From the IMG/VR virus record IMGVR_UViG_3300035681_000004: DNA of 64,000 bases; one strand, 5' to 3'. The position numbers and the translations under genes are program-made. This document shows positions 1 through 64,000 of the stretch, one piece after another. How positions within the stretch are numbered: position 1 is the first letter of the stretch; every line of letters begins with the position of its first letter. The notes beneath the pieces were generated by a model that saw only the letters and a list, made by a program, of their open reading frames with translations, had not been told where the DNA came from and did not search any database. Source of the stretch: an uncultured virus (IMG/VR IMGVR_UViG_3300035681_000004) (lineage: Duplodnaviria; Heunggongvirae; Uroviricota; Caudoviricetes).

Positions 1-219
1 ATATTCGTCCATCAACTCTTTTGCGAGTTTCATAGAACGACGCCACATTAGATATTTTACCACAGGATTACGTGGATTGTTCAATAACCACCACTTTTGT
101 TTCTCAAAGTTAGATTTTGCTAACTTTGCAAGATAATAAAAAGCAGCAGCGACACTATCATCCGTTGCGATGAAGTATGCCACTACTGCGAATACGATAA
201 ACCAAGCATAGTAAGTCAT
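1..219 (-). CDS. Hypothetical membrane protein, truncated by window edge (MTYYAWFIVFAVVAYFIATDDS...)
   Basis: Manually read ORF; ATG overlaps stop of upstream ORF (ATGA); hydrophobic N-terminus. Confidence 0.7.
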   Translation of the reverse strand, partial: MTYYAWFIVFAVVAYFIATDDSVAAAFYYLAKLAKSNFEKQKWWLLNNPRNPVVKYLMWRRSMKLAKELMDEY

Positions 220-386
220 CGTCTTAAATTTTTTAGGTAGTCTAGCACGTGCCCACGCACTGCCATCAATTCGTGATAGCATTTCTGATTATGAGAACAT
301 TGACGAAGTTCGTGATCTGGTTTATGAACACTCTCAATAAACAGATCAAGACCACGATTCCATTTGACTTCAGGAGTTTCTTCCAT
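216..386 (-). CDS. Small hypothetical protein, 56 aa (MEETPEVKWNRGLDLFIESVHKPDHELRQCSHNQKCY...)
   Basis: Manually read ORF below track cut-off; packs tightly with neighbours. Confidence 0.75.
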   Translation of the reverse strand: MEETPEVKWNRGLDLFIESVHKPDHELRQCSHNQKCYHELMAVRGHVLDYLKNLRR

Positions 387-409
387 AATGTGTAATACTG
401 CTACACTAT

Positions 410-640
410 TTAACCGAAAAATTGTTCAACAGTTGAAGTTTTCTTTTTAGAAGCCTTAACTTGTTTTAAAATATAAGATTTAGCAGTTGCATAGTTGTTG
501 GCAGTGTGAACTTGTTCTCCGTTATGAATGATAACAAATTTCTTACCCCAAGGAACTGCTGCCCACATTCCATCCTTAGTCACATAACCATTCGGACTTC
601 CTGGTTTAGGATTAAAAATACCTTCGTTTTGGGTGTTCAT
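410..640 (-). CDS. Hypothetical phage protein, 76 aa
   Basis: ORF track; ATGA coupling to upstream ORF. Confidence 0.75.
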   Translation of the reverse strand: MNTQNEGIFNPKPGSPNGYVTKDGMWAAVPWGKKFVIIHNGEQVHTANNYATAKSYILKQVKASKKKTSTVEQFFG

Positions 641-780
641 CCAAATACCGCAGTTACACTGATAATTTTAGCCTTAGGATTACGAGCAAGTGCAGTTTGT
701 TTTGCATCTTGATAGTCACGTGCTTCAACAATTTCATCAAAGACTTTACCAGCAACAAAAAGTTGAACTTTGCAGCGCAT
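637..780 (-). CDS. Small hypothetical protein, 47 aa (MRCKVQLFVAGKVFDEIVEARDYQDAKQTALARNPKAKIISVTAVFG)
   Basis: Manually read ORF with AGGAGG upstream. Confidence 0.75.
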   Translation of the reverse strand: MRCKVQLFVAGKVFDEIVEARDYQDAKQTALARNPKAKIISVTAVFG

Positions 781-822
781 TGGGTGGATTCCTCCTGATG
801 TGTAGGTAGTTTAGCAGAAAAA

Positions 823-2058
823 TCAGCGTTTGACAACGCTGATGGCAGGTTGCCCTTGGTTGAACACGGTATCCACCACCGCTTGGACCTTCTTAGCGGT
901 GCTGATGCCCACAGAAGAGTAGACAGGAATGCAGACCAGTCCGAAGGACTTGGTGTAGTCCTGAAGGGCACCAGGGGTGATCCTGCCGCTGCTGAGACCC
1001 TCTGCATCGTCCTTATGCAGGCGAATGACCCGCCCAATGGTCTGGGAGATCCCAATGTAGTCCATCGACCGCATAAACAGCACTGCCTCCAGACCAGACA
1101 CGTTGATACCCTCAGACAGAATGCTGTGGTGCAGCACTACAAACTTCTTGTCGATGTCCTTGCCCCAAGCAGAGAGAGTGTCGAAGAACACCTCACGGTT
1201 GACCTTCTGACCGTCAATCACAGCACCAGTCTTAGACGTGATGTACATCCAGGAGAAACCACGGTCCTCCAGTTGCTTACAGAAATCAGTCTGCGAAACC
1301 AAAGAAACGATCTGCTTGGTTGCCTTGGAGCAGATCAGAACCTTGCCCACCTCCTGAGCATCAATCGTCTGAATCAGATTCTCACAGTCAACATCAGCAA
1401 CGATCTGACCTTTGGAGAGCATTTCAAACTGCTGAACAACAACTTTAGGAGGAACAATGAAACCACCGTCCACCAGTTCGGGAGCAGGAACATTGCAAAT
1501 CACGTTGCCATAAACGGCAGCGTCATTCATGCCAGGTTTGGAAACAGTAGCAGAATGCTTAGGAGTAGCAGTGAAGAAGTAGCAGCGGTCAGCAGTAGAA
1601 GCGAAGTGCTCCGTAGCAGGGAAAAAGTGACGCTGAACGCTGTTATGTGCTTCATCGAAGTAGATGGTATCAACGTGAAGATCTGCTTGCTGCAGGCGCT
1701 GCAGAGAGTTGTAGGTAGTGAAGATCAGTTGATGCTTGTAGGCACGGCGAGACCAGTTGTAGATTTCAGAAGGTTTGGTCGTACTTTGATGATGAGTTTC
1801 ACCACTATGGACGTGCAGAACAGCAGCAGTCGTGATAAACTCAAGAAACTCACTAGACAGTTGTTCTGCCAATAGAATGCGAGGAGCAACAACTACAATA
1901 GTCTTAGGAGTATCAGATTGAAACTCACGAATCGCATCAAAGATGGCAACGTTGGTCTTGCCAGAACCAGTCGGCATGATCACCTGACCAATACGATGCT
2001 GCAGCAAGGCATCCAGAGCACGTTGCTGGTGGGGACGGAGTTTAATCACTGACCTCAT
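823..2058 (-). CDS. SF2 DEAD/DEAH-like helicase (type III restriction Res-subunit family); true start may be GTG at 2049
   Basis: Q motif LRPHQ, Walker A PTGSGKT, DEAH, TATP, SEGIN, QTIGRVIR; GAGGT precedes GTG 2049. Confidence 0.9.
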   Translation of the reverse strand: MRSVIKLRPHQQRALDALLQHRIGQVIMPTGSGKTNVAIFDAIREFQSDTPKTIVVVAPRILLAEQLSSEFLEFITTAAVLHVHSGETHHQSTTKPSEIYNWSRRAYKHQLIFTTYNSLQRLQQADLHVDTIYFDEAHNSVQRHFFPATEHFASTADRCYFFTATPKHSATVSKPGMNDAAVYGNVICNVPAPELVDGGFIVPPKVVVQQFEMLSKGQIVADVDCENLIQTIDAQEVGKVLICSKATKQIVSLVSQTDFCKQLEDRGFSWMYITSKTGAVIDGQKVNREVFFDTLSAWGKDIDKKFVVLHHSILSEGINVSGLEAVLFMRSMDYIGISQTIGRVIRLHKDDAEGLSSGRITPGALQDYTKSFGLVCIPVYSSVGISTAKKVQAVVDTVFNQGQPAISVVKR

Positions 2059-2071
2059 TGCGTATAGGACT

Positions 2072-2126
2072 ATTATAGCAGAAAACCTCCCCTAGTGCGA
2101 CCCAGTGGACGGTTCTTAAAGTGTCC
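2072..2126 (-). promoter_or_regulatory. Early promoter of helicase: extended -10 (TGCTATAAT) with upstream imperfect palindrome GGACACTT-N4-AACCGTCC
   Basis: TATAAT at 2072-2077, TG extension, palindrome at 2107-2126, no good -35. Confidence 0.6.
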
Positions 2127-2133
2127 TCATATC

Positions 2134-2141
2134 AATAAATA
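2134..2141 (+). promoter_or_regulatory. T4-type late promoter AATAAATA
   Basis: Near-consensus TATAAATA 15 nt upstream of ATG 2157. Confidence 0.6.
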
Positions 2142-2156
2142 ATAGAAAAAACGGAA

Positions 2157-4310
2157 ATGGCATTAAAGACATACAAAAGAATTGGAATAAGGAGAGATAG
2201 AAACTTATCCGATGTCTCAGATCCTACCGCTTCATTGAATAATCTTTTAGATACTCTTGTTGATGATGCCAATTCAACGTTTATTTCAGAAGACTTAAAT
2301 CCCATTAGAAATATTTTTTCTAATGGATTAACAAACGATGGATATAGGCAGATTATAGGAAGTGCAGAAGTATTCACGGATTCTAATGGAGTTACTCAAT
2401 CATTTTTCCCAAGAATTACATATCAAAATCGTTTAGATAGATTTAGATCATTCTCAGGAGAACCTAGAATTAATGGAGGTGGTGGATTAACAGCAAAATA
2501 TTATGATAAAACTCAAGTTTTTGAAAATACAACAAATATTTTCTCTGGAAGCCCATTTAAAGTTGATAACTTTTGGGAAGCTGGGCAATTCACTTATAGT
2601 GGAAAAATCACTCCAGAATCATCTGACGTGAATGGTGGTGTAGAATGGGAAGGATACTTTATTCCAACAGATACAGGAGCACATACTTTTTATGTGAATG
2701 GAAGCGCACTGTTAACTGTCGATTTTCAAACTGAAGGATATGTTTCTGGTGTTGGAACATACACAGAGGCATCAAGAGTTGGTTTATCCAGTGTTTTTTC
2801 TGGTTCTGGTACTATCGACACAAACACGATTACACTAGCAAGCCCTGCAAATACAAAACATATCGGTATTGGGCAAAGTGTCTCTGCTTCGGGTATTGTT
2901 GCTGGAACAACTGTTGATTCCTATGATAGAGATAGTGGTATTATAACACTTCTACCACCTTCTGGTAGCACATATGCACTTTCTTCCAATGTAAGTGGAA
3001 ATATTACTTTCTTTAAAACAATCGGGCAAAGCACCCAAGTTTATTATACCACATATGTTCTTGAAGCTTATCAAAGATATAGAATTCGATTCAGATATTA
3101 TGTTCCACAGTCAGTGGATGCTATTAGTGCTCAGAGAAATATTAGTTTTCTTTTAAGAAGACCAGGAGGTTCATCAACTGAATTTTTAAGATATCAATAT
3201 CTTTATGATATAAATTATGATTTCAGTGATAGTTCAAAAGGTTCTTTTCCAATCTTCTTAGATAATTCAATTAATTTTGGTGGAGGTACAATCGGAGGAA
3301 CAGCAAGTTCTAATGATTATGTAAGAATTCAAACTTCTAAAAAAGTTGATGTTACCTATCAACCAAAAACATCTCTTGATGCTATAACGAAAGCAACTAC
3401 AACAGGAACAACGGTTAATTCATCAAAAGTTATAACGATTTCGAATACATCTGGAATTGAAATTGGTAATTATGTATTTGGAAATGCAATTCCAACAAAC
3501 GCACGAGTATCTCAAATTGTTATCAATAATTCAGTTATTTTAGATACGAGCGCCACAGCATCAGGAACAGAGACACTCACTTTCATTGATCATCGGGGAT
3601 TTGTTAAAAGAGCAGTTGGAAGTGGAAGTGCTGGATCGTTCACATTAAGTAGTGGTGATACAACTAATTTAAAATCTGGAATGGTAATCATTGGTTCTGG
3701 AGTTCAAGCATACACTGGAATTACAACAACAGGATCAGCATCTGCATTCACGATATCTCCTTCACAGACAGTTGGTGCAGGTACAACTGTTTATTTTTAT
3801 CAATCAAGAGGATTGATTAATAACGCACTTGATGCTTTCTGCCTTCCAGCAAATACTTCCTGTTTGATTGTTTCTTCACTCACCTCTTCTGGATCAACTG
3901 TAATTCCAGTTAATAGCACCACAGGAATTTCAAATGGTTGGACTGTTCAAGGATTCCAATTTGATTCTGGCACTACTATTTCATCTTTCACAGCAAATAG
4001 TATTACAATCAATAAACCAACAATTCGTAGTTTGATTTCAGGATCAAACTTCACCGTTACAAATGCAAGTGGTGATAGAACTTTATGCTGCCCACCAACA
4101 GATACTTCTCCACCATTTAGCCCTACTTTAGATGGACTAGAAACAGTTTCTGCATCACCAAGTCTTAAAATTCATTCTGGAAATATTGTTTTTGATGCTC
4201 TTAGAGTTGGAATTGCAAATACAATTACAACTTATAGTTCTTCTGACGTATCTGCTTGCAGATTGCCAATTCAAACACCATCAGGAACTTTTAGAATTTT
4301 ATGTACGTAG
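2157..4310 (+). CDS. Virion structural/fibre protein with PA14-like domain
   Basis: GLTAKYY...WEGYFIPTDTGAHTFYV resembles PA14; S/T/G-rich repeats; late promoter. Confidence 0.65.
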   Translation: MALKTYKRIGIRRDRNLSDVSDPTASLNNLLDTLVDDANSTFISEDLNPIRNIFSNGLTNDGYRQIIGSAEVFTDSNGVTQSFFPRITYQNRLDRFRSFSGEPRINGGGGLTAKYYDKTQVFENTTNIFSGSPFKVDNFWEAGQFTYSGKITPESSDVNGGVEWEGYFIPTDTGAHTFYVNGSALLTVDFQTEGYVSGVGTYTEASRVGLSSVFSGSGTIDTNTITLASPANTKHIGIGQSVSASGIVAGTTVDSYDRDSGIITLLPPSGSTYALSSNVSGNITFFKTIGQSTQVYYTTYVLEAYQRYRIRFRYYVPQSVDAISAQRNISFLLRRPGGSSTEFLRYQYLYDINYDFSDSSKGSFPIFLDNSINFGGGTIGGTASSNDYVRIQTSKKVDVTYQPKTSLDAITKATTTGTTVNSSKVITISNTSGIEIGNYVFGNAIPTNARVSQIVINNSVILDTSATASGTETLTFIDHRGFVKRAVGSGSAGSFTLSSGDTTNLKSGMVIIGSGVQAYTGITTTGSASAFTISPSQTVGAGTTVYFYQSRGLINNALDAFCLPANTSCLIVSSLTSSGSTVIPVNSTTGISNGWTVQGFQFDSGTTISSFTANSITINKPTIRSLISGSNFTVTNASGDRTLCCPPTDTSPPFSPTLDGLETVSASPSLKIHSGNIVFDALRVGIANTITTYSSSDVSACRLPIQTPSGTFRILCT

Positions 4311-5219
4311 AAGCAAATAATAAGTTTCTCCGTTAACAACAACTGGAATTTTATGAGTGAATGAAGTAACGGTAACTTGTGTTGCAGATTCTGTGCCAAA
4401 TCCAGTGATTCGAATATCATTTGCAAAATAAAGTTCTCCAACGGAAACAGAATCACTCATTGTGCTTAGTGCAGTACCCACTTGAGTCCAAGGATTATTA
4501 TCACTTGAGAATGCTCGTGTGTTACCGATAAAAATTCCAGGAGATTTTGCGTTTGCAAGACCTGTTGAATCAGTATTTAACTTGACTGGATCATTGATAA
4601 CCACTGATCCTTCATACTTTAAATCATCTACACTGGTTGTTATATTTTCATTTGCTTTATATTTTCTACCAATCAAATAATTTGCAGTATCATTATTCGC
4701 CTGTACTGTATCAAATATTCCAATACCTGCACCAGTATAAGAAAAGTTTGCAGTGTCTTGAACGATTGGTTGAATAAAATTAATTAAGTTTTCTTGATGA
4801 ACAGCATCTTTTCGAATAAAATAAAAGTCTGTTACAGATACAGAACTTACATTGATTGTGTTAATTCCAACTGATGATGTTGATGGAGTTGTTGAAAGTT
4901 TAAATTGATTCTGCCCGTTAGAATTACAAACAAAATAGTCTACACCAAAGAATAAGGTTGTTCCAGAACCGACATTAACAGTTTTGCTTACACCTACGAC
5001 ATCATCATTGGTGAATACAAATTGATTTGACGCACCAAAATAAAAGAATCCTGTTGAAAGACTATTATAAGAAACAGTAGATATGTTTCTTAAATTGTTC
5101 TGAATGATTCTAAGGTCATTAGCAATACCAGCACCACCTAAGTTGTTAAGTGTTGTGGTATCGTTTGTGTTTTCTTCTAGATTTAAATCTTTTCTAAATC
5201 CTTGATTCTGTATTGCCAT
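4299..5219 (-). CDS. Putative virion structural protein, 306 aa
   Basis: ORF track; shares terminal motifs with flanking proteins. Confidence 0.6.
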   Translation of the reverse strand: MAIQNQGFRKDLNLEENTNDTTTLNNLGGAGIANDLRIIQNNLRNISTVSYNSLSTGFFYFGASNQFVFTNDDVVGVSKTVNVGSGTTLFFGVDYFVCNSNGQNQFKLSTTPSTSSVGINTINVSSVSVTDFYFIRKDAVHQENLINFIQPIVQDTANFSYTGAGIGIFDTVQANNDTANYLIGRKYKANENITTSVDDLKYEGSVVINDPVKLNTDSTGLANAKSPGIFIGNTRAFSSDNNPWTQVGTALSTMSDSVSVGELYFANDIRITGFGTESATQVTVTSFTHKIPVVVNGETYYLLLRT

Positions 5220-5220
5220 A

Positions 5221-7635
5221 TTATTCGTAAGTGATACTCCAACCTCTAGATCTTAAGAATTCAATTCTATCCAAGGATATGCCACTTGGAAGAGCATTAC
5301 CACGCAAATTAATTGTAACTCCACGACGATTGACAGCAGTATAGTTAGTGAACAAATCAGAAATAATCGCATTTATCGCTTGCTGAGTTAGATTATTTCC
5401 AGAAATATCAATATATCTAATGTTATAAATTTGTGCAAATGCGCCAGGAGCATAATCTGTGAATCGATTATTAAAAAGAATCAAATAGTATAATCTTGGG
5501 CATCCTGTGAAATCTGGAATTTGCCCAGAAATTAAATTATTATGAGCATAAAAATAATATAAGTAAGGAAGATTTTCAAACTTCTGTAAGGTCGTGAATT
5601 GATTATTATAAAGATAAAGATATGTTAATCCAGAAAGGTTCTTATATGCAGGTATTGTTCCACTAAAAGCATTATAACTTAAATCTGCGTAGTAGATATT
5701 TCTATTTGCTGCAAAATTAGGTACATTTCCACTAAAGTTATTGTAATGAAGTACAAGATAGGTTAAGTTCGAACAAGCGGCAAGACTTGGGAAGTTACCT
5801 GTTGTTCTACCATAAGAAATATACCAAAGATAATATAGATTTGGAGTATAAGAAAAAGCGTTTGGATGAATTGGTGTCGTTAATAAATTACCTGACTGAA
5901 GTAGGAAATATTGAATATTTGGTGATAATTCAAATGTCTTTTCTGGAATTACATAACTAGTGTCGCCACTTATATCTCCACCAGTCAGTGATGTATATCT
6001 AAGTTCAACATAAGAAAGACTTGTATTCGTGAATTTTGGCATTGCACCAGTCAATGGCGAATTATAAAAATATAAAGTACTTAATGAACTACAACCATTA
6101 AACTTATAGACGTTGCTACCTGTGAAGATACTTCCAATATTTCTACAATAATGTGCATAAAATGTAGTTAAAGATGTTTTTGCACTTAAATCTGGGCAAG
6201 GTAATCCAGTATTGTAGATACTTACATATTGAATTTTTGTATTTGAAGATGATAAACTAAATCCAGCGTCAGTTAAGTAATAATTCCCACCCAAATCTAG
6301 TGAAATTAGATTTGTAAGATCTTTAACATTATAAGAACTTCCGCTTGTTGTCCCAAATGCTCTGAAATCATTGCCATAAACATTATAAGTTTCACAGGTA
6401 TTTGGAACATTTGGTAGAGTACAATTTGCATCATCATTATCTGGATGAAAATATGGACCACTACTTCTTGATAGATTTAGAGTTGTAAGTGTTGTGAAAC
6501 GATTACTAATTAAATTTTGTGGGATAGATCCATAAAATGTTCCACCAAGTGTTAAATTCTTAAGTCCTGTTGGTATCTTTGAAACAATATTTGAATTTAA
6601 ACTTCTTTCTGTTGAAGTCTCACTTAGATAAAAAGGATTTTGATTTAAAAATAAATTTTGTAAACTAGGTGTAACAAAAGTTAAGTCTGGAAAATTAGCA
6701 ATACTATTGCTTGCAAGATTAAAACTAGTTAAATTTTGAAACTTAACTGCAGGTATACTTGAAATATTTGCGGAGTTAATGGTTACAGATGAAACATTAT
6801 CGGGATTATAATAAAACTGAATATATCTTTCTTTTGAAATTGCAGAACGATAACGAATTGTCGATCCTTGATTTGGAAATCTTGTGAAGGAATTTGCGTT
6901 ATCTGTATCTACAATTTTCCAACTTGCTGGAGTATTATTAATTAAAGATGTGAGTTGAATATTTGCATCAAGATTTCTAAAGAACCCCGTGAATACAACG
7001 GGAATACCTTTCATTGCATAAAGAGATATTGTTCTTCCATCAATGTTACACATTATTTTATGTGTAGGAAATTCTGAATCGAATTCTTTTGCTTGAGGAA
7101 CTAGAGTTGTTTGAAGTCTTGGACCACTTACACTTGGAGACTGAGTTGAAAATTGCAGCAATCCACCAGTGATAATTCCAACTCTTGCACCATAAGAGAT
7201 TGGAGATGTGTCTAATACCGGAGAAGCACTTGAACTCCAAGCACTGACTCTTGATGTTGAAATATCTGCGATTTTAACCGTAGCAGAAGGTCCTGTTCCA
7301 TCAAGATAACGATAACGAATTGCATTACCACTTAATGCACCGTTTAGAACAATATTTCCAAATAAAGTTCGGTTAGTTCCTGCTTTTGAATCTAAAATTG
7401 AAGAATATAATTGAGAGTCATAATAAAAGCGATCAAGAGTTTTATACAGAGGATTTGTTAATCTAGAAAGACTAATCCAATCACCTCTTGTTGCACCAGC
7501 ATTCTGAGATCCTCTGATAACATCAAGATCAAGTGGTGGAAGATTTAAGGAAACAAGTGAGGTATTTCTATCCTGAACATCAGAGAGAAAGCTTAATACA
7601 TTTAAACCAAATAACTTTGGATTAGTAATTGCCAT
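5221..7635 (-). CDS. Leucine-rich-repeat protein, probably virion-associated
   Basis: Repeated LxxLxLxxNxFSGxIP motifs (e.g. LTYLVLHYNNFSGNVP, ADLSYNAFSGTIP, HNNLISGQIP). Confidence 0.8.
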   Translation of the reverse strand: MAITNPKLFGLNVLSFLSDVQDRNTSLVSLNLPPLDLDVIRGSQNAGATRGDWISLSRLTNPLYKTLDRFYYDSQLYSSILDSKAGTNRTLFGNIVLNGALSGNAIRYRYLDGTGPSATVKIADISTSRVSAWSSSASPVLDTSPISYGARVGIITGGLLQFSTQSPSVSGPRLQTTLVPQAKEFDSEFPTHKIMCNIDGRTISLYAMKGIPVVFTGFFRNLDANIQLTSLINNTPASWKIVDTDNANSFTRFPNQGSTIRYRSAISKERYIQFYYNPDNVSSVTINSANISSIPAVKFQNLTSFNLASNSIANFPDLTFVTPSLQNLFLNQNPFYLSETSTERSLNSNIVSKIPTGLKNLTLGGTFYGSIPQNLISNRFTTLTTLNLSRSSGPYFHPDNDDANCTLPNVPNTCETYNVYGNDFRAFGTTSGSSYNVKDLTNLISLDLGGNYYLTDAGFSLSSSNTKIQYVSIYNTGLPCPDLSAKTSLTTFYAHYCRNIGSIFTGSNVYKFNGCSSLSTLYFYNSPLTGAMPKFTNTSLSYVELRYTSLTGGDISGDTSYVIPEKTFELSPNIQYFLLQSGNLLTTPIHPNAFSYTPNLYYLWYISYGRTTGNFPSLAACSNLTYLVLHYNNFSGNVPNFAANRNIYYADLSYNAFSGTIPAYKNLSGLTYLYLYNNQFTTLQKFENLPYLYYFYAHNNLISGQIPDFTGCPRLYYLILFNNRFTDYAPGAFAQIYNIRYIDISGNNLTQQAINAIISDLFTNYTAVNRRGVTINLRGNALPSGISLDRIEFLRSRGWSITYE

Positions 7636-7636
7636 A

Positions 7637-8149
7637 TCAGATGGTCCTCATAATAAATGCAAGCGCATAATATGGGGGTCTGTTTTCGTGGTAGTCGTCT
7701 GCACCGGTACTATTGGTAGAATCTGGTCCAATATCATTAGTGGTTGCAAGAGCATATCTACCAGATTGACTATTAACGTTATTATTTCCAGAATATCTAG
7801 ATAATTGGTGACTGTGAGATGGCATCTCAGCAGTTGTCAGTTGATGAGCAGTTTCACCACCAGTATTTCCAGGTGCATATGCTCCACTTACAGCGCCAGT
7901 ATCAGCATTAAATGTAACTCCAGTAGAAGCGTCACTGGTTGCACCTACAATAAAACGACTTCTTAAGTCTGGAGTTCCACTCGAACCATTGCAAAGTGCC
8001 CATCCTGTGGGAATACTTGCAATAGAACCAGACCACATAATAATACCACCAATTGGAATCGTTCCATTTCCAACTAGCCCATCAGAATCTGTCAGTTCCT
8101 GTATCTGATTTGCAGCAGAATTAACAATTAAAGGTCTACGAGTTGCCAT
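7637..8149 (-). CDS. Tail collar / short tail fibre domain protein
   Basis: PIGGIIMWSGS..IPTGWALCNG..TPDLRSRF; GGETAHQLTTAEMPSHSH; NRPPYYALAFIM. Confidence 0.85.
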   Translation of the reverse strand: MATRRPLIVNSAANQIQELTDSDGLVGNGTIPIGGIIMWSGSIASIPTGWALCNGSSGTPDLRSRFIVGATSDASTGVTFNADTGAVSGAYAPGNTGGETAHQLTTAEMPSHSHQLSRYSGNNNVNSQSGRYALATTNDIGPDSTNSTGADDYHENRPPYYALAFIMRTI

Positions 8150-8173
8150 TATAATTTGTTTTTTCTTTATTTA

Positions 8174-11100
8174 TTATTGTTCTTTAAAGTTAAGACTAAC
8201 TTCAGCAGTTCCACTTCCACCACCATCAATCTTTTTAGCAGTAATAAAAGTTGCTTCAAGATTGTTGTTATCTGGTGTAATAACTCTCTTCTCTGGACCA
8301 AATATTTTTCCCATATCAATGGTTTCAGTAGAGTTTGCTCCAATATAAAGAGTGTCTCTTTCAGTATATGGTCTTAAAGATTGCTCATTTTGAACATCAA
8401 TAAGAGCAGATGATAATCTAGCTATTTCATTAAAGTTAGTTGGTGAAACTCCAGTTGTGTCAGCATTTCCATCAGCATTTGTAACTTCAATAGCATTACC
8501 AAGAATATACCACTTGGGACTAACTGTTCTTTGGAAATCTCCGATAGTTTCTTTAACAGTGATATTGTTTATCTGAGCATAATCTCTCAGTCTTGTAACC
8601 AAATAGAGAGGATATAGATTATAGTTATAAAGTTTTGTTGAGTTAACTGATCCCTCTGCTGTTATATTGATAGGTCTAATTAGAATGGTGAAATTGGACC
8701 CAGCACTTAACGTTTGATCAATTCGAATATAAGAATAAGTATCTCCACCAGAAGAATAACTACTCGTTACTCCAACAAATCTTGAATTTGTAATATTCAC
8801 CGTTCCGCCAGTTTGCAGAATTGCAATCTGACCACCATTGTAATCAATTGCTGGAAATGTTCCTTGAATTTGAACATATAGATTTCCATCACTTAAACCT
8901 GTTTGTGGGTTCACATTAAATTCATTTGCATTTGGAATCTGTAATGGATCTTCAACAATGACCGTTGCTTTTGAACAAATACCGCCAGCAGGATTTGCAA
9001 GAGATGGAATACGATAATCAATACCCATACGAATTGACGGTTGTTGTGGAGCCCAACCCTCAGCAGTTTCTACACCATCTTCATCAGCAGCAGTATAGCT
9101 ATGAGTATGCTCACCATAAAGAATATCAGAGTTTGCTAGAATTGTTGTTGTACCAACTCCAGGAATAATAAATCCGTTCAATGTATCAGGAAGTGATACA
9201 TCAGGTTTTTTATCAGTAATTCCAATTAGAAAATCTGCAAAGTGTGCATAACTGTCTCCAGAATTTGGATTCACGAATTGAATTTCAAGTGTAGATCCAG
9301 TAAATCCAAAGTCTGATGCTGCATAACAATCATAGTTACTTAATCTAATTTGATGTGGATATGTTACACCAATACCAATTGTAGTTGTAATTCCGAGAAC
9401 ACGATCATAAACAACGTTACTTGGAGATCCAATATTACGGTCAGTTAAAGAGAAACTAGCTAAACCACCAAATCCCTTCACAGTTGCAGTTTGAGTGTTC
9501 ACATTCACACTTGTAATATAAGCATTATAAATTGATGGGGCAATAATCTTAGCACCAACATCATCCGCAGTAAAAGAACTTACACCAACTGTTGTAATTG
9601 TATTTGGATCACTAAATTGAATATCCAAATATCTTCCACTTTCGGTTTTTGCAATTCCTGGTGTATAAACGTGACCAAATCCTGGGCAGGCAGTACAAGT
9701 TACAACCTTAACTTCTGTTAGTGAATCTGTGGAAACATTTAACTCTGTAGGAACAATAATCTTTTTATTCTGAATCGGAACTCCATCACGATTTAGAATA
9801 AAATCTTTCGGTGTAACTCCAAGAAGAGACTTAACTTTTGAAGAACTTATTGTTCTTTGCTTAGAACTTGCTGAATAGATTTGAGATGTTCCTTCATCAT
9901 CACCATCAATATAATAAGAAGCACCATACTTATAGATGTACTGTGGTGTTCTAACATCTCCAGTGTTTGCAACATTAAGAGCATACTTAAATCTAAAATA
10001 AGAATCTTGTAAACAAGGAGAACCTAGAGAGTTTTCAATGACTAATGTATGAATAACTACCCATCTTGCATCACCATTATCTGTAGGAATATAAGCATAG
10101 AATCTTGCACCGATAGCACCATACCAACCAAATTCAATCTTATACATTGTAACTTTTTCTGGATTCAACAAATATCCAGAAGGTCCATTTGAATTCAATG
10201 GATCACCATTGAATTTATCTCTAGGTATTTGAATAGTCCAATATAGAGTATCATCAAATGGATCTCCACTTACAATACGTGTTTGATCTGCAATAGTTAA
10301 ACCACTTCTTGCTAAAGCACTGCTTTCAAGTGGAATTGTACTTCTGCGTACAATATAAAACTGTCCAGCATCAATTTTAAAAACATATTGATCTGTTGGG
10401 TTAGAAATTCCCCATTCTAGAGTAATACCAGTAACAGGTTCTGTAGAAGATCTTAAACCAAATGTAAATCCACTAATTCTACCAGGCTGATATCTAAAAA
10501 CTCTTCTTGATTGTAGATATGCATATCTTTGATCAGAATCAGAATATCCAGGTCTAGTTGTAGTGGAATCTACATAATAATTCAAAAGTAAAATAATTGT
10601 AGTAAACGTAAAATTGTTTCCAGTTACAGGATCAACTAGAAGACTATCTTTTATATCTCTCCAGGTATCAGTCCAAGTATCAATCTGCCTAAATGCTGCT
10701 TCAGTTCCTGCAGCATAAACAACGTCTCCTCCAGAAACATAAGCAAAAGCAGGTGATAAGAACTTATCTTTCCAGTCAGATGGATATGCTGTTCCACCTG
10801 CACCATTGAAGTAATTATAAAGATCGTTTCCTAGTTGAATAAAAGTTATATATTGACTAAAGAGTGTATTGTTATACAATCCTAGTTTTTCAAACTTTGG
10901 TCCAAAGGGAAAAGAATATGGTACAGGAAACGCAGTAATTTTAATTGCAGATTCTTGAATTTCTTCAGTTCTCGTTGCATCATAACGATTTCCATAAATT
11001 TCATTTCCCCTATTATCCCAAGAACCAAAACTAACTCCAGCATCATATGAATAAAATTCAAATTCATCAGGATCTAGTCCATAAGATGAAACGTTTGAAA

Positions 11101-11833
11101 ATAAAGCTAATTGAACTTCTGAGCGATTGACACCAAGTAATGTTGTACTAACTTCACTTTGTTCTTTGAATTGCTCTTCAATCTTCCAAATTACATCAGA
11201 CTTTCTTGTTGTCTCTGTTGCCCTTTTAATTAATACTTGAGCAGATTGAACTTGAGATGATGATATATTATTAGATAAGAATGCCGTGTATGTATTACCA
11301 AGACCAACGATTCTTGAAATAAAAGTACCATCAGGAATGTCAGGACCGTCAATTTGGTCCCCAACTCTTACATCTAAATTTGAAATTGAACTATCAAAAT
11401 AAATTTTATTTCCCTGCAGAGTAACTCTATCAACAACTCTAACTTCTAGATATGGATATTCTGCAAGAGTAACAGCAATACCAACTGCATCTGCAACAGT
11501 GGTTCCAAATCCTACTGTTCCACCACCTGTTGTACCGACACCAGTAGAAACATCAACATCCAAATCACCATAAACTGCAGTTACAATACCAACTTGCCGA
11601 AATTGAAGTCTAGTATATGCTGCATCACGATCATTAAAAACAATTGAGGTTGATCTTTTTTTGCTTGCATCTAGAGTATAATAAGTATCAACTTCAGTAA
11701 TTAAAGTATTACCAAATTCATCAGTTAAAAGTTCACCGTTTGATATATTATATAAGTCTTGTTGATTACTGGGGACGATCGATATTCTGCGTTTATCGTC
11801 CCCTATTTTTATATCCTTACCACCTCCGGACAT
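8174..11833 (-). CDS. Large virion structural protein, 1219 aa; paralogue of 11837-15022
   Basis: Shared motifs RxFRYQPGR, KVTMYKIEFxWYGA, KYGASYYIDG. Confidence 0.7.
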   Translation of the reverse strand: MSGGGKDIKIGDDKRRISIVPSNQQDLYNISNGELLTDEFGNTLITEVDTYYTLDASKKRSTSIVFNDRDAAYTRLQFRQVGIVTAVYGDLDVDVSTGVGTTGGGTVGFGTTVADAVGIAVTLAEYPYLEVRVVDRVTLQGNKIYFDSSISNLDVRVGDQIDGPDIPDGTFISRIVGLGNTYTAFLSNNISSSQVQSAQVLIKRATETTRKSDVIWKIEEQFKEQSEVSTTLLGVNRSEVQLALFSNVSSYGLDPDEFEFYSYDAGVSFGSWDNRGNEIYGNRYDATRTEEIQESAIKITAFPVPYSFPFGPKFEKLGLYNNTLFSQYITFIQLGNDLYNYFNGAGGTAYPSDWKDKFLSPAFAYVSGGDVVYAAGTEAAFRQIDTWTDTWRDIKDSLLVDPVTGNNFTFTTIILLLNYYVDSTTTRPGYSDSDQRYAYLQSRRVFRYQPGRISGFTFGLRSSTEPVTGITLEWGISNPTDQYVFKIDAGQFYIVRRSTIPLESSALARSGLTIADQTRIVSGDPFDDTLYWTIQIPRDKFNGDPLNSNGPSGYLLNPEKVTMYKIEFGWYGAIGARFYAYIPTDNGDARWVVIHTLVIENSLGSPCLQDSYFRFKYALNVANTGDVRTPQYIYKYGASYYIDGDDEGTSQIYSASSKQRTISSSKVKSLLGVTPKDFILNRDGVPIQNKKIIVPTELNVSTDSLTEVKVVTCTACPGFGHVYTPGIAKTESGRYLDIQFSDPNTITTVGVSSFTADDVGAKIIAPSIYNAYITSVNVNTQTATVKGFGGLASFSLTDRNIGSPSNVVYDRVLGITTTIGIGVTYPHQIRLSNYDCYAASDFGFTGSTLEIQFVNPNSGDSYAHFADFLIGITDKKPDVSLPDTLNGFIIPGVGTTTILANSDILYGEHTHSYTAADEDGVETAEGWAPQQPSIRMGIDYRIPSLANPAGGICSKATVIVEDPLQIPNANEFNVNPQTGLSDGNLYVQIQGTFPAIDYNGGQIAILQTGGTVNITNSRFVGVTSSYSSGGDTYSYIRIDQTLSAGSNFTILIRPINITAEGSVNSTKLYNYNLYPLYLVTRLRDYAQINNITVKETIGDFQRTVSPKWYILGNAIEVTNADGNADTTGVSPTNFNEIARLSSALIDVQNEQSLRPYTERDTLYIGANSTETIDMGKIFGPEKRVITPDNNNLEATFITAKKIDGGGSGTAEVSLNFKEQ

Positions 11834-11836
11834 AGA

Positions 11837-14800
11837 TCACTGCTCCTCCCAGGTGATGCTTGCAGAGATATCTGCAAATGCTGCTCCGCTATTATATATT
11901 GATTGTGTTGAAGCGCATAGATATAAACTATCTACTTGATTTGTAAGTGGGAAGGAAAGATATTCTTTGTTATAATCAAAGTATGGTGATAAATCATACT
12001 GTGCTCCAGAAGCAGGTACGAAAATACTTGAAACTACAGTTCCAGTTCCAGGAATTGGGCTTCTGACTTGAGGATTAACCTTAATTGAAGATAATTGTGC
12101 AAGAGTGAATTCAGTTGTGATACCAGAAACTCCATTTCCAGTTGGATCACTATTCTCTTCTTTCAGGAAGTCATTGCTGGTGGTTAGAATAATATTATCT
12201 GAGGTTGAATTTAAGGCATAGAAATAATAACCACTGACTGTTCCTCTATTTTCAAGATATCCAAGAACTGAAATTGGTTTTTGAGTTACATCATTTTGAT
12301 AGTATCCTCTGAAATAACCATAAACACCAGTATTATCTGAAAGATAACTTGAATTGCTAACTCCGACCTGAGTTGGATTACCTGTCTTTCCAATATTTGT
12401 ATCAGAAGAAAGAGCAAGTGTTCCAGTTGTTGAAGCAGTTGTCTGGAAAATAGGAGTTTTCAGAAGATCTAGTTTAAGAACTCCAGTGGAACCAGAAGAA
12501 AGACGTGTTGGATAAACCTGAGTTCTGTTTCTTACATTTCTTCCAGTGCTACTTTGAATAAAGTCTCTACACTTTAATCCAATTAAAGGTGTGAGACGAT
12601 TTGGAATAATTGTAATCGTAGATAATGAAGTTGAATTTAATGGAGCATTTAAATAAAGTCTTCTGTTTGATGTATCTACAAAGTTAACTTTAATGTTTTG
12701 ATCTAGAACATTTGAAGTAATAACTTGAGATCCAACATAGAAAGATGTAGAAAGACCAGCAGAAGTTCCCGCAGTAATGTATGGATCAGATGCACTTGTG
12801 GCATTTGTAAGTACAACTTCGGTGACTCCAGCACCTACAGTGTACAATCTCTTTGAACCATAAACGCTTAAAGTTGATGGCGTAGAGTAACTAAACAGTT
12901 TAACGGTTCCTCTGTCTCCACCATCAATATAGTAAGAAGCACCATATTTAACAATGTGCTCAGATGCCGAACCATAAGAGAATGTTGATGCAAGTCTCTT
13001 CGTATTTGTATAACCAAATCTGTTTGCACCTCCACCACCATAAACAAGGTAGGTAATTGGTAGAGTTGCATTTCCAAGAGATGAAACCTTAAGTTGGTTC
13101 GATGCTCTTAAATGATGAACACGAACCCATCTTGCTTCACCGTTGCTGACAGGAACATAAGCAAGGAATAGAGCACCAACAGCACCATACCAAGAGAATT
13201 CAATCTTATACATTGTAACCTTGGTAAGATCAATGTCCCAGATACTTGTATCAGTTAATAACTCTCCAGTATCTGCATCAGTGACATTTTGACCTGCTCT
13301 CTTATCGCTTACAGCATCACTATAGAGTAGATCTTCAGTTTCACCATCTAGTCTATCTCCACTAAATCTAGATCTTGGAACACGATACTCGTAGACGTTC
13401 CAATAATCCATACTGACGTTTTGGTTGACCCACTTATCATAATAAGTATTAACTGCATCAATTTGATCTTTTAGAGTTGATGTATCTGAAGCTCCTAAAG
13501 TTGTATCGACATATCCTTCATTATTCCCATCACCATCTTCGTACATATATGGGAACATTCCTGTTGCTTTAACAGTTGTATATTTTGTTCTCGATGCATT
13601 AATTAAAGCACCGCTTGTAGGTTGTACAAAAGGAACTGGAGTAATTAAAACGTGAGAAGAAATACCACTGACATTTGTAATGCCAGTTACAGAGCTTCCA
13701 TCAAGATTATTGAGTGTAAGTGTTCCTAGACCTGTTGTAGTGTTAATACCAACAGAAGCAAGTCTATAAATCTTAGTATCTGTGAGTCCAGTAATCACTC
13801 CAACGTTTGTTCCTTTGGAGTAGGATACATACTGTCCAGTAGAAAGACCAACTGCCATTCCACCTGATTGATAGTAAGTTGGAACGGTTGAAATACCAAT
13901 GTTAACAGTAAAAGAAGTGCTAGAATTCACTTGAAGCACATTATATCCAAAAGTTCTGTTTGGATATCTAATAGGAGTAGTTGGATTCAAATAACAAGTC
14001 ATTCCAATACCAGTTAAGGTAATAAACTTACCTTCTTCAAATCCGTGAGCTGCAGAAGTGGTAATGACCATTAATCCAGTACTAATGTCATATGTGGCAT
14101 TAGTGATGGTTTTTCCAAGTCCAGCAATTGAAATCGTATTTCCACCAGTTACAGTTGAAATACCAACTTGAGATTCATTTTGAAGTAAAGATGGATCATA
14201 AACTGCTGCGTGAGTCATCAGCAGATTATCTCTTAAGATTACAAGATCACCGAATTTCTTAGGTGTTGCAACAGGGTTTTGAAGTGCCGTTGCATTAGAT
14301 TGCGACTCAGATCCTCTTGCAGATAATGGATCTAATGGGTTTGTTCTTCCATAATCTTGAGTTTGTTGCCCAGCACCAGTACCAAAAGTTAGTGCGTTTT
14401 CATAAATGATAGACTGTGTTCTTCTAACGACACTGAAGTTATCTCCGGTTCCATCATTTCTAGATTCCCAATAATATCCATCGTAATTATCAAAAATTCC
14501 ATACTTACGAACTGCAGGGTTTTGTACTGATGCTCCATCATCACTGATGAGCGAAGTCTTAACACCAAACGTTGCAGAAGATACACGACCTGGTTGATAT
14601 CTAAAGAATCTTTTTGAAGTTAAAACTGCGGTTCTATCTGCAGGACCTTCGACCAATGCTCCAGATTCTTCAGGAACGTGAGTCAGACCCCAACCCATTG
14701 TCTGACCAACACCAGCATAAACTCCAGTATTTGAAACTGTAGAATATTGTTCAGGATTTGATGCCCACTCAGTTGGGTTCACATCATAAGTGTTAACGTC

Positions 14801-15022
14801 AGCAAAGATACCAAGAGCAACTTCGGAACGGGGAATACCAAGAAGAGAAAGAGCAACTTCAGACTGAACTTTATTTTGTTCAGCAACTGGAATTGTTGAT
14901 TGATCACTTGCAATTACAACAGGAATAGATTTTTCAGACGTTTGTTGCCCAGGAGGTACCGGAGCAGTTCTACCTACAACGACAACTGCTGCATTATTAT
15001 TAACGTTTGTGTTATCTGGCAT
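11837..15022 (-). CDS. Large virion structural protein, 1061 aa
   Basis: ORF track; paralogous motifs with neighbour; late-gene block. Confidence 0.7.
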   Translation of the reverse strand: MPDNTNVNNNAAVVVVGRTAPVPPGQQTSEKSIPVVIASDQSTIPVAEQNKVQSEVALSLLGIPRSEVALGIFADVNTYDVNPTEWASNPEQYSTVSNTGVYAGVGQTMGWGLTHVPEESGALVEGPADRTAVLTSKRFFRYQPGRVSSATFGVKTSLISDDGASVQNPAVRKYGIFDNYDGYYWESRNDGTGDNFSVVRRTQSIIYENALTFGTGAGQQTQDYGRTNPLDPLSARGSESQSNATALQNPVATPKKFGDLVILRDNLLMTHAAVYDPSLLQNESQVGISTVTGGNTISIAGLGKTITNATYDISTGLMVITTSAAHGFEEGKFITLTGIGMTCYLNPTTPIRYPNRTFGYNVLQVNSSTSFTVNIGISTVPTYYQSGGMAVGLSTGQYVSYSKGTNVGVITGLTDTKIYRLASVGINTTTGLGTLTLNNLDGSSVTGITNVSGISSHVLITPVPFVQPTSGALINASRTKYTTVKATGMFPYMYEDGDGNNEGYVDTTLGASDTSTLKDQIDAVNTYYDKWVNQNVSMDYWNVYEYRVPRSRFSGDRLDGETEDLLYSDAVSDKRAGQNVTDADTGELLTDTSIWDIDLTKVTMYKIEFSWYGAVGALFLAYVPVSNGEARWVRVHHLRASNQLKVSSLGNATLPITYLVYGGGGANRFGYTNTKRLASTFSYGSASEHIVKYGASYYIDGGDRGTVKLFSYSTPSTLSVYGSKRLYTVGAGVTEVVLTNATSASDPYITAGTSAGLSTSFYVGSQVITSNVLDQNIKVNFVDTSNRRLYLNAPLNSTSLSTITIIPNRLTPLIGLKCRDFIQSSTGRNVRNRTQVYPTRLSSGSTGVLKLDLLKTPIFQTTASTTGTLALSSDTNIGKTGNPTQVGVSNSSYLSDNTGVYGYFRGYYQNDVTQKPISVLGYLENRGTVSGYYFYALNSTSDNIILTTSNDFLKEENSDPTGNGVSGITTEFTLAQLSSIKVNPQVRSPIPGTGTVVSSIFVPASGAQYDLSPYFDYNKEYLSFPLTNQVDSLYLCASTQSIYNSGAAFADISASITWEEQ

Positions 15023-15023
15023 C

Positions 15024-18000
15024 TTAAATTACTCCGACTCTTCCTTTTGCGATGGTAAAGATGTTCCTTATAGATATATATCCAGTCTGAGCTCCGTTAG
15101 TTACTGAAGTTGTTGTAATTCCAGTAAGTCTAAGTCTCTTCGTTATAGCTCCTGCATCAATCTTCTCAGCAACTGTAAATTCAGTTGTTGATAGATCTGG
15201 TGAAACTGAGTGGTTCACCAATTTAACGATATCCCCTGTTGAAATACCACTGAATTGTGTATAATCATCAAGAGTTACCGTGTATTGGGTTGCTCCAGCA
15301 CCGATTGTATTCCAGGTTCCTGTACCAATACCAATATATGTAGTAAATCCTGCTGGTTGGGTAAGAAACTCCTTGGCAATAATATCATAACCAAGAGAAG
15401 AACTTAATCCAAGAGTATTGGTTTGAGTTGATGTGAGACTCAGTTGAATATATCCATTCTGTCTTCCAAATGTTCCAGAATCTGGAGTTGTAATATTGAA
15501 GTTCAAGAATCTTGATCCAAGAGTTTCATTTGTAGTTCCTTGTCCAACAACAGTACCAATTCCAGCGGAAATAATTGAAACCTGAGTGCTGCTAATATCT
15601 TTAGCGTCACCATCTTCAACATAAAGAAGTACAGGGCTATTAAAAGTAACTCCTCTTTGAATAGTAAAGTTCACTGAGTTGTAGTCACTATCATAAATGT
15701 CAGGTGTTGGAATCCACTCATCAGATGGTCCAAGAATGATATTGTTTGTGGTTGTAATCTTACCAGAAGCATACGTTCTAAGACCAGTTCCACAGTTGCG
15801 AATAATATTACCACTCGTTGAAACAACCGAAGTTACAGACAGATCAACAGGTCCTGGATAGTTTTCGAATAAAGAATCATTGACTCTCAGAGTTTGTGAC
15901 TGTTGAGCATTCAATGGTTGGAATGAATATCTATCAGTAATACATCCATCAACAAAAGATGAATCCTCGATTGAAAGTCTTCTAGAATCATAGACATATA
16001 ATCCGTGTCCAGATGAGTTACGAACTTCAATTCCTTTGATAAGTGATGAATCTATTTCTGGGAAGTACATCAAGTAATTATCAAGATCATCATTAAACAG
16101 GATATTATTTCCAGAGTTTCCGTCGATTGTCAGATTGCTAATTGTAATGTCAGTTGGATTTGTGGTTGCAATACCAACTAAGTTACCATTAAACTCTAGC
16201 GAATTTCCACCACCATCTGTTAAATCAGTAGCAAAATACTGCAACTTAACAACAGTGTTCTTGCCATTACCTTTCAAACTAAATCCAGTTGGAATTGTAA
16301 TGTTATTAACCAAATAGGTTCCACTTGAAAGATCAAGTTGATTTCCACCATTTGCAACTGTAGAATTAATTGCTTGAGTAATTGCATAGGTATTATCGTG
16401 AACAACTTTAACTGCTCCATCAGGATTAACTCGATACTGTCCATTTAGGGTAATGAAACTTACACCGATTCCAACAATTCGATCAATTGCCCAACCTCTT
16501 CTAGATGTTGTAACACCAACAAGTGGGAAGTGAACTTGATTACTTGTATATTCATTTGAAGTTCCCTTTGTTGACCATTCAGTCTTCTCATATAAACCGT
16601 AGTCTATCCAAGTGATTCCTGAAGTAGAAGATCCAAGTTCTTTTGGTCCAAGAATTCCAACAAGTTTTGCATTGTTGATATTTGCAGTTCCACTTGTTCC
16701 AGCACTTTCTTGACGATAAACCAGAATACCATAATTTGTGTTCGTTCTGGCAAGAGTTAATGTAATGTTGTTTAGGTCATTCCAGTTTGCAATATCTACT
16801 TGACCAATTCCTGCAAGTGGTGCAATCTGTGCTGCAGGTCCAACCTTACCATTTCTAAAGTGATACTGAGCAACCCAATAAAAATATGTCGAAACAGTTG
16901 CCGCAGTTCCAACTTTTACAGCACTACAAGATGCTGTAACTGGACTTTCAACTAAAGTGCTGTCACTAAAATCAGTTGCACCAAAAACCTTAACTCTTTG
17001 ATTGATTGCAAACTTAGCAGTAGAAATTCCACTAATTTGAAGACGGCTGCTAACTGTAGATCCGATACCAGCATAAACTGTAGGATCATTGCTTACACCA
17101 AAACTTCTGAGTTTGTAGATGTCTAATTCGTGAGGATCAGTTAATTCATATCCAGTTGCAGCATCATTAACTTTTAAAACACGATCCTGAGCAAATGTTG
17201 GTTCATCTGTTGTTGGAAGATCGCTTAGCTTGAAATTCTCATAAGTAGCGGCACGAATTGATTCTGCAACATCAATGTTCTTTGCTCTGACTTGCTTATT
17301 GAAGCTAACTGGACCATCAAACTGAGACAGAACAGTTCCTGATGCTCCACCTTCAACCCAAAGTCTATTTCTAATCGTAACATTATCAAAGATAACATTG
17401 ACAGATTCTGGATCTTCACCAGTTTCAGTTGGAGCTGGTATATCAAACTTCGTCTTACCGCTGAAGATTTCTCCAGCATTATTCATACCACTATAAATTA
17501 CAAGTCCACAGGAACGCTTCTGACCCTGCGCTAAGAGGTTTTCTTGCTCATTGAGTGTTTTGACCTGTACTTGAGGGAGACCTGTTGAATAGTTACCAGG
17601 ACCGTAACCAAGATATTCAAATGTATGACCAGAAGCACGAAGAATCGAAGGTCTACGGAATTCAATCGCTAGAGGTTCAATTTTGCGAATTAAAGAGTTT
17701 GCATCGTGACTTTCTTGGCGAGTTCCAAGAGAACCACGAATTACAGTTGCAGTAGAATTATTATTGCTACTGACCACTCTCATAATTTCATTATCAATCT
17801 GAATGTAAGAACCAAGAGGAAGTCTTACAGCAGTACCAATTCCAGTGCTCTGAATACTAATAGATGTTCCTGTAGTAATTGCAGAACTTAGTGTGAATTT
17901 ATCGTTTCCATAGAAGGATACGTGTCTGATTCCATAATTTTCTTGTGAACTATCGGATATACCATCATTTGCAGATAATCCGTGCTTCATTACAAATCCA

Positions 18001-21000
18001 TTTGTAATGGATAACTGCTTATTTGTAGTGATTGTGAATTGATTATATGCTAATTTTTCTTTTACAACATACTCCCCAACATTATTATAAGAAGAATCTA
18101 GAATTTGGAATCTGTTTCCAGATAATAGACCGTGTGCAGCAGTTGTTCTAACTGTTGTAATTCCAGATACAGAATCATAATAAGTCAGTAGAACACGTGA
18201 GGATGGTCCAACAACAAATGCATATTGTGTTGGTAGAATATCTGGGTCACCTGTGGTTTTTGCAACTGCAACTTGAGTTGATGAAGGTACTGAGGTAATC
18301 AAATAGTGATTACTTGCAGTAGTTCCAATACCAGCGAGTTGAACAACGTCACCAACATTCGTCGAAATACCTGTCGTAGCAATCGTATATCTTGCGGCAC
18401 CATTTCCAGCACCGATTGCAGTTTGATCAAAGTACAGTCCAGCAGCACTGTATCCAGAACCTGGTGCAATGATATCAACAGAAGTGACTACACCGCTAGA
18501 AATAACTACTTTTGCAGTAGCACCATTCCAAGTTCCAGTCTGAGAACCATTTAGAAGTTTTACATTATAATAGGTTCCATCAACATATCCACTGCCTCCA
18601 GTAACTGTACCTGTTGCAATTCCAGAAAGACCGTGGAATCTTGGGAATGTAAGTGTTGCGGTTCCACCACCAGTTGAAACCGAAGAAATTGTAAGACCCA
18701 AACCAACTGTTTTTAGAAGAAGGTCTGCACTTTCTCTAGTGATACTCTTCTTCAGATCATTTGTAACAATGGCACCGATTGGAGAACGCTTTGCAAATGT
18801 CTTTGCTGTTGGTGGGTTTGATGTAACATTATCTCTATCCAATTCTGGATAAAGATTCGTCGCCAACTGACCAAATTCAAGATTTGTGAATTCGGCGTTC
18901 ATTGCATTGCTTGCATTCAACACATAAAGGTGATAAATGCCGTCTTGTTGATTATAAATGTATGGAGAAATGACATCGTGATCATAGATGTAGAGATTGC
19001 TCTGGAAATCATTTCTTTCGAATCTTGGAAGATTTGTACTTCTGATTCCAACATTATTTGAGAATGTTCCTACTAAGTGGGAAGTTCCATCAATATCAGT
19101 TTGCCCATACTGGAATGAATATGAGTTCGGAACTCCAGTAACAACGAAGGTACCATTGTATCCACTATTTCCAACACCACTTGCATTTGTAGTGGATTGA
19201 ACATTCTTAATGTTAACGATTTCACCAATTTGAACATTATGAGGAAGTTCTGTTAATACGGTGATTGTTCCAGAACTCGATGAACACGTTGCAATGAATC
19301 TTGGATTTTTGTTATACTCATAATCTGTAGTTGCAATGCTTGTTCTTGTGAAATCAACATTGCTTCTTGCACCTGTTGTACTTGATTCTTGAATTACAAA
19401 TCCAATCTCAGGATCTCTAGCATTTTCCTGCTCTTTTGGAATAACAACACGGAACTTATAAAGTCTTTCATCTAGACTTCTTTGATCAATCTTTCTCTTA
19501 AGATATCCAAGTTCTCTTGTAGAAGAATAATTTGGAATTGTATCATTTACGAAAGCATTATAAATGTCATTGCTTGCATTAACGTGAACAAACCAATTTC
19601 TATTTTGAGCATCATATTGAATTGGTGAACCCAGTTCTCCAGAATCCTTATCTGATACTCGACTTAGGATATGAAGTTTTGTACCACCATAAACTGTAAT
19701 TGCTTGCCCCTGAGAAGAGTTCGTGAAGGAAGAAGCAAGTTTAACAGTATTATTATCACCATTGTTAATAGCATAATATGTTACGTGCTCAGTAATATTT
19801 TCTGGAAGATCTCCATCGTCACTGATAATTTTAACCTTTTCTCCAGTTAAGAGGTTGTTTGCACCAATTGTGAATGAATCAGATGTAGGTCCAGAAGTAA
19901 CATCATAAATTTTTACAGCACTTGTAGTTCCTAATGCTGTTGTAAGTCCAGTTGTGCTGATCACATTATCGCACATATAAATGGATGCTGAGAATGTAGA
20001 TCCAGCAGACACTAAGTATAGAGTATCGTTTGTTTTTGCACCAACTCTACAACCTTGCGCTTGAGATGGTGGAAGCACATCAGGAGAGTTAAATCCAGAA
20101 AGATAAAGGTGACTTGAAATGCCAATGGTCTTCGTTAATGCATCATCAAATGCTAACCACTGAACTTCTGTTTCTGTTTCCGAAACTGCTCTTGGAGGAA
20201 GAACTGATGTAATGAAGGCTTTGTTATCTTTACTAAATGCTTCCTTTTTAAATCCAGTTGCCGTCAGTGAAATCTGTCCAAAGTTGGAGTTGGAGTTTGT
20301 AATCGATCCATCACCACCAGAATTTGCATCAAAGTGACGATTAAATCCAATTGCAAAAACAGAAACAATCTGAATGAAACTGTCATTTGAAATTTTCATA
20401 TGACTCGTTTCCCATCCTCTGCGATAAACAGCGTCTGGGTCTAAGTGATAGACCTTTGTAGAGTCTGTCTGTGATGCACCTTCTGGAAGTGAAGATCCAT
20501 AAACAGTCGTATAATTAACTCCCTGATATGTTCTAGAAGACTTATCGTATTTTACAAAAGCACGGTCATCTTTTTGTAGAGAGATTGCCGTGAACTGTGC
20601 AACAACAGTACTTCTAAATCCAGCAGACTTATTACCATCAGCGTGAAGTCCATTCATACCCCATACTGAACGTAAGGAGCAGTTAAAGATGTATGGAGAT
20701 GCACCAGATACAGTATCAGTTTCAACAGTAACCGTCGCTCCAGAAGCACTTGGACTTGGGTTAATGTTTGGATATGATGAAAGTGATGGCAGGAGATATG
20801 TGAATGTAGTCGCGTCTACAACATTCTGAACTATTGTAGAAATATTATAAGGAGCAACAACACCAGAACCACTGACTCCTTTAATCTTAATTGGAGTTCC
20901 CTGGTTTAAATTATGAGGAACTGCTGTGATAACTGTTACAACGCTTGTTGGAGTTGCACCATTTCCAGAGATAATTGATGAAATACTAATTGGATCTGAA

Positions 21001-21860
21001 GCAAAAGCACCAACAATTTGCCACTCAGGATTTCTCTTATTGAATCCTCTAGGAGAACTTGGAAACTTCTGATCAATGTCACGATATTGATTATAAGCAT
21101 TTGATACTTTGCTATAATACATATCAAGGTCAGTCAGACCCGTTGTAGCACCATTAGATAAAGTAATTTGATTTACACCATCACAGAATTCGAAGCAAGT
21201 AAGTTTATGGTGTGAGAAGTTTGGTGTTGAACGATAGTTTGATGCAAAGTTATCAGGGTTTGTATAAACTACGTCTGTCGAATCGGCATCAAAGAACGAA
21301 AACTGCCAGAAGTAGCAAGCACCAGTGATTCTAAAAATCGCTGCAGTATCTACAGTTGAATCAGTAGGATTTGGTACATATTTTGGACGTAGCTTAGTCT
21401 TACGGAGGTCGAGTCCAACAATTGAAGTTCCTCTTGGGACTACAACACCACCATAAACACTATTAAACTTATAGAGAATATTATCTTCTTGCGTTAAATC
21501 AAAGTTTGAATCAAGACCTAAAGAAAGTACTGACGCAGCAATAGATCCGACTCCACCTGCTCTTGGAACTGCATAAGCGGTTCCACTGTTATCATAAATC
21601 GCATATCCAGGTCTGTTATCGATAACATATTCGCCTGGAAAGAGCAAAATTGTAGTCTTTTCAACTAAGTCGTTATTATCACCCTTTACATATGAAAATC
21701 TTGCTGCCTCTAACAGTGCTCTCTGAATTGTTTTAAATGGCTGAGCAAGAGAATTACCTTGATTTGTAATCGCATCAGTAGCGTCAAGGTCATTTGGATT
21801 TACATAAAGAATACGACCTTCTGTATTCTTGATGAAATTGTCCAATTTATTCAAAGGCAC
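15024..21860 (-). CDS. Giant virion structural/tail protein, 2278 aa, with C-terminal right-handed beta-helix (pectin-lyase-like) domain
   Basis: Cyanomyophage-type N-terminus (LDNFIKNTEGRILYVNPNDLDATD..PFKTIQRAL); DNTYAITQAIN..GTYLV..ISNLTIDGN; GTG start after AGGAG. Confidence 0.75.
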   Translation of the reverse strand: MPLNKLDNFIKNTEGRILYVNPNDLDATDAITNQGNSLAQPFKTIQRALLEAARFSYVKGDNNDLVEKTTILLFPGEYVIDNRPGYAIYDNSGTAYAVPRAGGVGSIAASVLSLGLDSNFDLTQEDNILYKFNSVYGGVVVPRGTSIVGLDLRKTKLRPKYVPNPTDSTVDTAAIFRITGACYFWQFSFFDADSTDVVYTNPDNFASNYRSTPNFSHHKLTCFEFCDGVNQITLSNGATTGLTDLDMYYSKVSNAYNQYRDIDQKFPSSPRGFNKRNPEWQIVGAFASDPISISSIISGNGATPTSVVTVITAVPHNLNQGTPIKIKGVSGSGVVAPYNISTIVQNVVDATTFTYLLPSLSSYPNINPSPSASGATVTVETDTVSGASPYIFNCSLRSVWGMNGLHADGNKSAGFRSTVVAQFTAISLQKDDRAFVKYDKSSRTYQGVNYTTVYGSSLPEGASQTDSTKVYHLDPDAVYRRGWETSHMKISNDSFIQIVSVFAIGFNRHFDANSGGDGSITNSNSNFGQISLTATGFKKEAFSKDNKAFITSVLPPRAVSETETEVQWLAFDDALTKTIGISSHLYLSGFNSPDVLPPSQAQGCRVGAKTNDTLYLVSAGSTFSASIYMCDNVISTTGLTTALGTTSAVKIYDVTSGPTSDSFTIGANNLLTGEKVKIISDDGDLPENITEHVTYYAINNGDNNTVKLASSFTNSSQGQAITVYGGTKLHILSRVSDKDSGELGSPIQYDAQNRNWFVHVNASNDIYNAFVNDTIPNYSSTRELGYLKRKIDQRSLDERLYKFRVVIPKEQENARDPEIGFVIQESSTTGARSNVDFTRTSIATTDYEYNKNPRFIATCSSSSGTITVLTELPHNVQIGEIVNIKNVQSTTNASGVGNSGYNGTFVVTGVPNSYSFQYGQTDIDGTSHLVGTFSNNVGIRSTNLPRFERNDFQSNLYIYDHDVISPYIYNQQDGIYHLYVLNASNAMNAEFTNLEFGQLATNLYPELDRDNVTSNPPTAKTFAKRSPIGAIVTNDLKKSITRESADLLLKTVGLGLTISSVSTGGGTATLTFPRFHGLSGIATGTVTGGSGYVDGTYYNVKLLNGSQTGTWNGATAKVVISSGVVTSVDIIAPGSGYSAAGLYFDQTAIGAGNGAARYTIATTGISTNVGDVVQLAGIGTTASNHYLITSVPSSTQVAVAKTTGDPDILPTQYAFVVGPSSRVLLTYYDSVSGITTVRTTAAHGLLSGNRFQILDSSYNNVGEYVVKEKLAYNQFTITTNKQLSITNGFVMKHGLSANDGISDSSQENYGIRHVSFYGNDKFTLSSAITTGTSISIQSTGIGTAVRLPLGSYIQIDNEIMRVVSSNNNSTATVIRGSLGTRQESHDANSLIRKIEPLAIEFRRPSILRASGHTFEYLGYGPGNYSTGLPQVQVKTLNEQENLLAQGQKRSCGLVIYSGMNNAGEIFSGKTKFDIPAPTETGEDPESVNVIFDNVTIRNRLWVEGGASGTVLSQFDGPVSFNKQVRAKNIDVAESIRAATYENFKLSDLPTTDEPTFAQDRVLKVNDAATGYELTDPHELDIYKLRSFGVSNDPTVYAGIGSTVSSRLQISGISTAKFAINQRVKVFGATDFSDSTLVESPVTASCSAVKVGTAATVSTYFYWVAQYHFRNGKVGPAAQIAPLAGIGQVDIANWNDLNNITLTLARTNTNYGILVYRQESAGTSGTANINNAKLVGILGPKELGSSTSGITWIDYGLYEKTEWSTKGTSNEYTSNQVHFPLVGVTTSRRGWAIDRIVGIGVSFITLNGQYRVNPDGAVKVVHDNTYAITQAINSTVANGGNQLDLSSGTYLVNNITIPTGFSLKGNGKNTVVKLQYFATDLTDGGGNSLEFNGNLVGIATTNPTDITISNLTIDGNSGNNILFNDDLDNYLMYFPEIDSSLIKGIEVRNSSGHGLYVYDSRRLSIEDSSFVDGCITDRYSFQPLNAQQSQTLRVNDSLFENYPGPVDLSVTSVVSTSGNIIRNCGTGLRTYASGKITTTNNIILGPSDEWIPTPDIYDSDYNSVNFTIQRGVTFNSPVLLYVEDGDAKDISSTQVSIISAGIGTVVGQGTTNETLGSRFLNFNITTPDSGTFGRQNGYIQLSLTSTQTNTLGLSSSLGYDIIAKEFLTQPAGFTTYIGIGTGTWNTIGAGATQYTVTLDDYTQFSGISTGDIVKLVNHSVSPDLSTTEFTVAEKIDAGAITKRLRLTGITTTSVTNGAQTGYISIRNIFTIAKGRVGVI

Positions 21861-21888
21861 GGTATCCTAACTCCTACAACTATCTGTC

Positions 21889-22437
21889 TTATTCTTTATT
21901 TATGTTTTTTATCCAGTGCTTATTCAAAAATCCCAAGACATAATTTTCACCAGGACACTCTTTACAGAGTTTATTTTCTACACCATTATTCCACCATTTT
22001 TTTCCATAGGAGGGATTATTTTTCCCCATTGAAGACTTCCTAATTTTTTCTTTTGTTTCATTACTTGCCTTTCTTTTCTTCGCAGATTCACTTAATTTTC
22101 TTCTATGTTCTTTCGTGAATTCTCTTCCCTTATGCCTATCACTTAACTTCTTTTTAGTTTCATCACTTAAACGGCGTCCAGAACATCCTTCTCCACCATT
22201 GGTCACATTTCTTAAAATGCCAGTACCTAAATCTTTTCTACCAAGCACAGCAATCATATAAACCTCGTGCTTACGTGCTTCTTCATCTGTAAGGTTTTGC
22301 TTTAAGAATATTCTTCTTCCTTCTTCTGGAGGTAGGTGAATTGCGTGGAGTTTATTATTGATCCTTCCTGCCTTTCCCTTACCAATATAATAAGGTGTGC
22401 CATCTTCACGCAAATAAGCGTAAGTGTAGTATTCCAT
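21889..22437 (-). CDS. Free-standing GIY-YIG homing endonuclease with NUMOD3-type repeats
   Basis: YYTYAYLREDGTPYYIGKG..R; E in helix; LRNVTNGGEG; SDETKKKLS / TKEHRRKLS repeats. Confidence 0.85.
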   Translation of the reverse strand: MEYYTYAYLREDGTPYYIGKGKAGRINNKLHAIHLPPEEGRRIFLKQNLTDEEARKHEVYMIAVLGRKDLGTGILRNVTNGGEGCSGRRLSDETKKKLSDRHKGREFTKEHRRKLSESAKKRKASNETKEKIRKSSMGKNNPSYGKKWWNNGVENKLCKECPGENYVLGFLNKHWIKNINKE

Positions 22438-22469
22438 CTGCTTTAATCGTGGTTACAATTATTTATACA

Positions 22470-22521
22470 AGAAAAGGGTCGTAAGACCCCTTCCAGCTTA
22501 AACAACCACGATTAAGCATCA
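22470..22521 (-). ncRNA. Putative ~52-nt two-hairpin regulatory RNA complementary to the endonuclease 5' UTR
   Basis: GATAAATA at 22523-22530; hairpin GCTTAA/TTAAGC; terminator GGGTC-TTAC-GACCC+TTTT; second TATAAATA at 22460-22467. Confidence 0.5.
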
Positions 22522-22525
22522 CTAT

Positions 22526-22828
22526 TTATCCCATTAAATCTTCCTCATCATATTCAATAATATCATCAGGCATATCTTCTGGATTCTCCAAATCTACTGG
22601 AAAAAAGCACGGATGCACTAGTTCATCTATAAGATAAAACGAGTTTTTATATAAGTCTTCTGGTTCGAAAGATCTTTCTTTGTCTGCTGCTCTACAAAGA
22701 TCTTGGTCATATAAATGCCCTTCTGGAAGTTCGTCGAATGTGAATGGAACGTGATTAATAAAGTACATCTTCACGATCATACTGCCATTATTGTACCAGC
22801 AGTATGCGTGATCGATACGATAAGACAT
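22526..22828 (-). CDS. Cyanophage-type hypothetical protein, 100 aa
   Basis: ORF track; acidic C-terminus; ATAAATA upstream. Confidence 0.75.
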   Translation of the reverse strand: MSYRIDHAYCWYNNGSMIVKMYFINHVPFTFDELPEGHLYDQDLCRAADKERSFEPEDLYKNSFYLIDELVHPCFFPVDLENPEDMPDDIIEYDEEDLMG

Positions 22829-22861
22829 AGGGGTGTGCCCGATATCTTATATTTATTTTTA

Positions 22862-23143
22862 TGCGAGTAGGGAGACTTGAACTCCCACGGGGTTGCCCCC
22901 AACAGATTTTCGTACCACTATAGTTTTCACTACCCTTTCGGTTTGTGGTCTGGACTATACCTTCACCATACCTTTCGGTTTAGGTGTTCCCCGTCTAGTC
23001 TCTACACCTTCATCTTATGATGCTTGGCTCGGTATTGCCATTTTACAGGTTTCACCGAATTTGAGGAATTACACTCATAAGGTTTCCCAAATGAGGCTCA
23101 ATTTTCATAAGTCTGGTGTGTCTACCGATTCCACCATACTCGC
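22862..23143 (-). tRNA. trnL: tRNA-Leu(UAA), split: exon 1 23143-23109, exon 2 22910-22862
   Basis: Acceptor GCGAGTA/TACTCGC-A, D arm TGGTGGAATCGGTAGACAC, anticodon stem CAGA/TCTG, loop CTT|AAAA, long variable arm GGGGCAACCCC, T arm GGGAGTTCAAGTCTCCC. Confidence 0.93.
22911..23108 (-). ncRNA. Group I intron (trnL/IC3 type), 198 nt, no ORF
   Basis: Inserted after U34; IGS GAGCCT; P AATTCGGTGAA, Q AATACCGAGC, R GTAGAGACTAGA, S AAGGTATAGTCC; terminal G. Confidence 0.92.
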
Positions 23144-23154
23144 TTGATAAGACC

Positions 23155-23183
23155 ATTATAACTCAGAGAGTTGTAGTGGTCAA
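23155..23183 (-). promoter_or_regulatory. Sigma70-type promoter for tRNA-Leu: TTGACC-N17-TATAAT
   Basis: Near-perfect consensus 11 nt upstream of the tRNA. Confidence 0.8.
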
Positions 23184-23186
23184 GAA

Positions 23187-23266
23187 TGCCGTGTGTTTGT
23201 GAGACTAAATCAAAACCGTTTGATAGACGCCCCACTGGATTCTATCATAAGTTTTGAACCACGGCA
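23187..23266 (-). ncRNA. Unidentified 80-nt nested stem-loop RNA
   Basis: Three nested 7-bp helices: TGCCGTG/CACGGCA, TCAAAAC/GTTTTGA, TGATAGA/TCTATCA. Confidence 0.5.
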
Positions 23267-23268
23267 AG

Positions 23269-23341
23269 TGCTCGTTACTGGGATCGAACCAGTCTATCAG
23301 GTCTTATGAGGACCGCGCTTTCGCCAGAGAGCTAAACGAGC
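23269..23341 (-). tRNA. tRNA with CAT anticodon (elongator Met or lysidine-type Ile2)
   Basis: Acceptor GCTCGTT/AACGAGC-A, loop CTCATAA, T loop GTTCGATC; G1-C72 pair so not an initiator. Confidence 0.88.
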
Positions 23342-23370
23342 ATTCGCTATTCGCAAATAAAGAATAGCAA

Positions 23371-23462
23371 TAGGGACACCTGGATTCGAACCAGGACCTC
23401 GCGGTAATCTGCCGCTAATACAAGGTATAAGCTTGCTGTTCTAACCGTTGAACTATGCCCCC
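23371..23462 (-). tRNA. tRNA-Ile(UAU) with unusually long variable region, 92 nt
   Basis: GGGGGCA/TGTCCCT-A acceptor, GCAAG-CTTATAC-CTTGT anticodon arm, GCGG/CCGC extra arm, CCTGGTTCGAATCCAGG. Confidence 0.85.
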
Positions 23463-23470
23463 CTTATAGG

Positions 23471-23641
23471 TTATGATGCTTCGTCGTGGTCAGTGTATAT
23501 TCGTAAGAGTTCTTCTTCTTCATACTTGACGAGCATTACACTGCCATTTTCATTCTCGATAAGGTAGGATTCACCTTGCTCTACCTTATCGAGATACTCA
23601 TCAAAGTTGTTTTCTAGGTCTTCAATCGTAAGTTTTTTCAT
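23471..23641 (-). CDS. Small Phd/YefM-antitoxin-like protein (MKKLTIEDLENNFDEYLDKVEQGESYLIE...)
   Basis: Phd-like pattern 'lt+.dl..nf.e.ld.v..Ge.++I'; ATG 23641 preferred over track start 23680. Confidence 0.55.
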   Translation of the reverse strand: MKKLTIEDLENNFDEYLDKVEQGESYLIENENGSVMLVKYEEEELLRIYTDHDEAS

Positions 23642-23825
23642 AGATTGCAAGATCGGCATATTCGATTTGATCTGGTTCAAGATTACTGGTTACAACTTCC
23701 AGTACGTTCATAAATTCTTCGGTCGTATCACACTGAACGTGCTTTTCATTACCTTGATCGCTAAGGAGTAGAAAGGACTTGGTGCAAACGTCAATGACGA
23801 TGCCCAGTACGCATTCAGTATTCAT
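23622..23825 (-). CDS. Hypothetical protein, 67 aa
   Basis: ORF track; downstream of a consensus sigma70 promoter. Confidence 0.7.
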   Translation of the reverse strand: MNTECVLGIVIDVCTKSFLLLSDQGNEKHVQCDTTEEFMNVLEVVTSNLEPDQIEYADLAIYEKTYD

Positions 23826-23851
23826 AATGTGGTTTGTTTGATTACCCCCAT

Positions 23852-23880
23852 ATTATAGGGCGCCTAGGGCGGGGTGTCAA
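23852..23880 (-). promoter_or_regulatory. Perfect sigma70 promoter TTGACA-N17-TATAAT
   Basis: Exact consensus upstream of small ORFs and tRNAs. Confidence 0.85.
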
Positions 23881-23886
23881 GGGGTC

Positions 23887-24570
23887 TTAAGAATAATTTT
23901 GGATTGCGGTAATTGCCAGGGATATTCTGGTATTTTCCTCACCTAAGATACGAATACCATAATTTTCACCATATCTTTGAATTTCATAATCAACTCTTTC
24001 ACCTCTGATCTTATTGGATGTTGAAACCAAATCAGTTAATTGTGTTCTAAGATTTGTAATCTCAGTTTGTTTGGATGTAATTGATGATGCAAATGCAACG
24101 CATATGCCACTATTACAACCAGAAAGAGGACTAAAACACGTATTTATTGTACCATAAAGAGATCCAATACCAGACTGAGTTGAATCATTTTGAGTATAAA
24201 TTAAGAGAGTTCCAATACCAGCATTAGAAACACTTAAAGTACTCACGGTAACATCATATGGACTATTTCCATCATAAGAAGGAGTACAAATATTATAACT
24301 ATAATTCTTAACACTATCTGGATAAACTGTTGTTACCCCTCCAGTCGTTCCGCAACCAACTGCAAAGGCGCTATTGGATAATGTTACGATTTCATTTTGA
24401 AGAGTTACGATACTGGCAGCAATTGCAACGATGCGACTATCAACATTTAATGAAATCCCAGAAAAAAGTCCAACGTTTTTTTGAGTTTCTGGTTGTCTTC
24501 CTTTTATCGTTTCAATTGCATCAGCATTTCCACTTCTCTTATTAGAAAGAAGATCAGTTAATTCACTCAT
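23887..24570 (-). CDS. Hypothetical (baseplate-region) protein, 227 aa
   Basis: ORF track; coiled-coil-like ends; coupled to upstream gene. Confidence 0.65.
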   Translation of the reverse strand: MSELTDLLSNKRSGNADAIETIKGRQPETQKNVGLFSGISLNVDSRIVAIAASIVTLQNEIVTLSNSAFAVGCGTTGGVTTVYPDSVKNYSYNICTPSYDGNSPYDVTVSTLSVSNAGIGTLLIYTQNDSTQSGIGSLYGTINTCFSPLSGCNSGICVAFASSITSKQTEITNLRTQLTDLVSTSNKIRGERVDYEIQRYGENYGIRILGEENTRISLAITAIQNYS

Positions 24571-25225
24571 TTATTTTCTCCAATTTTTCTTTCAGTTCAT
24601 CAATTTGTTTTTGCTGTTCTTTGATCGCTTCAATTAAAAGTCCAACAAGATTTCCATAATGAACTCCTTTATATCCATCTGGAATATCAGCAACAACTTC
24701 TGGAATAACTTGTTCAACTTCTTGTGCGATTACACCAATTTGTTTCTTTTGGTCTTTGATAAGATCATAAGATACTCCACGAAGAGCACAGACTTTTGCA
24801 ATTGGATCTGTAATTGTATGTATATTTTCTTTTAAACGTTCGTCTGAAGGAGTTGGAAGAGTTTTTGCAAGTTGTATCTCTGCAGCAACATCAGCAACAC
24901 CAGCAATTGTGAGTTTTCCATTTACAATTAGGTTTTTGTTTATCGTAACCAAATTATTGAAAAGTGATGTTCCCGTAATTGAAAGACTTTTTGTGCCAAA
25001 GATTGATCCAGATACAAAAAGATTTGGTGTAGTTGGATTTTTTGCTATTGGATTTTTAATAATAAAAACATCCCCACATATTGTTGCTTTACCTAATGTG
25101 AAAGATTCTCCAAATGTAGCAGTACTGCCACAGATTGTGAGGTCTTGATTGAATGTGGAATTATCGTGATAATATTTCTGCTGACCAATTTTTGGTTCTA
25201 GAAAATTAAAAAGATTAACTGCCAT
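24563..25225 (-). CDS. Tail-spike-like protein with C-terminal peptidase S74 intramolecular chaperone domain
   Basis: SDERLKENI..LRGVSY..IGVIAQEVEQVIPEVV..VHYGNLVGLLIEAIKEQQKQI. Confidence 0.85.
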   Translation of the reverse strand: MAVNLFNFLEPKIGQQKYYHDNSTFNQDLTICGSTATFGESFTLGKATICGDVFIIKNPIAKNPTTPNLFVSGSIFGTKSLSITGTSLFNNLVTINKNLIVNGKLTIAGVADVAAEIQLAKTLPTPSDERLKENIHTITDPIAKVCALRGVSYDLIKDQKKQIGVIAQEVEQVIPEVVADIPDGYKGVHYGNLVGLLIEAIKEQQKQIDELKEKLEKINE

Positions 25226-25770
25226 TATGCGATACCTATGTTAACATCAGTTCCACCAACAAAGACATCAGTAATATACTCTGCACCAACAGGAGACTTG
25301 GCGAAACAACGAGCACCAAAGGTATTTGTAATGGCATTTCCTGTCAGACCAACCTGATCAATCTTGTTTGCCTTCATCAGTATTCTTCCAGATCCACACG
25401 ATGCTGTAATGTTTCTTCCTGCCTTTAGATCCAAATCTTCGACAGCTTCAATCATTACACTTTTGCCTTTAATACGAATCGCGCCATTACCACAGGCAGT
25501 GATTGTTACATCACCATTTCTTCCAGCAATTACAATGTCTACACTTTTTCCAGAGGACTTATTTCCAGCAATGATTTCAATTGTTCGATCATTTAGAATT
25601 CTAAAAGCACCAGACTCGCTGAATGACATTAAATTAACGTCATTGTTATCATTGTAAGAATACAATGAATATACAGACTTTCCATCAGCACCAACTTCAA
25701 TATCATTTGTTGTGATTCTGAATTTTGGTCCTAGACTAAAAATATCTCTAGCTTCGTAATTAACTGCCAT
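25225..25770 (-). CDS. Baseplate spike-associated protein (gp5 C-terminal beta-repeat-like)
   Basis: Short beta-strand repeats; directly downstream of gp5. Confidence 0.55.
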   Translation of the reverse strand: MAVNYEARDIFSLGPKFRITTNDIEVGADGKSVYSLYSYNDNNDVNLMSFSESGAFRILNDRTIEIIAGNKSSGKSVDIVIAGRNGDVTITACGNGAIRIKGKSVMIEAVEDLDLKAGRNITASCGSGRILMKANKIDQVGLTGNAITNTFGARCFAKSPVGAEYITDVFVGGTDVNIGIA

Positions 25771-25771
25771 A

Positions 25772-27823
25772 TTATGTGATACAATCTATTTGTTTTTGAA
25801 GTTTTTTATTTGGAATGCTTGAGGAGAGACCAATAATTGGTTTCAGAATTGCACCGACACCAGTTTTAGAATTGATTTGAATTGTAACTTCTTCTGTCAC
25901 TTCAATTTTATTTATTGGTGTGGCAGAAATCACAGCACCGTTATCAATCGTCAGAGAATAAGTATTTCCTAAATTATCCGTTGCAGTATCTCCATTTGAA
26001 TAATCATATCCAGGAGAATCTACATAAACATCTGTTACTGCATAAGAATCTGTATCACCAACAGGATAGTTTTCTCCAGATGAAACCATATAGATTGATG
26101 TAACTTGCCCCTGATCATTGATTAAAGCTCTTCCAACAGCGCCATAACCCAGCCCACAGTTATCAACAAACTCCACATATGGAGGATAAGTATAACCAGA
26201 ACCACCATCTGTAACAATTGTTCCAATGATACTCGCAGTTCTTTGAACATTATTAATCAATTCATTATTAATGATTGAACCAAAAACTGGAATTGCTGAA
26301 GCTCCTGTTCCGCCGCCACCAAAAATATTTACAACAGGTGAACCACAGGTGAATGGAATTCCTGCATAGCAACCCTCCAATCCACTTAGAGCATTTTGAA
26401 GTGCTATCTCTGGATTGAAAATATCTAAGGTTTGTGTGATATTTTCAAAACTACCAATATATCCCTGAACCTGTCCAGCAATATCACCAGCAGTTGCAAC
26501 CATTGTATTCATATTATTGTAGATATTTTCAAACGTGGAAGTTCCGTTGGTACTAGTTTTTGGTCCCTGCCCAATTACATATTCCTTTACAAGTCCCGAA
26601 CACTTATTTTGATTTTGGTTACAATCAAAAAGACCACCAATTGATTTAATCAAATCATTTGTGCTGCGAAGGAAATCAGCAACATCCAATGCAGTTCCTA
26701 AAAGACTTGCAACACCATCCAGGGCAGTTGAAAGTCCAGTTGCAATTGCATCAACCACAGCATTTAAAAGAGCGCCAACAAATTGTTCTGCAGCACAGGA
26801 TACAAAGTTTTTAACATTATCAATTAATGCTTGAAGTAAGGATTTAACAAGTGCTTTTAATCCATTAATGACTTGTGCAGCAACGCAAGAGATTGCCTGC
26901 TCTAAAACCTTAACTGGTTCTACAAATGCTTCATTGGATGCAACACCCGCCTGGTGTGCAGCACCAGGATTTCCAGTTGCTGCTAACGTTGCACCAAATA
27001 CACTTTTATATAAAGCATCCAATCCTTCAGGTATTAATCCTGGTTTTGGTGGTGTTGCAGTCTCATCTCCACATAATAAAACAAACAAACCATCAAACAT
27101 CTGACCAACTTGCCATTCAATACTCGCTACAATAATATCTACAACAGCATCTGCCTTTTGCTTATAGTCACTTACCTTATTTTTAGCATCTTGAATATCT
27201 TTTAGAAGATTATTGATTTCTGCTTTAATTGTTTTGATTGATGTGTCTTCGCAAGTGTCTGCAAATACAATTTCCTTTCCGATTCCCGTATATGCAGTAA
27301 CTTTATTTGCTGGAGTTTTTTCTGGTGGTAATTGGACAGGAGTTGGTTGTGATTTAACGTTTGATTCGTTTGTTTGGTCTGGTATTAATCTTCCATTTGG
27401 TTTTGGAATATTTGTTGTATACCCAGTGAATGGAACAAACGGAGATGTGAATTCATTATTCAGAGTTGCAACTTGAGATGTATTGGGCAAAGCTCCCATA
27501 ATAATTGGAACTTGAGCATTATCACCGTCTAGAAAAAATCCAATGACAACATCACCTGGACTTATTTTTGGATTAACTGCATAATTTGCTGCGCCAGTTC
27601 CTGCAGTTGTAGGCAGCATAACTTGCGCCCAGGGCAAATCATTATTTGGAAGTTCTGCTTCACCTGGATGATAACCAATAATTCTAACTTTATATCTGTG
27701 AGCCCAACCCTGTCCTTCAGAAACTTGTCCCTTCATAGTGGACATTGGGGCAACCTGCCCTATCCACCAACGGAATCCATCTCTTCCTATGAAATTACTT
27801 TGAAGCAGTGACTGATCTAACAT
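25772..27823 (-). CDS. gp5: Baseplate hub/spike protein, T4 gp5-like (OB-fold N-terminus)
   Basis: FIGRDGFRWWIGQV..RYKVRIIGYH..LPWA..GDVVIGFFLDGDNAQVPIIMG. Confidence 0.85.
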   Translation of the reverse strand: MLDQSLLQSNFIGRDGFRWWIGQVAPMSTMKGQVSEGQGWAHRYKVRIIGYHPGEAELPNNDLPWAQVMLPTTAGTGAANYAVNPKISPGDVVIGFFLDGDNAQVPIIMGALPNTSQVATLNNEFTSPFVPFTGYTTNIPKPNGRLIPDQTNESNVKSQPTPVQLPPEKTPANKVTAYTGIGKEIVFADTCEDTSIKTIKAEINNLLKDIQDAKNKVSDYKQKADAVVDIIVASIEWQVGQMFDGLFVLLCGDETATPPKPGLIPEGLDALYKSVFGATLAATGNPGAAHQAGVASNEAFVEPVKVLEQAISCVAAQVINGLKALVKSLLQALIDNVKNFVSCAAEQFVGALLNAVVDAIATGLSTALDGVASLLGTALDVADFLRSTNDLIKSIGGLFDCNQNQNKCSGLVKEYVIGQGPKTSTNGTSTFENIYNNMNTMVATAGDIAGQVQGYIGSFENITQTLDIFNPEIALQNALSGLEGCYAGIPFTCGSPVVNIFGGGGTGASAIPVFGSIINNELINNVQRTASIIGTIVTDGGSGYTYPPYVEFVDNCGLGYGAVGRALINDQGQVTSIYMVSSGENYPVGDTDSYAVTDVYVDSPGYDYSNGDTATDNLGNTYSLTIDNGAVISATPINKIEVTEEVTIQINSKTGVGAILKPIIGLSSSIPNKKLQKQIDCIT

Positions 27824-29173
27824 CTATTTTCTAATTCCAAATGTATCTCTAATCAATTTAAGTGATGTATATGAATTTCTAGTGTCAAAATGGTGACACA
27901 CCTCTTTAATCATATATAGACCGCTTTTTTGATCGTAATCATACTCTCTTGCGTCTCCTCTCATAATTTTAGGGAATAGACATTCAATAACATCTCCAGC
28001 CCTTAAATTGGTGTTTGAAGGAATCATAACACTTAAAGTTTGAGTGAATAAAGTATTATACCTCATTAAGATTTGAGATTGATATTCTGCTTGATCAGAG
28101 TTAAGTTTGGTTGAAACTTCTGGATCTAGTGTTCCAATATCATAAATTGCTGTAATAATTCTTGAAGGAATATCTGCCAAAGTTTGATTCGATCCTTCTG
28201 CGACTAATGGGAGACTTACGTTTTCTTCCTTACCCAATCTTTTAGTTTTTCCTTGATAACTGTTTGGAGTATAAACTGGCGTTGATATTGTATGGCGCAA
28301 AGGATCAAAAAACGTCCGATTGCTTGCATATGTTCCTAGTCTTAATTTTTCAATCAAGTTTTGATTTTTTTCTGTTCTATAATTTAAAATTTTAAAGTCA
28401 TTATTATTACTTGGTTTATTTCCATCAACATCATAAGATTCTGTCGCTTCACTATAAATGTAAGTTGCTTTTGATTTATTTTTTTCTTTATCACTTAAAT
28501 TGTCAATGGCACGAAACTGAAAACCATCTTTAGTTTGATAGAAAAAGAATCCTGCAGTAGCATTACCACTTCCAGAATCATAAGGAACAGATTTTGATGC
28601 CAACCAAGTTAAAACCGTGAAAGGTTTTCTCAGATTTCCAATGAATCCATATCGATTTGAAGTTTGATCAATAGTTCCAATCTTATTTGCTTTTAATACA
28701 TCATTTAGAATTAAATTAACAGACTGATCAATTGATGATGTTGCAGGATATTTTTTCACCACACGACTAGTCTCATTTGTAATTGCTTCTCTTGAAACTA
28801 GATTTAATGTGAAACTTTCCTTATTATTCTCAGAAATAACATCGGTAATACTTGAAACATACAAGTGTGTTTTGGGATCTGTAGAAAAATCTAATCCTGG
28901 ATTTCCATTTCGATTTCCAGCAATTTTAATCGAAACTCTTTCTCCACCTCTTAAAGGAAGTCCATCATAAAGTGATTGTTTTTGCCCATCTTTGCTATCT
29001 GGACCAACTATTGTATTACCGGCGTTAATGACTCTTATTTTTGCAGTAATTGTAGGAGAAAATACGTCTTCATAATAATCAATCATTACAGATCCAGAAG
29101 TAATATCTACTACTCTCTGCCTGTCTGCTGATTCAATTGTTATTACTTCAAATATTGACTGCTTGATTGACAT
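27824..29173 (-). CDS. Baseplate hub protein (gp27-like)
   Basis: IDYYEDVFSPTITA, FFFYQTKDGFQF, NLRAGDVI..SGLYMIKEVCHHF; adjacent to gp5. Confidence 0.65.
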   Translation of the reverse strand: MSIKQSIFEVITIESADRQRVVDITSGSVMIDYYEDVFSPTITAKIRVINAGNTIVGPDSKDGQKQSLYDGLPLRGGERVSIKIAGNRNGNPGLDFSTDPKTHLYVSSITDVISENNKESFTLNLVSREAITNETSRVVKKYPATSSIDQSVNLILNDVLKANKIGTIDQTSNRYGFIGNLRKPFTVLTWLASKSVPYDSGSGNATAGFFFYQTKDGFQFRAIDNLSDKEKNKSKATYIYSEATESYDVDGNKPSNNNDFKILNYRTEKNQNLIEKLRLGTYASNRTFFDPLRHTISTPVYTPNSYQGKTKRLGKEENVSLPLVAEGSNQTLADIPSRIITAIYDIGTLDPEVSTKLNSDQAEYQSQILMRYNTLFTQTLSVMIPSNTNLRAGDVIECLFPKIMRGDAREYDYDQKSGLYMIKEVCHHFDTRNSYTSLKLIRDTFGIRK

Positions 29174-31188
29174 TACACGTAGGTTAAATCTAAGAGGAAT
29201 TTGTTTTTAATAAAGGTATTTAATAAGGAAGATTCATCAATTGATATATCGCCTATCATATCACCACCACTTGTAGGAATCATTGCCATATTATTTGGTT
29301 GTCTATCATCAACTACTACAACCTTTCTACCTTCTCTTTCTTGGGATAATCCTCCAAGCAACATTTCTAATAAAGATGTTGATTCCATACCAACTTCCGC
29401 TGCTTGTTGGGATTGAATTGATGGAGCCCCTGGAACTAAAGGCGTTGTTCCAGAAAATGCACGTCCAATTGGTTTGCTTGTAAGATATAATAGTCTTACA
29501 TACGCTTCTGGGTTTCCTGCTCCACCACCAACCATCCTTCCTTTTTTAGTATCATATTCAAAGTGAATGTGAGGACCAGTGGCATTACCTGTTACTCCAA
29601 CTCTAGCAAAAGAAGTTCCTGCTGGTATTTTTCCAGATTTAATTAAAACTGTACTTAAGTGTGCCATTCTTAATTGAACTCCATATGCAGGAACCCACAC
29701 ATCCATTACCAATCCATAACTACCATAAATTCCTTGCCCTACAACTTCACAGTCTGCTCTTAAAGCAATGTAAGTTCCATTTGGTGCTAGTATATCAATT
29801 CCACCGTGTTTTCCACCTCTAGATCCATATAAATCACCAATCTGAACATATTCAACTCCTTTTCCAAGAGATTTTGTGAATATATCTCCTTTTGCAAGTG
29901 CTCTCTGACCTGCTGGAATTGCTGCAGGTTTTTGACCTGTGAATAAACTTGTAATTGCTGCTGCTGGAGATCCTAAGTTTAATAGAGAGTTTGATGGCGA
30001 TGGTGTTATTTTTGCTGTTGCTGATGCTGATTTTACTTTTTTTAAAGATATTTTTGTAGAACTCCAGTTAACAGTTGCTTTATTTCTCCCATCACCGTCA
30101 TAAAATCCAACACCATTGGGTTGTTTTAATCCAGCAAATTCTCTTGCTAGTTGATATCCAAATTGTTCATCTGTTATTTTTCCAGATAACCAGTCCTTAC
30201 CCCCCCTTTTCTTTTCAATAATAGCAACTGCCATTTTATCTTGATTATCAGGATTGAATAAATCTTTATCTGGATTTAACCCTGCAGATTTTGCTTGAGA
30301 TATTGGACTAGTAAATTGATATCTTCCTATTGCTCCCCTACCACCCTTTAAACCAACTGCTCTATTTGCTTCAGCAATTGTCATTTTTGTAAGATTTGGA
30401 TTTTGATCTCCAGGTGCTATAGAAGTATATCCACCTTCACCAGAAGCGATTATATCTAATAACGGTTTCCATCTTCCAGCACCTGCTCCACCACCTCCTC
30501 CAGGACTTGGTTCAGGTGGTTCAAATCCTGGTAAGATTGAAGGAAGTTTTCCATAAGCATCAGGAACTTTTTCAAGTGCTTTGAAAGGTTGAATCAAAAC
30601 TTGAAACGCAGAATTAATACCATCACCTAGAGAATCAATTGAAAGTTTTAATTCATTCAAAGAACTTCTAACCAAAAATGAACTATCGGAAAAATCAAAT
30701 CTAGATATGTTCTGCATAGCTGCCATAAAAACATCACCAGTATCAGTCATCACTTTGACTAATTCATCACCATAATTACTTAAAATTGATCCCGCAGTTG
30801 TAAGTCTGGTTATAAATTGCTCACCTAAACCTATCCAAGTTGGCAAGTTCCCAAGTATCCAACCACCGGTAAGATATCCTACAAAATTAAGAAGACGATT
30901 TATAACACTTGTTCCAGAATCAGACGCAGATAATATTCTCGCACCTCTTGGTTTAACTGCAAGAATCGGCGCAGACATTCTATCAATTAAAATATTTCTT
31001 TTCTCTCTCTGAATTCTTTTATTTTTTAGAGATTTAATATCAGAAGATATATTTCTTTTATCACTTATATTTTTATTCAAAAGATTGGAAATTTTTATCG
31101 TTGTTTTGCCAGTCTCTGCTGCTGCGCTTCTGGTTTTTGAAACGGAATCTGATATTGTTTTAACTGAAATTCCTGATGATATTGCCAT
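29173..31188 (-). CDS. Hub/tail protein with lysozyme-like domain and M23 peptidase
   Basis: LLDIIASGEGGY..AIGRYQF..FNPDNQD; HGGIDI..AHLS..TGPHIHFE. Confidence 0.8.
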   Translation of the reverse strand: MAISSGISVKTISDSVSKTRSAAAETGKTTIKISNLLNKNISDKRNISSDIKSLKNKRIQREKRNILIDRMSAPILAVKPRGARILSASDSGTSVINRLLNFVGYLTGGWILGNLPTWIGLGEQFITRLTTAGSILSNYGDELVKVMTDTGDVFMAAMQNISRFDFSDSSFLVRSSLNELKLSIDSLGDGINSAFQVLIQPFKALEKVPDAYGKLPSILPGFEPPEPSPGGGGGAGAGRWKPLLDIIASGEGGYTSIAPGDQNPNLTKMTIAEANRAVGLKGGRGAIGRYQFTSPISQAKSAGLNPDKDLFNPDNQDKMAVAIIEKKRGGKDWLSGKITDEQFGYQLAREFAGLKQPNGVGFYDGDGRNKATVNWSSTKISLKKVKSASATAKITPSPSNSLLNLGSPAAAITSLFTGQKPAAIPAGQRALAKGDIFTKSLGKGVEYVQIGDLYGSRGGKHGGIDILAPNGTYIALRADCEVVGQGIYGSYGLVMDVWVPAYGVQLRMAHLSTVLIKSGKIPAGTSFARVGVTGNATGPHIHFEYDTKKGRMVGGGAGNPEAYVRLLYLTSKPIGRAFSGTTPLVPGAPSIQSQQAAEVGMESTSLLEMLLGGLSQEREGRKVVVVDDRQPNNMAMIPTSGGDMIGDISIDESSLLNTFIKNKFLLDLTYV

Positions 31189-31189
31189 C

Positions 31190-32440
31190 TTACATCACCA
31201 CGTTGTAACTAACCTGAGCATACAATGCATAAAAATTATCAGGATTAGAAGATGGAATCAAAGGTACATCTGTGAGTGTCTGTGTTCCACCAGATGCAAC
31301 TGAGGTATTATTTTTCTGACTATTTTGCAAATAAACAATATCTGGAGCTGGTTCTGGCAGTGCGCCAATGTTTGGTTGTTGCTTAATTGATTGCTGTGGT
31401 ATTGATTCTAATTTAACTGGTTTTGTAGATGTGGTTTTTGGAGTTTCTACCTTACCTTTAACTTCTTTAGCTGGAGCATCAAGATTTGTTGTTTCTGTTC
31501 CAAAAAGATTTTTACCCATTTGGGAAAAATCAATATTCATTGGATTAAATTGATTAATATTGAAATTAAATTTTTGCGTTGCTTCTTTTCCACTTGATAA
31601 CATTTTTCCAAAATCAATTCCACCACCAGTAGATAATTCATACGCAACACTTCCAATTATCGCAGGCATTTGAAAAGGATTTGGAATTGTTGCAGCACCA
31701 CTTAACGCCGCACCAGCAACATCACCTTCTTTGATGTTCTGTGCTGTAGCAACTGCACCCAAGGCAGTTCCACCAACTTTACCAACCGTTTGAAGAATTT
31801 TTAATAATCCAGATTCAGCAGTAGTTGCAGCAGCCCCAGCAGCAGCACCTCCACCTGTCCCACCTACTTTAAATAAATTTTTAAAAATATCAGAAATTGC
31901 TTTAAAAGGTGATGAAACAAGTTTAATTGCGGTGTTTCCAATTTTTGATGTAATTGATTGGACCCCATTAATTATTGAAGAAAATCCGCTTTTCAATAAT
32001 GCGAATCCAGATCCAATAAATCCAAAAGCATTTCTAACAACACTTCCAATTGAAGTTATTGCTTGAACACTTTTAGTAGCACCTGCGTTTAAAATACCTA
32101 ATATATTTTTCCCCAAAAATCCAACGAACAAATACTTAAGAACACTTGTAATTCTTTCAAATATTGGTGTAATCTTATTTTCAAGTTTAACTACAGGTTG
32201 AACCAAAGATGCAGAAACTCTTTGTTGGAGTTGTTCTTCCTGCCCAAGTCTTATTTCTCTTTCGTTTAATAGTCTTTGCTGCTCCCTTTCATCACGAAGT
32301 TTTTGTTGATCAAGAAAACTATCAGTCTGAATTAAACCCGCAATATTTTGCAGTCCAGAATTAATCGTGAAAACTTCTGAACGTACAGTATTTAATTGAT
32401 CTTGGAGACCTACAAGTGATGCGGTGTTTCCGTTAGCCAT
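31190..32440 (-). CDS. Hub/tape-measure-like hypothetical protein, 416 aa
   Basis: Helical Ala/Gly-rich; C-terminal VPLIPSSNPDNFY. Confidence 0.6.
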   Translation of the reverse strand: MANGNTASLVGLQDQLNTVRSEVFTINSGLQNIAGLIQTDSFLDQQKLRDEREQQRLLNEREIRLGQEEQLQQRVSASLVQPVVKLENKITPIFERITSVLKYLFVGFLGKNILGILNAGATKSVQAITSIGSVVRNAFGFIGSGFALLKSGFSSIINGVQSITSKIGNTAIKLVSSPFKAISDIFKNLFKVGGTGGGAAAGAAATTAESGLLKILQTVGKVGGTALGAVATAQNIKEGDVAGAALSGAATIPNPFQMPAIIGSVAYELSTGGGIDFGKMLSSGKEATQKFNFNINQFNPMNIDFSQMGKNLFGTETTNLDAPAKEVKGKVETPKTTSTKPVKLESIPQQSIKQQPNIGALPEPAPDIVYLQNSQKNNTSVASGGTQTLTDVPLIPSSNPDNFYALYAQVSYNVVM

Positions 32441-32479
32441 TAGATGAGTTCTTCAAATTTTCTTCTTCAATATATTGAT
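32433..32479 (-). pseudogene. Displaced copy of the gp51 3' end (YQYIEEENLKNSSNG*)
   Basis: 24/25-nt match to gp51 3' end near 33243-33267; its stop overlaps ATG of 31190-32440. Confidence 0.75.
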
Positions 32480-32498
32480 ATTTAGTATCCCATAAATA

Positions 32499-32552
32499 AT
32501 GGTACCTGTTGAACCGCAATTCGCAGGAGGAGGGTGAAATTCCCTCCTTTAT
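32499..32552 (+). ncRNA. Putative ~54-nt two-hairpin regulatory RNA complementary to the endonuclease 5' UTR
   Basis: CATAAATA 32491-32498; hairpin CCTG-TGAA/TTCG-CAGG; terminator AGGAGGG/CCCTCCT+TT; TATAAATA 32556-32563. Confidence 0.5.
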
Positions 32553-32587
32553 TATTATAAATATTATTGCGGTTCAATAGAGTAGAA

Positions 32588-33202
32588 ATGTATTATACTT
32601 ACGCTTACTTGCGTGAAGACGGCACACCTTACTATATTGGAAAGGGTAAGGATAGGAGAGCATTTAATAAAAGATATCAAGGGGCAAAACTACCAAAAGA
32701 TAGATCAAGAATTATATTTCTTAAACAAAATTTAACTGAAGAAGAAGCATTCAAACACGAAATATATATGATTTCTATTTTTGGTAGAAAAGATTTAGGT
32801 ACTGGTATTTTACATAATAGAACTGATGGTGGAGATGGTGCAAGTGGAGCAGTTCGTTCTTTAGAGTTTAAAGAAAAATTAAGTAGAGCAAATAAAAATA
32901 AAATTCTTTTGAAAGAACATAAAGAAAAATTAAGAAAAGCTAACATTGGAAAAAATAATCCAAGATATGGAAAATCCCCTTCACCAGAAACTAGAGAAAA
33001 AATGAAAATGGCGCAATTAGGAGAGAAACATTTAAGATCTAATTGGTGGAAAATTACACATTCAAATGGAGATGTAACTATAATATGTGGATTATCTACT
33101 TGGTGCAAAAATAGTGGTTATAGTAATGGTAATATTCATAATGTATATAAAGGAAAACGAAAAAGACATAAAGACATTATGAAGGTTGAAAAAATAAAAT
33201 AG
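32588..33202 (+). CDS. Free-standing GIY-YIG homing endonuclease with NUMOD3-type repeats, inserted antisense in the baseplate operon
   Basis: MYYTYAYLREDGTPYYIGKG; LHNRTDGGDG; KEHKEKLR/SPETREKMK; ATG 32588 matches paralogue start (track start 32567). Confidence 0.85.
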   Translation: MYYTYAYLREDGTPYYIGKGKDRRAFNKRYQGAKLPKDRSRIIFLKQNLTEEEAFKHEIYMISIFGRKDLGTGILHNRTDGGDGASGAVRSLEFKEKLSRANKNKILLKEHKEKLRKANIGKNNPRYGKSPSPETREKMKMAQLGEKHLRSNWWKITHSNGDVTIICGLSTWCKNSGYSNGNIHNVYKGKRKRHKDIMKVEKIK

Positions 33203-33220
33203 ACTTCAATCAGAAATAAT

Positions 33221-33394
33221 TTAAGAATGTTGTTGATTTTTTAAATTTTCTTCTTCAATGTATTGATGAAGTAGACTTATATAAATTTCACGCTCCCAAG
33301 GTAACATTTCTTCAATTTCAGTTAAAGACCAATGATGATGCTGAATCAAGGCAAAATTAGTTTTATAATATGACGCAAGATCAACGTGCGCCAT
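33221..33394 (-). CDS. gp51: Baseplate hub assembly catalyst, gp51-like, 57 aa
   Basis: Manually read: YYKTNFALIQHHHWSLTEIEEMLPWEREIYISLL; follows gp26. Confidence 0.85.
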   Translation of the reverse strand: MAHVDLASYYKTNFALIQHHHWSLTEIEEMLPWEREIYISLLHQYIEEENLKNQQHS

Positions 33395-33396
33395 AC

Positions 33397-34116
33397 CTAA
33401 CCGAAAAAAGATGTTAGTCCCTCCAGGAGAATTTCATTTTCCACACCAGTATTCGGATTTGTTACAAATACAGTATGAGAAAGTTTGGGCATTGTTTCAA
33501 AGAATTTTTCAATCTGCTTAAACTGCTTTGAACTTAACTGTTCTAGAAACTCATTCATTTCTTTTTTGGTTACATCAGAAGCAGACCAGGATTCTTCTTC
33601 ACTATAAATTTGCTCTACGCAAGAAGAAATCATACTAAAAGTATCATCAACTGACATATCCCCATCACTTGAAAAATTATTTTTAACAAATTCTTGCATT
33701 GAAGGATACTTCATTCTTAATGTCAGATTATCATCAAGTTTAATATCTTTTGTATGTTCTGGTTTTACCTGAACTTTAATTTCATCCAAACTAATTGATA
33801 TTGGAACTTGCGTCACACCATCATCGGGGCAAGTAATCAGAACTTCTACTTCTTCTCCAACAGACTTTCCACGAATGTTTAGAAAAAGATATTCAATATC
33901 AAATGTAGATAATTGTTCGATTTTAATTCCTCTAGTTAAAATACAGTTTCCAATTACTGTTTTAACTGCTTCTGCAATTTGCTTTGGATCCTCACTTTCC
34001 ATTGCAATAATGAGAATCTTTTCTTCTTTAACTAGAAAGGGGCGATACTTAATTTGTTTTTCTAATGAAGGAATTTCCAACTCATATGTTGGTGTAGATA
34101 TTTTAGGTAATGGCAT
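33397..34116 (-). CDS. gp26: Baseplate hub subunit gp26
   Basis: MPLPKISTPTYEL..IKYRPFLVKEEKIL..FDIEYLFLNIRGKSVGE. Confidence 0.9.
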   Translation of the reverse strand: MPLPKISTPTYELEIPSLEKQIKYRPFLVKEEKILIIAMESEDPKQIAEAVKTVIGNCILTRGIKIEQLSTFDIEYLFLNIRGKSVGEEVEVLITCPDDGVTQVPISISLDEIKVQVKPEHTKDIKLDDNLTLRMKYPSMQEFVKNNFSSDGDMSVDDTFSMISSCVEQIYSEEESWSASDVTKKEMNEFLEQLSSKQFKQIEKFFETMPKLSHTVFVTNPNTGVENEILLEGLTSFFG

Positions 34117-34140
34117 AATAATCTAATCAGATATGGATAT

Positions 34141-34971
34141 TTAGTTGATAATTGGACGACCTTGCGAATCATAAAATCTTCTATTAACCTCTGCGGTAGT
34201 CCTGGTATCTACACTACTATTATAAAAAACAACACCACTCTGACCACGAACTGGAACTAACGTTTGCTGTTCAACATTTGCGGGTTTGGTTGTAGAGGAA
34301 GATGATGATTGGTTATTATTAAAGTCTCCTCTAAATCTGTTAATACTGAGCGGTCTACCTGCAATATAACGATCATATTGAAATGATGCTGATACTTTTA
34401 AAACATCAGACTGAACATAAGAAACCGATGGAGCACTTAATGAAACTGGCCATAATCCAATAAAAGTATATTCAATCTCAGCCTGATAATCTCTATCAAA
34501 TTTAATAATTTTGGTAGAATTGCATTTATAATGTTCTGGATACTGCATTCTTACAAAATAGTTTGTATTTGCCTGACTTACAGAACCAGCAGAAGCATTA
34601 TCAACTGGATTATGAGATCCACTAGCAATGAACTCCATCCAATGCTCTAAGAATTTTAGATTATAGTAATTACTATCAATATAAAATTCTAAACTAATTT
34701 CACTATACAATCTCGACATCGCAAACTTCTCTTGAATGCCCATAAAATTACCATCAACAGTCTTTGTACTAAATGATGTTGTTGGTAATGATGCGGAATA
34801 GCACAGCAATCCTGCAGTATCGGCAATAAAGAAAGAGTTAACACCTCTACGACTTAAATAAGAAATCAAAGCCGTTGGCAATCCACCAAATATTACCTGA
34901 TAATGAGATGTCTGAGCAAGATTTGAAAATAATGGTTTGATATCAGATATTCTACGTGGTGTAGCGGGCAC
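34141..34971 (-). CDS. Tail-tube-fold baseplate protein (gp19/gp54-like)
   Basis: LLCYSASLP..SRLYSEISLEFY..EHWMEFI..EYTFIGLWPVS..VSASFQY. Confidence 0.6.
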   Translation of the reverse strand: MPATPRRISDIKPLFSNLAQTSHYQVIFGGLPTALISYLSRRGVNSFFIADTAGLLCYSASLPTTSFSTKTVDGNFMGIQEKFAMSRLYSEISLEFYIDSNYYNLKFLEHWMEFIASGSHNPVDNASAGSVSQANTNYFVRMQYPEHYKCNSTKIIKFDRDYQAEIEYTFIGLWPVSLSAPSVSYVQSDVLKVSASFQYDRYIAGRPLSINRFRGDFNNNQSSSSSTTKPANVEQQTLVPVRGQSGVVFYNSSVDTRTTAEVNRRFYDSQGRPIIN

Positions 34972-34972
34972 T

Positions 34973-35011
34973 CTAAATACCTTATATGATTTGGATAGTA
35001 TAAGTATTTAG
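34973..35011. promoter_or_regulatory. Face-to-face CTAAATA late promoters serving the divergent genes
   Basis: CTAAATA (+) at 34973-34979 and CTAAATA (-) at 35005-35011 in a 40-nt gap. Confidence 0.6.
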
Positions 35012-35449
35012 ATGTCATATAAAGGAAAATACAAGCCATCGTTTCCAGAAAAATATAATGGTGACCCAACAAATATCATCTATCGTTCCTTATGGGAGAG
35101 AAAGTTTTGCGTTTACTGCGATTTAAATGAAAATATTTTATCGTGGTCATCAGAAGAAAAAGCAATCGCATATCGTTCACCAATAGACGGTAAGATACAT
35201 CGGTACTTTCCAGATTTTCTTATTAAAGTTAAAGAATCTAATGGTACGATTAAAAAATATATGATCGAGATCAAACCTAAAAAACAAACTCTACCTCCCC
35301 AAAAACCCCAAAGACAAACTAAAAAATATATTAGTGAAGTCTACGAGTATGCTAAGAACCAAGCAAAATGGGAAGCGGCAAAAGAATGGTGTGAAGATCG
35401 TGGATATGAGTTTAAAGTTATTACCGAACAAGAACTTGGTATTAAATAA
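35012..35449 (+). CDS. gp4: Head completion nuclease gp4 (TnsA-like)
   Basis: YKGKYKP..KY.GDPTNIIYRSLWERKF..HRYFPDF..IEIKP..NQAKWEAA. Confidence 0.9.
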   Translation: MSYKGKYKPSFPEKYNGDPTNIIYRSLWERKFCVYCDLNENILSWSSEEKAIAYRSPIDGKIHRYFPDFLIKVKESNGTIKKYMIEIKPKKQTLPPQKPQRQTKKYISEVYEYAKNQAKWEAAKEWCEDRGYEFKVITEQELGIK

Positions 35450-35823
35450 TGCCTAGAAAAACGCTTCAAGAAAGAAAAATAAATCGAATTGCCCCTCTTG
35501 TTAGGAAATTAATCGGAACAGAAAGTTCTGATGATTTAATGATTGAATTGATGAGTATTCTACTAGAAACAAAAACCCGTCCTGTTGCTGGTAAGTTTTA
35601 TATTTTTGTTTATAATGCCAAAACAACTGGAATACAATATGACCAAAATCCTTTAGTTGCTGTTACTGAAGTTTATACCTGGGGATTTAAAGGAATTAAT
35701 TTTCACTGGGGAGAATCTAGACAATATACTTGGGATGAAGTTGCTGGCGGTTTATATGAAGTCTATCAGCAAGAACTTGCAGACTTAAGAAGACTGCCTT
35801 TTAGCAATATTCGTTCTAAATAA
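35449..35823 (+). CDS. gp2: DNA end protector gp2-like
   Basis: GKFYIFVYNAKT..YDQNPLV..GFKGINFHW. Confidence 0.7.
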   Translation: MPRKTLQERKINRIAPLVRKLIGTESSDDLMIELMSILLETKTRPVAGKFYIFVYNAKTTGIQYDQNPLVAVTEVYTWGFKGINFHWGESRQYTWDEVAGGLYEVYQQELADLRRLPFSNIRSK

Positions 35824-35837
35824 TTAGAAAAGGATAA

Positions 35838-36761
35838 ATGGCAGAACCGGCATCAGCACCATTTAACTATAGATATCCATTATCAAAACTTACATCATCG
35901 GATGATTATTTGAAAATTGATATTGTTAAATATATTCCACCAGGATTTGTTCCTGAAGAAGGAACTTTTGCTCTACCTTCTTCAGATGATGTGGGATACA
36001 TTGATAAACTGAGCGGAGATACTGCAAAAATAGAAGGAACTATTATTCTCCCAATACCTGATGATATAAGAGATACTAACAAAGCACAATGGGGTCCAAG
36101 TTCTTTTAATATAGGAGGAGCTTTGCTTGCCGCAGGAGGTTTTGGATTATTAGAAACAAAAAATGCTACAGATCTTCAAAATAAATTAAGTGCAACTGGA
36201 CAAAAATTTCTTCAAGCAGCAAAGTCAGCAACAGCTCAAAATTATATTAAAGCTATTGGAATACAAGCAGCGATTAATGCATTGTTACCAGGGCAAGGTG
36301 CAGAAATACCATCAAGATATACTGGAACAATATCAAATCCAAACTTAGAATTAGTATTTACTGGGGTTAATCTAAGAGATGGATTTTCTTTTGGATTTGA
36401 TATGACTCCTCGCTCACAGAAAGAAGCAGAAGTAATTAAACAAATTATTAGAAAATTTAAAATTCATAGTGCTGCAAAAAAAGGAAGAACTGGAGAAGGT
36501 GCCGCAGGATTTTTTCTACAAGCACCTGAAGTTTTTAGAATTCAATATATGAGTGGGTCTAAACCACATCCATATTTGAATAAGTTTAAAATCTGTGCTC
36601 TTACAAGTATGTCAGTTAATTATGCACCTGGTGGAACTTACGCAACATATTCCGATGGAGCACCAGTTAATGTTCAGTTGGGATTAGGATTTCAAGAACT
36701 CACACCAATTTATGCTGAGGATTATAATACAACTGTTGGTTCAGATGGAGTTGGTTACTAA
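35838..36761 (+). CDS. gp48: Baseplate tail-tube cap gp48
   Basis: YRYP..DYLKI, NPNLELVFTG, PRSQKEA..IIRKFK, CALTSMSVNYAP, FQELTPI. Confidence 0.88.
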   Translation: MAEPASAPFNYRYPLSKLTSSDDYLKIDIVKYIPPGFVPEEGTFALPSSDDVGYIDKLSGDTAKIEGTIILPIPDDIRDTNKAQWGPSSFNIGGALLAAGGFGLLETKNATDLQNKLSATGQKFLQAAKSATAQNYIKAIGIQAAINALLPGQGAEIPSRYTGTISNPNLELVFTGVNLRDGFSFGFDMTPRSQKEAEVIKQIIRKFKIHSAAKKGRTGEGAAGFFLQAPEVFRIQYMSGSKPHPYLNKFKICALTSMSVNYAPGGTYATYSDGAPVNVQLGLGFQELTPIYAEDYNTTVGSDGVGY

Positions 36762-37408
36762 TGTCATACTTTAGAGAGTTACCAAATCTAGAATATCAAT
36801 CGTTCTTATCAGATAGTAAGTCATCTGATGATTACTTACTTGTTAAAAATTTATTTCGTCGAGTTAAACTTCGTGATGACTTGCAAAATGTTTTCACTAT
36901 TTTTGATAAGTATCAGATTGTAGATGGTGCAAGACCAGAAACAGTTGCACAGGAACTTTATGGAAGTTCTCAGTATGATTGGGTTGTTCTGGTCTGTGCA
37001 GGAATTACGAGAGTCAGAGACCAGTGGCCACTTTCAGATAAAGAAATTTATAATTATGCTTATGAACTTTATGGAAATGATTTAAATTCAGTTCATCATT
37101 ATGAAACTACAGAAGTTAAAGATTCCCAAGACAGATTGATTCTTCCTGCTGGCAAAGTTGTTGATTCAAACTTCACGATTCCAAATCCAAGTTCACCAAC
37201 ATCAACACTAAATCCTGTGATTGGAATTAGTAACTATGAGTATGAGATTAGAAAAAATAACGAAAAAAGAGGAATCTACGTCTTAAAACCAAGATATCTA
37301 CAACAAATAATTTTAGATACAAGAAAAGAGATGAACTATGATAAGTCATCTCAGTATGTGAATGGAAGACTAATTAAAACTGAAAATACTAAAGCATCAA
37401 ACCCATAA
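36761..37408 (+). CDS. gp53: Baseplate wedge subunit gp53
   Basis: YFRELPNLEY, KNLFRR, RPETVAQELYG..DWVVL, HHYET. Confidence 0.9.
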   Translation: MSYFRELPNLEYQSFLSDSKSSDDYLLVKNLFRRVKLRDDLQNVFTIFDKYQIVDGARPETVAQELYGSSQYDWVVLVCAGITRVRDQWPLSDKEIYNYAYELYGNDLNSVHHYETTEVKDSQDRLILPAGKVVDSNFTIPNPSSPTSTLNPVIGISNYEYEIRKNNEKRGIYVLKPRYLQQIILDTRKEMNYDKSSQYVNGRLIKTENTKASNP

Positions 37409-37987
37409 GAGTTTTAGATTCTTATCAAACATCATCACATATCGGTGCTTGCGGGAACGGTCTTTCCATTCTCCTGCAGCACCTTTAATTTTGCCCCTAG
37501 AGTGTTTAGTTCCGTCTGCATAGTAGAAATCTTTCTTTGGGTCTGTGAGTCCGCAATATTTAAAATTAAGAGCGCGATAGACTGTACCAAAATGGAAATC
37601 ACTATCAGCGTAAGAGATGATTGCTTTAACTTCAGTATCCTTTCGTAACTGTTTAATCGCTCTTGAAACGAACCAAGAAGTGATATTATGCTCTCCCTGT
37701 TGGGTGTCAGGATGTATGCAAAGTCGTGAAAGTTCAAAGAGTCCTTCTTGCTCATTTCGTTCTAATCCAAATGCTCCTTTAGCAATCTCAGGAACAGGGA
37801 GTCCAGTGAACACACAGACTCCCTGAATACCACCAATATTTAATGGGCAAAAGTCATTATTCTTATAAAGACCATAGTTCCAACCCGATTTGAAAGTTTT
37901 AGAAAAGTCCTTAAGATAATGAAACCGCAGAAGTAACTCTGCGGCTTCGGACTTACTTACACGATCAATGGTGTAATCAGACTTCAC
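37397..37987 (-). CDS. Mom-like GNAT DNA base-modification enzyme
   Basis: HYL..GLY..GVCVF..ELSRLC..SWFVSRAIK..IISYAD..GTVYRALNF.YCG. Confidence 0.75.
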   Translation of the reverse strand: MKSDYTIDRVSKSEAAELLLRFHYLKDFSKTFKSGWNYGLYKNNDFCPLNIGGIQGVCVFTGLPVPEIAKGAFGLERNEQEGLFELSRLCIHPDTQQGEHNITSWFVSRAIKQLRKDTEVKAIISYADSDFHFGTVYRALNFKYCGLTDPKKDFYYADGTKHSRGKIKGAAGEWKDRSRKHRYVMMFDKNLKLLWV

Positions 37988-38904
37988 TCTTCGGCAAGAC
38001 GGGCGAAATACGACAACGCATCGTCATCCTCATCTTCTTCAACCGCAGCACGGCGAGTGGGTTTCAGAGAAGACAGTTCCTCACGAAGATCCTCAGTCAG
38101 TTCACGGGTAGAACCACGGGTGTTATCTTCATCCAGATCTTCAGGATCCTGATAGCGAGGAGTGCCTTTAGTGCCAAGCACATAGTCAAGGCGCTTCTTC
38201 AGTTCATCATAAGACTTGAACTGGTCAGCAGCAACGAGTTCAGCAAGCGAATACTGCTTCTTCCACACTGCTTCCATTGCGTCATCATCGTCCAGCAAAG
38301 GAGCAGCAGCAGCAAACTCGCTGGAGTCGTAATTACGATAACCAGCAACGTTCTTCGCCTTCAGTTTGAAGTTGGCACCTTGCCAGAAATCAAACGGATC
38401 GATTGCCTCTTCGTCTTCAAACTCAGGTTGCATTGCAGCGGTGAGTTTATCAAAGATCTTCTTACCATACTTGAACAGGAAGACCTTACCTTCGTTTTCA
38501 GGATTAGCAGGATCCTTCACCACATAGATGTTGCTGATGTAAGTCAGTTTACGCTTCTGCTTACGTGCCAGTTCCTTACCAGCATCAGTGCCATTGTTCC
38601 ACAGTTCAGAGTTCAGTTCAGACACAGGATCCTTCTGACCCAGAGTAGTCAGACTGTTCTCGATGAACCAACCACCAGGACCTTGAAATGCGTGACTGTA
38701 GAGTTTCACGAACGGAAGGTCCTCACCGTTCGGAGCAGGAAGGAAACGGATCACGGCATAACCATTGCCGCTTTTGTCCACATCTAATTTCCATACGCGG
38801 TCGTCACTAGAACCGCTACTCGTATTCATTTTTTCAACTTCTTTAACCAGTTTGGCGGTCAAAGAACCAAGTTTAGACTGCTTTTTAAGGTCAGCAAAAG
38901 ACAT
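37984..38904 (-). CDS. gp32: Single-stranded DNA-binding protein gp32
   Basis: DKSGNGYAVIRFLP, HAFQGPGGW.IEN, YGKKIFDK, GANFKLK, acidic tail. Confidence 0.95.
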   Translation of the reverse strand: MSFADLKKQSKLGSLTAKLVKEVEKMNTSSGSSDDRVWKLDVDKSGNGYAVIRFLPAPNGEDLPFVKLYSHAFQGPGGWFIENSLTTLGQKDPVSELNSELWNNGTDAGKELARKQKRKLTYISNIYVVKDPANPENEGKVFLFKYGKKIFDKLTAAMQPEFEDEEAIDPFDFWQGANFKLKAKNVAGYRNYDSSEFAAAAPLLDDDDAMEAVWKKQYSLAELVAADQFKSYDELKKRLDYVLGTKGTPRYQDPEDLDEDNTRGSTRELTEDLREELSSLKPTRRAAVEEDEDDDALSYFARLAEE

Positions 38905-38947
38905 TTGGATTACCTCGGATTAATTGGATTCGGGGGATTACTCGGAT

Positions 38948-38976
38948 AGTATAACAGAGATTGCCTCAGCGGTCAA
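38948..38976 (-). promoter_or_regulatory. Sigma70-type promoter of gp32: TTGACC-N17-TATACT
   Basis: Near-consensus hexamers with 17-nt spacer. Confidence 0.75.
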
Positions 38977-39298
38977 TGTACTGCTTAAGGGACTCAATGG
39001 TTTTGTTCATACTACTGAATAATATGTTCATATCAGTTTCTGGTGGGAATCCCATCAGGGCAACTGACTTGCGTAGGTTCTCTTTCATTTCAACCGCTTG
39101 CGGATCGTCTGAGAGAGATAACCTAGTATACATCACTCTTTGCTTTTCAAGCAAGAGTTCAAGTTTTTCAATGTGTTCCAGTTTGGTCTCACGGGACATC
39201 ACACCAAAAGTGAGAATACTTCCGTATATCTCCTCTTGTAACTTATTGATTTCTTTCAGTTCTTCCTGAATAATATCGGAGTCGAAAAAACTACTCAT
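38966..39298 (-). CDS. Conserved cyanophage/cyanobacterial protein (DUF1825-like)
   Basis: FFDSDIIQEE..LLEKQRVMYTRLSLSDDP. Confidence 0.7.
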   Translation of the reverse strand: MSSFFDSDIIQEELKEINKLQEEIYGSILTFGVMSRETKLEHIEKLELLLEKQRVMYTRLSLSDDPQAVEMKENLRKSVALMGFPPETDMNILFSSMNKTIESLKQYIDR

Positions 39299-39887
39299 CT
39301 ATGATTTCCCTTAAAATCTTCTTATATTGGAACACGTCAATATTTAGAAATGAAGAATATTTTTTAATTTTCAAACTGACGGTTTCCCACACTGGGTCCA
39401 GAAGTTTCTTATCAAAATCTTTTACGATTGAAAATATTTTGTCGTAGATTACGAATGTTTCTGGAGATAATCTCCCGCTTAGAAACCTTTTTAGGACTAT
39501 AGGGTGCCCTTTGGAACAATTGAACACAGTTTCTAATTCGTTCTCTGAGAACAATTCCGTTGATTGTTCTTTGAACAAGTAAGTCAAACTCTGTTGTCTC
39601 CGCATCCACTCTGCGTAGGTCCTTTCTCCAGAATTGATAATTTCTCCAATCCATAAATTACTCGGGTTGTCTGCTTCTACAAAGTTTGATATTAGAAAAT
39701 CTAAAACTTCTTTATCAGAATATTTACGACTGGTCTTCTCGAACCAGTATTTGTCCTTGCGTTTATTGAAAGAAGTTACACTGGCACGTGTCTTCGCACC
39801 ATATTTAAAGAAATCGTATTTTGGATTCGTGAAATGATTTTTAAGTGACAAATAATGTTGATAAGTTTCAAAGGGAGTCACAATCAT
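39291..39887 (-). CDS. gp59: Helicase loader gp59
   Basis: YLSLKNHF..YDFFKY..SFNKRKDKYWFEK; SPETF. Confidence 0.88.
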   Translation of the reverse strand: MIVTPFETYQHYLSLKNHFTNPKYDFFKYGAKTRASVTSFNKRKDKYWFEKTSRKYSDKEVLDFLISNFVEADNPSNLWIGEIINSGERTYAEWMRRQQSLTYLFKEQSTELFSENELETVFNCSKGHPIVLKRFLSGRLSPETFVIYDKIFSIVKDFDKKLLDPVWETVSLKIKKYSSFLNIDVFQYKKILREIIDE

Positions 39888-40144
39888 AAAGGCAGTTTTG
39901 CTCTCGATGTTCGCTTCATAAAGTTAAGACGAGTTGCGTCCCACTTTAGTTTCTCTTTCAAAGGTTTTGAAATGAGTTTCGTAACCGATTCTACCTCAAG
40001 ACTATTGATTTCGCAATAATGACAAATTGCATCGATATAGTTGAAGTTTTCTTCTGCTACAATCTTTTCAATCTCAAGAGCAAACTTGGAAGGCGTTAAA
40101 AACTTATTCTCTATTGCTTGTTCTAGTTCTTTATTTGGTTCCAT
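39884..40144 (-). CDS. gp33: Late transcription coactivator gp33
   Basis: FALEIEKIV..NYIDAI..LISKPLKEKL..LNF; ATG 40144 preferred. Confidence 0.85.
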   Translation of the reverse strand: MEPNKELEQAIENKFLTPSKFALEIEKIVAEENFNYIDAICHYCEINSLEVESVTKLISKPLKEKLKWDATRLNFMKRTSRAKLPL

Positions 40145-40811
40145 AGAGCTCCAGTTTATCTCTAACAAACTTTCTAATGTATTTGCTGAGGAGTTTGATG
40201 TACTTTGATTTGTCTCTTTCTTCATAAACGACGCATTCTCCATTTTCACAAGCCATAATGATTACAAGTTTTTTAACAGACAATCCTGTTAGTTCGTATA
40301 GCATACAACCATATGCCATACATTGAACAAAATAATGTTCGATCCACTCGCGTGGTTTTGGTTTTTTAGAAGTCTTAAAGTCGATTATTGCTAACTCGCC
40401 GTCATATTCGGCAATACAATCAACTGTCCCAGCAATACCCAGTTGCTTACTATATAGGGACCCTTCAAGGGCGTAGATATTATTTATACGATTTAAGTCT
40501 GATTTTGATATCTTAAACAAAAAATCAGAAAGAGGTTGAACTTCTGGTAGTTTCTCATTTTTAAGGTGATGTTCTACCAAAGTATGCATATCAGTTCCAC
40601 GACTGGTTGCCGCTTTAGTCACACGATCTGCTTCTTCTTCACCAACTTTTTTGCGCCAGTTAACAAAGATTTCCTTGTTAAAATGACTGGTCACCGAAGT
40701 AATGGAGACCAGTCGGATAAGTTCATCTTCGTCTGGGACTTTGTAGTACCTTACACCATCAATGGTTTCACGCTCCAACTGAGGGAGTTCAATATCAATA
40801 TGATTAAACAT
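40131..40811 (-). CDS. PD-(D/E)xK exonuclease (Cas4-like)
   Basis: SITSV, RGTDMH, AGTVDCIAE..IIDFKTS, QCMAY. Confidence 0.85.
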   Translation of the reverse strand: MFNHIDIELPQLERETIDGVRYYKVPDEDELIRLVSITSVTSHFNKEIFVNWRKKVGEEEADRVTKAATSRGTDMHTLVEHHLKNEKLPEVQPLSDFLFKISKSDLNRINNIYALEGSLYSKQLGIAGTVDCIAEYDGELAIIDFKTSKKPKPREWIEHYFVQCMAYGCMLYELTGLSVKKLVIIMACENGECVVYEERDKSKYIKLLSKYIRKFVRDKLELYGTK

Positions 40812-41566
40812 TAAAAACCAGCATCAATTTTTGCAATAATGTACTCCTTAACAAGTCCAGAACGAACAATGTCTTCTACACCAAATTCAATTATATCAAA
40901 AGAATTCATTTTACGCAAGACTGTCATAAAGTCTACAATACCATTACGCTCATTTGTTTTCTGCAAGTCTGACTGAGAAGCATCACCACAGAATACAATC
41001 TTGGTATTTTCACCAACACGAGTAATGATAGAATCTAATTCGTGGAAGTTCAGATTCTGAAACTCGTCTACAATGATAATTGCATTATCAAGAGTAGTTC
41101 CACGAAGAAAAGAAGTGCTCCAAAACTTAATCGTTTCCTGTGACTTTAGATTGCCATAAAGCATTTCAAAGTCAGCATCAGAAGGCATCTGGAACATATA
41201 CTTCACCATATTCTTATAAGGAATCTGGTAGATATCTGCCTTATCATCGTGCGTTCCAGGAAGAAAACCAATTTCTCTTGTTGCAACTAATGAACGAACA
41301 AGATAAATTCTTTCATAAGGAGTTGATTCATCTAAAACGTCTTGAAGGGCATTGTAGAGAGAAATAAAAGTTTTACCCGTTCCTGCACATCCATAAGCAA
41401 CTAAATGTTTTCCAGCAGCATATGATTCAAACAAACGTTTTTGATTCTCTGTAAGAGGATCAATATCAACCAAGTAATCTGAACTCAGAGGTTTTCTCCT
41501 CTTCATTTGTTTCGCAGTCAAACCAACTCCGATTGGTTGGTCATTCGTTCTTTTTCTTCTTGCCAT
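40811..41566 (-). CDS. phoH: PhoH-family ATPase
   Basis: GCAGTGKT, REIGFLPG, SFLRGTT, DEFQN, GDASQSD, RSGLVKE. Confidence 0.95.
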   Translation of the reverse strand: MARRKRTNDQPIGVGLTAKQMKRRKPLSSDYLVDIDPLTENQKRLFESYAAGKHLVAYGCAGTGKTFISLYNALQDVLDESTPYERIYLVRSLVATREIGFLPGTHDDKADIYQIPYKNMVKYMFQMPSDADFEMLYGNLKSQETIKFWSTSFLRGTTLDNAIIIVDEFQNLNFHELDSIITRVGENTKIVFCGDASQSDLQKTNERNGIVDFMTVLRKMNSFDIIEFGVEDIVRSGLVKEYIIAKIDAGF

Positions 41567-41567
41567 C

Positions 41568-41816
41568 TTAGAGTTTCTTAACAGTTGAACCTGGTGCTTT
41601 CGATGCCTTTTCTAAGACATCATTCCATCCTGGATTGCGATTGATGAGTTTATTTCTCCACTCACCAACCTCACCAGGAGAAGGGCAAGTAGAGGGATCT
41701 GACCAATCACGAATCCATTCAGGATTATCTTTTTTCCACTGGTCCCAGACGTGGATACTCATTTCCACTTCTTTCTGTTCACCAGTTTTGGTATTGACTA
41801 CAGGATATACAGGCAT
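41568..41816 (-). CDS. Conserved T4-like-phage protein (FmdB-like, lacking zinc cysteines)
   Basis: MPVYPVVNTKTGE..GWNDVL.K..KAPGS. Confidence 0.6.
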   Translation of the reverse strand: MPVYPVVNTKTGEQKEVEMSIHVWDQWKKDNPEWIRDWSDPSTCPSPGEVGEWRNKLINRNPGWNDVLEKASKAPGSTVKKL

Positions 41817-41842
41817 AAAGTTACGAATTCAAGATAAAATAT

Positions 41843-42478
41843 TTAGATCCATTCAAGAGCTTCTGAAACTGTTGGGAACTGTTCGGAAAACACCTTCTTA
41901 CATTCCAGAGCAATGTCCATATGCTCTTTCTGAGTTCCATTGGCAGAACGAAGATTGATGTAATGAATCCACGACCTACAAGATCCCGTCATATAAATGC
42001 GTGTAGGAGTCGCCAGAGGCAGTACAAAGCGAGCACTCTCCTTGGCGATACCGTGACTCAGAAGTTCCTTGTAGAGGCGCATAGAGTGTGCAAAATGCTC
42101 TTGAATCTTACTTTGAAGACCTAGTTTCTCATACTCAGGAATATCATCAATCGAGTTCTGACGATTCTTATTATCTTGACGACGAAGATCAGGAACAGGA
42201 ATATATTCAGAAATCAGTGAACTATCGGCATAACGCTGAGAAAACTCTTGAAATGTGAATGACCTATGACGCAAAATCTGAGCAGCAATACCACGATTCG
42301 TTTCAATCTCTAAAGTCATAGAAGACTGTTCAAACACAGACCAATGATTATGCTTAATGCAATAAGCAAGCAACTTGGCATAGTTCTCAGATGCCTGATT
42401 AGCAGGATTAGAGACTCGTGCAATGAACGCCATTGTTTTTTCTGCATCGGGAGTCACGCTGATAAGTTTTACAGTCAT
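41843..42478 (-). CDS. thyX: FAD-dependent thymidylate synthase
   Basis: HWSVFEQ, QILRHRSFTFQEFSQRY, KESARFVLP, TQKEH. Confidence 0.95.
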   Translation of the reverse strand: MTVKLISVTPDAEKTMAFIARVSNPANQASENYAKLLAYCIKHNHWSVFEQSSMTLEIETNRGIAAQILRHRSFTFQEFSQRYADSSLISEYIPVPDLRRQDNKNRQNSIDDIPEYEKLGLQSKIQEHFAHSMRLYKELLSHGIAKESARFVLPLATPTRIYMTGSCRSWIHYINLRSANGTQKEHMDIALECKKVFSEQFPTVSEALEWI

Positions 42479-42642
42479 TTCTTTCCAAATCCTTTTGATG
42501 TTTTTGCTTCAAGATCTGCAAGTTCTTGTTTCACGACTCGCAGTTGTTTTTTCATTTCAATTAATTTTTCAGGAGAATATAAGTGCTCCTGCTTCGTCAT
42601 TCTTTCTAGAAGTTTTACTAATTCTCTTGCTCTATTGGTCAT
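42475..42642 (-). CDS. Small hypothetical protein, 55 aa (MTNRARELVKLLERM...KGFGKK)
   Basis: Manually read; ATGA coupling to thyX. Confidence 0.7.
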   Translation of the reverse strand: MTNRARELVKLLERMTKQEHLYSPEKLIEMKKQLRVVKQELADLEAKTSKGFGKK

Positions 42643-42808
42643 CTAAATCAGAATCCTCGAAAATTTCGTCGTAATCTAAAATTGGTCTTTTCCTTACTTC
42701 TGGATTTGTATAAGAATATGCAGATACATCAGAATAAACCTCTGCCTTCAAAGAGTCCACCAGGAGTTCAAGATTACGAACAAGAAGTTTTAATTTGTCT
42801 TTGTCCAT
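42632..42808 (-). CDS. Small hypothetical protein, 58 aa (MDKDKLKLLVRNLELLVDSLKAEVYSD...)
   Basis: Manually read ORF. Confidence 0.7.
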   Translation of the reverse strand: MDKDKLKLLVRNLELLVDSLKAEVYSDVSAYSYTNPEVRKRPILDYDEIFEDSDLDDQ

Positions 42809-42829
42809 AAAATACTATTCTCTTCAGGC

Positions 42830-42866
42830 ATTTTACCATAAAAAAAGAGGGGTAGTCAACCCCCCG
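42830..42866 (-). terminator. Intrinsic terminator with embedded sigma70-type promoter (TTGACT-N18-TAAAAT)
   Basis: GGGG-TTGACTA-CCCC followed by T-tract; -35 hexamer in the hairpin. Confidence 0.65.
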
Positions 42867-42871
42867 TTTAC

Positions 42872-43048
42872 TTATGACTTGATTAACAACTCCCTACAAA
42901 TTCTTTTACAAGTTTGTTTTTCATCATCACACTCAATTAAACAATTAAAATAATCATTAACTAAGTCGTTCTGTTCATTAGATCGTTCTACTGTCTCCTC
43001 AAAGTGTTCCCATCCAGCTAGTTGATTGTAAGAGATTAGGTTGTGCAT
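42872..43048 (-). CDS. Small Cys-containing hypothetical protein (MHNLISYNQL..DYFNCLIECDD..CKRICR)
   Basis: GGAGG 7 nt before ATG 43048. Confidence 0.75.
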   Translation of the reverse strand: MHNLISYNQLAGWEHFEETVERSNEQNDLVNDYFNCLIECDDEKQTCKRICRELLIKS

Positions 43049-43182
43049 AATAACCTCCATGCACATAGAATAACATAACAAAGGGGTTTTCGTTCATACG
43101 TTTCACCTCTATATTCTACTACTATCTAGGTGTTTTGTGTTGATTCCTTAACAATAATTTATGCCTACGAGTTTATACCTAT

Positions 43183-43208
43183 TAAAAAAGGAGGGAATCA
43201 ACCCCTCC
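43183..43208 (-). terminator. Intrinsic terminator
   Basis: GGAGGG-N-CCCTCC followed by T-tract. Confidence 0.7.
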
Positions 43209-43213
43209 GATTT

Positions 43214-43297
43214 CTACTTAAATAAAAATTGAATATAAAGAGACAATAACACTATTGCAACCGCAGATCCTGCTGCAATTTGTAATATTGCAAACAT
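43214..43297 (-). CDS. 27-aa hydrophobic peptide (MFAILQIAAGSAVAIVLLSLYIQFLFK)
   Basis: TGATG coupling with upstream ORF. Confidence 0.55.
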   Translation of the reverse strand: MFAILQIAAGSAVAIVLLSLYIQFLFK

Positions 43298-43395
43298 CAC
43301 TTTGCTCCAACTAGTTGTGCTAATTGTGCTTGGTGACGACGCTCTTCTTTTTGTTTTTGTTCTTTGATAAGTTGTAGGAAGTTTAGCTTTTGCAT
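43297..43395 (-). CDS. 32-aa peptide (MQKLNFLQLIKEQKQKEERRHQAQLAQLVGAK)
   Basis: TGATG coupling at both ends; GGAGG upstream. Confidence 0.65.
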   Translation of the reverse strand: MQKLNFLQLIKEQKQKEERRHQAQLAQLVGAK

Positions 43396-43532
43396 CACTT
43401 ATGTCCCTCCTTTACAAACTTAACACCACGATAGGTTTCGTTGTATTGTTGGGCTTGTTGTTGCATTTGCTGTTGATACTGAATACGCTTTTCAGTATCG
43501 TATTCAACGCCCCTGTAGACAATTTTAGCCAT
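43395..43532 (-). CDS. DUF4278-like 'downstream peptide', 45 aa, Gln-rich
   Basis: IVYRGVEY and TYRGVKF motifs. Confidence 0.8.
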   Translation of the reverse strand: MAKIVYRGVEYDTEKRIQYQQQMQQQAQQYNETYRGVKFVKEGHK

Positions 43533-43568
43533 TTGTTTTCCCCTAAAGAAATGAGAGTTTTTAATTCC

Positions 43569-43737
43569 CGTTCCTTCAGTCGGCTTTTGCGTCTATTTTA
43601 CACTCTTTTGGAGAAATCTGTTTTATTTCCCAAATCAAGTCATTTTTGGCTTGTTTTGGAATATCAACTTTATGAATTCTCCCAACCATTAACTGTGCTT
43701 GTAGGCAAGTTAAAATGAGTGTTTCCATAGATGAACG
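43569..43737 (-). ncRNA. Glutamine-riboswitch-like element 2 (glnA/Downstream-peptide type) with an ORF in P2
   Basis: CGTTCA-TCTAT ... ATAGA-CGCAAAAGCCGACTGAAGGAACG. Confidence 0.65.
43576..43728 (-). CDS. 50-aa protein nested in element 2 (METLILTCLQAQL...ECKIDAKAD)
   Basis: ATG within P2 5' strand; stop inside aptamer 3' half. Confidence 0.65.
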   Translation of the reverse strand: METLILTCLQAQLMVGRIHKVDIPKQAKNDLIWEIKQISPKECKIDAKAD

Positions 43738-43740
43738 TTC

Positions 43741-43992
43741 CGTTCCGAGTCGGCTTACTTGCGTCCTATTTAATTTTAGCACTTAAGTTTTATAACGTCC
43801 TTTCGGAGTTCTGATAGCAATCGGTTTTCTTTTCTTTGGTCTACTACATCGTCGTTTTTAACGATGTCCATTAGTTCCCACGCTGCGTCGCAACTTATTG
43901 TCACCTGATTTGATTTGGCAAGTTGTGGCGTAGAAATAGAAAGAAGTGGAACCCATGCTAAAAGCAAAAGTGCTTTAGTCATAGGATGAACG
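43741..43992 (-). ncRNA. Glutamine-riboswitch-like element 1 with an ORF in P2
   Basis: CGTTCA-TCCTAT ... ATAGGA-CGCAAGTAAGCCGACTCGGAACG. Confidence 0.65.
43776..43982 (-). CDS. 68-aa protein with signal-peptide-like N-terminus nested in element 1
   Basis: ORF track; hydrophobic N-terminus; two Cys. Confidence 0.65.
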   Translation of the reverse strand: MTKALLLLAWVPLLSISTPQLAKSNQVTISCDAAWELMDIVKNDDVVDQRKENRLLSELRKDVIKLKC

Positions 43993-44039
43993 TTAGAGGA
44001 TTATTATACCTCTATTCACTGTATTTAGGAAGTTTTGTG

Positions 44040-44055
44040 TGTATTTCCTGATACA
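44040..44055. promoter_or_regulatory. NtcA-type binding site TGTA-N8-TACA
   Basis: tGTAtttcctgaTACa, upstream of TATAAT (44003-44008, minus strand). Confidence 0.6.
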
Positions 44056-44115
44056 ATTTTAGAAAACTTTAAGAAGTCAAAATTTTGCCGGGAAATTTTT
44101 CCCCGATCTGGGAAA

Positions 44116-44454
44116 TCACTTTCGCTTTTTCTTTTCGGGTGCTTTATAACCCCAGGTCTTTGGATTATGTCTACCATATCCAAAACCAATACTCTTTAAA
44201 TTTTCACGAAACTTATCCCAGTACATATCAAACAAACGAGTTCTTGTTCCTCTGGTCAGATCGAAACAAATCTTATCATCTACAAGATACTTAATGATAT
44301 AGGCATCATTGGGTGCCTCTTTAGTGCAGACATCAGCATAAGAACCATTTTCAATCAGAATGTCGCAACCATAACGTGACTTACAAGTTTCTTTTTCTGC
44401 GGGTGTCCAATGGTCCATATGCTTTTCCTGTACTTTTTCAAGAACCTGACTCAC
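44116..44454 (-). CDS. Conserved hypothetical protein
   Basis: GTG 44454 overlaps upstream stop; FDMYWDK..GYG..NPK.WG. Confidence 0.7.
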   Translation of the reverse strand: MSQVLEKVQEKHMDHWTPAEKETCKSRYGCDILIENGSYADVCTKEAPNDAYIIKYLVDDKICFDLTRGTRTRLFDMYWDKFRENLKSIGFGYGRHNPKTWGYKAPEKKKRK

Positions 44455-45056
44455 GAACGCCCTCCCCACTGAATGTCGGGATAAGCTTCAGATACAACTT
44501 CCTTTGTAATCTTATACTTTTCTTCAAGTCTTTTATCCTTTACAAGACACAGAATTTCTGCTTCAAAAGGATGAAGTCCTTGTAGGATATTAATGAACAT
44601 TGTTTCTCTACGAAGAGAACTCAGTCCATCATTTCCACCTTTAACGAAATTATAAAACTTCTCATATTCTTTGCGAATCGATGAACGCCCTTGATCCTGA
44701 GATCCTAGAGAGTTACTTCCAAGTTCTCCCATTTTGGAAACAGCGTCATCAATTTTTCCAGAGAGAGTTCCGCTAAATGAAGTCTGTTCATTTGTAGCGG
44801 CATAAGGAACATCTCCAGGAGGAAGAACTGAGATGATACTCTCATCAAAGTTCCAAATAAAAATTGCCTTCAAAGAAGGATGGTCATATTTTCTCAGTGC
44901 TTCAACTTTTTTAGCATTTGATCTTTGCTTTGAAACAAGTTGAAGAACTTCAAATGCAAATGGATTTCCAGGAAGATCTGGAATCTGTTCTGTCTTTGTT
45001 TTGGCAGTAACTGTTTTGGGTTTGCTAGTTACTTTTTTCTGTGTTGTTGTAGTCAT
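44451..45056 (-). CDS. Conserved T4-like hypothetical protein, 201 aa
   Basis: IWNFDE..LPPG.VPY; RRETMFI.IL.GLHP.EAE. Confidence 0.75.
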   Translation of the reverse strand: MTTTTQKKVTSKPKTVTAKTKTEQIPDLPGNPFAFEVLQLVSKQRSNAKKVEALRKYDHPSLKAIFIWNFDESIISVLPPGDVPYAATNEQTSFSGTLSGKIDDAVSKMGELGSNSLGSQDQGRSSIRKEYEKFYNFVKGGNDGLSSLRRETMFINILQGLHPFEAEILCLVKDKRLEEKYKITKEVVSEAYPDIQWGGRS

Positions 45057-45092
45057 AAAAATCCAAAATCTAAATTCATTTACACTATTTAG

Positions 45093-45323
45093 TTATTCCT
45101 CTTCATCCTCATCTTCGTAATCATCGAAGTAATCAGGATTAAAGCTAATTGCTAATACTTCATCAGGAATTACATTGCCTTTGCTATCAAAAAACTCTGG
45201 ATGGAGTTTTGGACGGTCCTGATAATTCATCATATATTCTCGGGCGACCCAACCAGTTACAAGTCCCACTATAAGAAATAATACTGTTAAAAAACAACCT
45301 AAAACCAAACTAGTTGCTAACAT
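45093..45323 (-). CDS. Small membrane protein
   Basis: N-terminal TM helix; HPEFFD..G. Confidence 0.7.
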   Translation of the reverse strand: MLATSLVLGCFLTVLFLIVGLVTGWVAREYMMNYQDRPKLHPEFFDSKGNVIPDEVLAISFNPDYFDDYEDEDEEE

Positions 45324-45561
45324 TTCTTTTTCTCCGGGAAACTACTTTTCTTTTCCTTGATTTAAAGGAAAATTCAAAATAGATGGTTACTTCCCGATTC
45401 AGAAAGCAAACCATCTTTTCAAAGATGATGTGGAAAGGTTGAGTTTGCTTTCTTTTTCCTCCATTAAGAATCAATTCAACACCACGATTAAAGTGGTCTT
45501 CCTTTTTATTTAGGTTAGGATTTGATGATTTGTTGCTCCTTGAGGAATTTGATTGTGTCAA
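45310..45561 (-). CDS. Hypothetical protein (start uncertain)
   Basis: ORF track; fills gap between glutaredoxin and next gene. Confidence 0.55.
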   Translation of the reverse strand: MTQSNSSRSNKSSNPNLNKKEDHFNRGVELILNGGKRKQTQPFHIIFEKMVCFLNREVTIYFEFSFKSRKRKVVSRRKRNVSN

Positions 45562-45757
45562 CGGATCCTCCTATCTTTTGATCATCGCAAACAACTTGAG
45601 GAAAGGTTGATCCTTGCCCAAATTCAGCATAAAACTCTTCTCTAGAGAAATGCTCACCTAAATTATACACTACATAACTACTTCCAGTCAATTCAAGGAC
45701 TTGTTTAACTTTATAGCAATAGGGGCAATTATCTTTAGAATATACTGTGAAATTCAT
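45515..45757 (-). CDS. nrdC: Glutaredoxin
   Basis: CPYC active site; TFPQV; IGG. Confidence 0.9.
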   Translation of the reverse strand: MNFTVYSKDNCPYCYKVKQVLELTGSSYVVYNLGEHFSREEFYAEFGQGSTFPQVVCDDQKIGGSVDTIKFLKEQQIIKS

Positions 45758-45761
45758 TGAA

Positions 45762-45974
45762 TTATTCTGCTGCTACTTCCGCTTCTGCAGTCTCTTCAGC
45801 AACTTCTGGTTCTGGAACAGTCACACCAGTTTGTTGAAGATATTCAATGATTCCTTGGAGTTTCACTGCCATCTCTCTTTTTTCAACAATCTTAGTATTC
45901 AGTTCTTGAATTTCTTGAATCAATTCACTCTGCTGTTGAATAGCAGACTGTAGGTGTAGTTGTTGTTCGTTCAT
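45762..45974 (-). CDS. Small coiled-coil hypothetical protein
   Basis: ORF track; KLQGIIEYL. Confidence 0.7.
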   Translation of the reverse strand: MNEQQLHLQSAIQQQSELIQEIQELNTKIVEKREMAVKLQGIIEYLQQTGVTVPEPEVAEETAEAEVAAE

Positions 45975-45995
45975 TGGTTTCTTTTAAATACTTCT

Positions 45996-46056
45996 ATATT
46001 AAATTAAAAAATTTATTCTGTCAAGTATTGACAAGACCTAAAAAGGCGACTAGACT
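45996..46056. promoter_or_regulatory. Back-to-back sigma70 promoters: (-) TTGACA-N17-TAATAT, (+) TTGACA-N17-TAGACT
   Basis: -35 boxes at 46019-46024 (-) and 46028-46033 (+). Confidence 0.6.
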
Positions 46057-46089
46057 AGGTTTGTCGCCTTTGAAGATCAGGGTTTAGCT

Positions 46090-46347
46090 TCAGCTATGTT
46101 CTGCAACGAATGCTTTACCAGCAGTGATTGCTGCTTCAACATCAGAAAGGTCATCATCAGCACCACTAATGTGCTCGTTACCCATTTGAAGTTCTAAGTG
46201 TGCAACGTTTCTACCAACAGCATCAACGACTTCCTTAGTGACTTCTTCCTTTTCCATCTCACTCGTAATTACCCATACACTATCACGCATTGCAGAGATA
46301 GCACCAGCAATTTCTTCAGCAGTAGGAACTTTAGTTTCTTCAGACAT
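46090..46347 (-). CDS. Hypothetical protein, 85 aa (possible fibre accessory)
   Basis: AGGAG RBS; ATAAATA upstream; RNVAHLE motif. Confidence 0.75.
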   Translation of the reverse strand: MSEETKVPTAEEIAGAISAMRDSVWVITSEMEKEEVTKEVVDAVGRNVAHLELQMGNEHISGADDDLSDVEAAITAGKAFVAEHS

Positions 46348-46379
46348 TGTTTAACTCCTTTTTAGTTTATTTATGAATA

Positions 46380-47327
46380 TCAACCACCGATTAAACCAGA
46401 ATCATCTGACTCTTCGGTAGTGATTTCCGAAACTTCTTCAGTTTCTTCTACCTCATCGGTATCTTGTACGACTCTCCAGAACTCAGTGTTCTTGCACTTC
46501 TCTAGAATTTCTTCTGAGAGAATTTCTTCTGGACTTGGTGCAGTTGATTTTACAACTGGACGTACTTCGTGCATATCAGCAAATCCATAAACCATACCAT
46601 CATTCTCACGATTTTCATTCTTAAGATTATCAAAGGTATGTTCAAATGGTTCTTCACCCAAGAACTCATAAAGTTTTTGAATAGTTTCCTGAGGATTGGT
46701 TGTTAACTCACGATACTCTACAAAGTGCAGTGATTCATCATAACCTTCCATTAGTGCTTTTCTGAGTCCTTCTACCGACTGACCAAGAATACCTGCAGGG
46801 CTTGCAAGCAGTTCGCAACGATTATCATCCGTCAGAGGAATGTTATTCTTGATGAGCATTTCATCAATGAAGTTAATACGTCCATCAACCTGATAAGGAT
46901 TGCGACGAATCATTGAGATAAACGAAGTCAGAATCTCTGCAGTGTCACGAACAGGGCAGATAACCTTAGGTGGAACATCAAAGTAACCAGGAATATATTC
47001 CATACGAACAGTCCAAGAACGGTTCTTATCGAAAATTACTGGTTCTGGACGATCACCATAAAACTGGGGAAGAACTGAAGCAATGATTTCTCTTGCTTGT
47101 TGTGGTTTTGGATAACCCAGATACAGTTCATCATTGGCAAGGCTATTCTCCAGAGCAATCATTGTAGGTACTACAGGAGAGCTAGGTCCAGAATAAAATC
47201 TTGGATTCTGGTTTAGAATTGACGAAAGCAGTGTGCTTCCAGACCTTGGAAGACCTGCCATAAAATAGAATGTTTTATTCATTCTGCTCATTTCCTCACG
47301 GATAATTTCTTTAATCATTTCCTTCAT
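46380..47327 (-). CDS. Sulfotransferase family protein
   Basis: PAPS-binding AGLPRSGSTLL, DKNRSW, CPVRD..ILTS. Confidence 0.85.
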   Translation of the reverse strand: MKEMIKEIIREEMSRMNKTFYFMAGLPRSGSTLLSSILNQNPRFYSGPSSPVVPTMIALENSLANDELYLGYPKPQQAREIIASVLPQFYGDRPEPVIFDKNRSWTVRMEYIPGYFDVPPKVICPVRDTAEILTSFISMIRRNPYQVDGRINFIDEMLIKNNIPLTDDNRCELLASPAGILGQSVEGLRKALMEGYDESLHFVEYRELTTNPQETIQKLYEFLGEEPFEHTFDNLKNENRENDGMVYGFADMHEVRPVVKSTAPSPEEILSEEILEKCKNTEFWRVVQDTDEVEETEEVSEITTEESDDSGLIGG

Positions 47328-47342
47328 TGGTTTTTAATCCTC

Positions 47343-48251
47343 CTATTGTTTGTCGATAGATGCAATGACTTTATCAAAATCATAAAGTTCTTCTTGTTCT
47401 CCAAATGGATACTCTACTTCGTTTCCATTGAAATCAAAATCAAAAAAGTAACTTCCTGGAAGTTTAAAGTCATATGGAATTTCGGTGCAGATATTATCGT
47501 GCATTTCATAACCAAAAACTTTCGGACTCGTGCCGCTCCAAAGAACTGTAGAGGGTAATCTTAATGCTGCTGCTGCGTGTTGCATACAGGAGTCGATTAA
47601 GATTCTCTTCTTACTATGTATAAGAATACTAAAAAGTTCGATGAGAGATAGTGAACTTTCTGGAGTTGCAAAAATTGGATAAGCATCCTCCAGTTTTGGA
47701 GAGTTCAATTTGGTAATTTGATAAATGTGATACTTGTCCTTGTAATGATCTACAATTCTCTGTGCCAGTTCAAATGGCATATCACGAGTCCAGGAATATG
47801 GTTTGGCATCTGTCGTCATCATACCTCCATTGGTATGAATGACCATTACAGGTTTTTTACCCTTGCACCAAACTTCTCTGGAAATATTTTTCTGAAGATT
47901 ATTAAACTTCAGTTCTGGTTTTTCATTATTAAATTTAAGATTATATAACTTACACCAATTTTCAATCAGTGGAAGTTTCTTGTGAATATGGTCCGTTGTA
48001 TAATAAGGTTCGTGTTGGAAGATGAGTGAGTCCTTATCACGAATATAATTCTGATAGAAGTAACTCGTATTTCCTAATTGATAGACACGATCAACAAAAG
48101 AAATGTTGATAAAGATTTCTGTGTAGACGCAAACTACAATTAACTTCCTATCAGGATAATTGTTTTTAATACACTTTGCGACTGCTGTTGCTGCAATGTG
48201 CTTTCCGATTCCACCCTGAACGTGGAATATGCAGTACTTTTTAGAACTCAT
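47343..48251 (-). CDS. GT-B glycosyltransferase (GT9/heptosyltransferase-like)
   Basis: GGIGK..A; IDSCMQHAAAAL..PSTVLW..FGY. Confidence 0.7.
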   Translation of the reverse strand: MSSKKYCIFHVQGGIGKHIAATAVAKCIKNNYPDRKLIVVCVYTEIFINISFVDRVYQLGNTSYFYQNYIRDKDSLIFQHEPYYTTDHIHKKLPLIENWCKLYNLKFNNEKPELKFNNLQKNISREVWCKGKKPVMVIHTNGGMMTTDAKPYSWTRDMPFELAQRIVDHYKDKYHIYQITKLNSPKLEDAYPIFATPESSLSLIELFSILIHSKKRILIDSCMQHAAAALRLPSTVLWSGTSPKVFGYEMHDNICTEIPYDFKLPGSYFFDFDFNGNEVEYPFGEQEELYDFDKVIASIDKQ

Positions 48252-48297
48252 AAAAATTTCAATTCATTCTATATTATGTATAAGAGATTTAAAACGC

Positions 48298-48873
48298 TTA
48301 AAGTTGAAACGTGGTTCGGATTTCTTCTATTAAATCCTGGTCCTTTGATACCACACCAAGACCATAAGAGCAGGTGAAATTGACCTTAGGTAGATTCAAT
48401 TCTGCAAAAAATCTATCGACTTCATATCCTGGTTTTTGAACAAAGGTATCGTGAAATAAAATCACACCATCGTCTTTTACAAATTTGCTCCAGGTATCAT
48501 AATCATTCTTCACTGCTTGATAAGTGTGATAACCATCAATGTGTAGAATATCAATTGGATGCTTCCATTGTTTTGCAACCATTCCAAAGTAACCTTTTAC
48601 AAACTTAACGTGATTGAATTGAAGTTCTTTTTTCTTTTGCTTGACATATTCAAACGTGTTTTTAAATCCTACCATTGGATCTCCTTCAAAGCAATCGATA
48701 CCATATACTGTACCGATCTTTGGTAGAGCAAAGCAGAATGTTGAATAACCAAAATCAACACCTAGATCTACAGTCACTTCTGGATTTTTTCTGTTAACAA
48801 TCCATTGGGCAAATGTAATATGATCAGTCCAACCCGTTGGAACTTGTTCTATAATGCGAAGTTCGTTTTCCAT
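48298..48873 (-). CDS. Class I SAM-dependent methyltransferase (Methyltransf_24-like)
   Basis: VDLGVDFGYS; IDILHIDGYHTY..VKND; GVILFHD. Confidence 0.85.
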   Translation of the reverse strand: MENELRIIEQVPTGWTDHITFAQWIVNRKNPEVTVDLGVDFGYSTFCFALPKIGTVYGIDCFEGDPMVGFKNTFEYVKQKKKELQFNHVKFVKGYFGMVAKQWKHPIDILHIDGYHTYQAVKNDYDTWSKFVKDDGVILFHDTFVQKPGYEVDRFFAELNLPKVNFTCSYGLGVVSKDQDLIEEIRTTFQL

Positions 48874-49613
48874 TAGTATCCAAAAATATTTGTTTTAGGT
48901 TGAAGAGTATGTTTTATAATGTCCCATTGCTTTGCACCCTTAAAGTGATTGTACTGATAGGCATTATGTGTGTCCAGATCAATTCGTTTTTGTATCGGAC
49001 CTTTTTTGATTCCAAGAGTTTTTGAAATTTCACCACTGATCTTATTGGTTTTCAGAGCATAAATGTTCTCACAGTTCTGAATTAAGTAGTCATCACCATA
49101 CCAGACCTTATAAAGGCTTGGAATGACTTTGTACTTGGAGCGTTTGATAAACATACAAACACCAAATGCATAACTCTGACTTCCAATCGGTCTGTTCTTT
49201 AGAATATTCAGTTTGATCAGTTCGTCTGATTGATCTGGTTGATGTGCGATATGAAAGTTATCAACACTTCCTTTCAGATAAGAACCAATGATATCAATAT
49301 TCTCCATATCCAATGTGGAGATATAATTGAAGATACCTTCTTCTACAAAGACATCATCATTCAAAATGCATAGAACATCTGAATTGGAACGATAGTAACC
49401 TTCATTCCAAGCAGGATTCACATAGATGTTTTTGTTGTAGCAAACCAATTTAATCTTTGGATGCTGAAGAATCGGATCATTAGGTCTTTTGGATTTTTGA
49501 TTATCGATTAAAATAATCGAATTAACTGCTGAGAATTCACAGTATTGTTTCAGATAATCGATAAAATTTTCCACACACCACATTGTAGGTGTTACAATAT
49601 CAATGGAGTTCAT
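48873..49613 (-). CDS. GT-A (family 2-like) glycosyltransferase
   Basis: IILIDN; NIYVNPAWNEG; ILNDDV; WYGDD. Confidence 0.8.
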   Translation of the reverse strand: MNSIDIVTPTMWCVENFIDYLKQYCEFSAVNSIILIDNQKSKRPNDPILQHPKIKLVCYNKNIYVNPAWNEGYYRSNSDVLCILNDDVFVEEGIFNYISTLDMENIDIIGSYLKGSVDNFHIAHQPDQSDELIKLNILKNRPIGSQSYAFGVCMFIKRSKYKVIPSLYKVWYGDDYLIQNCENIYALKTNKISGEISKTLGIKKGPIQKRIDLDTHNAYQYNHFKGAKQWDIIKHTLQPKTNIFGY

Positions 49614-50248
49614 AGGTTATATGACTTTTGAAAATCGCCTTTAAACTTTTTGGTTCCAATATGTGTCACCGTATGTGTTGGATTTAACCAAATCTGGTAA
49701 CCAAGTTCTTTGATCTTTTCGCAGAGAACAATATCTTCTCCGTGAAAACTATCATTAATGACTGTGTATTCGCAAATGTACTTTAGTGGTCTGCCTCGAA
49801 ATTCACAGACAGGATTGCTCTCCCATAGGTCACGAATGACTTTCTGTGAGAGTTTTAGGAATCCAGTACCACAGCGTCCAATCTTCAGGTATCCATCCGT
49901 GTCTGGTTCTTTCTGAACATCATAGACATTGTACTGGATTTTTTTATCACCTTTATTAACAACTGGAACTGCTACTACGTCTTTTGGAGAATTCACGATA
50001 TTCAGAAGAACTTTTGGATCCCATTCTTCGTCATCATCAATAAAGACCATTGCATCATAGCGTTCTCTATAGGCAAGATTCAGAAGTTCATTTCTTGCCA
50101 TTGGTAGAATGCTCTCATTAGCAAGAAACACTGGTTGGAACATTATATCGTTCGCAAGACCAAGTTTTGTACTTTCATATAATGAATTAACAAACCAGGC
50201 ATCAACCTTGCCATCAAGGCACGGCGTTGCAATTAATACTCTTTTCAT
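49610..50248 (-). CDS. GT-A glycosyltransferase-like protein
   Basis: VLIATP; ARNEL; FIDDD; GTGFL; GEDIVLC; HIG. Confidence 0.75.
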   Translation of the reverse strand: MKRVLIATPCLDGKVDAWFVNSLYESTKLGLANDIMFQPVFLANESILPMARNELLNLAYRERYDAMVFIDDDEEWDPKVLLNIVNSPKDVVAVPVVNKGDKKIQYNVYDVQKEPDTDGYLKIGRCGTGFLKLSQKVIRDLWESNPVCEFRGRPLKYICEYTVINDSFHGEDIVLCEKIKELGYQIWLNPTHTVTHIGTKKFKGDFQKSYNL

Positions 50249-50267
50249 TTGGAATAATGATGTATCT

Positions 50268-50543
50268 TTAAGTATTTAGTTTGTTCTCCAGAGCCTCTAT
50301 TCTTGCTTTCAGGTCTTGGTTTTCAGTATCAAGTTGTTTCACAGCATTAATCAAATACCAAGTTAAATTAGAAGTATCAACACTATAAACACCAGTACTT
50401 TCTTGCTTAACAATTTCTGGTAGTACTTCCGATGCTTCTTGAGCAATTAAACCAATTTGTACTCCTTCTTTATTAATTGCAGTGTGCTCTGGAAGTTCAG
50501 TGATTTCTTCTGGTTTGCGGTATTCATTCAAGAGTTTCAACAT
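50268..50543 (-). pseudogene. Orphan C-terminal part of an S74 intramolecular chaperone domain
   Basis: EYRKPEE..IGLIAQE..VLPEIV..LINAVKQL..LKARIEALE, lacking the SDxRLK start. Confidence 0.6.
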
Positions 50544-50997
50544 TCCAAGGAGTTGCTGGCCTCATTGTAGGTTGTTCAGCATTTAGACCATAAAAAGATT
50601 GAATTTTTTTAGCAACAGTATTCTTTAACTGTTCTTTTTCAGATTCTTCTAATAGAGTTTCAATCCAACCAACCACGATTTCTGGGGTGAGATCTTCAAA
50701 TGGAACAAAATTATTCCAATCAATTGGTCTAATATACTTTACCGAAACAATTTTCTTAATTTCATTTCCATTTTCATCTAATAGAATGTTCCCATTGTTA
50801 TCAATTATTGTCTGTTCTTCATCTTGATATACAATCTCTTCAAATGGCAATTTAAAATCAAAAACTTCGGTTGTATTGAATCCATTTTCATCTTCTCCAC
50901 GAATGTATGCTTTGATATATTCAACTGCACCATCAGGGGATTGATTTGTTTCATCAACTTTTAATTGACAAATATGATAAGTATAAGTAATACTCAT
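50524..50997 (-). CDS. Putative tail-fibre assembly/accessory protein
   Basis: ITYTY..; NFVPFEDLTPEIVVGWI; terminal PW; follows fibre gene. Confidence 0.55.
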   Translation of the reverse strand: MSITYTYHICQLKVDETNQSPDGAVEYIKAYIRGEDENGFNTTEVFDFKLPFEEIVYQDEEQTIIDNNGNILLDENGNEIKKIVSVKYIRPIDWNNFVPFEDLTPEIVVGWIETLLEESEKEQLKNTVAKKIQSFYGLNAEQPTMRPATPWNVETLE

Positions 50998-51038
50998 ATT
51001 CCTAATTTCCTTTGATTTTTGTATTTATTCAGACAAAT

Positions 51039-54000
51039 TTATAAATTATATCCAGCAGAAATAGCTGCAACTGTCCAGTTTCCTGAACCGCAATTGACAG
51101 TTAACGTATTTGATCCAGATTGTCCAAAAGTTACAAAATCAGTATCGCCAGAAATAAATGTGCTTCCTGGTGTATTATTTCCAGTAATATAAAACTGAAC
51201 TCGATAAATTGCAGAATCACCAGATGTTCCATCAGAGGTATTTCTACTAGCTAAAACTAACATTGTTGCTCCACCGTTACTCTGATTTACTGACAATCCA
51301 GTATCGATAACAGTGTTACCAGAACTAGATGCAACTTCTCTTAATTGAGCTGTGTATGCTGCACCACCAGCTCTTACTACACCACTAAGTGTTATGGATC
51401 CAGCGACCTGCAACTTATAAATAGTTGGATTTGTAAGACCTATACCAACATTACCACTACTAGTACCATAAATCCAGTTCACACCACCAGCACCAATCGC
51501 TAACTGACAGCTACCAGTTGCTGATGGAACTTGTGTATTGTTTCCAAGAGCAATATTATTAGAACCAGTGGTAACAGAGCATCCTGCATAATGACCTAAG
51601 AATGTGTTGCAAGAACCAAAAGTATTAAGGCATCCAGCATTCGCTCCTATAAAGTTATTGTTGGATCCTGTGGTGTTACAACGTCCTGCAAGTGATCCTA
51701 TAAAGTTGTTGTTGTTTCCGGTAGTATTTTTTTGCCCCGCATAACGACCCATAAAGATATTGCAACTTCCAAAAGTATTAAAAGCTCCAGCACACTGTCC
51801 TATGAAGTTATTGTTGGATCCTGTGGTGTTTTTACCACCCGCATACCAACCAAAAAAGTTGTTACAAGAACCAGTAGTATTGCAATAACCGGCAGCAAAT
51901 CCAATAAAGTTATTGGCAGATCCAGTTGTATTAAAAGAACCTGCACGACATCCAAAGAAATTATTACAATTTCCAGTGGTGTTATAGTAACCAGCATAAA
52001 ATCCAAAAAAGTTATTGTGACATCCAAAAGTATTAGAAAATCCAGCATTATTGCCTATAAAGTTATTGTTGGATCCAGTAGTGTTACATAGTCCAGCATT
52101 AATACCAAAGAAGTTATTATAACAACCAAAAGTATTCGAATATCCAGCACACTGTCCTATAAAGACGTTGCTGTTTCCTGTGGTGTTACAGATACCAGCA
52201 CATAAACCGAAGAAGTTATTATTACTTCCTGTGGTATTACGATATCCAGCAGCACACCCTATGAAGTTGTTGAAACTACCAAAGGTATTAAACTCTCCTG
52301 CTTCACGACCAATAAAGTTATTGGAATTTCCTGTGGTATTGCAGCATCCAGCAAGATATCCAAAGAAGTTATTAGCACTACCAGTAGTGTTAGCAAATCC
52401 AGCACATCTTCCTATAAAGTTATTGTCTACTCCTGTGGTATTACTATACCCTCCAGCATATCCAAAGAAGTTGTTATTAGATCCAGTTGTATTACGAAAT
52501 CCTGTGTCTTGTCCAAAGAAATTATTGCAACTTCCTGTGGTGCTGCAACGTCCCGCATTAACTCCAAAATAGTTATTACGAGATCCTGTGGTATTAAGAC
52601 ATCCAGCATCACGACCAATAAAGTTATTGAAGGATCCAGTGTCGTTGCATCTTCCTGCTTTATATCCACCAAAGAAGTTATGACATCCTGTAGTATTGCA
52701 ATATCCTGCACTGGCACCTAAAAATGTATTGTAAGATCCAAAGGTATTAAATTGCCCTGTAAGTTGACCTATGAAAACATTAAATCCACCGGTGGTATTA
52801 CATCTTCCAGCAGAGCGACCAAAAAATACGTTATAGCAACCAGTAGTATTTTTTTGCCCAGCATAAGGACCCATAAAGATATTACAACTTCCAGTGGTGT
52901 TACAACTTCCTGCTTGATTACCTACAAAAACATTACTACTTCCAGTGGTGTTGGTGCATCCAGCATTATATCCACCGAAGAAATTATGATTTCCAGTGGT
53001 ATTTGAAAATCCAGCAGCACGACCTATAAAGTTATTATTGGTTCCAATTGTATTATTCTGCCCTGCATAAGGTCCAATAAAATTATTTCTACTTCCAGTG
53101 GTGTTACATAATCCTACATTAATACCAAAGAAATTATTTTGATTTCCAAAAGTATTAGAATATCCAGCACAGAAACCTATAAAGTTATTGTTGGATCCTG
53201 TGGTATTAGAAAGACCAGCATTTTGTCCAAAGAAGTTATTAAAAGATCCAGAAATATTATAAACACCTGTACTATTTCCTACAAAGAAATTATGAGATCC
53301 AAATGTATTGCAACGACCAGTGGCACGACCAATAAACGTATTATTACTTCCAGTTGTATTTGCTTGACCTGCAAGAGATCCAATGAAAACATTACGAGTT
53401 CCTGTTGTATTGCACTGCCCAACACAGTCACCAATAAAGTTATTATGACATCCAAAAGTATTCGAAAATCCAGCACATAATCCAATAAAGTTGTTGTTGG
53501 ATCCTGTGGTGTTATATCTTCCAGCATTACGACCAATAAAATTATTATTCTGTCCAATAGTGTTGCAGTATCCTGCCTCACGCCCTATGAAGTTATTGTT
53601 GGATCCTGTGGTGTTGTATCTTCCAGCATTACGACCAAAGAAGTTATTATAACAACCAGTAGTATTATACTGCCCCGCAAAGACACCAAAGAAGTTATTA
53701 TAAGCACCGAAAGTATTAGAAAATCCTGCACTATTTCCTATGAAGTTGTTGTGGTTTCCTGTGGCGTTACAATGTCCAGCAGATCTTCCAATAAAATTAT
53801 TAGAACTACCAGTGGTATTATTACGCCCTGCATTATATCCACCAAAGAAGTTATGACATCCAGTGGTGTTACAGCGTCCAGCAAGAAATCCAAAGAAATT
53901 GTTATAAGAACCAATAGTATTAATACATCCTGATTGAGTTCCAATAAAATTATTATGATTTCCAGTAGTATTATTGATTCCAGCACACTGTCCAAAGAAG

Positions 54001-54896
54001 TTATTATAGCTTCCAGTAGTATTAGAAAATCCAGATTGCCTACCTAAGAAGTTGTTGTTGTTTCCTGTAGTGTTAGAACATCCTGCTTGAATACCAAAGA
54101 AGTTATTATAGCAACCAAAGGTATTATTGCGCCCAGCACAGTTGCCTATAAAGTTATTGTTGGATCCTGTGGTATTGCAAAGTCCAGAAGAATTGCCAAA
54201 GAAGTTATTATGATTTCCATTGGTGTTATTATATCCAGCACATAATCCTATAAAGGTATTATTGTTTCCTGTGGTATTATTAAATCCTGCTCGGGAACCT
54301 AAGAAGTTATTGCAACTTCCAGTGGTGTTTAAACGTCCAGCACCACATCCAAAGAAGTTATTATAACTTCCAATAGTATTATAACCTCCTGCAGCATTAC
54401 CAAAGAAGTTATTATTACTTCCAGTGGTGCTGCACCATCCAGCATAATAACCAAAGAAGTTATTGCAACAACCAAAAGTATTAGAACGTCCAGCAGCATA
54501 TCCAATGAAGTTATTATGACATCCAGTAGTATTACTTCTACCAGCACCAACACCAGCAAAGAAGTTATCCGTACCACCACTTAAACTACCACCAGTTGTT
54601 GTATCACCAATTCTGATATTGGCAGTAGAACCAAAAGATACTTGAGTGAATGTAGCAACACCAGTGATATTCAGGTCAGTGAAAGTATTAGGTCCAATTG
54701 AAATCGAACTTTCAATGGTTGCTGCAGTAACGGCATCTAATGAAGCAATGTTCTGTAACTGCCTTGCACTTGAAACAATCTGAGTTGAACCAATACTTAA
54801 CGAATTTGCAGTTACAATACCTGCAGTGTTAATATTTTCTACAACTAGATTTGCGCCTGTTTCAATACCAGCAGCGTTAACCTTCGTGAATGCCAT
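51039..54896 (-). CDS. Giant repeat fibre protein A, 1285 aa, no S74 domain
   Basis: Roughly 70 14-aa repeats NTTGxxNxFxGxxAG; TATAAATA at 54911-54918. Confidence 0.8.
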   Translation of the reverse strand: MAFTKVNAAGIETGANLVVENINTAGIVTANSLSIGSTQIVSSARQLQNIASLDAVTAATIESSISIGPNTFTDLNITGVATFTQVSFGSTANIRIGDTTTGGSLSGGTDNFFAGVGAGRSNTTGCHNNFIGYAAGRSNTFGCCNNFFGYYAGWCSTTGSNNNFFGNAAGGYNTIGSYNNFFGCGAGRLNTTGSCNNFLGSRAGFNNTTGNNNTFIGLCAGYNNTNGNHNNFFGNSSGLCNTTGSNNNFIGNCAGRNNTFGCYNNFFGIQAGCSNTTGNNNNFLGRQSGFSNTTGSYNNFFGQCAGINNTTGNHNNFIGTQSGCINTIGSYNNFFGFLAGRCNTTGCHNFFGGYNAGRNNTTGSSNNFIGRSAGHCNATGNHNNFIGNSAGFSNTFGAYNNFFGVFAGQYNTTGCYNNFFGRNAGRYNTTGSNNNFIGREAGYCNTIGQNNNFIGRNAGRYNTTGSNNNFIGLCAGFSNTFGCHNNFIGDCVGQCNTTGTRNVFIGSLAGQANTTGSNNTFIGRATGRCNTFGSHNFFVGNSTGVYNISGSFNNFFGQNAGLSNTTGSNNNFIGFCAGYSNTFGNQNNFFGINVGLCNTTGSRNNFIGPYAGQNNTIGTNNNFIGRAAGFSNTTGNHNFFGGYNAGCTNTTGSSNVFVGNQAGSCNTTGSCNIFMGPYAGQKNTTGCYNVFFGRSAGRCNTTGGFNVFIGQLTGQFNTFGSYNTFLGASAGYCNTTGCHNFFGGYKAGRCNDTGSFNNFIGRDAGCLNTTGSRNNYFGVNAGRCSTTGSCNNFFGQDTGFRNTTGSNNNFFGYAGGYSNTTGVDNNFIGRCAGFANTTGSANNFFGYLAGCCNTTGNSNNFIGREAGEFNTFGSFNNFIGCAAGYRNTTGSNNNFFGLCAGICNTTGNSNVFIGQCAGYSNTFGCYNNFFGINAGLCNTTGSNNNFIGNNAGFSNTFGCHNNFFGFYAGYYNTTGNCNNFFGCRAGSFNTTGSANNFIGFAAGYCNTTGSCNNFFGWYAGGKNTTGSNNNFIGQCAGAFNTFGSCNIFMGRYAGQKNTTGNNNNFIGSLAGRCNTTGSNNNFIGANAGCLNTFGSCNTFLGHYAGCSVTTGSNNIALGNNTQVPSATGSCQLAIGAGGVNWIYGTSSGNVGIGLTNPTIYKLQVAGSITLSGVVRAGGAAYTAQLREVASSSGNTVIDTGLSVNQSNGGATMLVLASRNTSDGTSGDSAIYRVQFYITGNNTPGSTFISGDTDFVTFGQSGSNTLTVNCGSGNWTVAAISAGYNL

Positions 54897-54913
54897 TATG
54901 GTTTTTTATGTAT

Positions 54914-57900
54914 TTATAGACCTGCGGCATCTAAACGCTTAAGAACTTCTTTTAATGTATTTCTGAGTTCTGTGTTTTCTTGGTCGAGTTCTTGAATCGC
55001 TTTAATCAGAATAGGAATAAAGTTGGTCTTATAAATTCCTAAACTATCAGGTGCATTGTCGTCTACTAATCTGAGGTAATCTGCATTGTATTCTTCTTGG
55101 ACTGCTTGGACTTCTTGTGCAATTAAACCTGCTTCTTCCTTGCCTTGTGGAGGCAACTTCTTCTTCTCTTCGTCACGGAAGTCCCACTGGAATTTAACTG
55201 GTCTGAGTTTTCCTAAGAAATCTTTTCCTTGTGGTAGGTTTTGAATATTGATTTTATCTCTACCGTCAGAAGTGTTACCCCAAGCACTAAATGCACCACT
55301 GTAGCAGGCAGCAGTCGCATTACCAGAAGAGATGACGACTTGGTTGCTGTTGGTTGCTGATGGAACGTTATATGGTCCAAGAACAACGTTACAAGAACCA
55401 ATAGTATTATTGCATCCTGCATATGCACCAATAAAAACATTTTTTATTCCAGTGGTATTTGCTCTTCCAGCACCAATACCCATAAAACTATTGTAACATC
55501 CAGTGCTATTGCAAAGTCCTGCATTAACACCAAAGAATTGATTATATCTTCCACTGGTATTATTCAATCCAGCAACTGTCCCCATAAACTGGTTGTGTCT
55601 ACCAATAGTATTAGAATATCCAGCACAGGTTCCTATAAAGGTGTTGTCGCCTCCTGTAGTGTTGGAATATCCAGCAGTGACACCAAAGAAATTGTTGTTG
55701 GTTCCTGTGGTGTTTGTTTGTCCAGCACGAAGACCAAAGAAAATATTATTAGATCCAGTTGTATTGAAATATCCAGCGTATTTTCCAAAGAAAGTATTAT
55801 AGCAACCAGAAGTATTCGCTAATCCTGCAGCACGACCAAAGAAATTGTTATAAGAACCTGTTGTGTTACATCTACCTGCACTAGATCCAAAGAAGTTATT
55901 AAAGGAACCAGTGGTATTACACCATCCAGCAAGAGCCCCAAAGAAATTATTAAGATCACCAAAAGTATTAGAATATCCAGCACACTGTCCTATAAAGGTG
56001 TTGTTGGATCCTGTGGTGTTGCAACGTCCCGAAAGAAGACCAAAGAAGTTGTTATTAGATCCAGTCGTATTAGAACGTCCAACATCTACTCCAAAGAAGT
56101 TATTATAATTACCAAAAGTATTACTACAACCTGTAGCATCACCAATGAAGTTATTACCATTTCCTGTGGTGTTGCCTTGCCCTGCTCTCCATCCAATAAA
56201 GTTGTTATGAAAACCAAAAGTATTGTTACGTCCTGCACAGGCACCAATAAAGGTATTATTTCCTCCAGTGGTATTAGCGCATCCTGCACATAATCCGAAG
56301 AAAGTATTGCAACTTCCTGTAGTATTACAATATCCTGCAGAAGTGCCAAGGAAATTATTATGAGACCCAGTAGTGTTAAATCTTCCCGCCTCGGCACCAG
56401 AGAAAAAGTTTTGCTCTCCAGTTGTATTTGATGTTCCCGTATTGCGTCCAATAAAAGTATTAAAAAATCCAGTGGTGTTACATTTACCTGCACTTCTTCC
56501 AATAAAAGTATTGTAACAACCAAAAGTATTAGCAAATCCAGCACACTGTCCTATAAAGGTATTGTCTGCTCCTGTGGTGTTGGAGTATCCAGCATTTAAT
56601 CCAAAGAAGTTATTATGACTTCCTGTGGTATTGGAATTTCCAGCAGCATTGCCAAAAAAGTTATTATAGCATCCAGTAGTATTGTAACGTCCAGAAACAT
56701 TGCCAAAGAAGTTATTAAAGCAACCAGTAATGTTGCAACGTCCTGTAAAACGACCAAAGAAGTTATTATAACCACCAAAAGTATTAGAATATCCAGCACA
56801 TAGTCCTATAAAGGTGTTGTGGCATCCAGTGGTGTTGCTATTTCCTGCACGGGACCCAAAGAAGTTATTATAATTACCAAAAGTATTGGAAACTCCCGTA
56901 TTTGGTCCAATGAAATTATTTCTAGACCCAGTAGTATTGCATAAACCTGCATTAAAACCAAAGAAGTTATTATAAGCACCAAAGGTATTGGAATATCCAG
57001 CACAGAATCCTATAAAGTTATTGTGGTTTCCAGTGGTGTTGCTTCTTCCTGCATAATAACCAAAGAAGTTATTATTGGTACCAGTAGTATTAGAAAGTCC
57101 AGAAAATTGCCCAAAGAAATTGTTGCGAATTCCAGTTGTGTTACAGCGACCTGCAGAAGGTCCAAAGAAATTATTAAAGCAACCAAAAGTATTAGAAAGA
57201 CCAGCAAGGGTTCCTATAAAGTTATTATCAGTTCCTGTAGTATTGGAATATCCAGCACATAGACCTATAAAGTTATTGCAATTTCCTGCGGTGTTACTGA
57301 AACCTGCAAATTTTCCAAAGAAATTATTATAACCACCAAAAGTATTAGAATATCCAGCACAGAATCCTATAAAGGTATTGTGATTTCCAGTAGTGTTACA
57401 GAATCCTACTTGAAGTCCAAAGAAGTTATTATTTTCACCAAAAGTATTAGAATATCCAGCACACTGTCCTATAAAGGTATTGTTGGTTCCTGTGGTGTTG
57501 CAAGCACCAGCAAGATATCCAAAGAAGTTATTAAAAGATCCAGTAGTATTTCGATATCCAGCAGCATATCCACCAAAAAAGTTGTTACTTCCAGTAGTGT
57601 TTAATTGACCTGCACGAAACCCAATGAAAATATTGCAGTTTCCTGTCGTATTAGCACAACCTGCATAAAATCCAAAGAAGTTATTATACTTACCAGTGGT
57701 GTTGCAGAGACCAGCAATATTTCCAAAGAAGTTGTTGTGAGATCCTGTAGTATTTTTAAATCCTGCCTGAACACCAAAAAAGGTGTTATCAGTTCCTGTG
57801 GTATTGCATTGTCCTGCAGCACGACCAAAGAAATTATTATTATTTCCAGTGGTATTTTCACGTCCCGCAAGATATCCAAAGAAATTATTATTACTTCCTG

Positions 57901-59827
57901 TGGTGTTGTATCTACCAGCACCACAACCAAAGAAATTATTATAACATCCAGTAGTATTACAAAATCCTGCAGCACTACCTATAAAGTTATTATGACATCC
58001 AAAAGTATTCGAAAATCCAGCACACTGACCTATAAAGATGTTGAAGCTTCCTGTGGTGTTATAACGTCCTGCATAATAACCTATGAAGTTGTTGTGAGAT
58101 CCTGTAGTATTGACACGTCCAGTAGCACGACCAATAAAGTTATTATAACTTCCAATGCTATTTAAATATCCTGCACGACATCCAATAAAAACATTATCAT
58201 TACCAAAAGTATTATAAAAACCAGATTGCTGTCCTATAAAGACGTTTCTATTTCCAGTAGTGTTGCAATAACCTGTACCATTACCAATGAAGTTATTGTT
58301 ATTTCCGGTCGTGTTAAAAAATCCAGCATTTGGACCAAAGAAATTATTAGCATTTCCCGTAGTGTTACAACGTCCAGCACTTGTACCAAAAAAGTTATTA
58401 TAACAACCTGTTGTATTACACTGACCTGATGTGTTTCCAAAGAAGTTATTAAAGGATCCAAAAGTATTAGAAAATCCTGTACATTGTCCTATAAAGTTGT
58501 TGTTGGTTCCTGTGGTGTTATTACATCCTGAAAAAAGACCGAAGAAATTATTATAAGCACCAGTAGTATTACAAAATCCTGCACGTTGTCCAATAAAGTT
58601 GTTATTAGATGCAGTTGTATTACTTCTACCAGCAAGGTATCCTAAAAAATTATTTGATATTCCCGTAGTATTGCAAGCACCAGCATATCTACCAAAGAAG
58701 TTATTGTAGCATCCAGTTGTGTTACTAAGTCCTGAACACTGACCAATAAAGTTATTAAAACATCCAAAGGTATTCGAATATCCAGCACATAGTCCTATAA
58801 AGGTGTTGTTGGATCCTGTAGTGTTGCATCTACCTGCTTGCAGACCAAAGAAGTTATTATTGCCCCCTGTAGTATTGTATCTCCCTGCCAAATAACCAAA
58901 GAAGTTATTATAACAACCAGTAGTATTAGAGAACCCTGCAATTGCTCCAAAGAAGTTATTAAAAGCACCAAAAGTATTAGAATATCCAGCACACTGTCCT
59001 ATAAAGGTATTGTTGGTTCCTGTGGTGTTTAAGTATCCTGCAGCATATCCAAAGAAGTTATTGAAGCATCCAAAAGTATTAGAATATCCAGCACACAGTC
59101 CTATAAAGTTATTGTTGTTTCCTGTGGTGTTAGAACGTCCTGCCTGTGAACCAAAAAAGTTATTATAATTACCAAACGTATTAGATTGACCTGCACCAAA
59201 ACCTAAGAAGTTATTATATGCTCCACAGGTATTGTTGAATCCTGCACTATTACCTAAGAAGTTATTAGAAACTCCAGTGGTGTTTGATCTTCCTGCAGAT
59301 CTACCAAAGAAATTATTATTAGATCCTGTAGTATTAAGGCGTCCAGCACTAGAACCAAAGAAATTATTACGAGTTCCTGTTGTATTGGAATATCCAGCAC
59401 ACTGACCTATAAAAGTATTGTATACTCCAGTAGTATTATAATACCCAGCACATTGTCCAATAAAAACATTATGAGTTCCAGTCGTCGTAGAACTACCAGC
59501 ACCAACCCCAGCAAAAAAGTTATGAACACCATCAGTAACAACAGCACCAGTGGTACTATCACCAATCTTAATATTCGTATCGCAATATCCAATGACACCA
59601 GCAACCTGAAGTTTGACGGTTGGGTTGGTCACACCAAGTCCAAGTTCACCCAAACTATCAACAACAACGATTGTACTTCCAGACCCTACCTGAAACTGTT
59701 GTACTGGAGAGTTCGTTGCAATTCCAACCGTACCTGCATTTAAAGTACTTACAGTTGTAACCCCTGTTAGAGTAACGTTACTAGAGATACCTATATTGGT
59801 TACTTGCGTAAGACGTTCAAGTGCCAT
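54914..59827 (-). CDS. Giant repeat fibre protein B, 1637 aa, with S74 chaperone domain
   Basis: Roughly 100 14-aa repeats; SDGRDK..LRPVKFQW..GLIAQEV..LIKAIQEL. Confidence 0.8.
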   Translation of the reverse strand: MALERLTQVTNIGISSNVTLTGVTTVSTLNAGTVGIATNSPVQQFQVGSGSTIVVVDSLGELGLGVTNPTVKLQVAGVIGYCDTNIKIGDSTTGAVVTDGVHNFFAGVGAGSSTTTGTHNVFIGQCAGYYNTTGVYNTFIGQCAGYSNTTGTRNNFFGSSAGRLNTTGSNNNFFGRSAGRSNTTGVSNNFLGNSAGFNNTCGAYNNFLGFGAGQSNTFGNYNNFFGSQAGRSNTTGNNNNFIGLCAGYSNTFGCFNNFFGYAAGYLNTTGTNNTFIGQCAGYSNTFGAFNNFFGAIAGFSNTTGCYNNFFGYLAGRYNTTGGNNNFFGLQAGRCNTTGSNNTFIGLCAGYSNTFGCFNNFIGQCSGLSNTTGCYNNFFGRYAGACNTTGISNNFLGYLAGRSNTTASNNNFIGQRAGFCNTTGAYNNFFGLFSGCNNTTGTNNNFIGQCTGFSNTFGSFNNFFGNTSGQCNTTGCYNNFFGTSAGRCNTTGNANNFFGPNAGFFNTTGNNNNFIGNGTGYCNTTGNRNVFIGQQSGFYNTFGNDNVFIGCRAGYLNSIGSYNNFIGRATGRVNTTGSHNNFIGYYAGRYNTTGSFNIFIGQCAGFSNTFGCHNNFIGSAAGFCNTTGCYNNFFGCGAGRYNTTGSNNNFFGYLAGRENTTGNNNNFFGRAAGQCNTTGTDNTFFGVQAGFKNTTGSHNNFFGNIAGLCNTTGKYNNFFGFYAGCANTTGNCNIFIGFRAGQLNTTGSNNFFGGYAAGYRNTTGSFNNFFGYLAGACNTTGTNNTFIGQCAGYSNTFGENNNFFGLQVGFCNTTGNHNTFIGFCAGYSNTFGGYNNFFGKFAGFSNTAGNCNNFIGLCAGYSNTTGTDNNFIGTLAGLSNTFGCFNNFFGPSAGRCNTTGIRNNFFGQFSGLSNTTGTNNNFFGYYAGRSNTTGNHNNFIGFCAGYSNTFGAYNNFFGFNAGLCNTTGSRNNFIGPNTGVSNTFGNYNNFFGSRAGNSNTTGCHNTFIGLCAGYSNTFGGYNNFFGRFTGRCNITGCFNNFFGNVSGRYNTTGCYNNFFGNAAGNSNTTGSHNNFFGLNAGYSNTTGADNTFIGQCAGFANTFGCYNTFIGRSAGKCNTTGFFNTFIGRNTGTSNTTGEQNFFSGAEAGRFNTTGSHNNFLGTSAGYCNTTGSCNTFFGLCAGCANTTGGNNTFIGACAGRNNTFGFHNNFIGWRAGQGNTTGNGNNFIGDATGCSNTFGNYNNFFGVDVGRSNTTGSNNNFFGLLSGRCNTTGSNNTFIGQCAGYSNTFGDLNNFFGALAGWCNTTGSFNNFFGSSAGRCNTTGSYNNFFGRAAGLANTSGCYNTFFGKYAGYFNTTGSNNIFFGLRAGQTNTTGTNNNFFGVTAGYSNTTGGDNTFIGTCAGYSNTIGRHNQFMGTVAGLNNTSGRYNQFFGVNAGLCNSTGCYNSFMGIGAGRANTTGIKNVFIGAYAGCNNTIGSCNVVLGPYNVPSATNSNQVVISSGNATAACYSGAFSAWGNTSDGRDKINIQNLPQGKDFLGKLRPVKFQWDFRDEEKKKLPPQGKEEAGLIAQEVQAVQEEYNADYLRLVDDNAPDSLGIYKTNFIPILIKAIQELDQENTELRNTLKEVLKRLDAAGL

Positions 59828-59840
59828 TTTTGTTTTTTAG

Positions 59841-62800
59841 TTATTTATTCTGGTTCTTAAGGTCATTAAGTTCTTGTCTTAATGAAGTCACTTCTGCATC
59901 AAGTTCTTTGATTGCATTGACGAGCACTGGGATCATATAGTCGTGTGTGATACCAAGATTATCTGGGTCAGAGTTATTGACGATAATTGGTTCATCACCC
60001 TCTAGAGACATTACTTCTTGTGCTGAGAATCCATATCTCTTTCTTGGATCCTTGAGTTCTCCTGTCTCTTTGTCCTTAAAGGAGTACTTGATTGGGTTGA
60101 CTCCTCTTAAGAAATCTCTACCGTATGGTACGTTGCCCCAGACACACTTGTATCTGATATCGGAGGCGACACCCCAAGCAATCTGGATACAGGCTGTTGT
60201 ATGGGATGAGTTACCCATAACAATTTGGTTACCAGTGGTTGTCATATTAATGAGACCACCTGGAGATGATCCAGTTGTTCCAGAAAAACGACCAATTGCT
60301 ATATTATTAGATGCTGTAGTATTGTTCTGACCTGCACCATAACCAATAAAAACATTACAGCAACCACCAGTGTTACTAAATCCAGCATCACGACCAAAGA
60401 ATTGGTTATAACAACCAGTGGTGTTATAACGCCCAGCATTACAACCAATAGCATTGTTATGGCATCCAGTAGTATTAGTAACTCCTGCCTCTCTACCAAG
60501 AAAAACATTCCAACTTCCAATAGTATTGCTAGCTCCTGCTCCAAAACCTATAAAAACATTACAACTTCCTGTGGTATTGAAGTATCCTGCAGATTCTCCA
60601 AAGAAAATATTGTTGTTTCCAGTAGTATTACAAAAACCAGAGGCATTACCAGCAAAAACATTACTATATCCAAAAGTATTAGAATATCCAACACATCTCC
60701 CTATAAAGACATTGTTGGTTCCTGTGGTGTTGGAGTATCCTGTATTAAGTCCAAAGAAGTTGTTGTTGTTTCCTGTGGTGTTATAACGTCCAGCTTCACG
60801 TCCTATAAAGTTATTATTAGATCCTGTAGTATTTTTATATCCAGAAACAGGACCAAAGAAGTTATTACACTGTCCTGTCGTATTATAATATCCACTTGCA
60901 CGTCCAAAGAAGTTATTATACTGACCTATTGTATTGCAATATCCAGCACATCCACCTATAAAGTTATTATTGTTTCCTGTAGTGTTACTGCGACCTGCAA
61001 ATAACCCAAAGAAGTTATTAAAACATCCAGTGGTGTTGCAGAAACCTGCTTGTGTTCCAATGAAATTATTACAACTACCAAAAGTATTAAGACATCCTGC
61101 TTGTTGACCTATAAAGTTATTAGCAGTTCCAGTTGTATTAGATTGTCCAGCATAAACACCTATAAAATTATTGTTTATACCAAAAGTATTAGAATATCCA
61201 GCACACGCACCTATAAAGTTATTGTTGTTTCCTGTGGTATTACTTCTACCTGCATAACGACCAAAGAAGTTGTTACTGGATCCTGTAGTATTAGAAAATC
61301 CTGCTTGTCTTCCGAAGAAGTTATTATATCCACCAAAAGTATTAGAATATCCGGAATCGCAACCAATAAAGGTATTACTATTTCCTGTAGTATTACAAAT
61401 ACCAGCATTCAAACCAAAGAAGTTATTAAAGCATCCTGTAGTATTTCTAAATCCTGCTTGTCTTCCAAAGAAATTATTGAAACCACCAGTAGTATTGAAA
61501 AATCCTGCATCACATCCAAAGAAGTTATTATAGTTTCCAGTGGTGTTGCAAAGTCCTGCACCACGTCCAATGAAATTATTAAAGCAACCAAAAGTATTAG
61601 AATATCCAGCGCATAGTCCTATAAAGTTATTGTTGGATCCTGTGGTGTTATATCTTCCTGCAGCATAACCAAAGAAGGTATTGTATGATCCTGTGGTATT
61701 TTTACATCCAGCAAGTTGTCCAAAGATATTATTATTATTTCCTGTAGTGCTGCAAAGTCCTGCATAACGTCCAAAGATATTATTATTACTTCCTGTAGTG
61801 TTTGAATATCCTGCATAATAACCAAAGAAATTATTGCAGTTACCAAAAGTGTTAGTATATCCAGCACGTTGTCCTATAAAGTTATTATTAGATCCTGTAG
61901 TATTTCCTTGTCCAGCACGGCAACCAAAGAAGTTATTATTACTTCCAAAGGTATTTGCATAACCAGCAAGAAGACCAATAAAAGTATTATGATTTCCTGT
62001 GGTGTTACAACGTCCAGCATCAACGCCAAAGAAATTATTATAGCAACCAGTAGTATTATCACGCCCAGCACCACACCCAAAGAAATTATTGTGACATCCT
62101 GTGGTGTTAGAAGCACCTGCATAACGACCAAAGAAGTTGTTAAAACAACCTGTGGTGTTACAACGTCCTGCAGAACATCCTAAAAAGTTATTAAAACAAC
62201 CAAAAGTATTATAAAGTCCTGCTGCTTGCCCTATAAAAATATTAGAACCGCCAGTAGTATTACAACGTCCGGCACTATTTCCAATAAAATTATTAGCACC
62301 CCCAAAAGTATTAGAATATCCAGCACACTGTCCTATAAAGGTATTGTTGATTCCTGTGGTGTTTAAGTATCCTGCAAAAAACCCAAAGAAATTATTGTTA
62401 GAACCAAAGGTATTGCAAAAACCTGCATTACGACCTATAAAGTTGTTGTTGTTTCCTGTGGTGTTTAAGTATCCTGCTTGGCACCCAAAAAAGTTATTAT
62501 GACTTCCAGTGGTATTATAATATCCAGAATATTTGCCAAAGAAATTATTATAGTTTCCTGTTGTATTACATCTTCCTGCTTCACGATTGAAGAAATTATT
62601 ATAACTTCCAATGGTATTTGCATTTCCTGCGTTATAACCTATAAAGTTATTATGTTTTCCAGTTGTATTAGAAAATCCTGATGTAGTACCAAAGAAGTTA
62701 TTAAAGCAACCAAAAGTATTAGAATATCCAGCACACTGTCCTATAAAGGTATTGTTGGATCCAGTGGTGTTGCTTCTACCTGCAAAAATACCAAAGAAAT

Positions 62801-63998
62801 TATTTTGAGAACCAGTGGTATTGCAAAATCCTGATTGAACACCAAAGAAATTATTGTTGGATCCTGTGGTGTTATAACGACCTGCACTACCACCAAAGAA
62901 ATTATTATAATTACCAGATGTGTTGCTTTTACCTGCATAACCGCCAAAGAAGTTATTACACTGTCCTGTCGTATTATAATATCCACTTGCACGTCCAAAG
63001 AAGTTATTATACTGACCTGTAGTATTGCATCTACCTGCACTAGGTCCAAAAAAGTTATTAAAGCAACCAGTGGTATTACAAAGTCCTGCGAAGATACCAA
63101 AGAAATTGTTATAACCACCAAAAGTATTAGAGTATCCAGCACATCGCCCTATGAAGTTGTTATTGTTTCCTGTGGTGTTTTTACATCCTGCTTGTAGACC
63201 AAAGAAATTATTGAAACTACCAAAAGTGTTAGCAGCACCTGCACTAGCACCAATAAAATTATTATGTTCTCCTGTAGTGGTACAATATCCTCCACGAAAA
63301 CCAAAAAAGTTATTATAGCTACCAGAAGTACTAAATTGACCCGCCCTTCTTCCAATAAAAATATTTCGGCATCCGGTAATATTGCAAATCCCTGCATTGT
63401 ATCCACCAAAGAAGTTATCAGAACCAAAAGTATTAGCAAATCCAGCACACTGTCCTATAAAGGTATTGTTGTTTCCTGTAGTATTACAACGTCCAGCAAG
63501 ATATCCAAAGAAGTTATTGTAACTACCAAAAGTATTATAAGTTCCAACACCCTGTCCTATAAAATTATTGCGATTTCCAGTCGTGTTAAATTTGCCTACG
63601 TTGGTTCCTAAGAAGTTATTACCTTGTCCAGTAGTATTAGAATATCCAGCACACAGTCCTATAAAGTTATTATTAACTCCTGTAGTATTGGATTGACCGG
63701 CACGGAAACCAAGGAAGTTATTATAACAACCAGTGGTGTTATAACGACCTGCACCAAATCCAATAAAATTGTTGCTATTTCCTTCTGTGTTATCACGTCC
63801 AGCAAAACGACCAATAAAGTTATTGTATGCACCAAAAGTATTCGAATATCCAGCACATAGTCCTATAAAGTTGTTGTTGGTTCCTGTGGTGTTGCTTCTA
63901 CCCGCAGCATATCCACCAAAGAAATTATGATTTCCTGTCGTATTGCAACGTCCTGCATTTAATCCAAAGAAATTATTATGACATCCAGTAGTATTACA
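59841..63998 (-). CDS. Giant repeat fibre protein C, 5'-truncated by window (>1380 aa), with S74 chaperone domain
   Basis: Repeat frame at 63998 and 62586 matches the 59841 stop frame; SDIRYK..YGFSAQEV..LVNAIKEL; track start 61412 is internal. Confidence 0.8.
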   Translation of the reverse strand, partial: CNTTGCHNNFFGLNAGRCNTTGNHNFFGGYAAGRSNTTGTNNNFIGLCAGYSNTFGAYNNFIGRFAGRDNTEGNSNNFIGFGAGRYNTTGCYNNFLGFRAGQSNTTGVNNNFIGLCAGYSNTTGQGNNFLGTNVGKFNTTGNRNNFIGQGVGTYNTFGSYNNFFGYLAGRCNTTGNNNTFIGQCAGFANTFGSDNFFGGYNAGICNITGCRNIFIGRRAGQFSTSGSYNNFFGFRGGYCTTTGEHNNFIGASAGAANTFGSFNNFFGLQAGCKNTTGNNNNFIGRCAGYSNTFGGYNNFFGIFAGLCNTTGCFNNFFGPSAGRCNTTGQYNNFFGRASGYYNTTGQCNNFFGGYAGKSNTSGNYNNFFGGSAGRYNTTGSNNNFFGVQSGFCNTTGSQNNFFGIFAGRSNTTGSNNTFIGQCAGYSNTFGCFNNFFGTTSGFSNTTGKHNNFIGYNAGNANTIGSYNNFFNREAGRCNTTGNYNNFFGKYSGYYNTTGSHNNFFGCQAGYLNTTGNNNNFIGRNAGFCNTFGSNNNFFGFFAGYLNTTGINNTFIGQCAGYSNTFGGANNFIGNSAGRCNTTGGSNIFIGQAAGLYNTFGCFNNFLGCSAGRCNTTGCFNNFFGRYAGASNTTGCHNNFFGCGAGRDNTTGCYNNFFGVDAGRCNTTGNHNTFIGLLAGYANTFGSNNNFFGCRAGQGNTTGSNNNFIGQRAGYTNTFGNCNNFFGYYAGYSNTTGSNNNIFGRYAGLCSTTGNNNNIFGQLAGCKNTTGSYNTFFGYAAGRYNTTGSNNNFIGLCAGYSNTFGCFNNFIGRGAGLCNTTGNYNNFFGCDAGFFNTTGGFNNFFGRQAGFRNTTGCFNNFFGLNAGICNTTGNSNTFIGCDSGYSNTFGGYNNFFGRQAGFSNTTGSSNNFFGRYAGRSNTTGNNNNFIGACAGYSNTFGINNNFIGVYAGQSNTTGTANNFIGQQAGCLNTFGSCNNFIGTQAGFCNTTGCFNNFFGLFAGRSNTTGNNNNFIGGCAGYCNTIGQYNNFFGRASGYYNTTGQCNNFFGPVSGYKNTTGSNNNFIGREAGRYNTTGNNNNFFGLNTGYSNTTGTNNVFIGRCVGYSNTFGYSNVFAGNASGFCNTTGNNNIFFGESAGYFNTTGSCNVFIGFGAGASNTIGSWNVFLGREAGVTNTTGCHNNAIGCNAGRYNTTGCYNQFFGRDAGFSNTGGCCNVFIGYGAGQNNTTASNNIAIGRFSGTTGSSPGGLINMTTTGNQIVMGNSSHTTACIQIAWGVASDIRYKCVWGNVPYGRDFLRGVNPIKYSFKDKETGELKDPRKRYGFSAQEVMSLEGDEPIIVNNSDPDNLGITHDYMIPVLVNAIKELDAEVTSLRQELNDLKNQNK

Positions 63999-64000
63999 AA

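Follow-up and report, generated by a model that had tools for sequence, protein, structure and literature searches.

Organization of the locus

The window, a 64,000-nucleotide stretch of DNA from an uncultured virus of the Caudoviricetes, carries on its minus strand, at 43992-43568, two glutamine-aptamer 5' halves (CGTTCA followed by a P2 strand with an AUG) and two 3' halves. Open reading frames (ORFs) of 68 and 50 codons are enclosed by these halves. The original prediction described two CGTTCA half-motifs with an ATG after each and with the matching 3' halves beyond each ORF, and all of its sequence statements held on the minus strand. The P1 strands that it named (CGTTC and GAACG) are each present twice at this locus. 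The features of the locus, all on the minus strand, are listed below; the letters a to d designate the four P1 strands.

43995..44013, minus: probable promoter; the -10 box TATAAT (44008-44003) is centred in the inverted repeat AGAGG/CCTCT
43992-43987 and 43737-43732, minus: the two copies of CGTTCA
43988..43992, minus: a, outer P1 5' strand CGUUC (the next base is A43987); partner of d under the nested model
43982 and 43728, minus: ATG of ORF1 and ORF2; the offset from the first P2 base is 4 and 3 nt, respectively
43981..43986, minus: P2(1) 5' strand UCCUAU (DNA TCCTAT), which includes the AU of the ORF1 start codon
43776..43982, minus: ORF1, 68 aa, family 1; hydrophobic N-terminus, then a helical hairpin between two invariant Cys
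43764..43769, minus: P2(1) 3' strand AUAGGA
43763-43741, minus: aptamer 3' half of unit 1, CGCAAGTAAGCCGACTCGGAACG
43756..43763, minus: J2/3 of the outer core, CGCAAGUA; its third base (C43761) forms the linchpin with G43568
43748..43755, minus: X1, AGCCGACU, 5' strand of the helix that joins the two units and stands in for P3
43733..43746, minus: inner P1 hairpin; G, b (GAACG, 43745-43741), loop GAA (43740-43738), c (CGUUC, 43737-43733)
43727..43731, minus: P2(2) 5' strand UCUAU (DNA TCTAT), which includes the AU of the ORF2 start codon
43576..43728, minus: ORF2, 50 aa, family 2; helical hairpin, two invariant Cys
43592..43596, minus: P2(2) 3' strand AUAGA
43591-43569, minus: aptamer 3' half of unit 2, CGCAAAAGCCGACTGAAGGAACG
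43586..43591, minus: J2/3 of the inner core, CGCAAA
43578..43585, minus: X2, AGCCGACU, 3' strand of the shared helix
43568..43577, minus: GAAG (E-loop strand), d (GAACG, outer P1 3' strand, 43573-43569), and linchpin G43568
43533..43567, minus: putative expression platform; CUCUC (43557-43553) and Shine-Dalgarno sequence AGGGG (43544-43540)
43395..43532, minus: YRG gene, 45 aa, IF17-like (DUF4278-like), with two YRG motifs
43190..43398, minus: two more small ORFs, of 33 aa (phrog_545 match) and 28 aa (hydrophobic), and a terminator-like hairpin

Chance occurrence of these halves was assessed with two patterns. The pattern CGTTCATCN{1,4}ATG had two matches in the 64-kb window, both at this locus, and 0.08 were expected from shuffles. 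The pattern CGCAARN{8,20}GGAACGG likewise had two matches, both at this locus, with 0.02 expected.

P2 pairing across the ORFs

The P2 helices of the window comprise 6 bp in unit 1 and 5 bp in unit 2, and their loops of 211 and 130 nt are both coding. The five pairs of P2(2) are all weak. Viral contigs were scanned for split units, in which an ORF divides the aptamer, and for double units; the counts given here are those among the matches listed. P2 formed across the ORF with at least 4 contiguous bp in 67 of the 70 non-redundant split units listed and with at least 5 bp in 64, and 3 of the 70 had only three contiguous pairs. The mean P2 helix in the listed units was 5.94 bp, compared to 3.93 bp for shuffled partners (maximum of 4.36 bp in 1,000 shuffles) and 0 to 2.2 bp when the partner was slid as a control.

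Covariation of P2 across the nested ORFs had been predicted from the window, and it was borne out by 32 distinct helix types among the 70 split units listed. At P2 position 4, the listed units carried T-A (20), A-T (14), C-G (29), or G-C (1). When the 12 listed double units with an ORF in both loops were analyzed, 96.3% of P2 cells were paired versus 28 to 52% in slid controls, and the covariation score was 0.085 versus 0.043, with none of 500 shuffles reaching it. The AUG was located 3 to 5 nt into the P2 5' strand in 67 of the 68 units counted among the matches listed. Of the helices proposed here, free minimum free energy (MFE) folding of the leader recovered only P2(2), with all five of its pairs present.

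Coding status of the nested ORFs

The nested ORFs are conserved coding genes, as had been proposed. The ORF that starts in P2 spanned the entire loop in all 70 split units listed, and the other reading frames were open in 0 of 20, 0 of 20, 1 of 50, and 0 of 50 listed units. Codon-position variation followed the order 3 > 1 > 2. Median dN/dS was below 1 in both families (0.345 for 55 pairs and 0.569 for 439 pairs); these values are rough because dS was near saturation (medians of 1.29 and 1.38). Mean column identity in the two families was 36 to 46%, and two Cys residues were invariant in each. An hhalign comparison of family 1 with family 2 yielded a probability of 96.1% and an E value of 2.8e-9. 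ORF1 and ORF2 are real genes and paralogues.

AF2 models of the two proteins were predicted helical hairpins (pLDDT of 88.8 and 72.7), and a Foldseek search of the PDB with the ORF2 model yielded no match at E values up to 0.001. ORF2 showed a weak match to phrog_504, a cyanophage small protein (E 0.0046, 17.6 bits). ORF1 had no PHROG match at E values up to 0.01 and no Pfam match. In tblastn searches of isolate phages, ORF2 was found only in DSL-LC02, S-SRM01, and DSL-LC03, and ORF1 had no match. A Shine-Dalgarno-like motif upstream of ORF1 was found in 0 of 19 unit 1 cases.

The second ORF had been described as stopping within the aptamer, and its TGA (43578-43576) does fall in the aptamer 3' half. 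The last ORF2 codons (DAKAD, stop) double as the P2(2) 3' strand, J2/3, and X2. The end of ORF2 was located inside the aptamer core in most of the units listed.

Relation to the glutamine riboswitch families

The original prediction assigned the aptamers to the glutamine riboswitch type, divided by ORFs in the P2 loop. This assignment was upheld by compact relatives, which have halves identical to those of the window and reach the gathering score of RF01739 (35 bits; the threshold of RF01704 is 33 bits). Specifically, RF01739 had 16 matches among 20 relative loci, with compact relatives scoring 35 to 44 bits. Two relatives whose 3' half is letter-identical to window unit 2 scored 38.1 and 38.8 bits (L004 and L046), one whose 3' half is letter-identical to window unit 1 scored 36.3 bits (L017), and the compact relative in DSL-LC02 scored 35.6 bits. 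Scores of compact relatives against RF01704 were subthreshold (23.9 to 32.8 bits against 33).

In the case of the unaltered window, Rfam returned neither RF01739 nor RF01704 at the gathering threshold, and a search of 43380-44080 at E values up to 10 returned no glutamine family, these two included. The cut-off 3' half alone (43560-43604) scored 10.6 bits against RF01739 (E 3.1), below the gathering score. We read these negatives as uninformative because of the length of the P2 hairpin loops (130 and 211 nt); such insertions probably put the split form beyond the reach of the RF01739 model.

In the Rfam alignments, the RF01739 consensus consists of CGGAAGUA and a GAAG before GGAACG; the outer core has CGCAAGUA and GAAG, and the inner core has CGCAAA and the C-G link only. 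Since the inner core is without the GUA and without the GAAG E-loop strand, it may not bind glutamine. Glutamine binding by the split leader is a prediction. The P1 helices CGUUC/GAACG were 100% paired in 12 of 12 listed ORF/ORF units, and they yield no covariation because their strands are invariant. No P3 hairpin belonging to a single unit survived the variants of the relatives, and X1/X2 replaces it. An RF01704-type pseudoknot was not found either, as neither window unit has a complementary strand after GGAACGG.

A shared helix and crossing linchpins

The original prediction was of a switch chained twice before a DUF4278-like gene. There are two aptamers, and a YRG gene follows them, but they are not independent units: they share the X1/X2 helix, and their linchpins cross from one unit to the other. 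X1/X2 covaried in the matches listed, with 17 distinct combinations in one set and 14 in a second. Compensatory changes included the series ..ACT/AGC.. to ..ACA/TGC.. to ..ACG/CGC.., the changes AGCC../..GACT to CGCC../..GACG and AGTCG/CGACT to AGTCA/TGACT, and the pair GGACGACG/CGCCGCCC in relatives. The helix of the window itself has two C.A mismatches and therefore 6 of 8 pairs. A mini-hairpin within each unit was considered in place of X1/X2 and was rejected, as the same compensatory variants break it.

The third base of the unit 1 junction formed a Watson-Crick pair with the base after d in all 139 listed double units (G-C in 80, C-G in 59), whereas it did so with the base after b in only 61 of the 139. 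For the unit 2 junction base the preference was reversed: 130 of 139 listed double units pair it with the base after b, and only 61 allow a pair with the one after d. The state with G at the unit 1 junction and C after d may have originated in few evolutionary events. The window linchpins are C43761-G43568 and C43589-G43740, the latter G lying in the loop of the inner hairpin. Because both are C-G, the topology of the window itself is taken from its relatives, and because the P1 strands are invariant, the evidence for that topology consists of the linchpins and the shared helix. The shared helix and the crossing linchpins indicate a nested, interlocked fold. In this predicted fold, the outer P1 would pair 43992-43988 with 43573-43569, and the inner P1 would be a local hairpin at 43745-43733.

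Promoter, downstream genes, and transcription

As anticipated, a YRG (DUF4278-like) gene lies downstream of the leader. It contains two YRG motifs and matches phrog_5049 (E 1.9e-12). Its match to DUF4278 itself (PF14105) is weak, at 20.4 bits (E 6.6e-4) and under the cut-off of 25.3. The terminator-like hairpin at 43208-43190 closes the unit.

The probable promoter has a degenerate -35 box in this phage, and a promoter scan of the window called no promoter at 43995..44013. Most of the 74 non-redundant relatives listed have TTGACT, about 17 nt, and TAnnnT, ending 7 to 10 nt before CGTTCA, and the arms of the promoter palindrome covary among the listed relatives. The promoter-early stem-loop (PeSL) of T4-type phages is described as a sigma70-like early promoter with a stem-loop over the -10 box (PMC2839356). 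The arrangement at this locus is of that kind, with a sigma70-like early promoter whose TATAAT is inside the AGAGG/CCTCT palindrome at 44013-43995. Some relatives have GTA-N8-TAC in the promoter palindrome, which would suit NtcA; as the arms change together instead of holding to a fixed sequence, we preferred PeSL.

Contigs from four RNA libraries covered 43286 to about 44000, with no cover past about 44034, and one contig of 419 nt spans 43579-43996. As evidence of transcription these contigs are weak: neither strand nor translation can be read from them, nor whether one continuous transcript is involved. At the 5' side, one contig ends at 43996, one has an adapter-like loose end at 43998, and a third continues to 44018; these limits point at most weakly to a 5' end at about 43996-43998. 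ORF-less alleles were present in the same RNA libraries, with joints that skip 43593-43730 and have 7 or 8 letters instead.

A model for the leader

We consider it reasonably probable that the leader RNA of this freshwater cyanophage forms a single large glutamine-sensor fold, with two interlocked cores and with a small protein gene inside each of two hairpins. With similar, somewhat better than even confidence, we propose that 43992-43568 on the minus strand is the leader of a small early operon, that one composite two-core glutamine sensor surrounds two genes, that folding and nested translation exclude each other, and that glutamine switches the YRG gene on.

According to this model, the outer core would be a type I (glnA-type) aptamer that spans about 425 nt. 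Its P1 would pair the first CGUUC with the last GAACG, about 420 nt apart, and the core would be completed by P2(1) around ORF1, the junction CGCAAGUA, X1/X2 in place of P3, and GAAG with a C-G linchpin. The inner core would be circularly permuted and located within the X1/X2 helix; its P1 would be the local hairpin GAACG-GAA-CGUUC, followed by P2(2) around ORF2 and the junction CGCAAA. Both AUGs would thus be in 5' strands of P2 helices that adjoin P1. Initiation or termination on either nested ORF would require the ribosome to open P1, P2, or the shared helix, and the leader could then not be folded as an aptamer and translated in its nested ORFs at once. We infer that bound glutamine would stabilize the folded state, reduce translation of the nested genes, and activate the IF17-like YRG gene downstream at the level of translation, in the manner of the host gifB/IF17 leader.

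A more ambitious version of this model is tentative, and we rate it as somewhat less than an even prospect. The leader could be a natural two-input riboswitch that responds to a metabolite and to ribosome traffic, with glutamine and nested translation setting each other. The microproteins would be on at low glutamine and the IF17-like glutamine synthetase inhibitor on at high glutamine. Its architecture, a type I core and a permuted core on one helix, would be new, and it may bind two glutamines cooperatively.

Two independent tandem aptamers, with a/b and c/d as P1 helices that each enclose their own ORF and with additive action as in other tandem riboswitches, seem to us distinctly unlikely. 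Either P1 pairing scheme is equally possible because all four P1 strands are invariant, tandem glnA RNAs are already known (PMC2864571), and one relative (L109) has two canonical aptamers in independent tandem, with P3 hairpins of their own (63.2 and 58.0 bits). Folding energies do little to separate the two schemes: compared to the free MFE, forcing the tandem architecture cost 4.3 kcal/mol, and forcing the nested architecture cost 1.9 kcal/mol without X and 5.8 kcal/mol with X. However, when linchpins were scored across the 139 listed double units, 269 of 278 positions were Watson-Crick with the cores nested and only 122 of 278 with the cores in tandem. A P3 is absent from both phage units taken singly, and a tandem arrangement would force the covarying X1/X2 helix across both P1 helices. 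Furthermore, Infernal favored the nested parse for two compact/compact loci (L047 and L025), in which its best parse placed the second unit within the P3 of one aptamer (43.6 and 41.0 bits).

The nested fold might also form only on ribosome-free mRNA and regulate only the downstream gene, with small genes lodged in P2 loops that tolerate them, as intron loops do, and with no designed coupling. The ORFs are dispensable for the fold, as all four combinations of compact and ORF units occur among the 69 non-redundant two-unit loci listed (compact/ORF in 37, compact/compact in 13, ORF/ORF in 12, and ORF/compact in 7). The ORF-less alleles in the RNA libraries, and a hyperplastic early region with PeSL-like promoters, fit such passengers as well. 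Yet in two ORF families that diverged anciently, 67 of the 68 listed units have the AUG within the P2 5' strand; most of those listed have an ORF2 that terminates in the aptamer core, and this arrangement was kept through deep divergence, down to the mean column identity given above. The ribosome and the fold therefore cannot coexist, whatever the origin of the genes, and we regard uncoupled passengers as unlikely. Decay or re-purposing of the aptamer, such that split forms bind another ligand or none and the halves perhaps serve RNA stability or processing, is very improbable in our view. The window is without an Rfam match, J2/3 has CGC in place of CGG, and the inner core is shortened, but the CGC/G linchpin form is normal in glutamine-II and many glnA RNAs (PMC2864571, supplementary alignment; PMC6698751). 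The conserved core letters are all kept, compact relatives with the same letters score above the family threshold, and the covariation of the helices indicates selection on the fold. There is hardly any probability that the halves are a DNA-level feature, with the inverted repeat GGAACG..CGTTCC and the repeated halves acting as recombination or protein-binding sites. Such a role would suit GAACGTTC, a perfect palindrome in the window, and the shuffling mediated by PeSL cassettes in T4-type phages (PMC2839356). However, the spacer and flanks are variable while RNA pairings 130 to 420 nt apart covary, G-U pairs are present in the helices, and the family consensus is found on one strand only.

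Comparison with known systems

Group I and group II introns carry a protein gene in the loop of a peripheral helix, and the helix closes across the gene. The phage case differs in that the genes would be held by the metabolite-sensing leader of an mRNA, the closing helix includes the start codon, and there is no splicing. In leader-peptide attenuation and translation-coupled switches, the position of a ribosome on a short ORF selects the RNA fold. In contrast, the nested ORFs of the phage encode conserved, predicted folded proteins rather than sensor peptides, and the competing fold would be a ligand-binding aptamer.

The leader is most like the glutamine-I RNAs (glnA RNA, RF01739; Synechocystis gifB/IF17 leader, PMC6212724). 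It has the P1 CGUUC/GAACG with the P2 hairpin directly after CGUUCA, the junction CG(G/C)AAGUA and the GAAG strand in its outer core, the long-range linchpin pair, and a position upstream of an IF17-like/DUF4278-like gene. In Synechocystis, a type 1 aptamer in the gifB leader is reported to switch on IF17 synthesis with glutamine, and in picocyanobacteria a type 2 aptamer is found upstream of DUF4278 genes (PMC6212724). Unlike glutamine-I RNAs, the phage leader has genes inside its long P2 loops, its units have a helix in common with a second, permuted core instead of their own P3, its outer P1 spans about 420 nt, and the RF01739 model misses it. Glutamine-II RNAs (Downstream-peptide, RF01704; PMC6698751) share with the phage the CGC...GGAACGG signature and the association with YRG peptides, and they lead into GGAACG by a short link that has no E-loop, a feature of phage unit 1 and of the inner core. 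However, the phage has no hairpin 3' strand directly after GGAACGG, and the X2 partner is 163 nt downstream in the window. A glutamine-II aptamer supplied as two separate strands is reported to still assemble with glutamine in vitro (PMC6698751). Tandem glnA RNAs (PMC2864571) and tandem glycine aptamers (PMC7161355) have two ligand-binding cores, as is predicted for the leader; the phage cores would instead be nested rather than side by side, with one helix in common and with genes enclosed.

In the literature searched, neither a glutamine aptamer with internal ORFs nor an interlocked form was described. The glnA and Downstream-peptide alignments in supplement file 5 of PMC2864571 have long insertion columns in P2 and P3; they contained 0 of 10 split-type P2-AUG motifs, 0 of 5 junction motifs, and no P2(2)/junction/X2 motif, although gaps in these alignments could hide some.

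Occurrence and significance

Riboswitch aptamers are generally regarded as compact, noncoding domains. A validated ligand class whose aptamer encloses genes and has two interlocked cores would be a new riboswitch design, and it raises the testable question of whether a metabolite and ribosome traffic act on one RNA fold. The locus also points to phage control of host nitrogen assimilation, as it combines an IF17-like gene with two two-cysteine microproteins.

A junction-pattern scan of genome contigs found the aptamer signature in 0 of the 120 loci among the matches listed and is uninformative for cyanobacteria. In the viral contigs, there were at least 139 non-redundant double units in two scans, and at least 90 of them have an ORF in unit 2. 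Because covariance-model scans miss the split form, the census of cyanophage riboswitches is an undercount. Among isolates, the layout is present in P-SSM4, S-SRM01, and DSL-LC02, and P-RSM3, P-SSM3, and P-SSM7 match at the junction stretch, by that stretch alone. Some of the small genes at these loci are unannotated, as is the ORF2 homologue in DSL-LC03.

Layout of the leader and identity of its aptamers

The source phage of the window was a T4-like cyanophage; among isolates, it stood nearest to S-SRM01 and DSL-LC02, both freshwater Synechococcus phages. Lake-water metagenome runs contained DNA nearly identical to the window. The original prediction described two tandem glutamine-riboswitch-like aptamers, each around one ORF, before a DUF4278-like (YRG) gene. 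Its description of the sequence, read on the minus strand, was correct to the base.

Features of the leader and the downstream genes
44008-44003, minus strand: TATAAT box
43992-43987, minus strand: first CGTTCA
ATG at 43982, minus strand: P2 5' strand of unit 1, TCCTAT, which contains the AT of the ORF1 ATG
43982 to 43776, minus strand: ORF1, 68 codons
end at 43741, minus strand: 3' half of unit 1, ATAGGA, then CGCAAGTA-AGCCGACT-C-GGAACG
between unit 1 GGAACG and the second CGTTCA, minus strand: GAA
43737-43732, minus strand: second CGTTCA
ATG at 43728, minus strand: P2 5' strand of unit 2, TCTAT, with the ORF2 ATG
from 43728, minus strand: ORF2, 50 codons, TGA at 43578-43576
end at 43568, minus strand: 3' half of unit 2, ATAGA, then CGCAAA-AGCCGACT-GAAG-GAACG-G
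43544-43540, minus strand: Shine-Dalgarno AGGGG
43532-43395, minus strand: YRG gene, 45 codons, two YRG motifs
3' of the YRG gene, minus strand: two further small ORFs
43208-43190, minus strand: terminator-like hairpin after the small ORFs

Each half-motif occurred twice in the 64-kb window, always at the leader (0.08 and 0.02 occurrences expected). The unaltered window gave no Rfam match to the glutamine families, and the 3' half of the aptamer alone, as a cut-off match, scored an insignificant 10.6 bits. We read this miss as probably a limit of the models when faced with hairpin loops of 130 nt and 211 nt, not as counter-evidence. P-SSM4 carried ORFs in both units, and S-SRM01 and DSL-LC02 combined a compact unit 1 (without an ORF) with an ORF-bearing unit 2. 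The compact unit of DSL-LC02 scored 35.6 bits and reached the gathering score of RF01739, the glutamine-I (glnA) family; when 20 viral loci were sampled, their compact units gave 16 RF01739 matches of at least 35 bits. Two of the loci with RF01739 matches, L004 (38.1 bits) and L046 (38.8 bits), had a 3' half identical in every letter to that of window unit 2, and a third, L017 (36.3 bits), had the same 3' half as window unit 1. RF01704, the glutamine-II (Downstream-peptide) family, matched compact units more weakly than RF01739 did and never at its threshold.

At the sequence level, these relatives settle the predicted identity of the window units as glutamine aptamers, since compact relatives with identical 3' halves pass the RF01739 gathering score. 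The window element appears to work in the manner of a glutamine-I riboswitch, the family to which its compact relatives belong, but it differs in falling short of the model score and in lacking a P3 of its own. It is best filed as a newly found architectural variant of the glutamine-I riboswitch.

P2 helices that close across genes

A scan of viral contigs with the junction GGAACG-N0-8-CGTTCATC yielded at least 117 stretches, and 73 of those listed had the aptamer signature. Parsing the scan loci, the window, and three isolates gave, among the matches listed, 150 units at 78 loci. Of these units, 78 were compact and 72 were split (ORF in the P2 loop; loops of 124-212 nt), with 70 non-redundant units among the latter. 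A P2 helix had to be contiguous, to begin directly after CGTTCA, and to end directly before CG(C/G)AA.

In the 70 split units listed, P2 had at least 4 bp in 67 and at least 5 bp in 64, and the remaining 3 had just three contiguous pairs. The mean P2 was 5.94 bp, compared to 3.93 bp for shuffled partners (maximum of 4.36 in 1,000 shuffles), and fell to 0-2.2 bp when the partner was slid. These units used 32 different helix sequences, with full Watson-Crick swaps at positions 3-5. In the 12 ORF/ORF double units listed, 96.3% of P2 cells were paired versus 28-52% after sliding, and the covariation score exceeded those of all 500 shuffles. Hence, the proposed closure of P2 across the ORFs, with covariation, was borne out.

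In 70/70 split units listed, the ORF with its start codon in the P2 5' strand spanned the whole loop and stopped between -15 and +31 nt relative to the 3' anchor; the other two frames were open in 0/20, 0/20, 1/50, and 0/50. As predicted, the second ORF of the window stopped inside the aptamer (TGA at 43578-43576). In the alignments, indels were in frame and substitutions protein-like, each of the two ORF families had two invariant Cys residues, and variation by codon position followed the order 3 > 1 > 2. Median dN/dS values were 0.345 and 0.569, with dS near saturation. These patterns, which agree with the expected conservation and coding, indicate that the nested ORFs are genes. An hhalign comparison (96.1% probability, E of 2.8e-9, 40 columns, Cys to Cys) likewise indicates that the two families are homologous.

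AlphaFold2 predicted helical hairpins for ORF2 (pLDDT of 88.8) and ORF1 (pLDDT of 72.7), the latter with a hydrophobic N-terminus at low confidence. Foldseek returned nothing informative, ORF2 matched phrog_504 weakly (E of 0.0046), and ORF1 had no match in PHROG or Pfam profile searches. An ORF2 homologue (58.8% identity, tblastn) was found in DSL-LC03 (OR003938.1, 163522-163674), where the record has no annotated feature. The P2 loop of compact unit 1 in DSL-LC02 (L003 1543-1588, minus strand) held an ATG that opened a mini-ORF of four codons, with its end in the junction (ATGGGACGGAAGTAA); this may be due to chance.

A shared helix and a probable nested fold

Both phage units lacked their own P3. 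Instead, X1 (the 8 nt after CGCAAGTA in unit 1) paired with X2 (the 8 nt before GAAG in unit 2). In the window, AGCCGACT faced AGCCGACT with 6/8 pairs and two C.A mismatches; a short form, AGTCG/CGACT, paired perfectly in at least 29 loci. The compensatory variants ..ACA/TGC.., ..ACG/CGC.., CGCC../..GACG, GGACGACG/CGCCGCCC, AGTCAC/TGACT, and AGACAACT/AGTTGACT supported this inter-unit helix and broke the mini-hairpin that could form within a unit.

In family 2, the final codons (DAKAD or DAND, stop) coincided with X2, the junction, and the 3' strand of P2, and the same letters are thus used by protein and RNA alike. In unit 2 of S-SRM01, X2 ended in G rather than T, a change that was compensatory in the shared helix; the TGA was thereby lost, and the nested ORF, now of 55 aa, continued across the 3' strand of P1 to a stop 31 nt beyond the anchor.

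The linchpin, a long-range pair between the third junction base and the base after P1 (available text of PMC6698751), allows a choice between a tandem topology (P1 strands a/b and c/d, in order of occurrence) and a nested one (a/d and b/c). It was scored in at least 139 non-redundant double units from two scans, the second targeted at CGG-type units. Among the matches listed, the unit 1 junction base was Watson-Crick with the base that follows d, the last GAACG, in 139/139 (80 G-C, 59 C-G) and with the base that follows b, the GAACG of unit 1 itself, in 61/139; the unit 2 junction base was Watson-Crick with the base after b in 130/139 and with the base after d in 61/139. For two compact/compact loci, the best Infernal parse placed the second unit within the P3 of one aptamer (43.6 and 41.0 bits).

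These counts and parses point to a nested fold. The predicted outer core is of type I, with P1 formed by 43992-43988 and 43573-43569; the predicted inner core is a circular permutation whose P1 is the local hairpin 43745-43733, and the X helix is common to both cores. Because both window linchpins are C-G, the topology of the window was assigned by homology, and few evolutionary events may lie behind the G/C state. Forcing the nested architecture on the window cost 1.9 kcal/mol without X and 5.8 kcal/mol with X over the free minimum free energy (MFE) fold, which kept only the unit 2 P2 among the proposed helices. The simple chain of two aptamers that was originally proposed did not hold: the units are not independent, given that X1/X2 covary and the linchpins cross units.

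Proposed control and the passenger alternative

In cyanobacteria, both glutamine aptamer types are ON switches for IF17 or IF17-like (DUF4278) genes, and the nucleotides just 3' of P1 were proposed to cover the ribosome-binding site as long as glutamine is not bound (available text of PMC6212724 and PMC6698751). Among the matches listed, nested AUGs lay in the P2 strands adjoining P1 in 67/68 units; the ORF1 stop was at most 12 nt from the unit 1 P2 3' strand, and the ORF2 stop was inside X2/GAAG. A ribosome on either nested ORF would thus have to open portions of both cores; once folded, the sensor would conceal both nested start codons. Glutamine would tip the balance to the folded state, with the nested microproteins down and the YRG gene up; we infer such control of the YRG gene and the nested ORFs via one fold. 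ORF1, which lies 10 nt from the aptamer start, had a Shine-Dalgarno-like motif in 0/19 units listed; ORF2 had one, provided by the linker, in 23/49.

The nested ORFs may instead be passengers, small genes lodged in P2 loops. All four compact/ORF combinations occurred among the two-unit loci listed, so the genes are optional for the fold and this explanation stays alive beside glutamine control. The literature searched held no description of genes inside a glutamine aptamer or of an interlocked double core; the available parts of the 2010 glnA and Downstream-peptide alignments, which have long insertion columns, held none of the split-type motifs searched.

Promoter, transcripts, and neighboring elements

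In relatives, CGTTCA was preceded at a distance of 7-10 nt by a strong sigma70-like promoter (TTGACT-17-TAnnnT), of which the window kept the -10 box with a degenerate -35 box. In this probable early promoter (window 43995-44013, minus strand; upstream of unit 1 in the viral-contig relatives L004-L120), the -10 box was central in a palindrome whose arms covaried between phages (GGTCTATAATAGACC, GTGTTAGTATTAACAC, GGTATGCTAACATACC; AGAGG..CCTCT in the window). The palindrome matches the description of PeSL cassettes (promoter-early stem-loops) of T4-type coliphages in the available text of PMC2839356, in whose main text the word "cyanophage" is absent.

RNA contigs from four libraries covered 43286 to about 44000. 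Single contigs included one of 419 nt over 43579-43996, one ending at 43998 with adapter-like letters, and one reaching 44018; these ends hint weakly that the 5' end lies a few bases ahead of the aptamer. Contigs in libraries X19 and X21 (same lake and aquatic libraries) skipped ORF2 (window 43593-43730), those of X21 with 7-8 other letters in its place, so alleles with a compact unit 2 coexist with ORF-bearing ones.

In P-SSM4, the double glutamine leader was immediately preceded by a manA RNA (RF01745, 184 bits; L001 1537-1722, minus strand), which placed two riboswitch-like elements head to tail; the window had no manA match. Five relatives (L027, L045, L071, L107, and L120) had an extra element of ~40 nt just after the last GAACG and before the Shine-Dalgarno, which included ACGGATC, a short hairpin capped by GAAA or GCAA, and TAAAGGTG. 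We know of no name for it. In 21/69 two-unit loci listed, the gene after the sensor was an MNT-type small gene, not a YRG gene; it resembled the 33-aa window ORF at 43398-43297 (phrog_545), which overlaps the YRG gene end. Elsewhere in the window, in the region of 22929-23118 and 23269-23462 (minus strand), a group I intron that scored 62.1 bits with RF00028 adjoined two tRNA genes, one of which had a 21-nt insert in its variable region.
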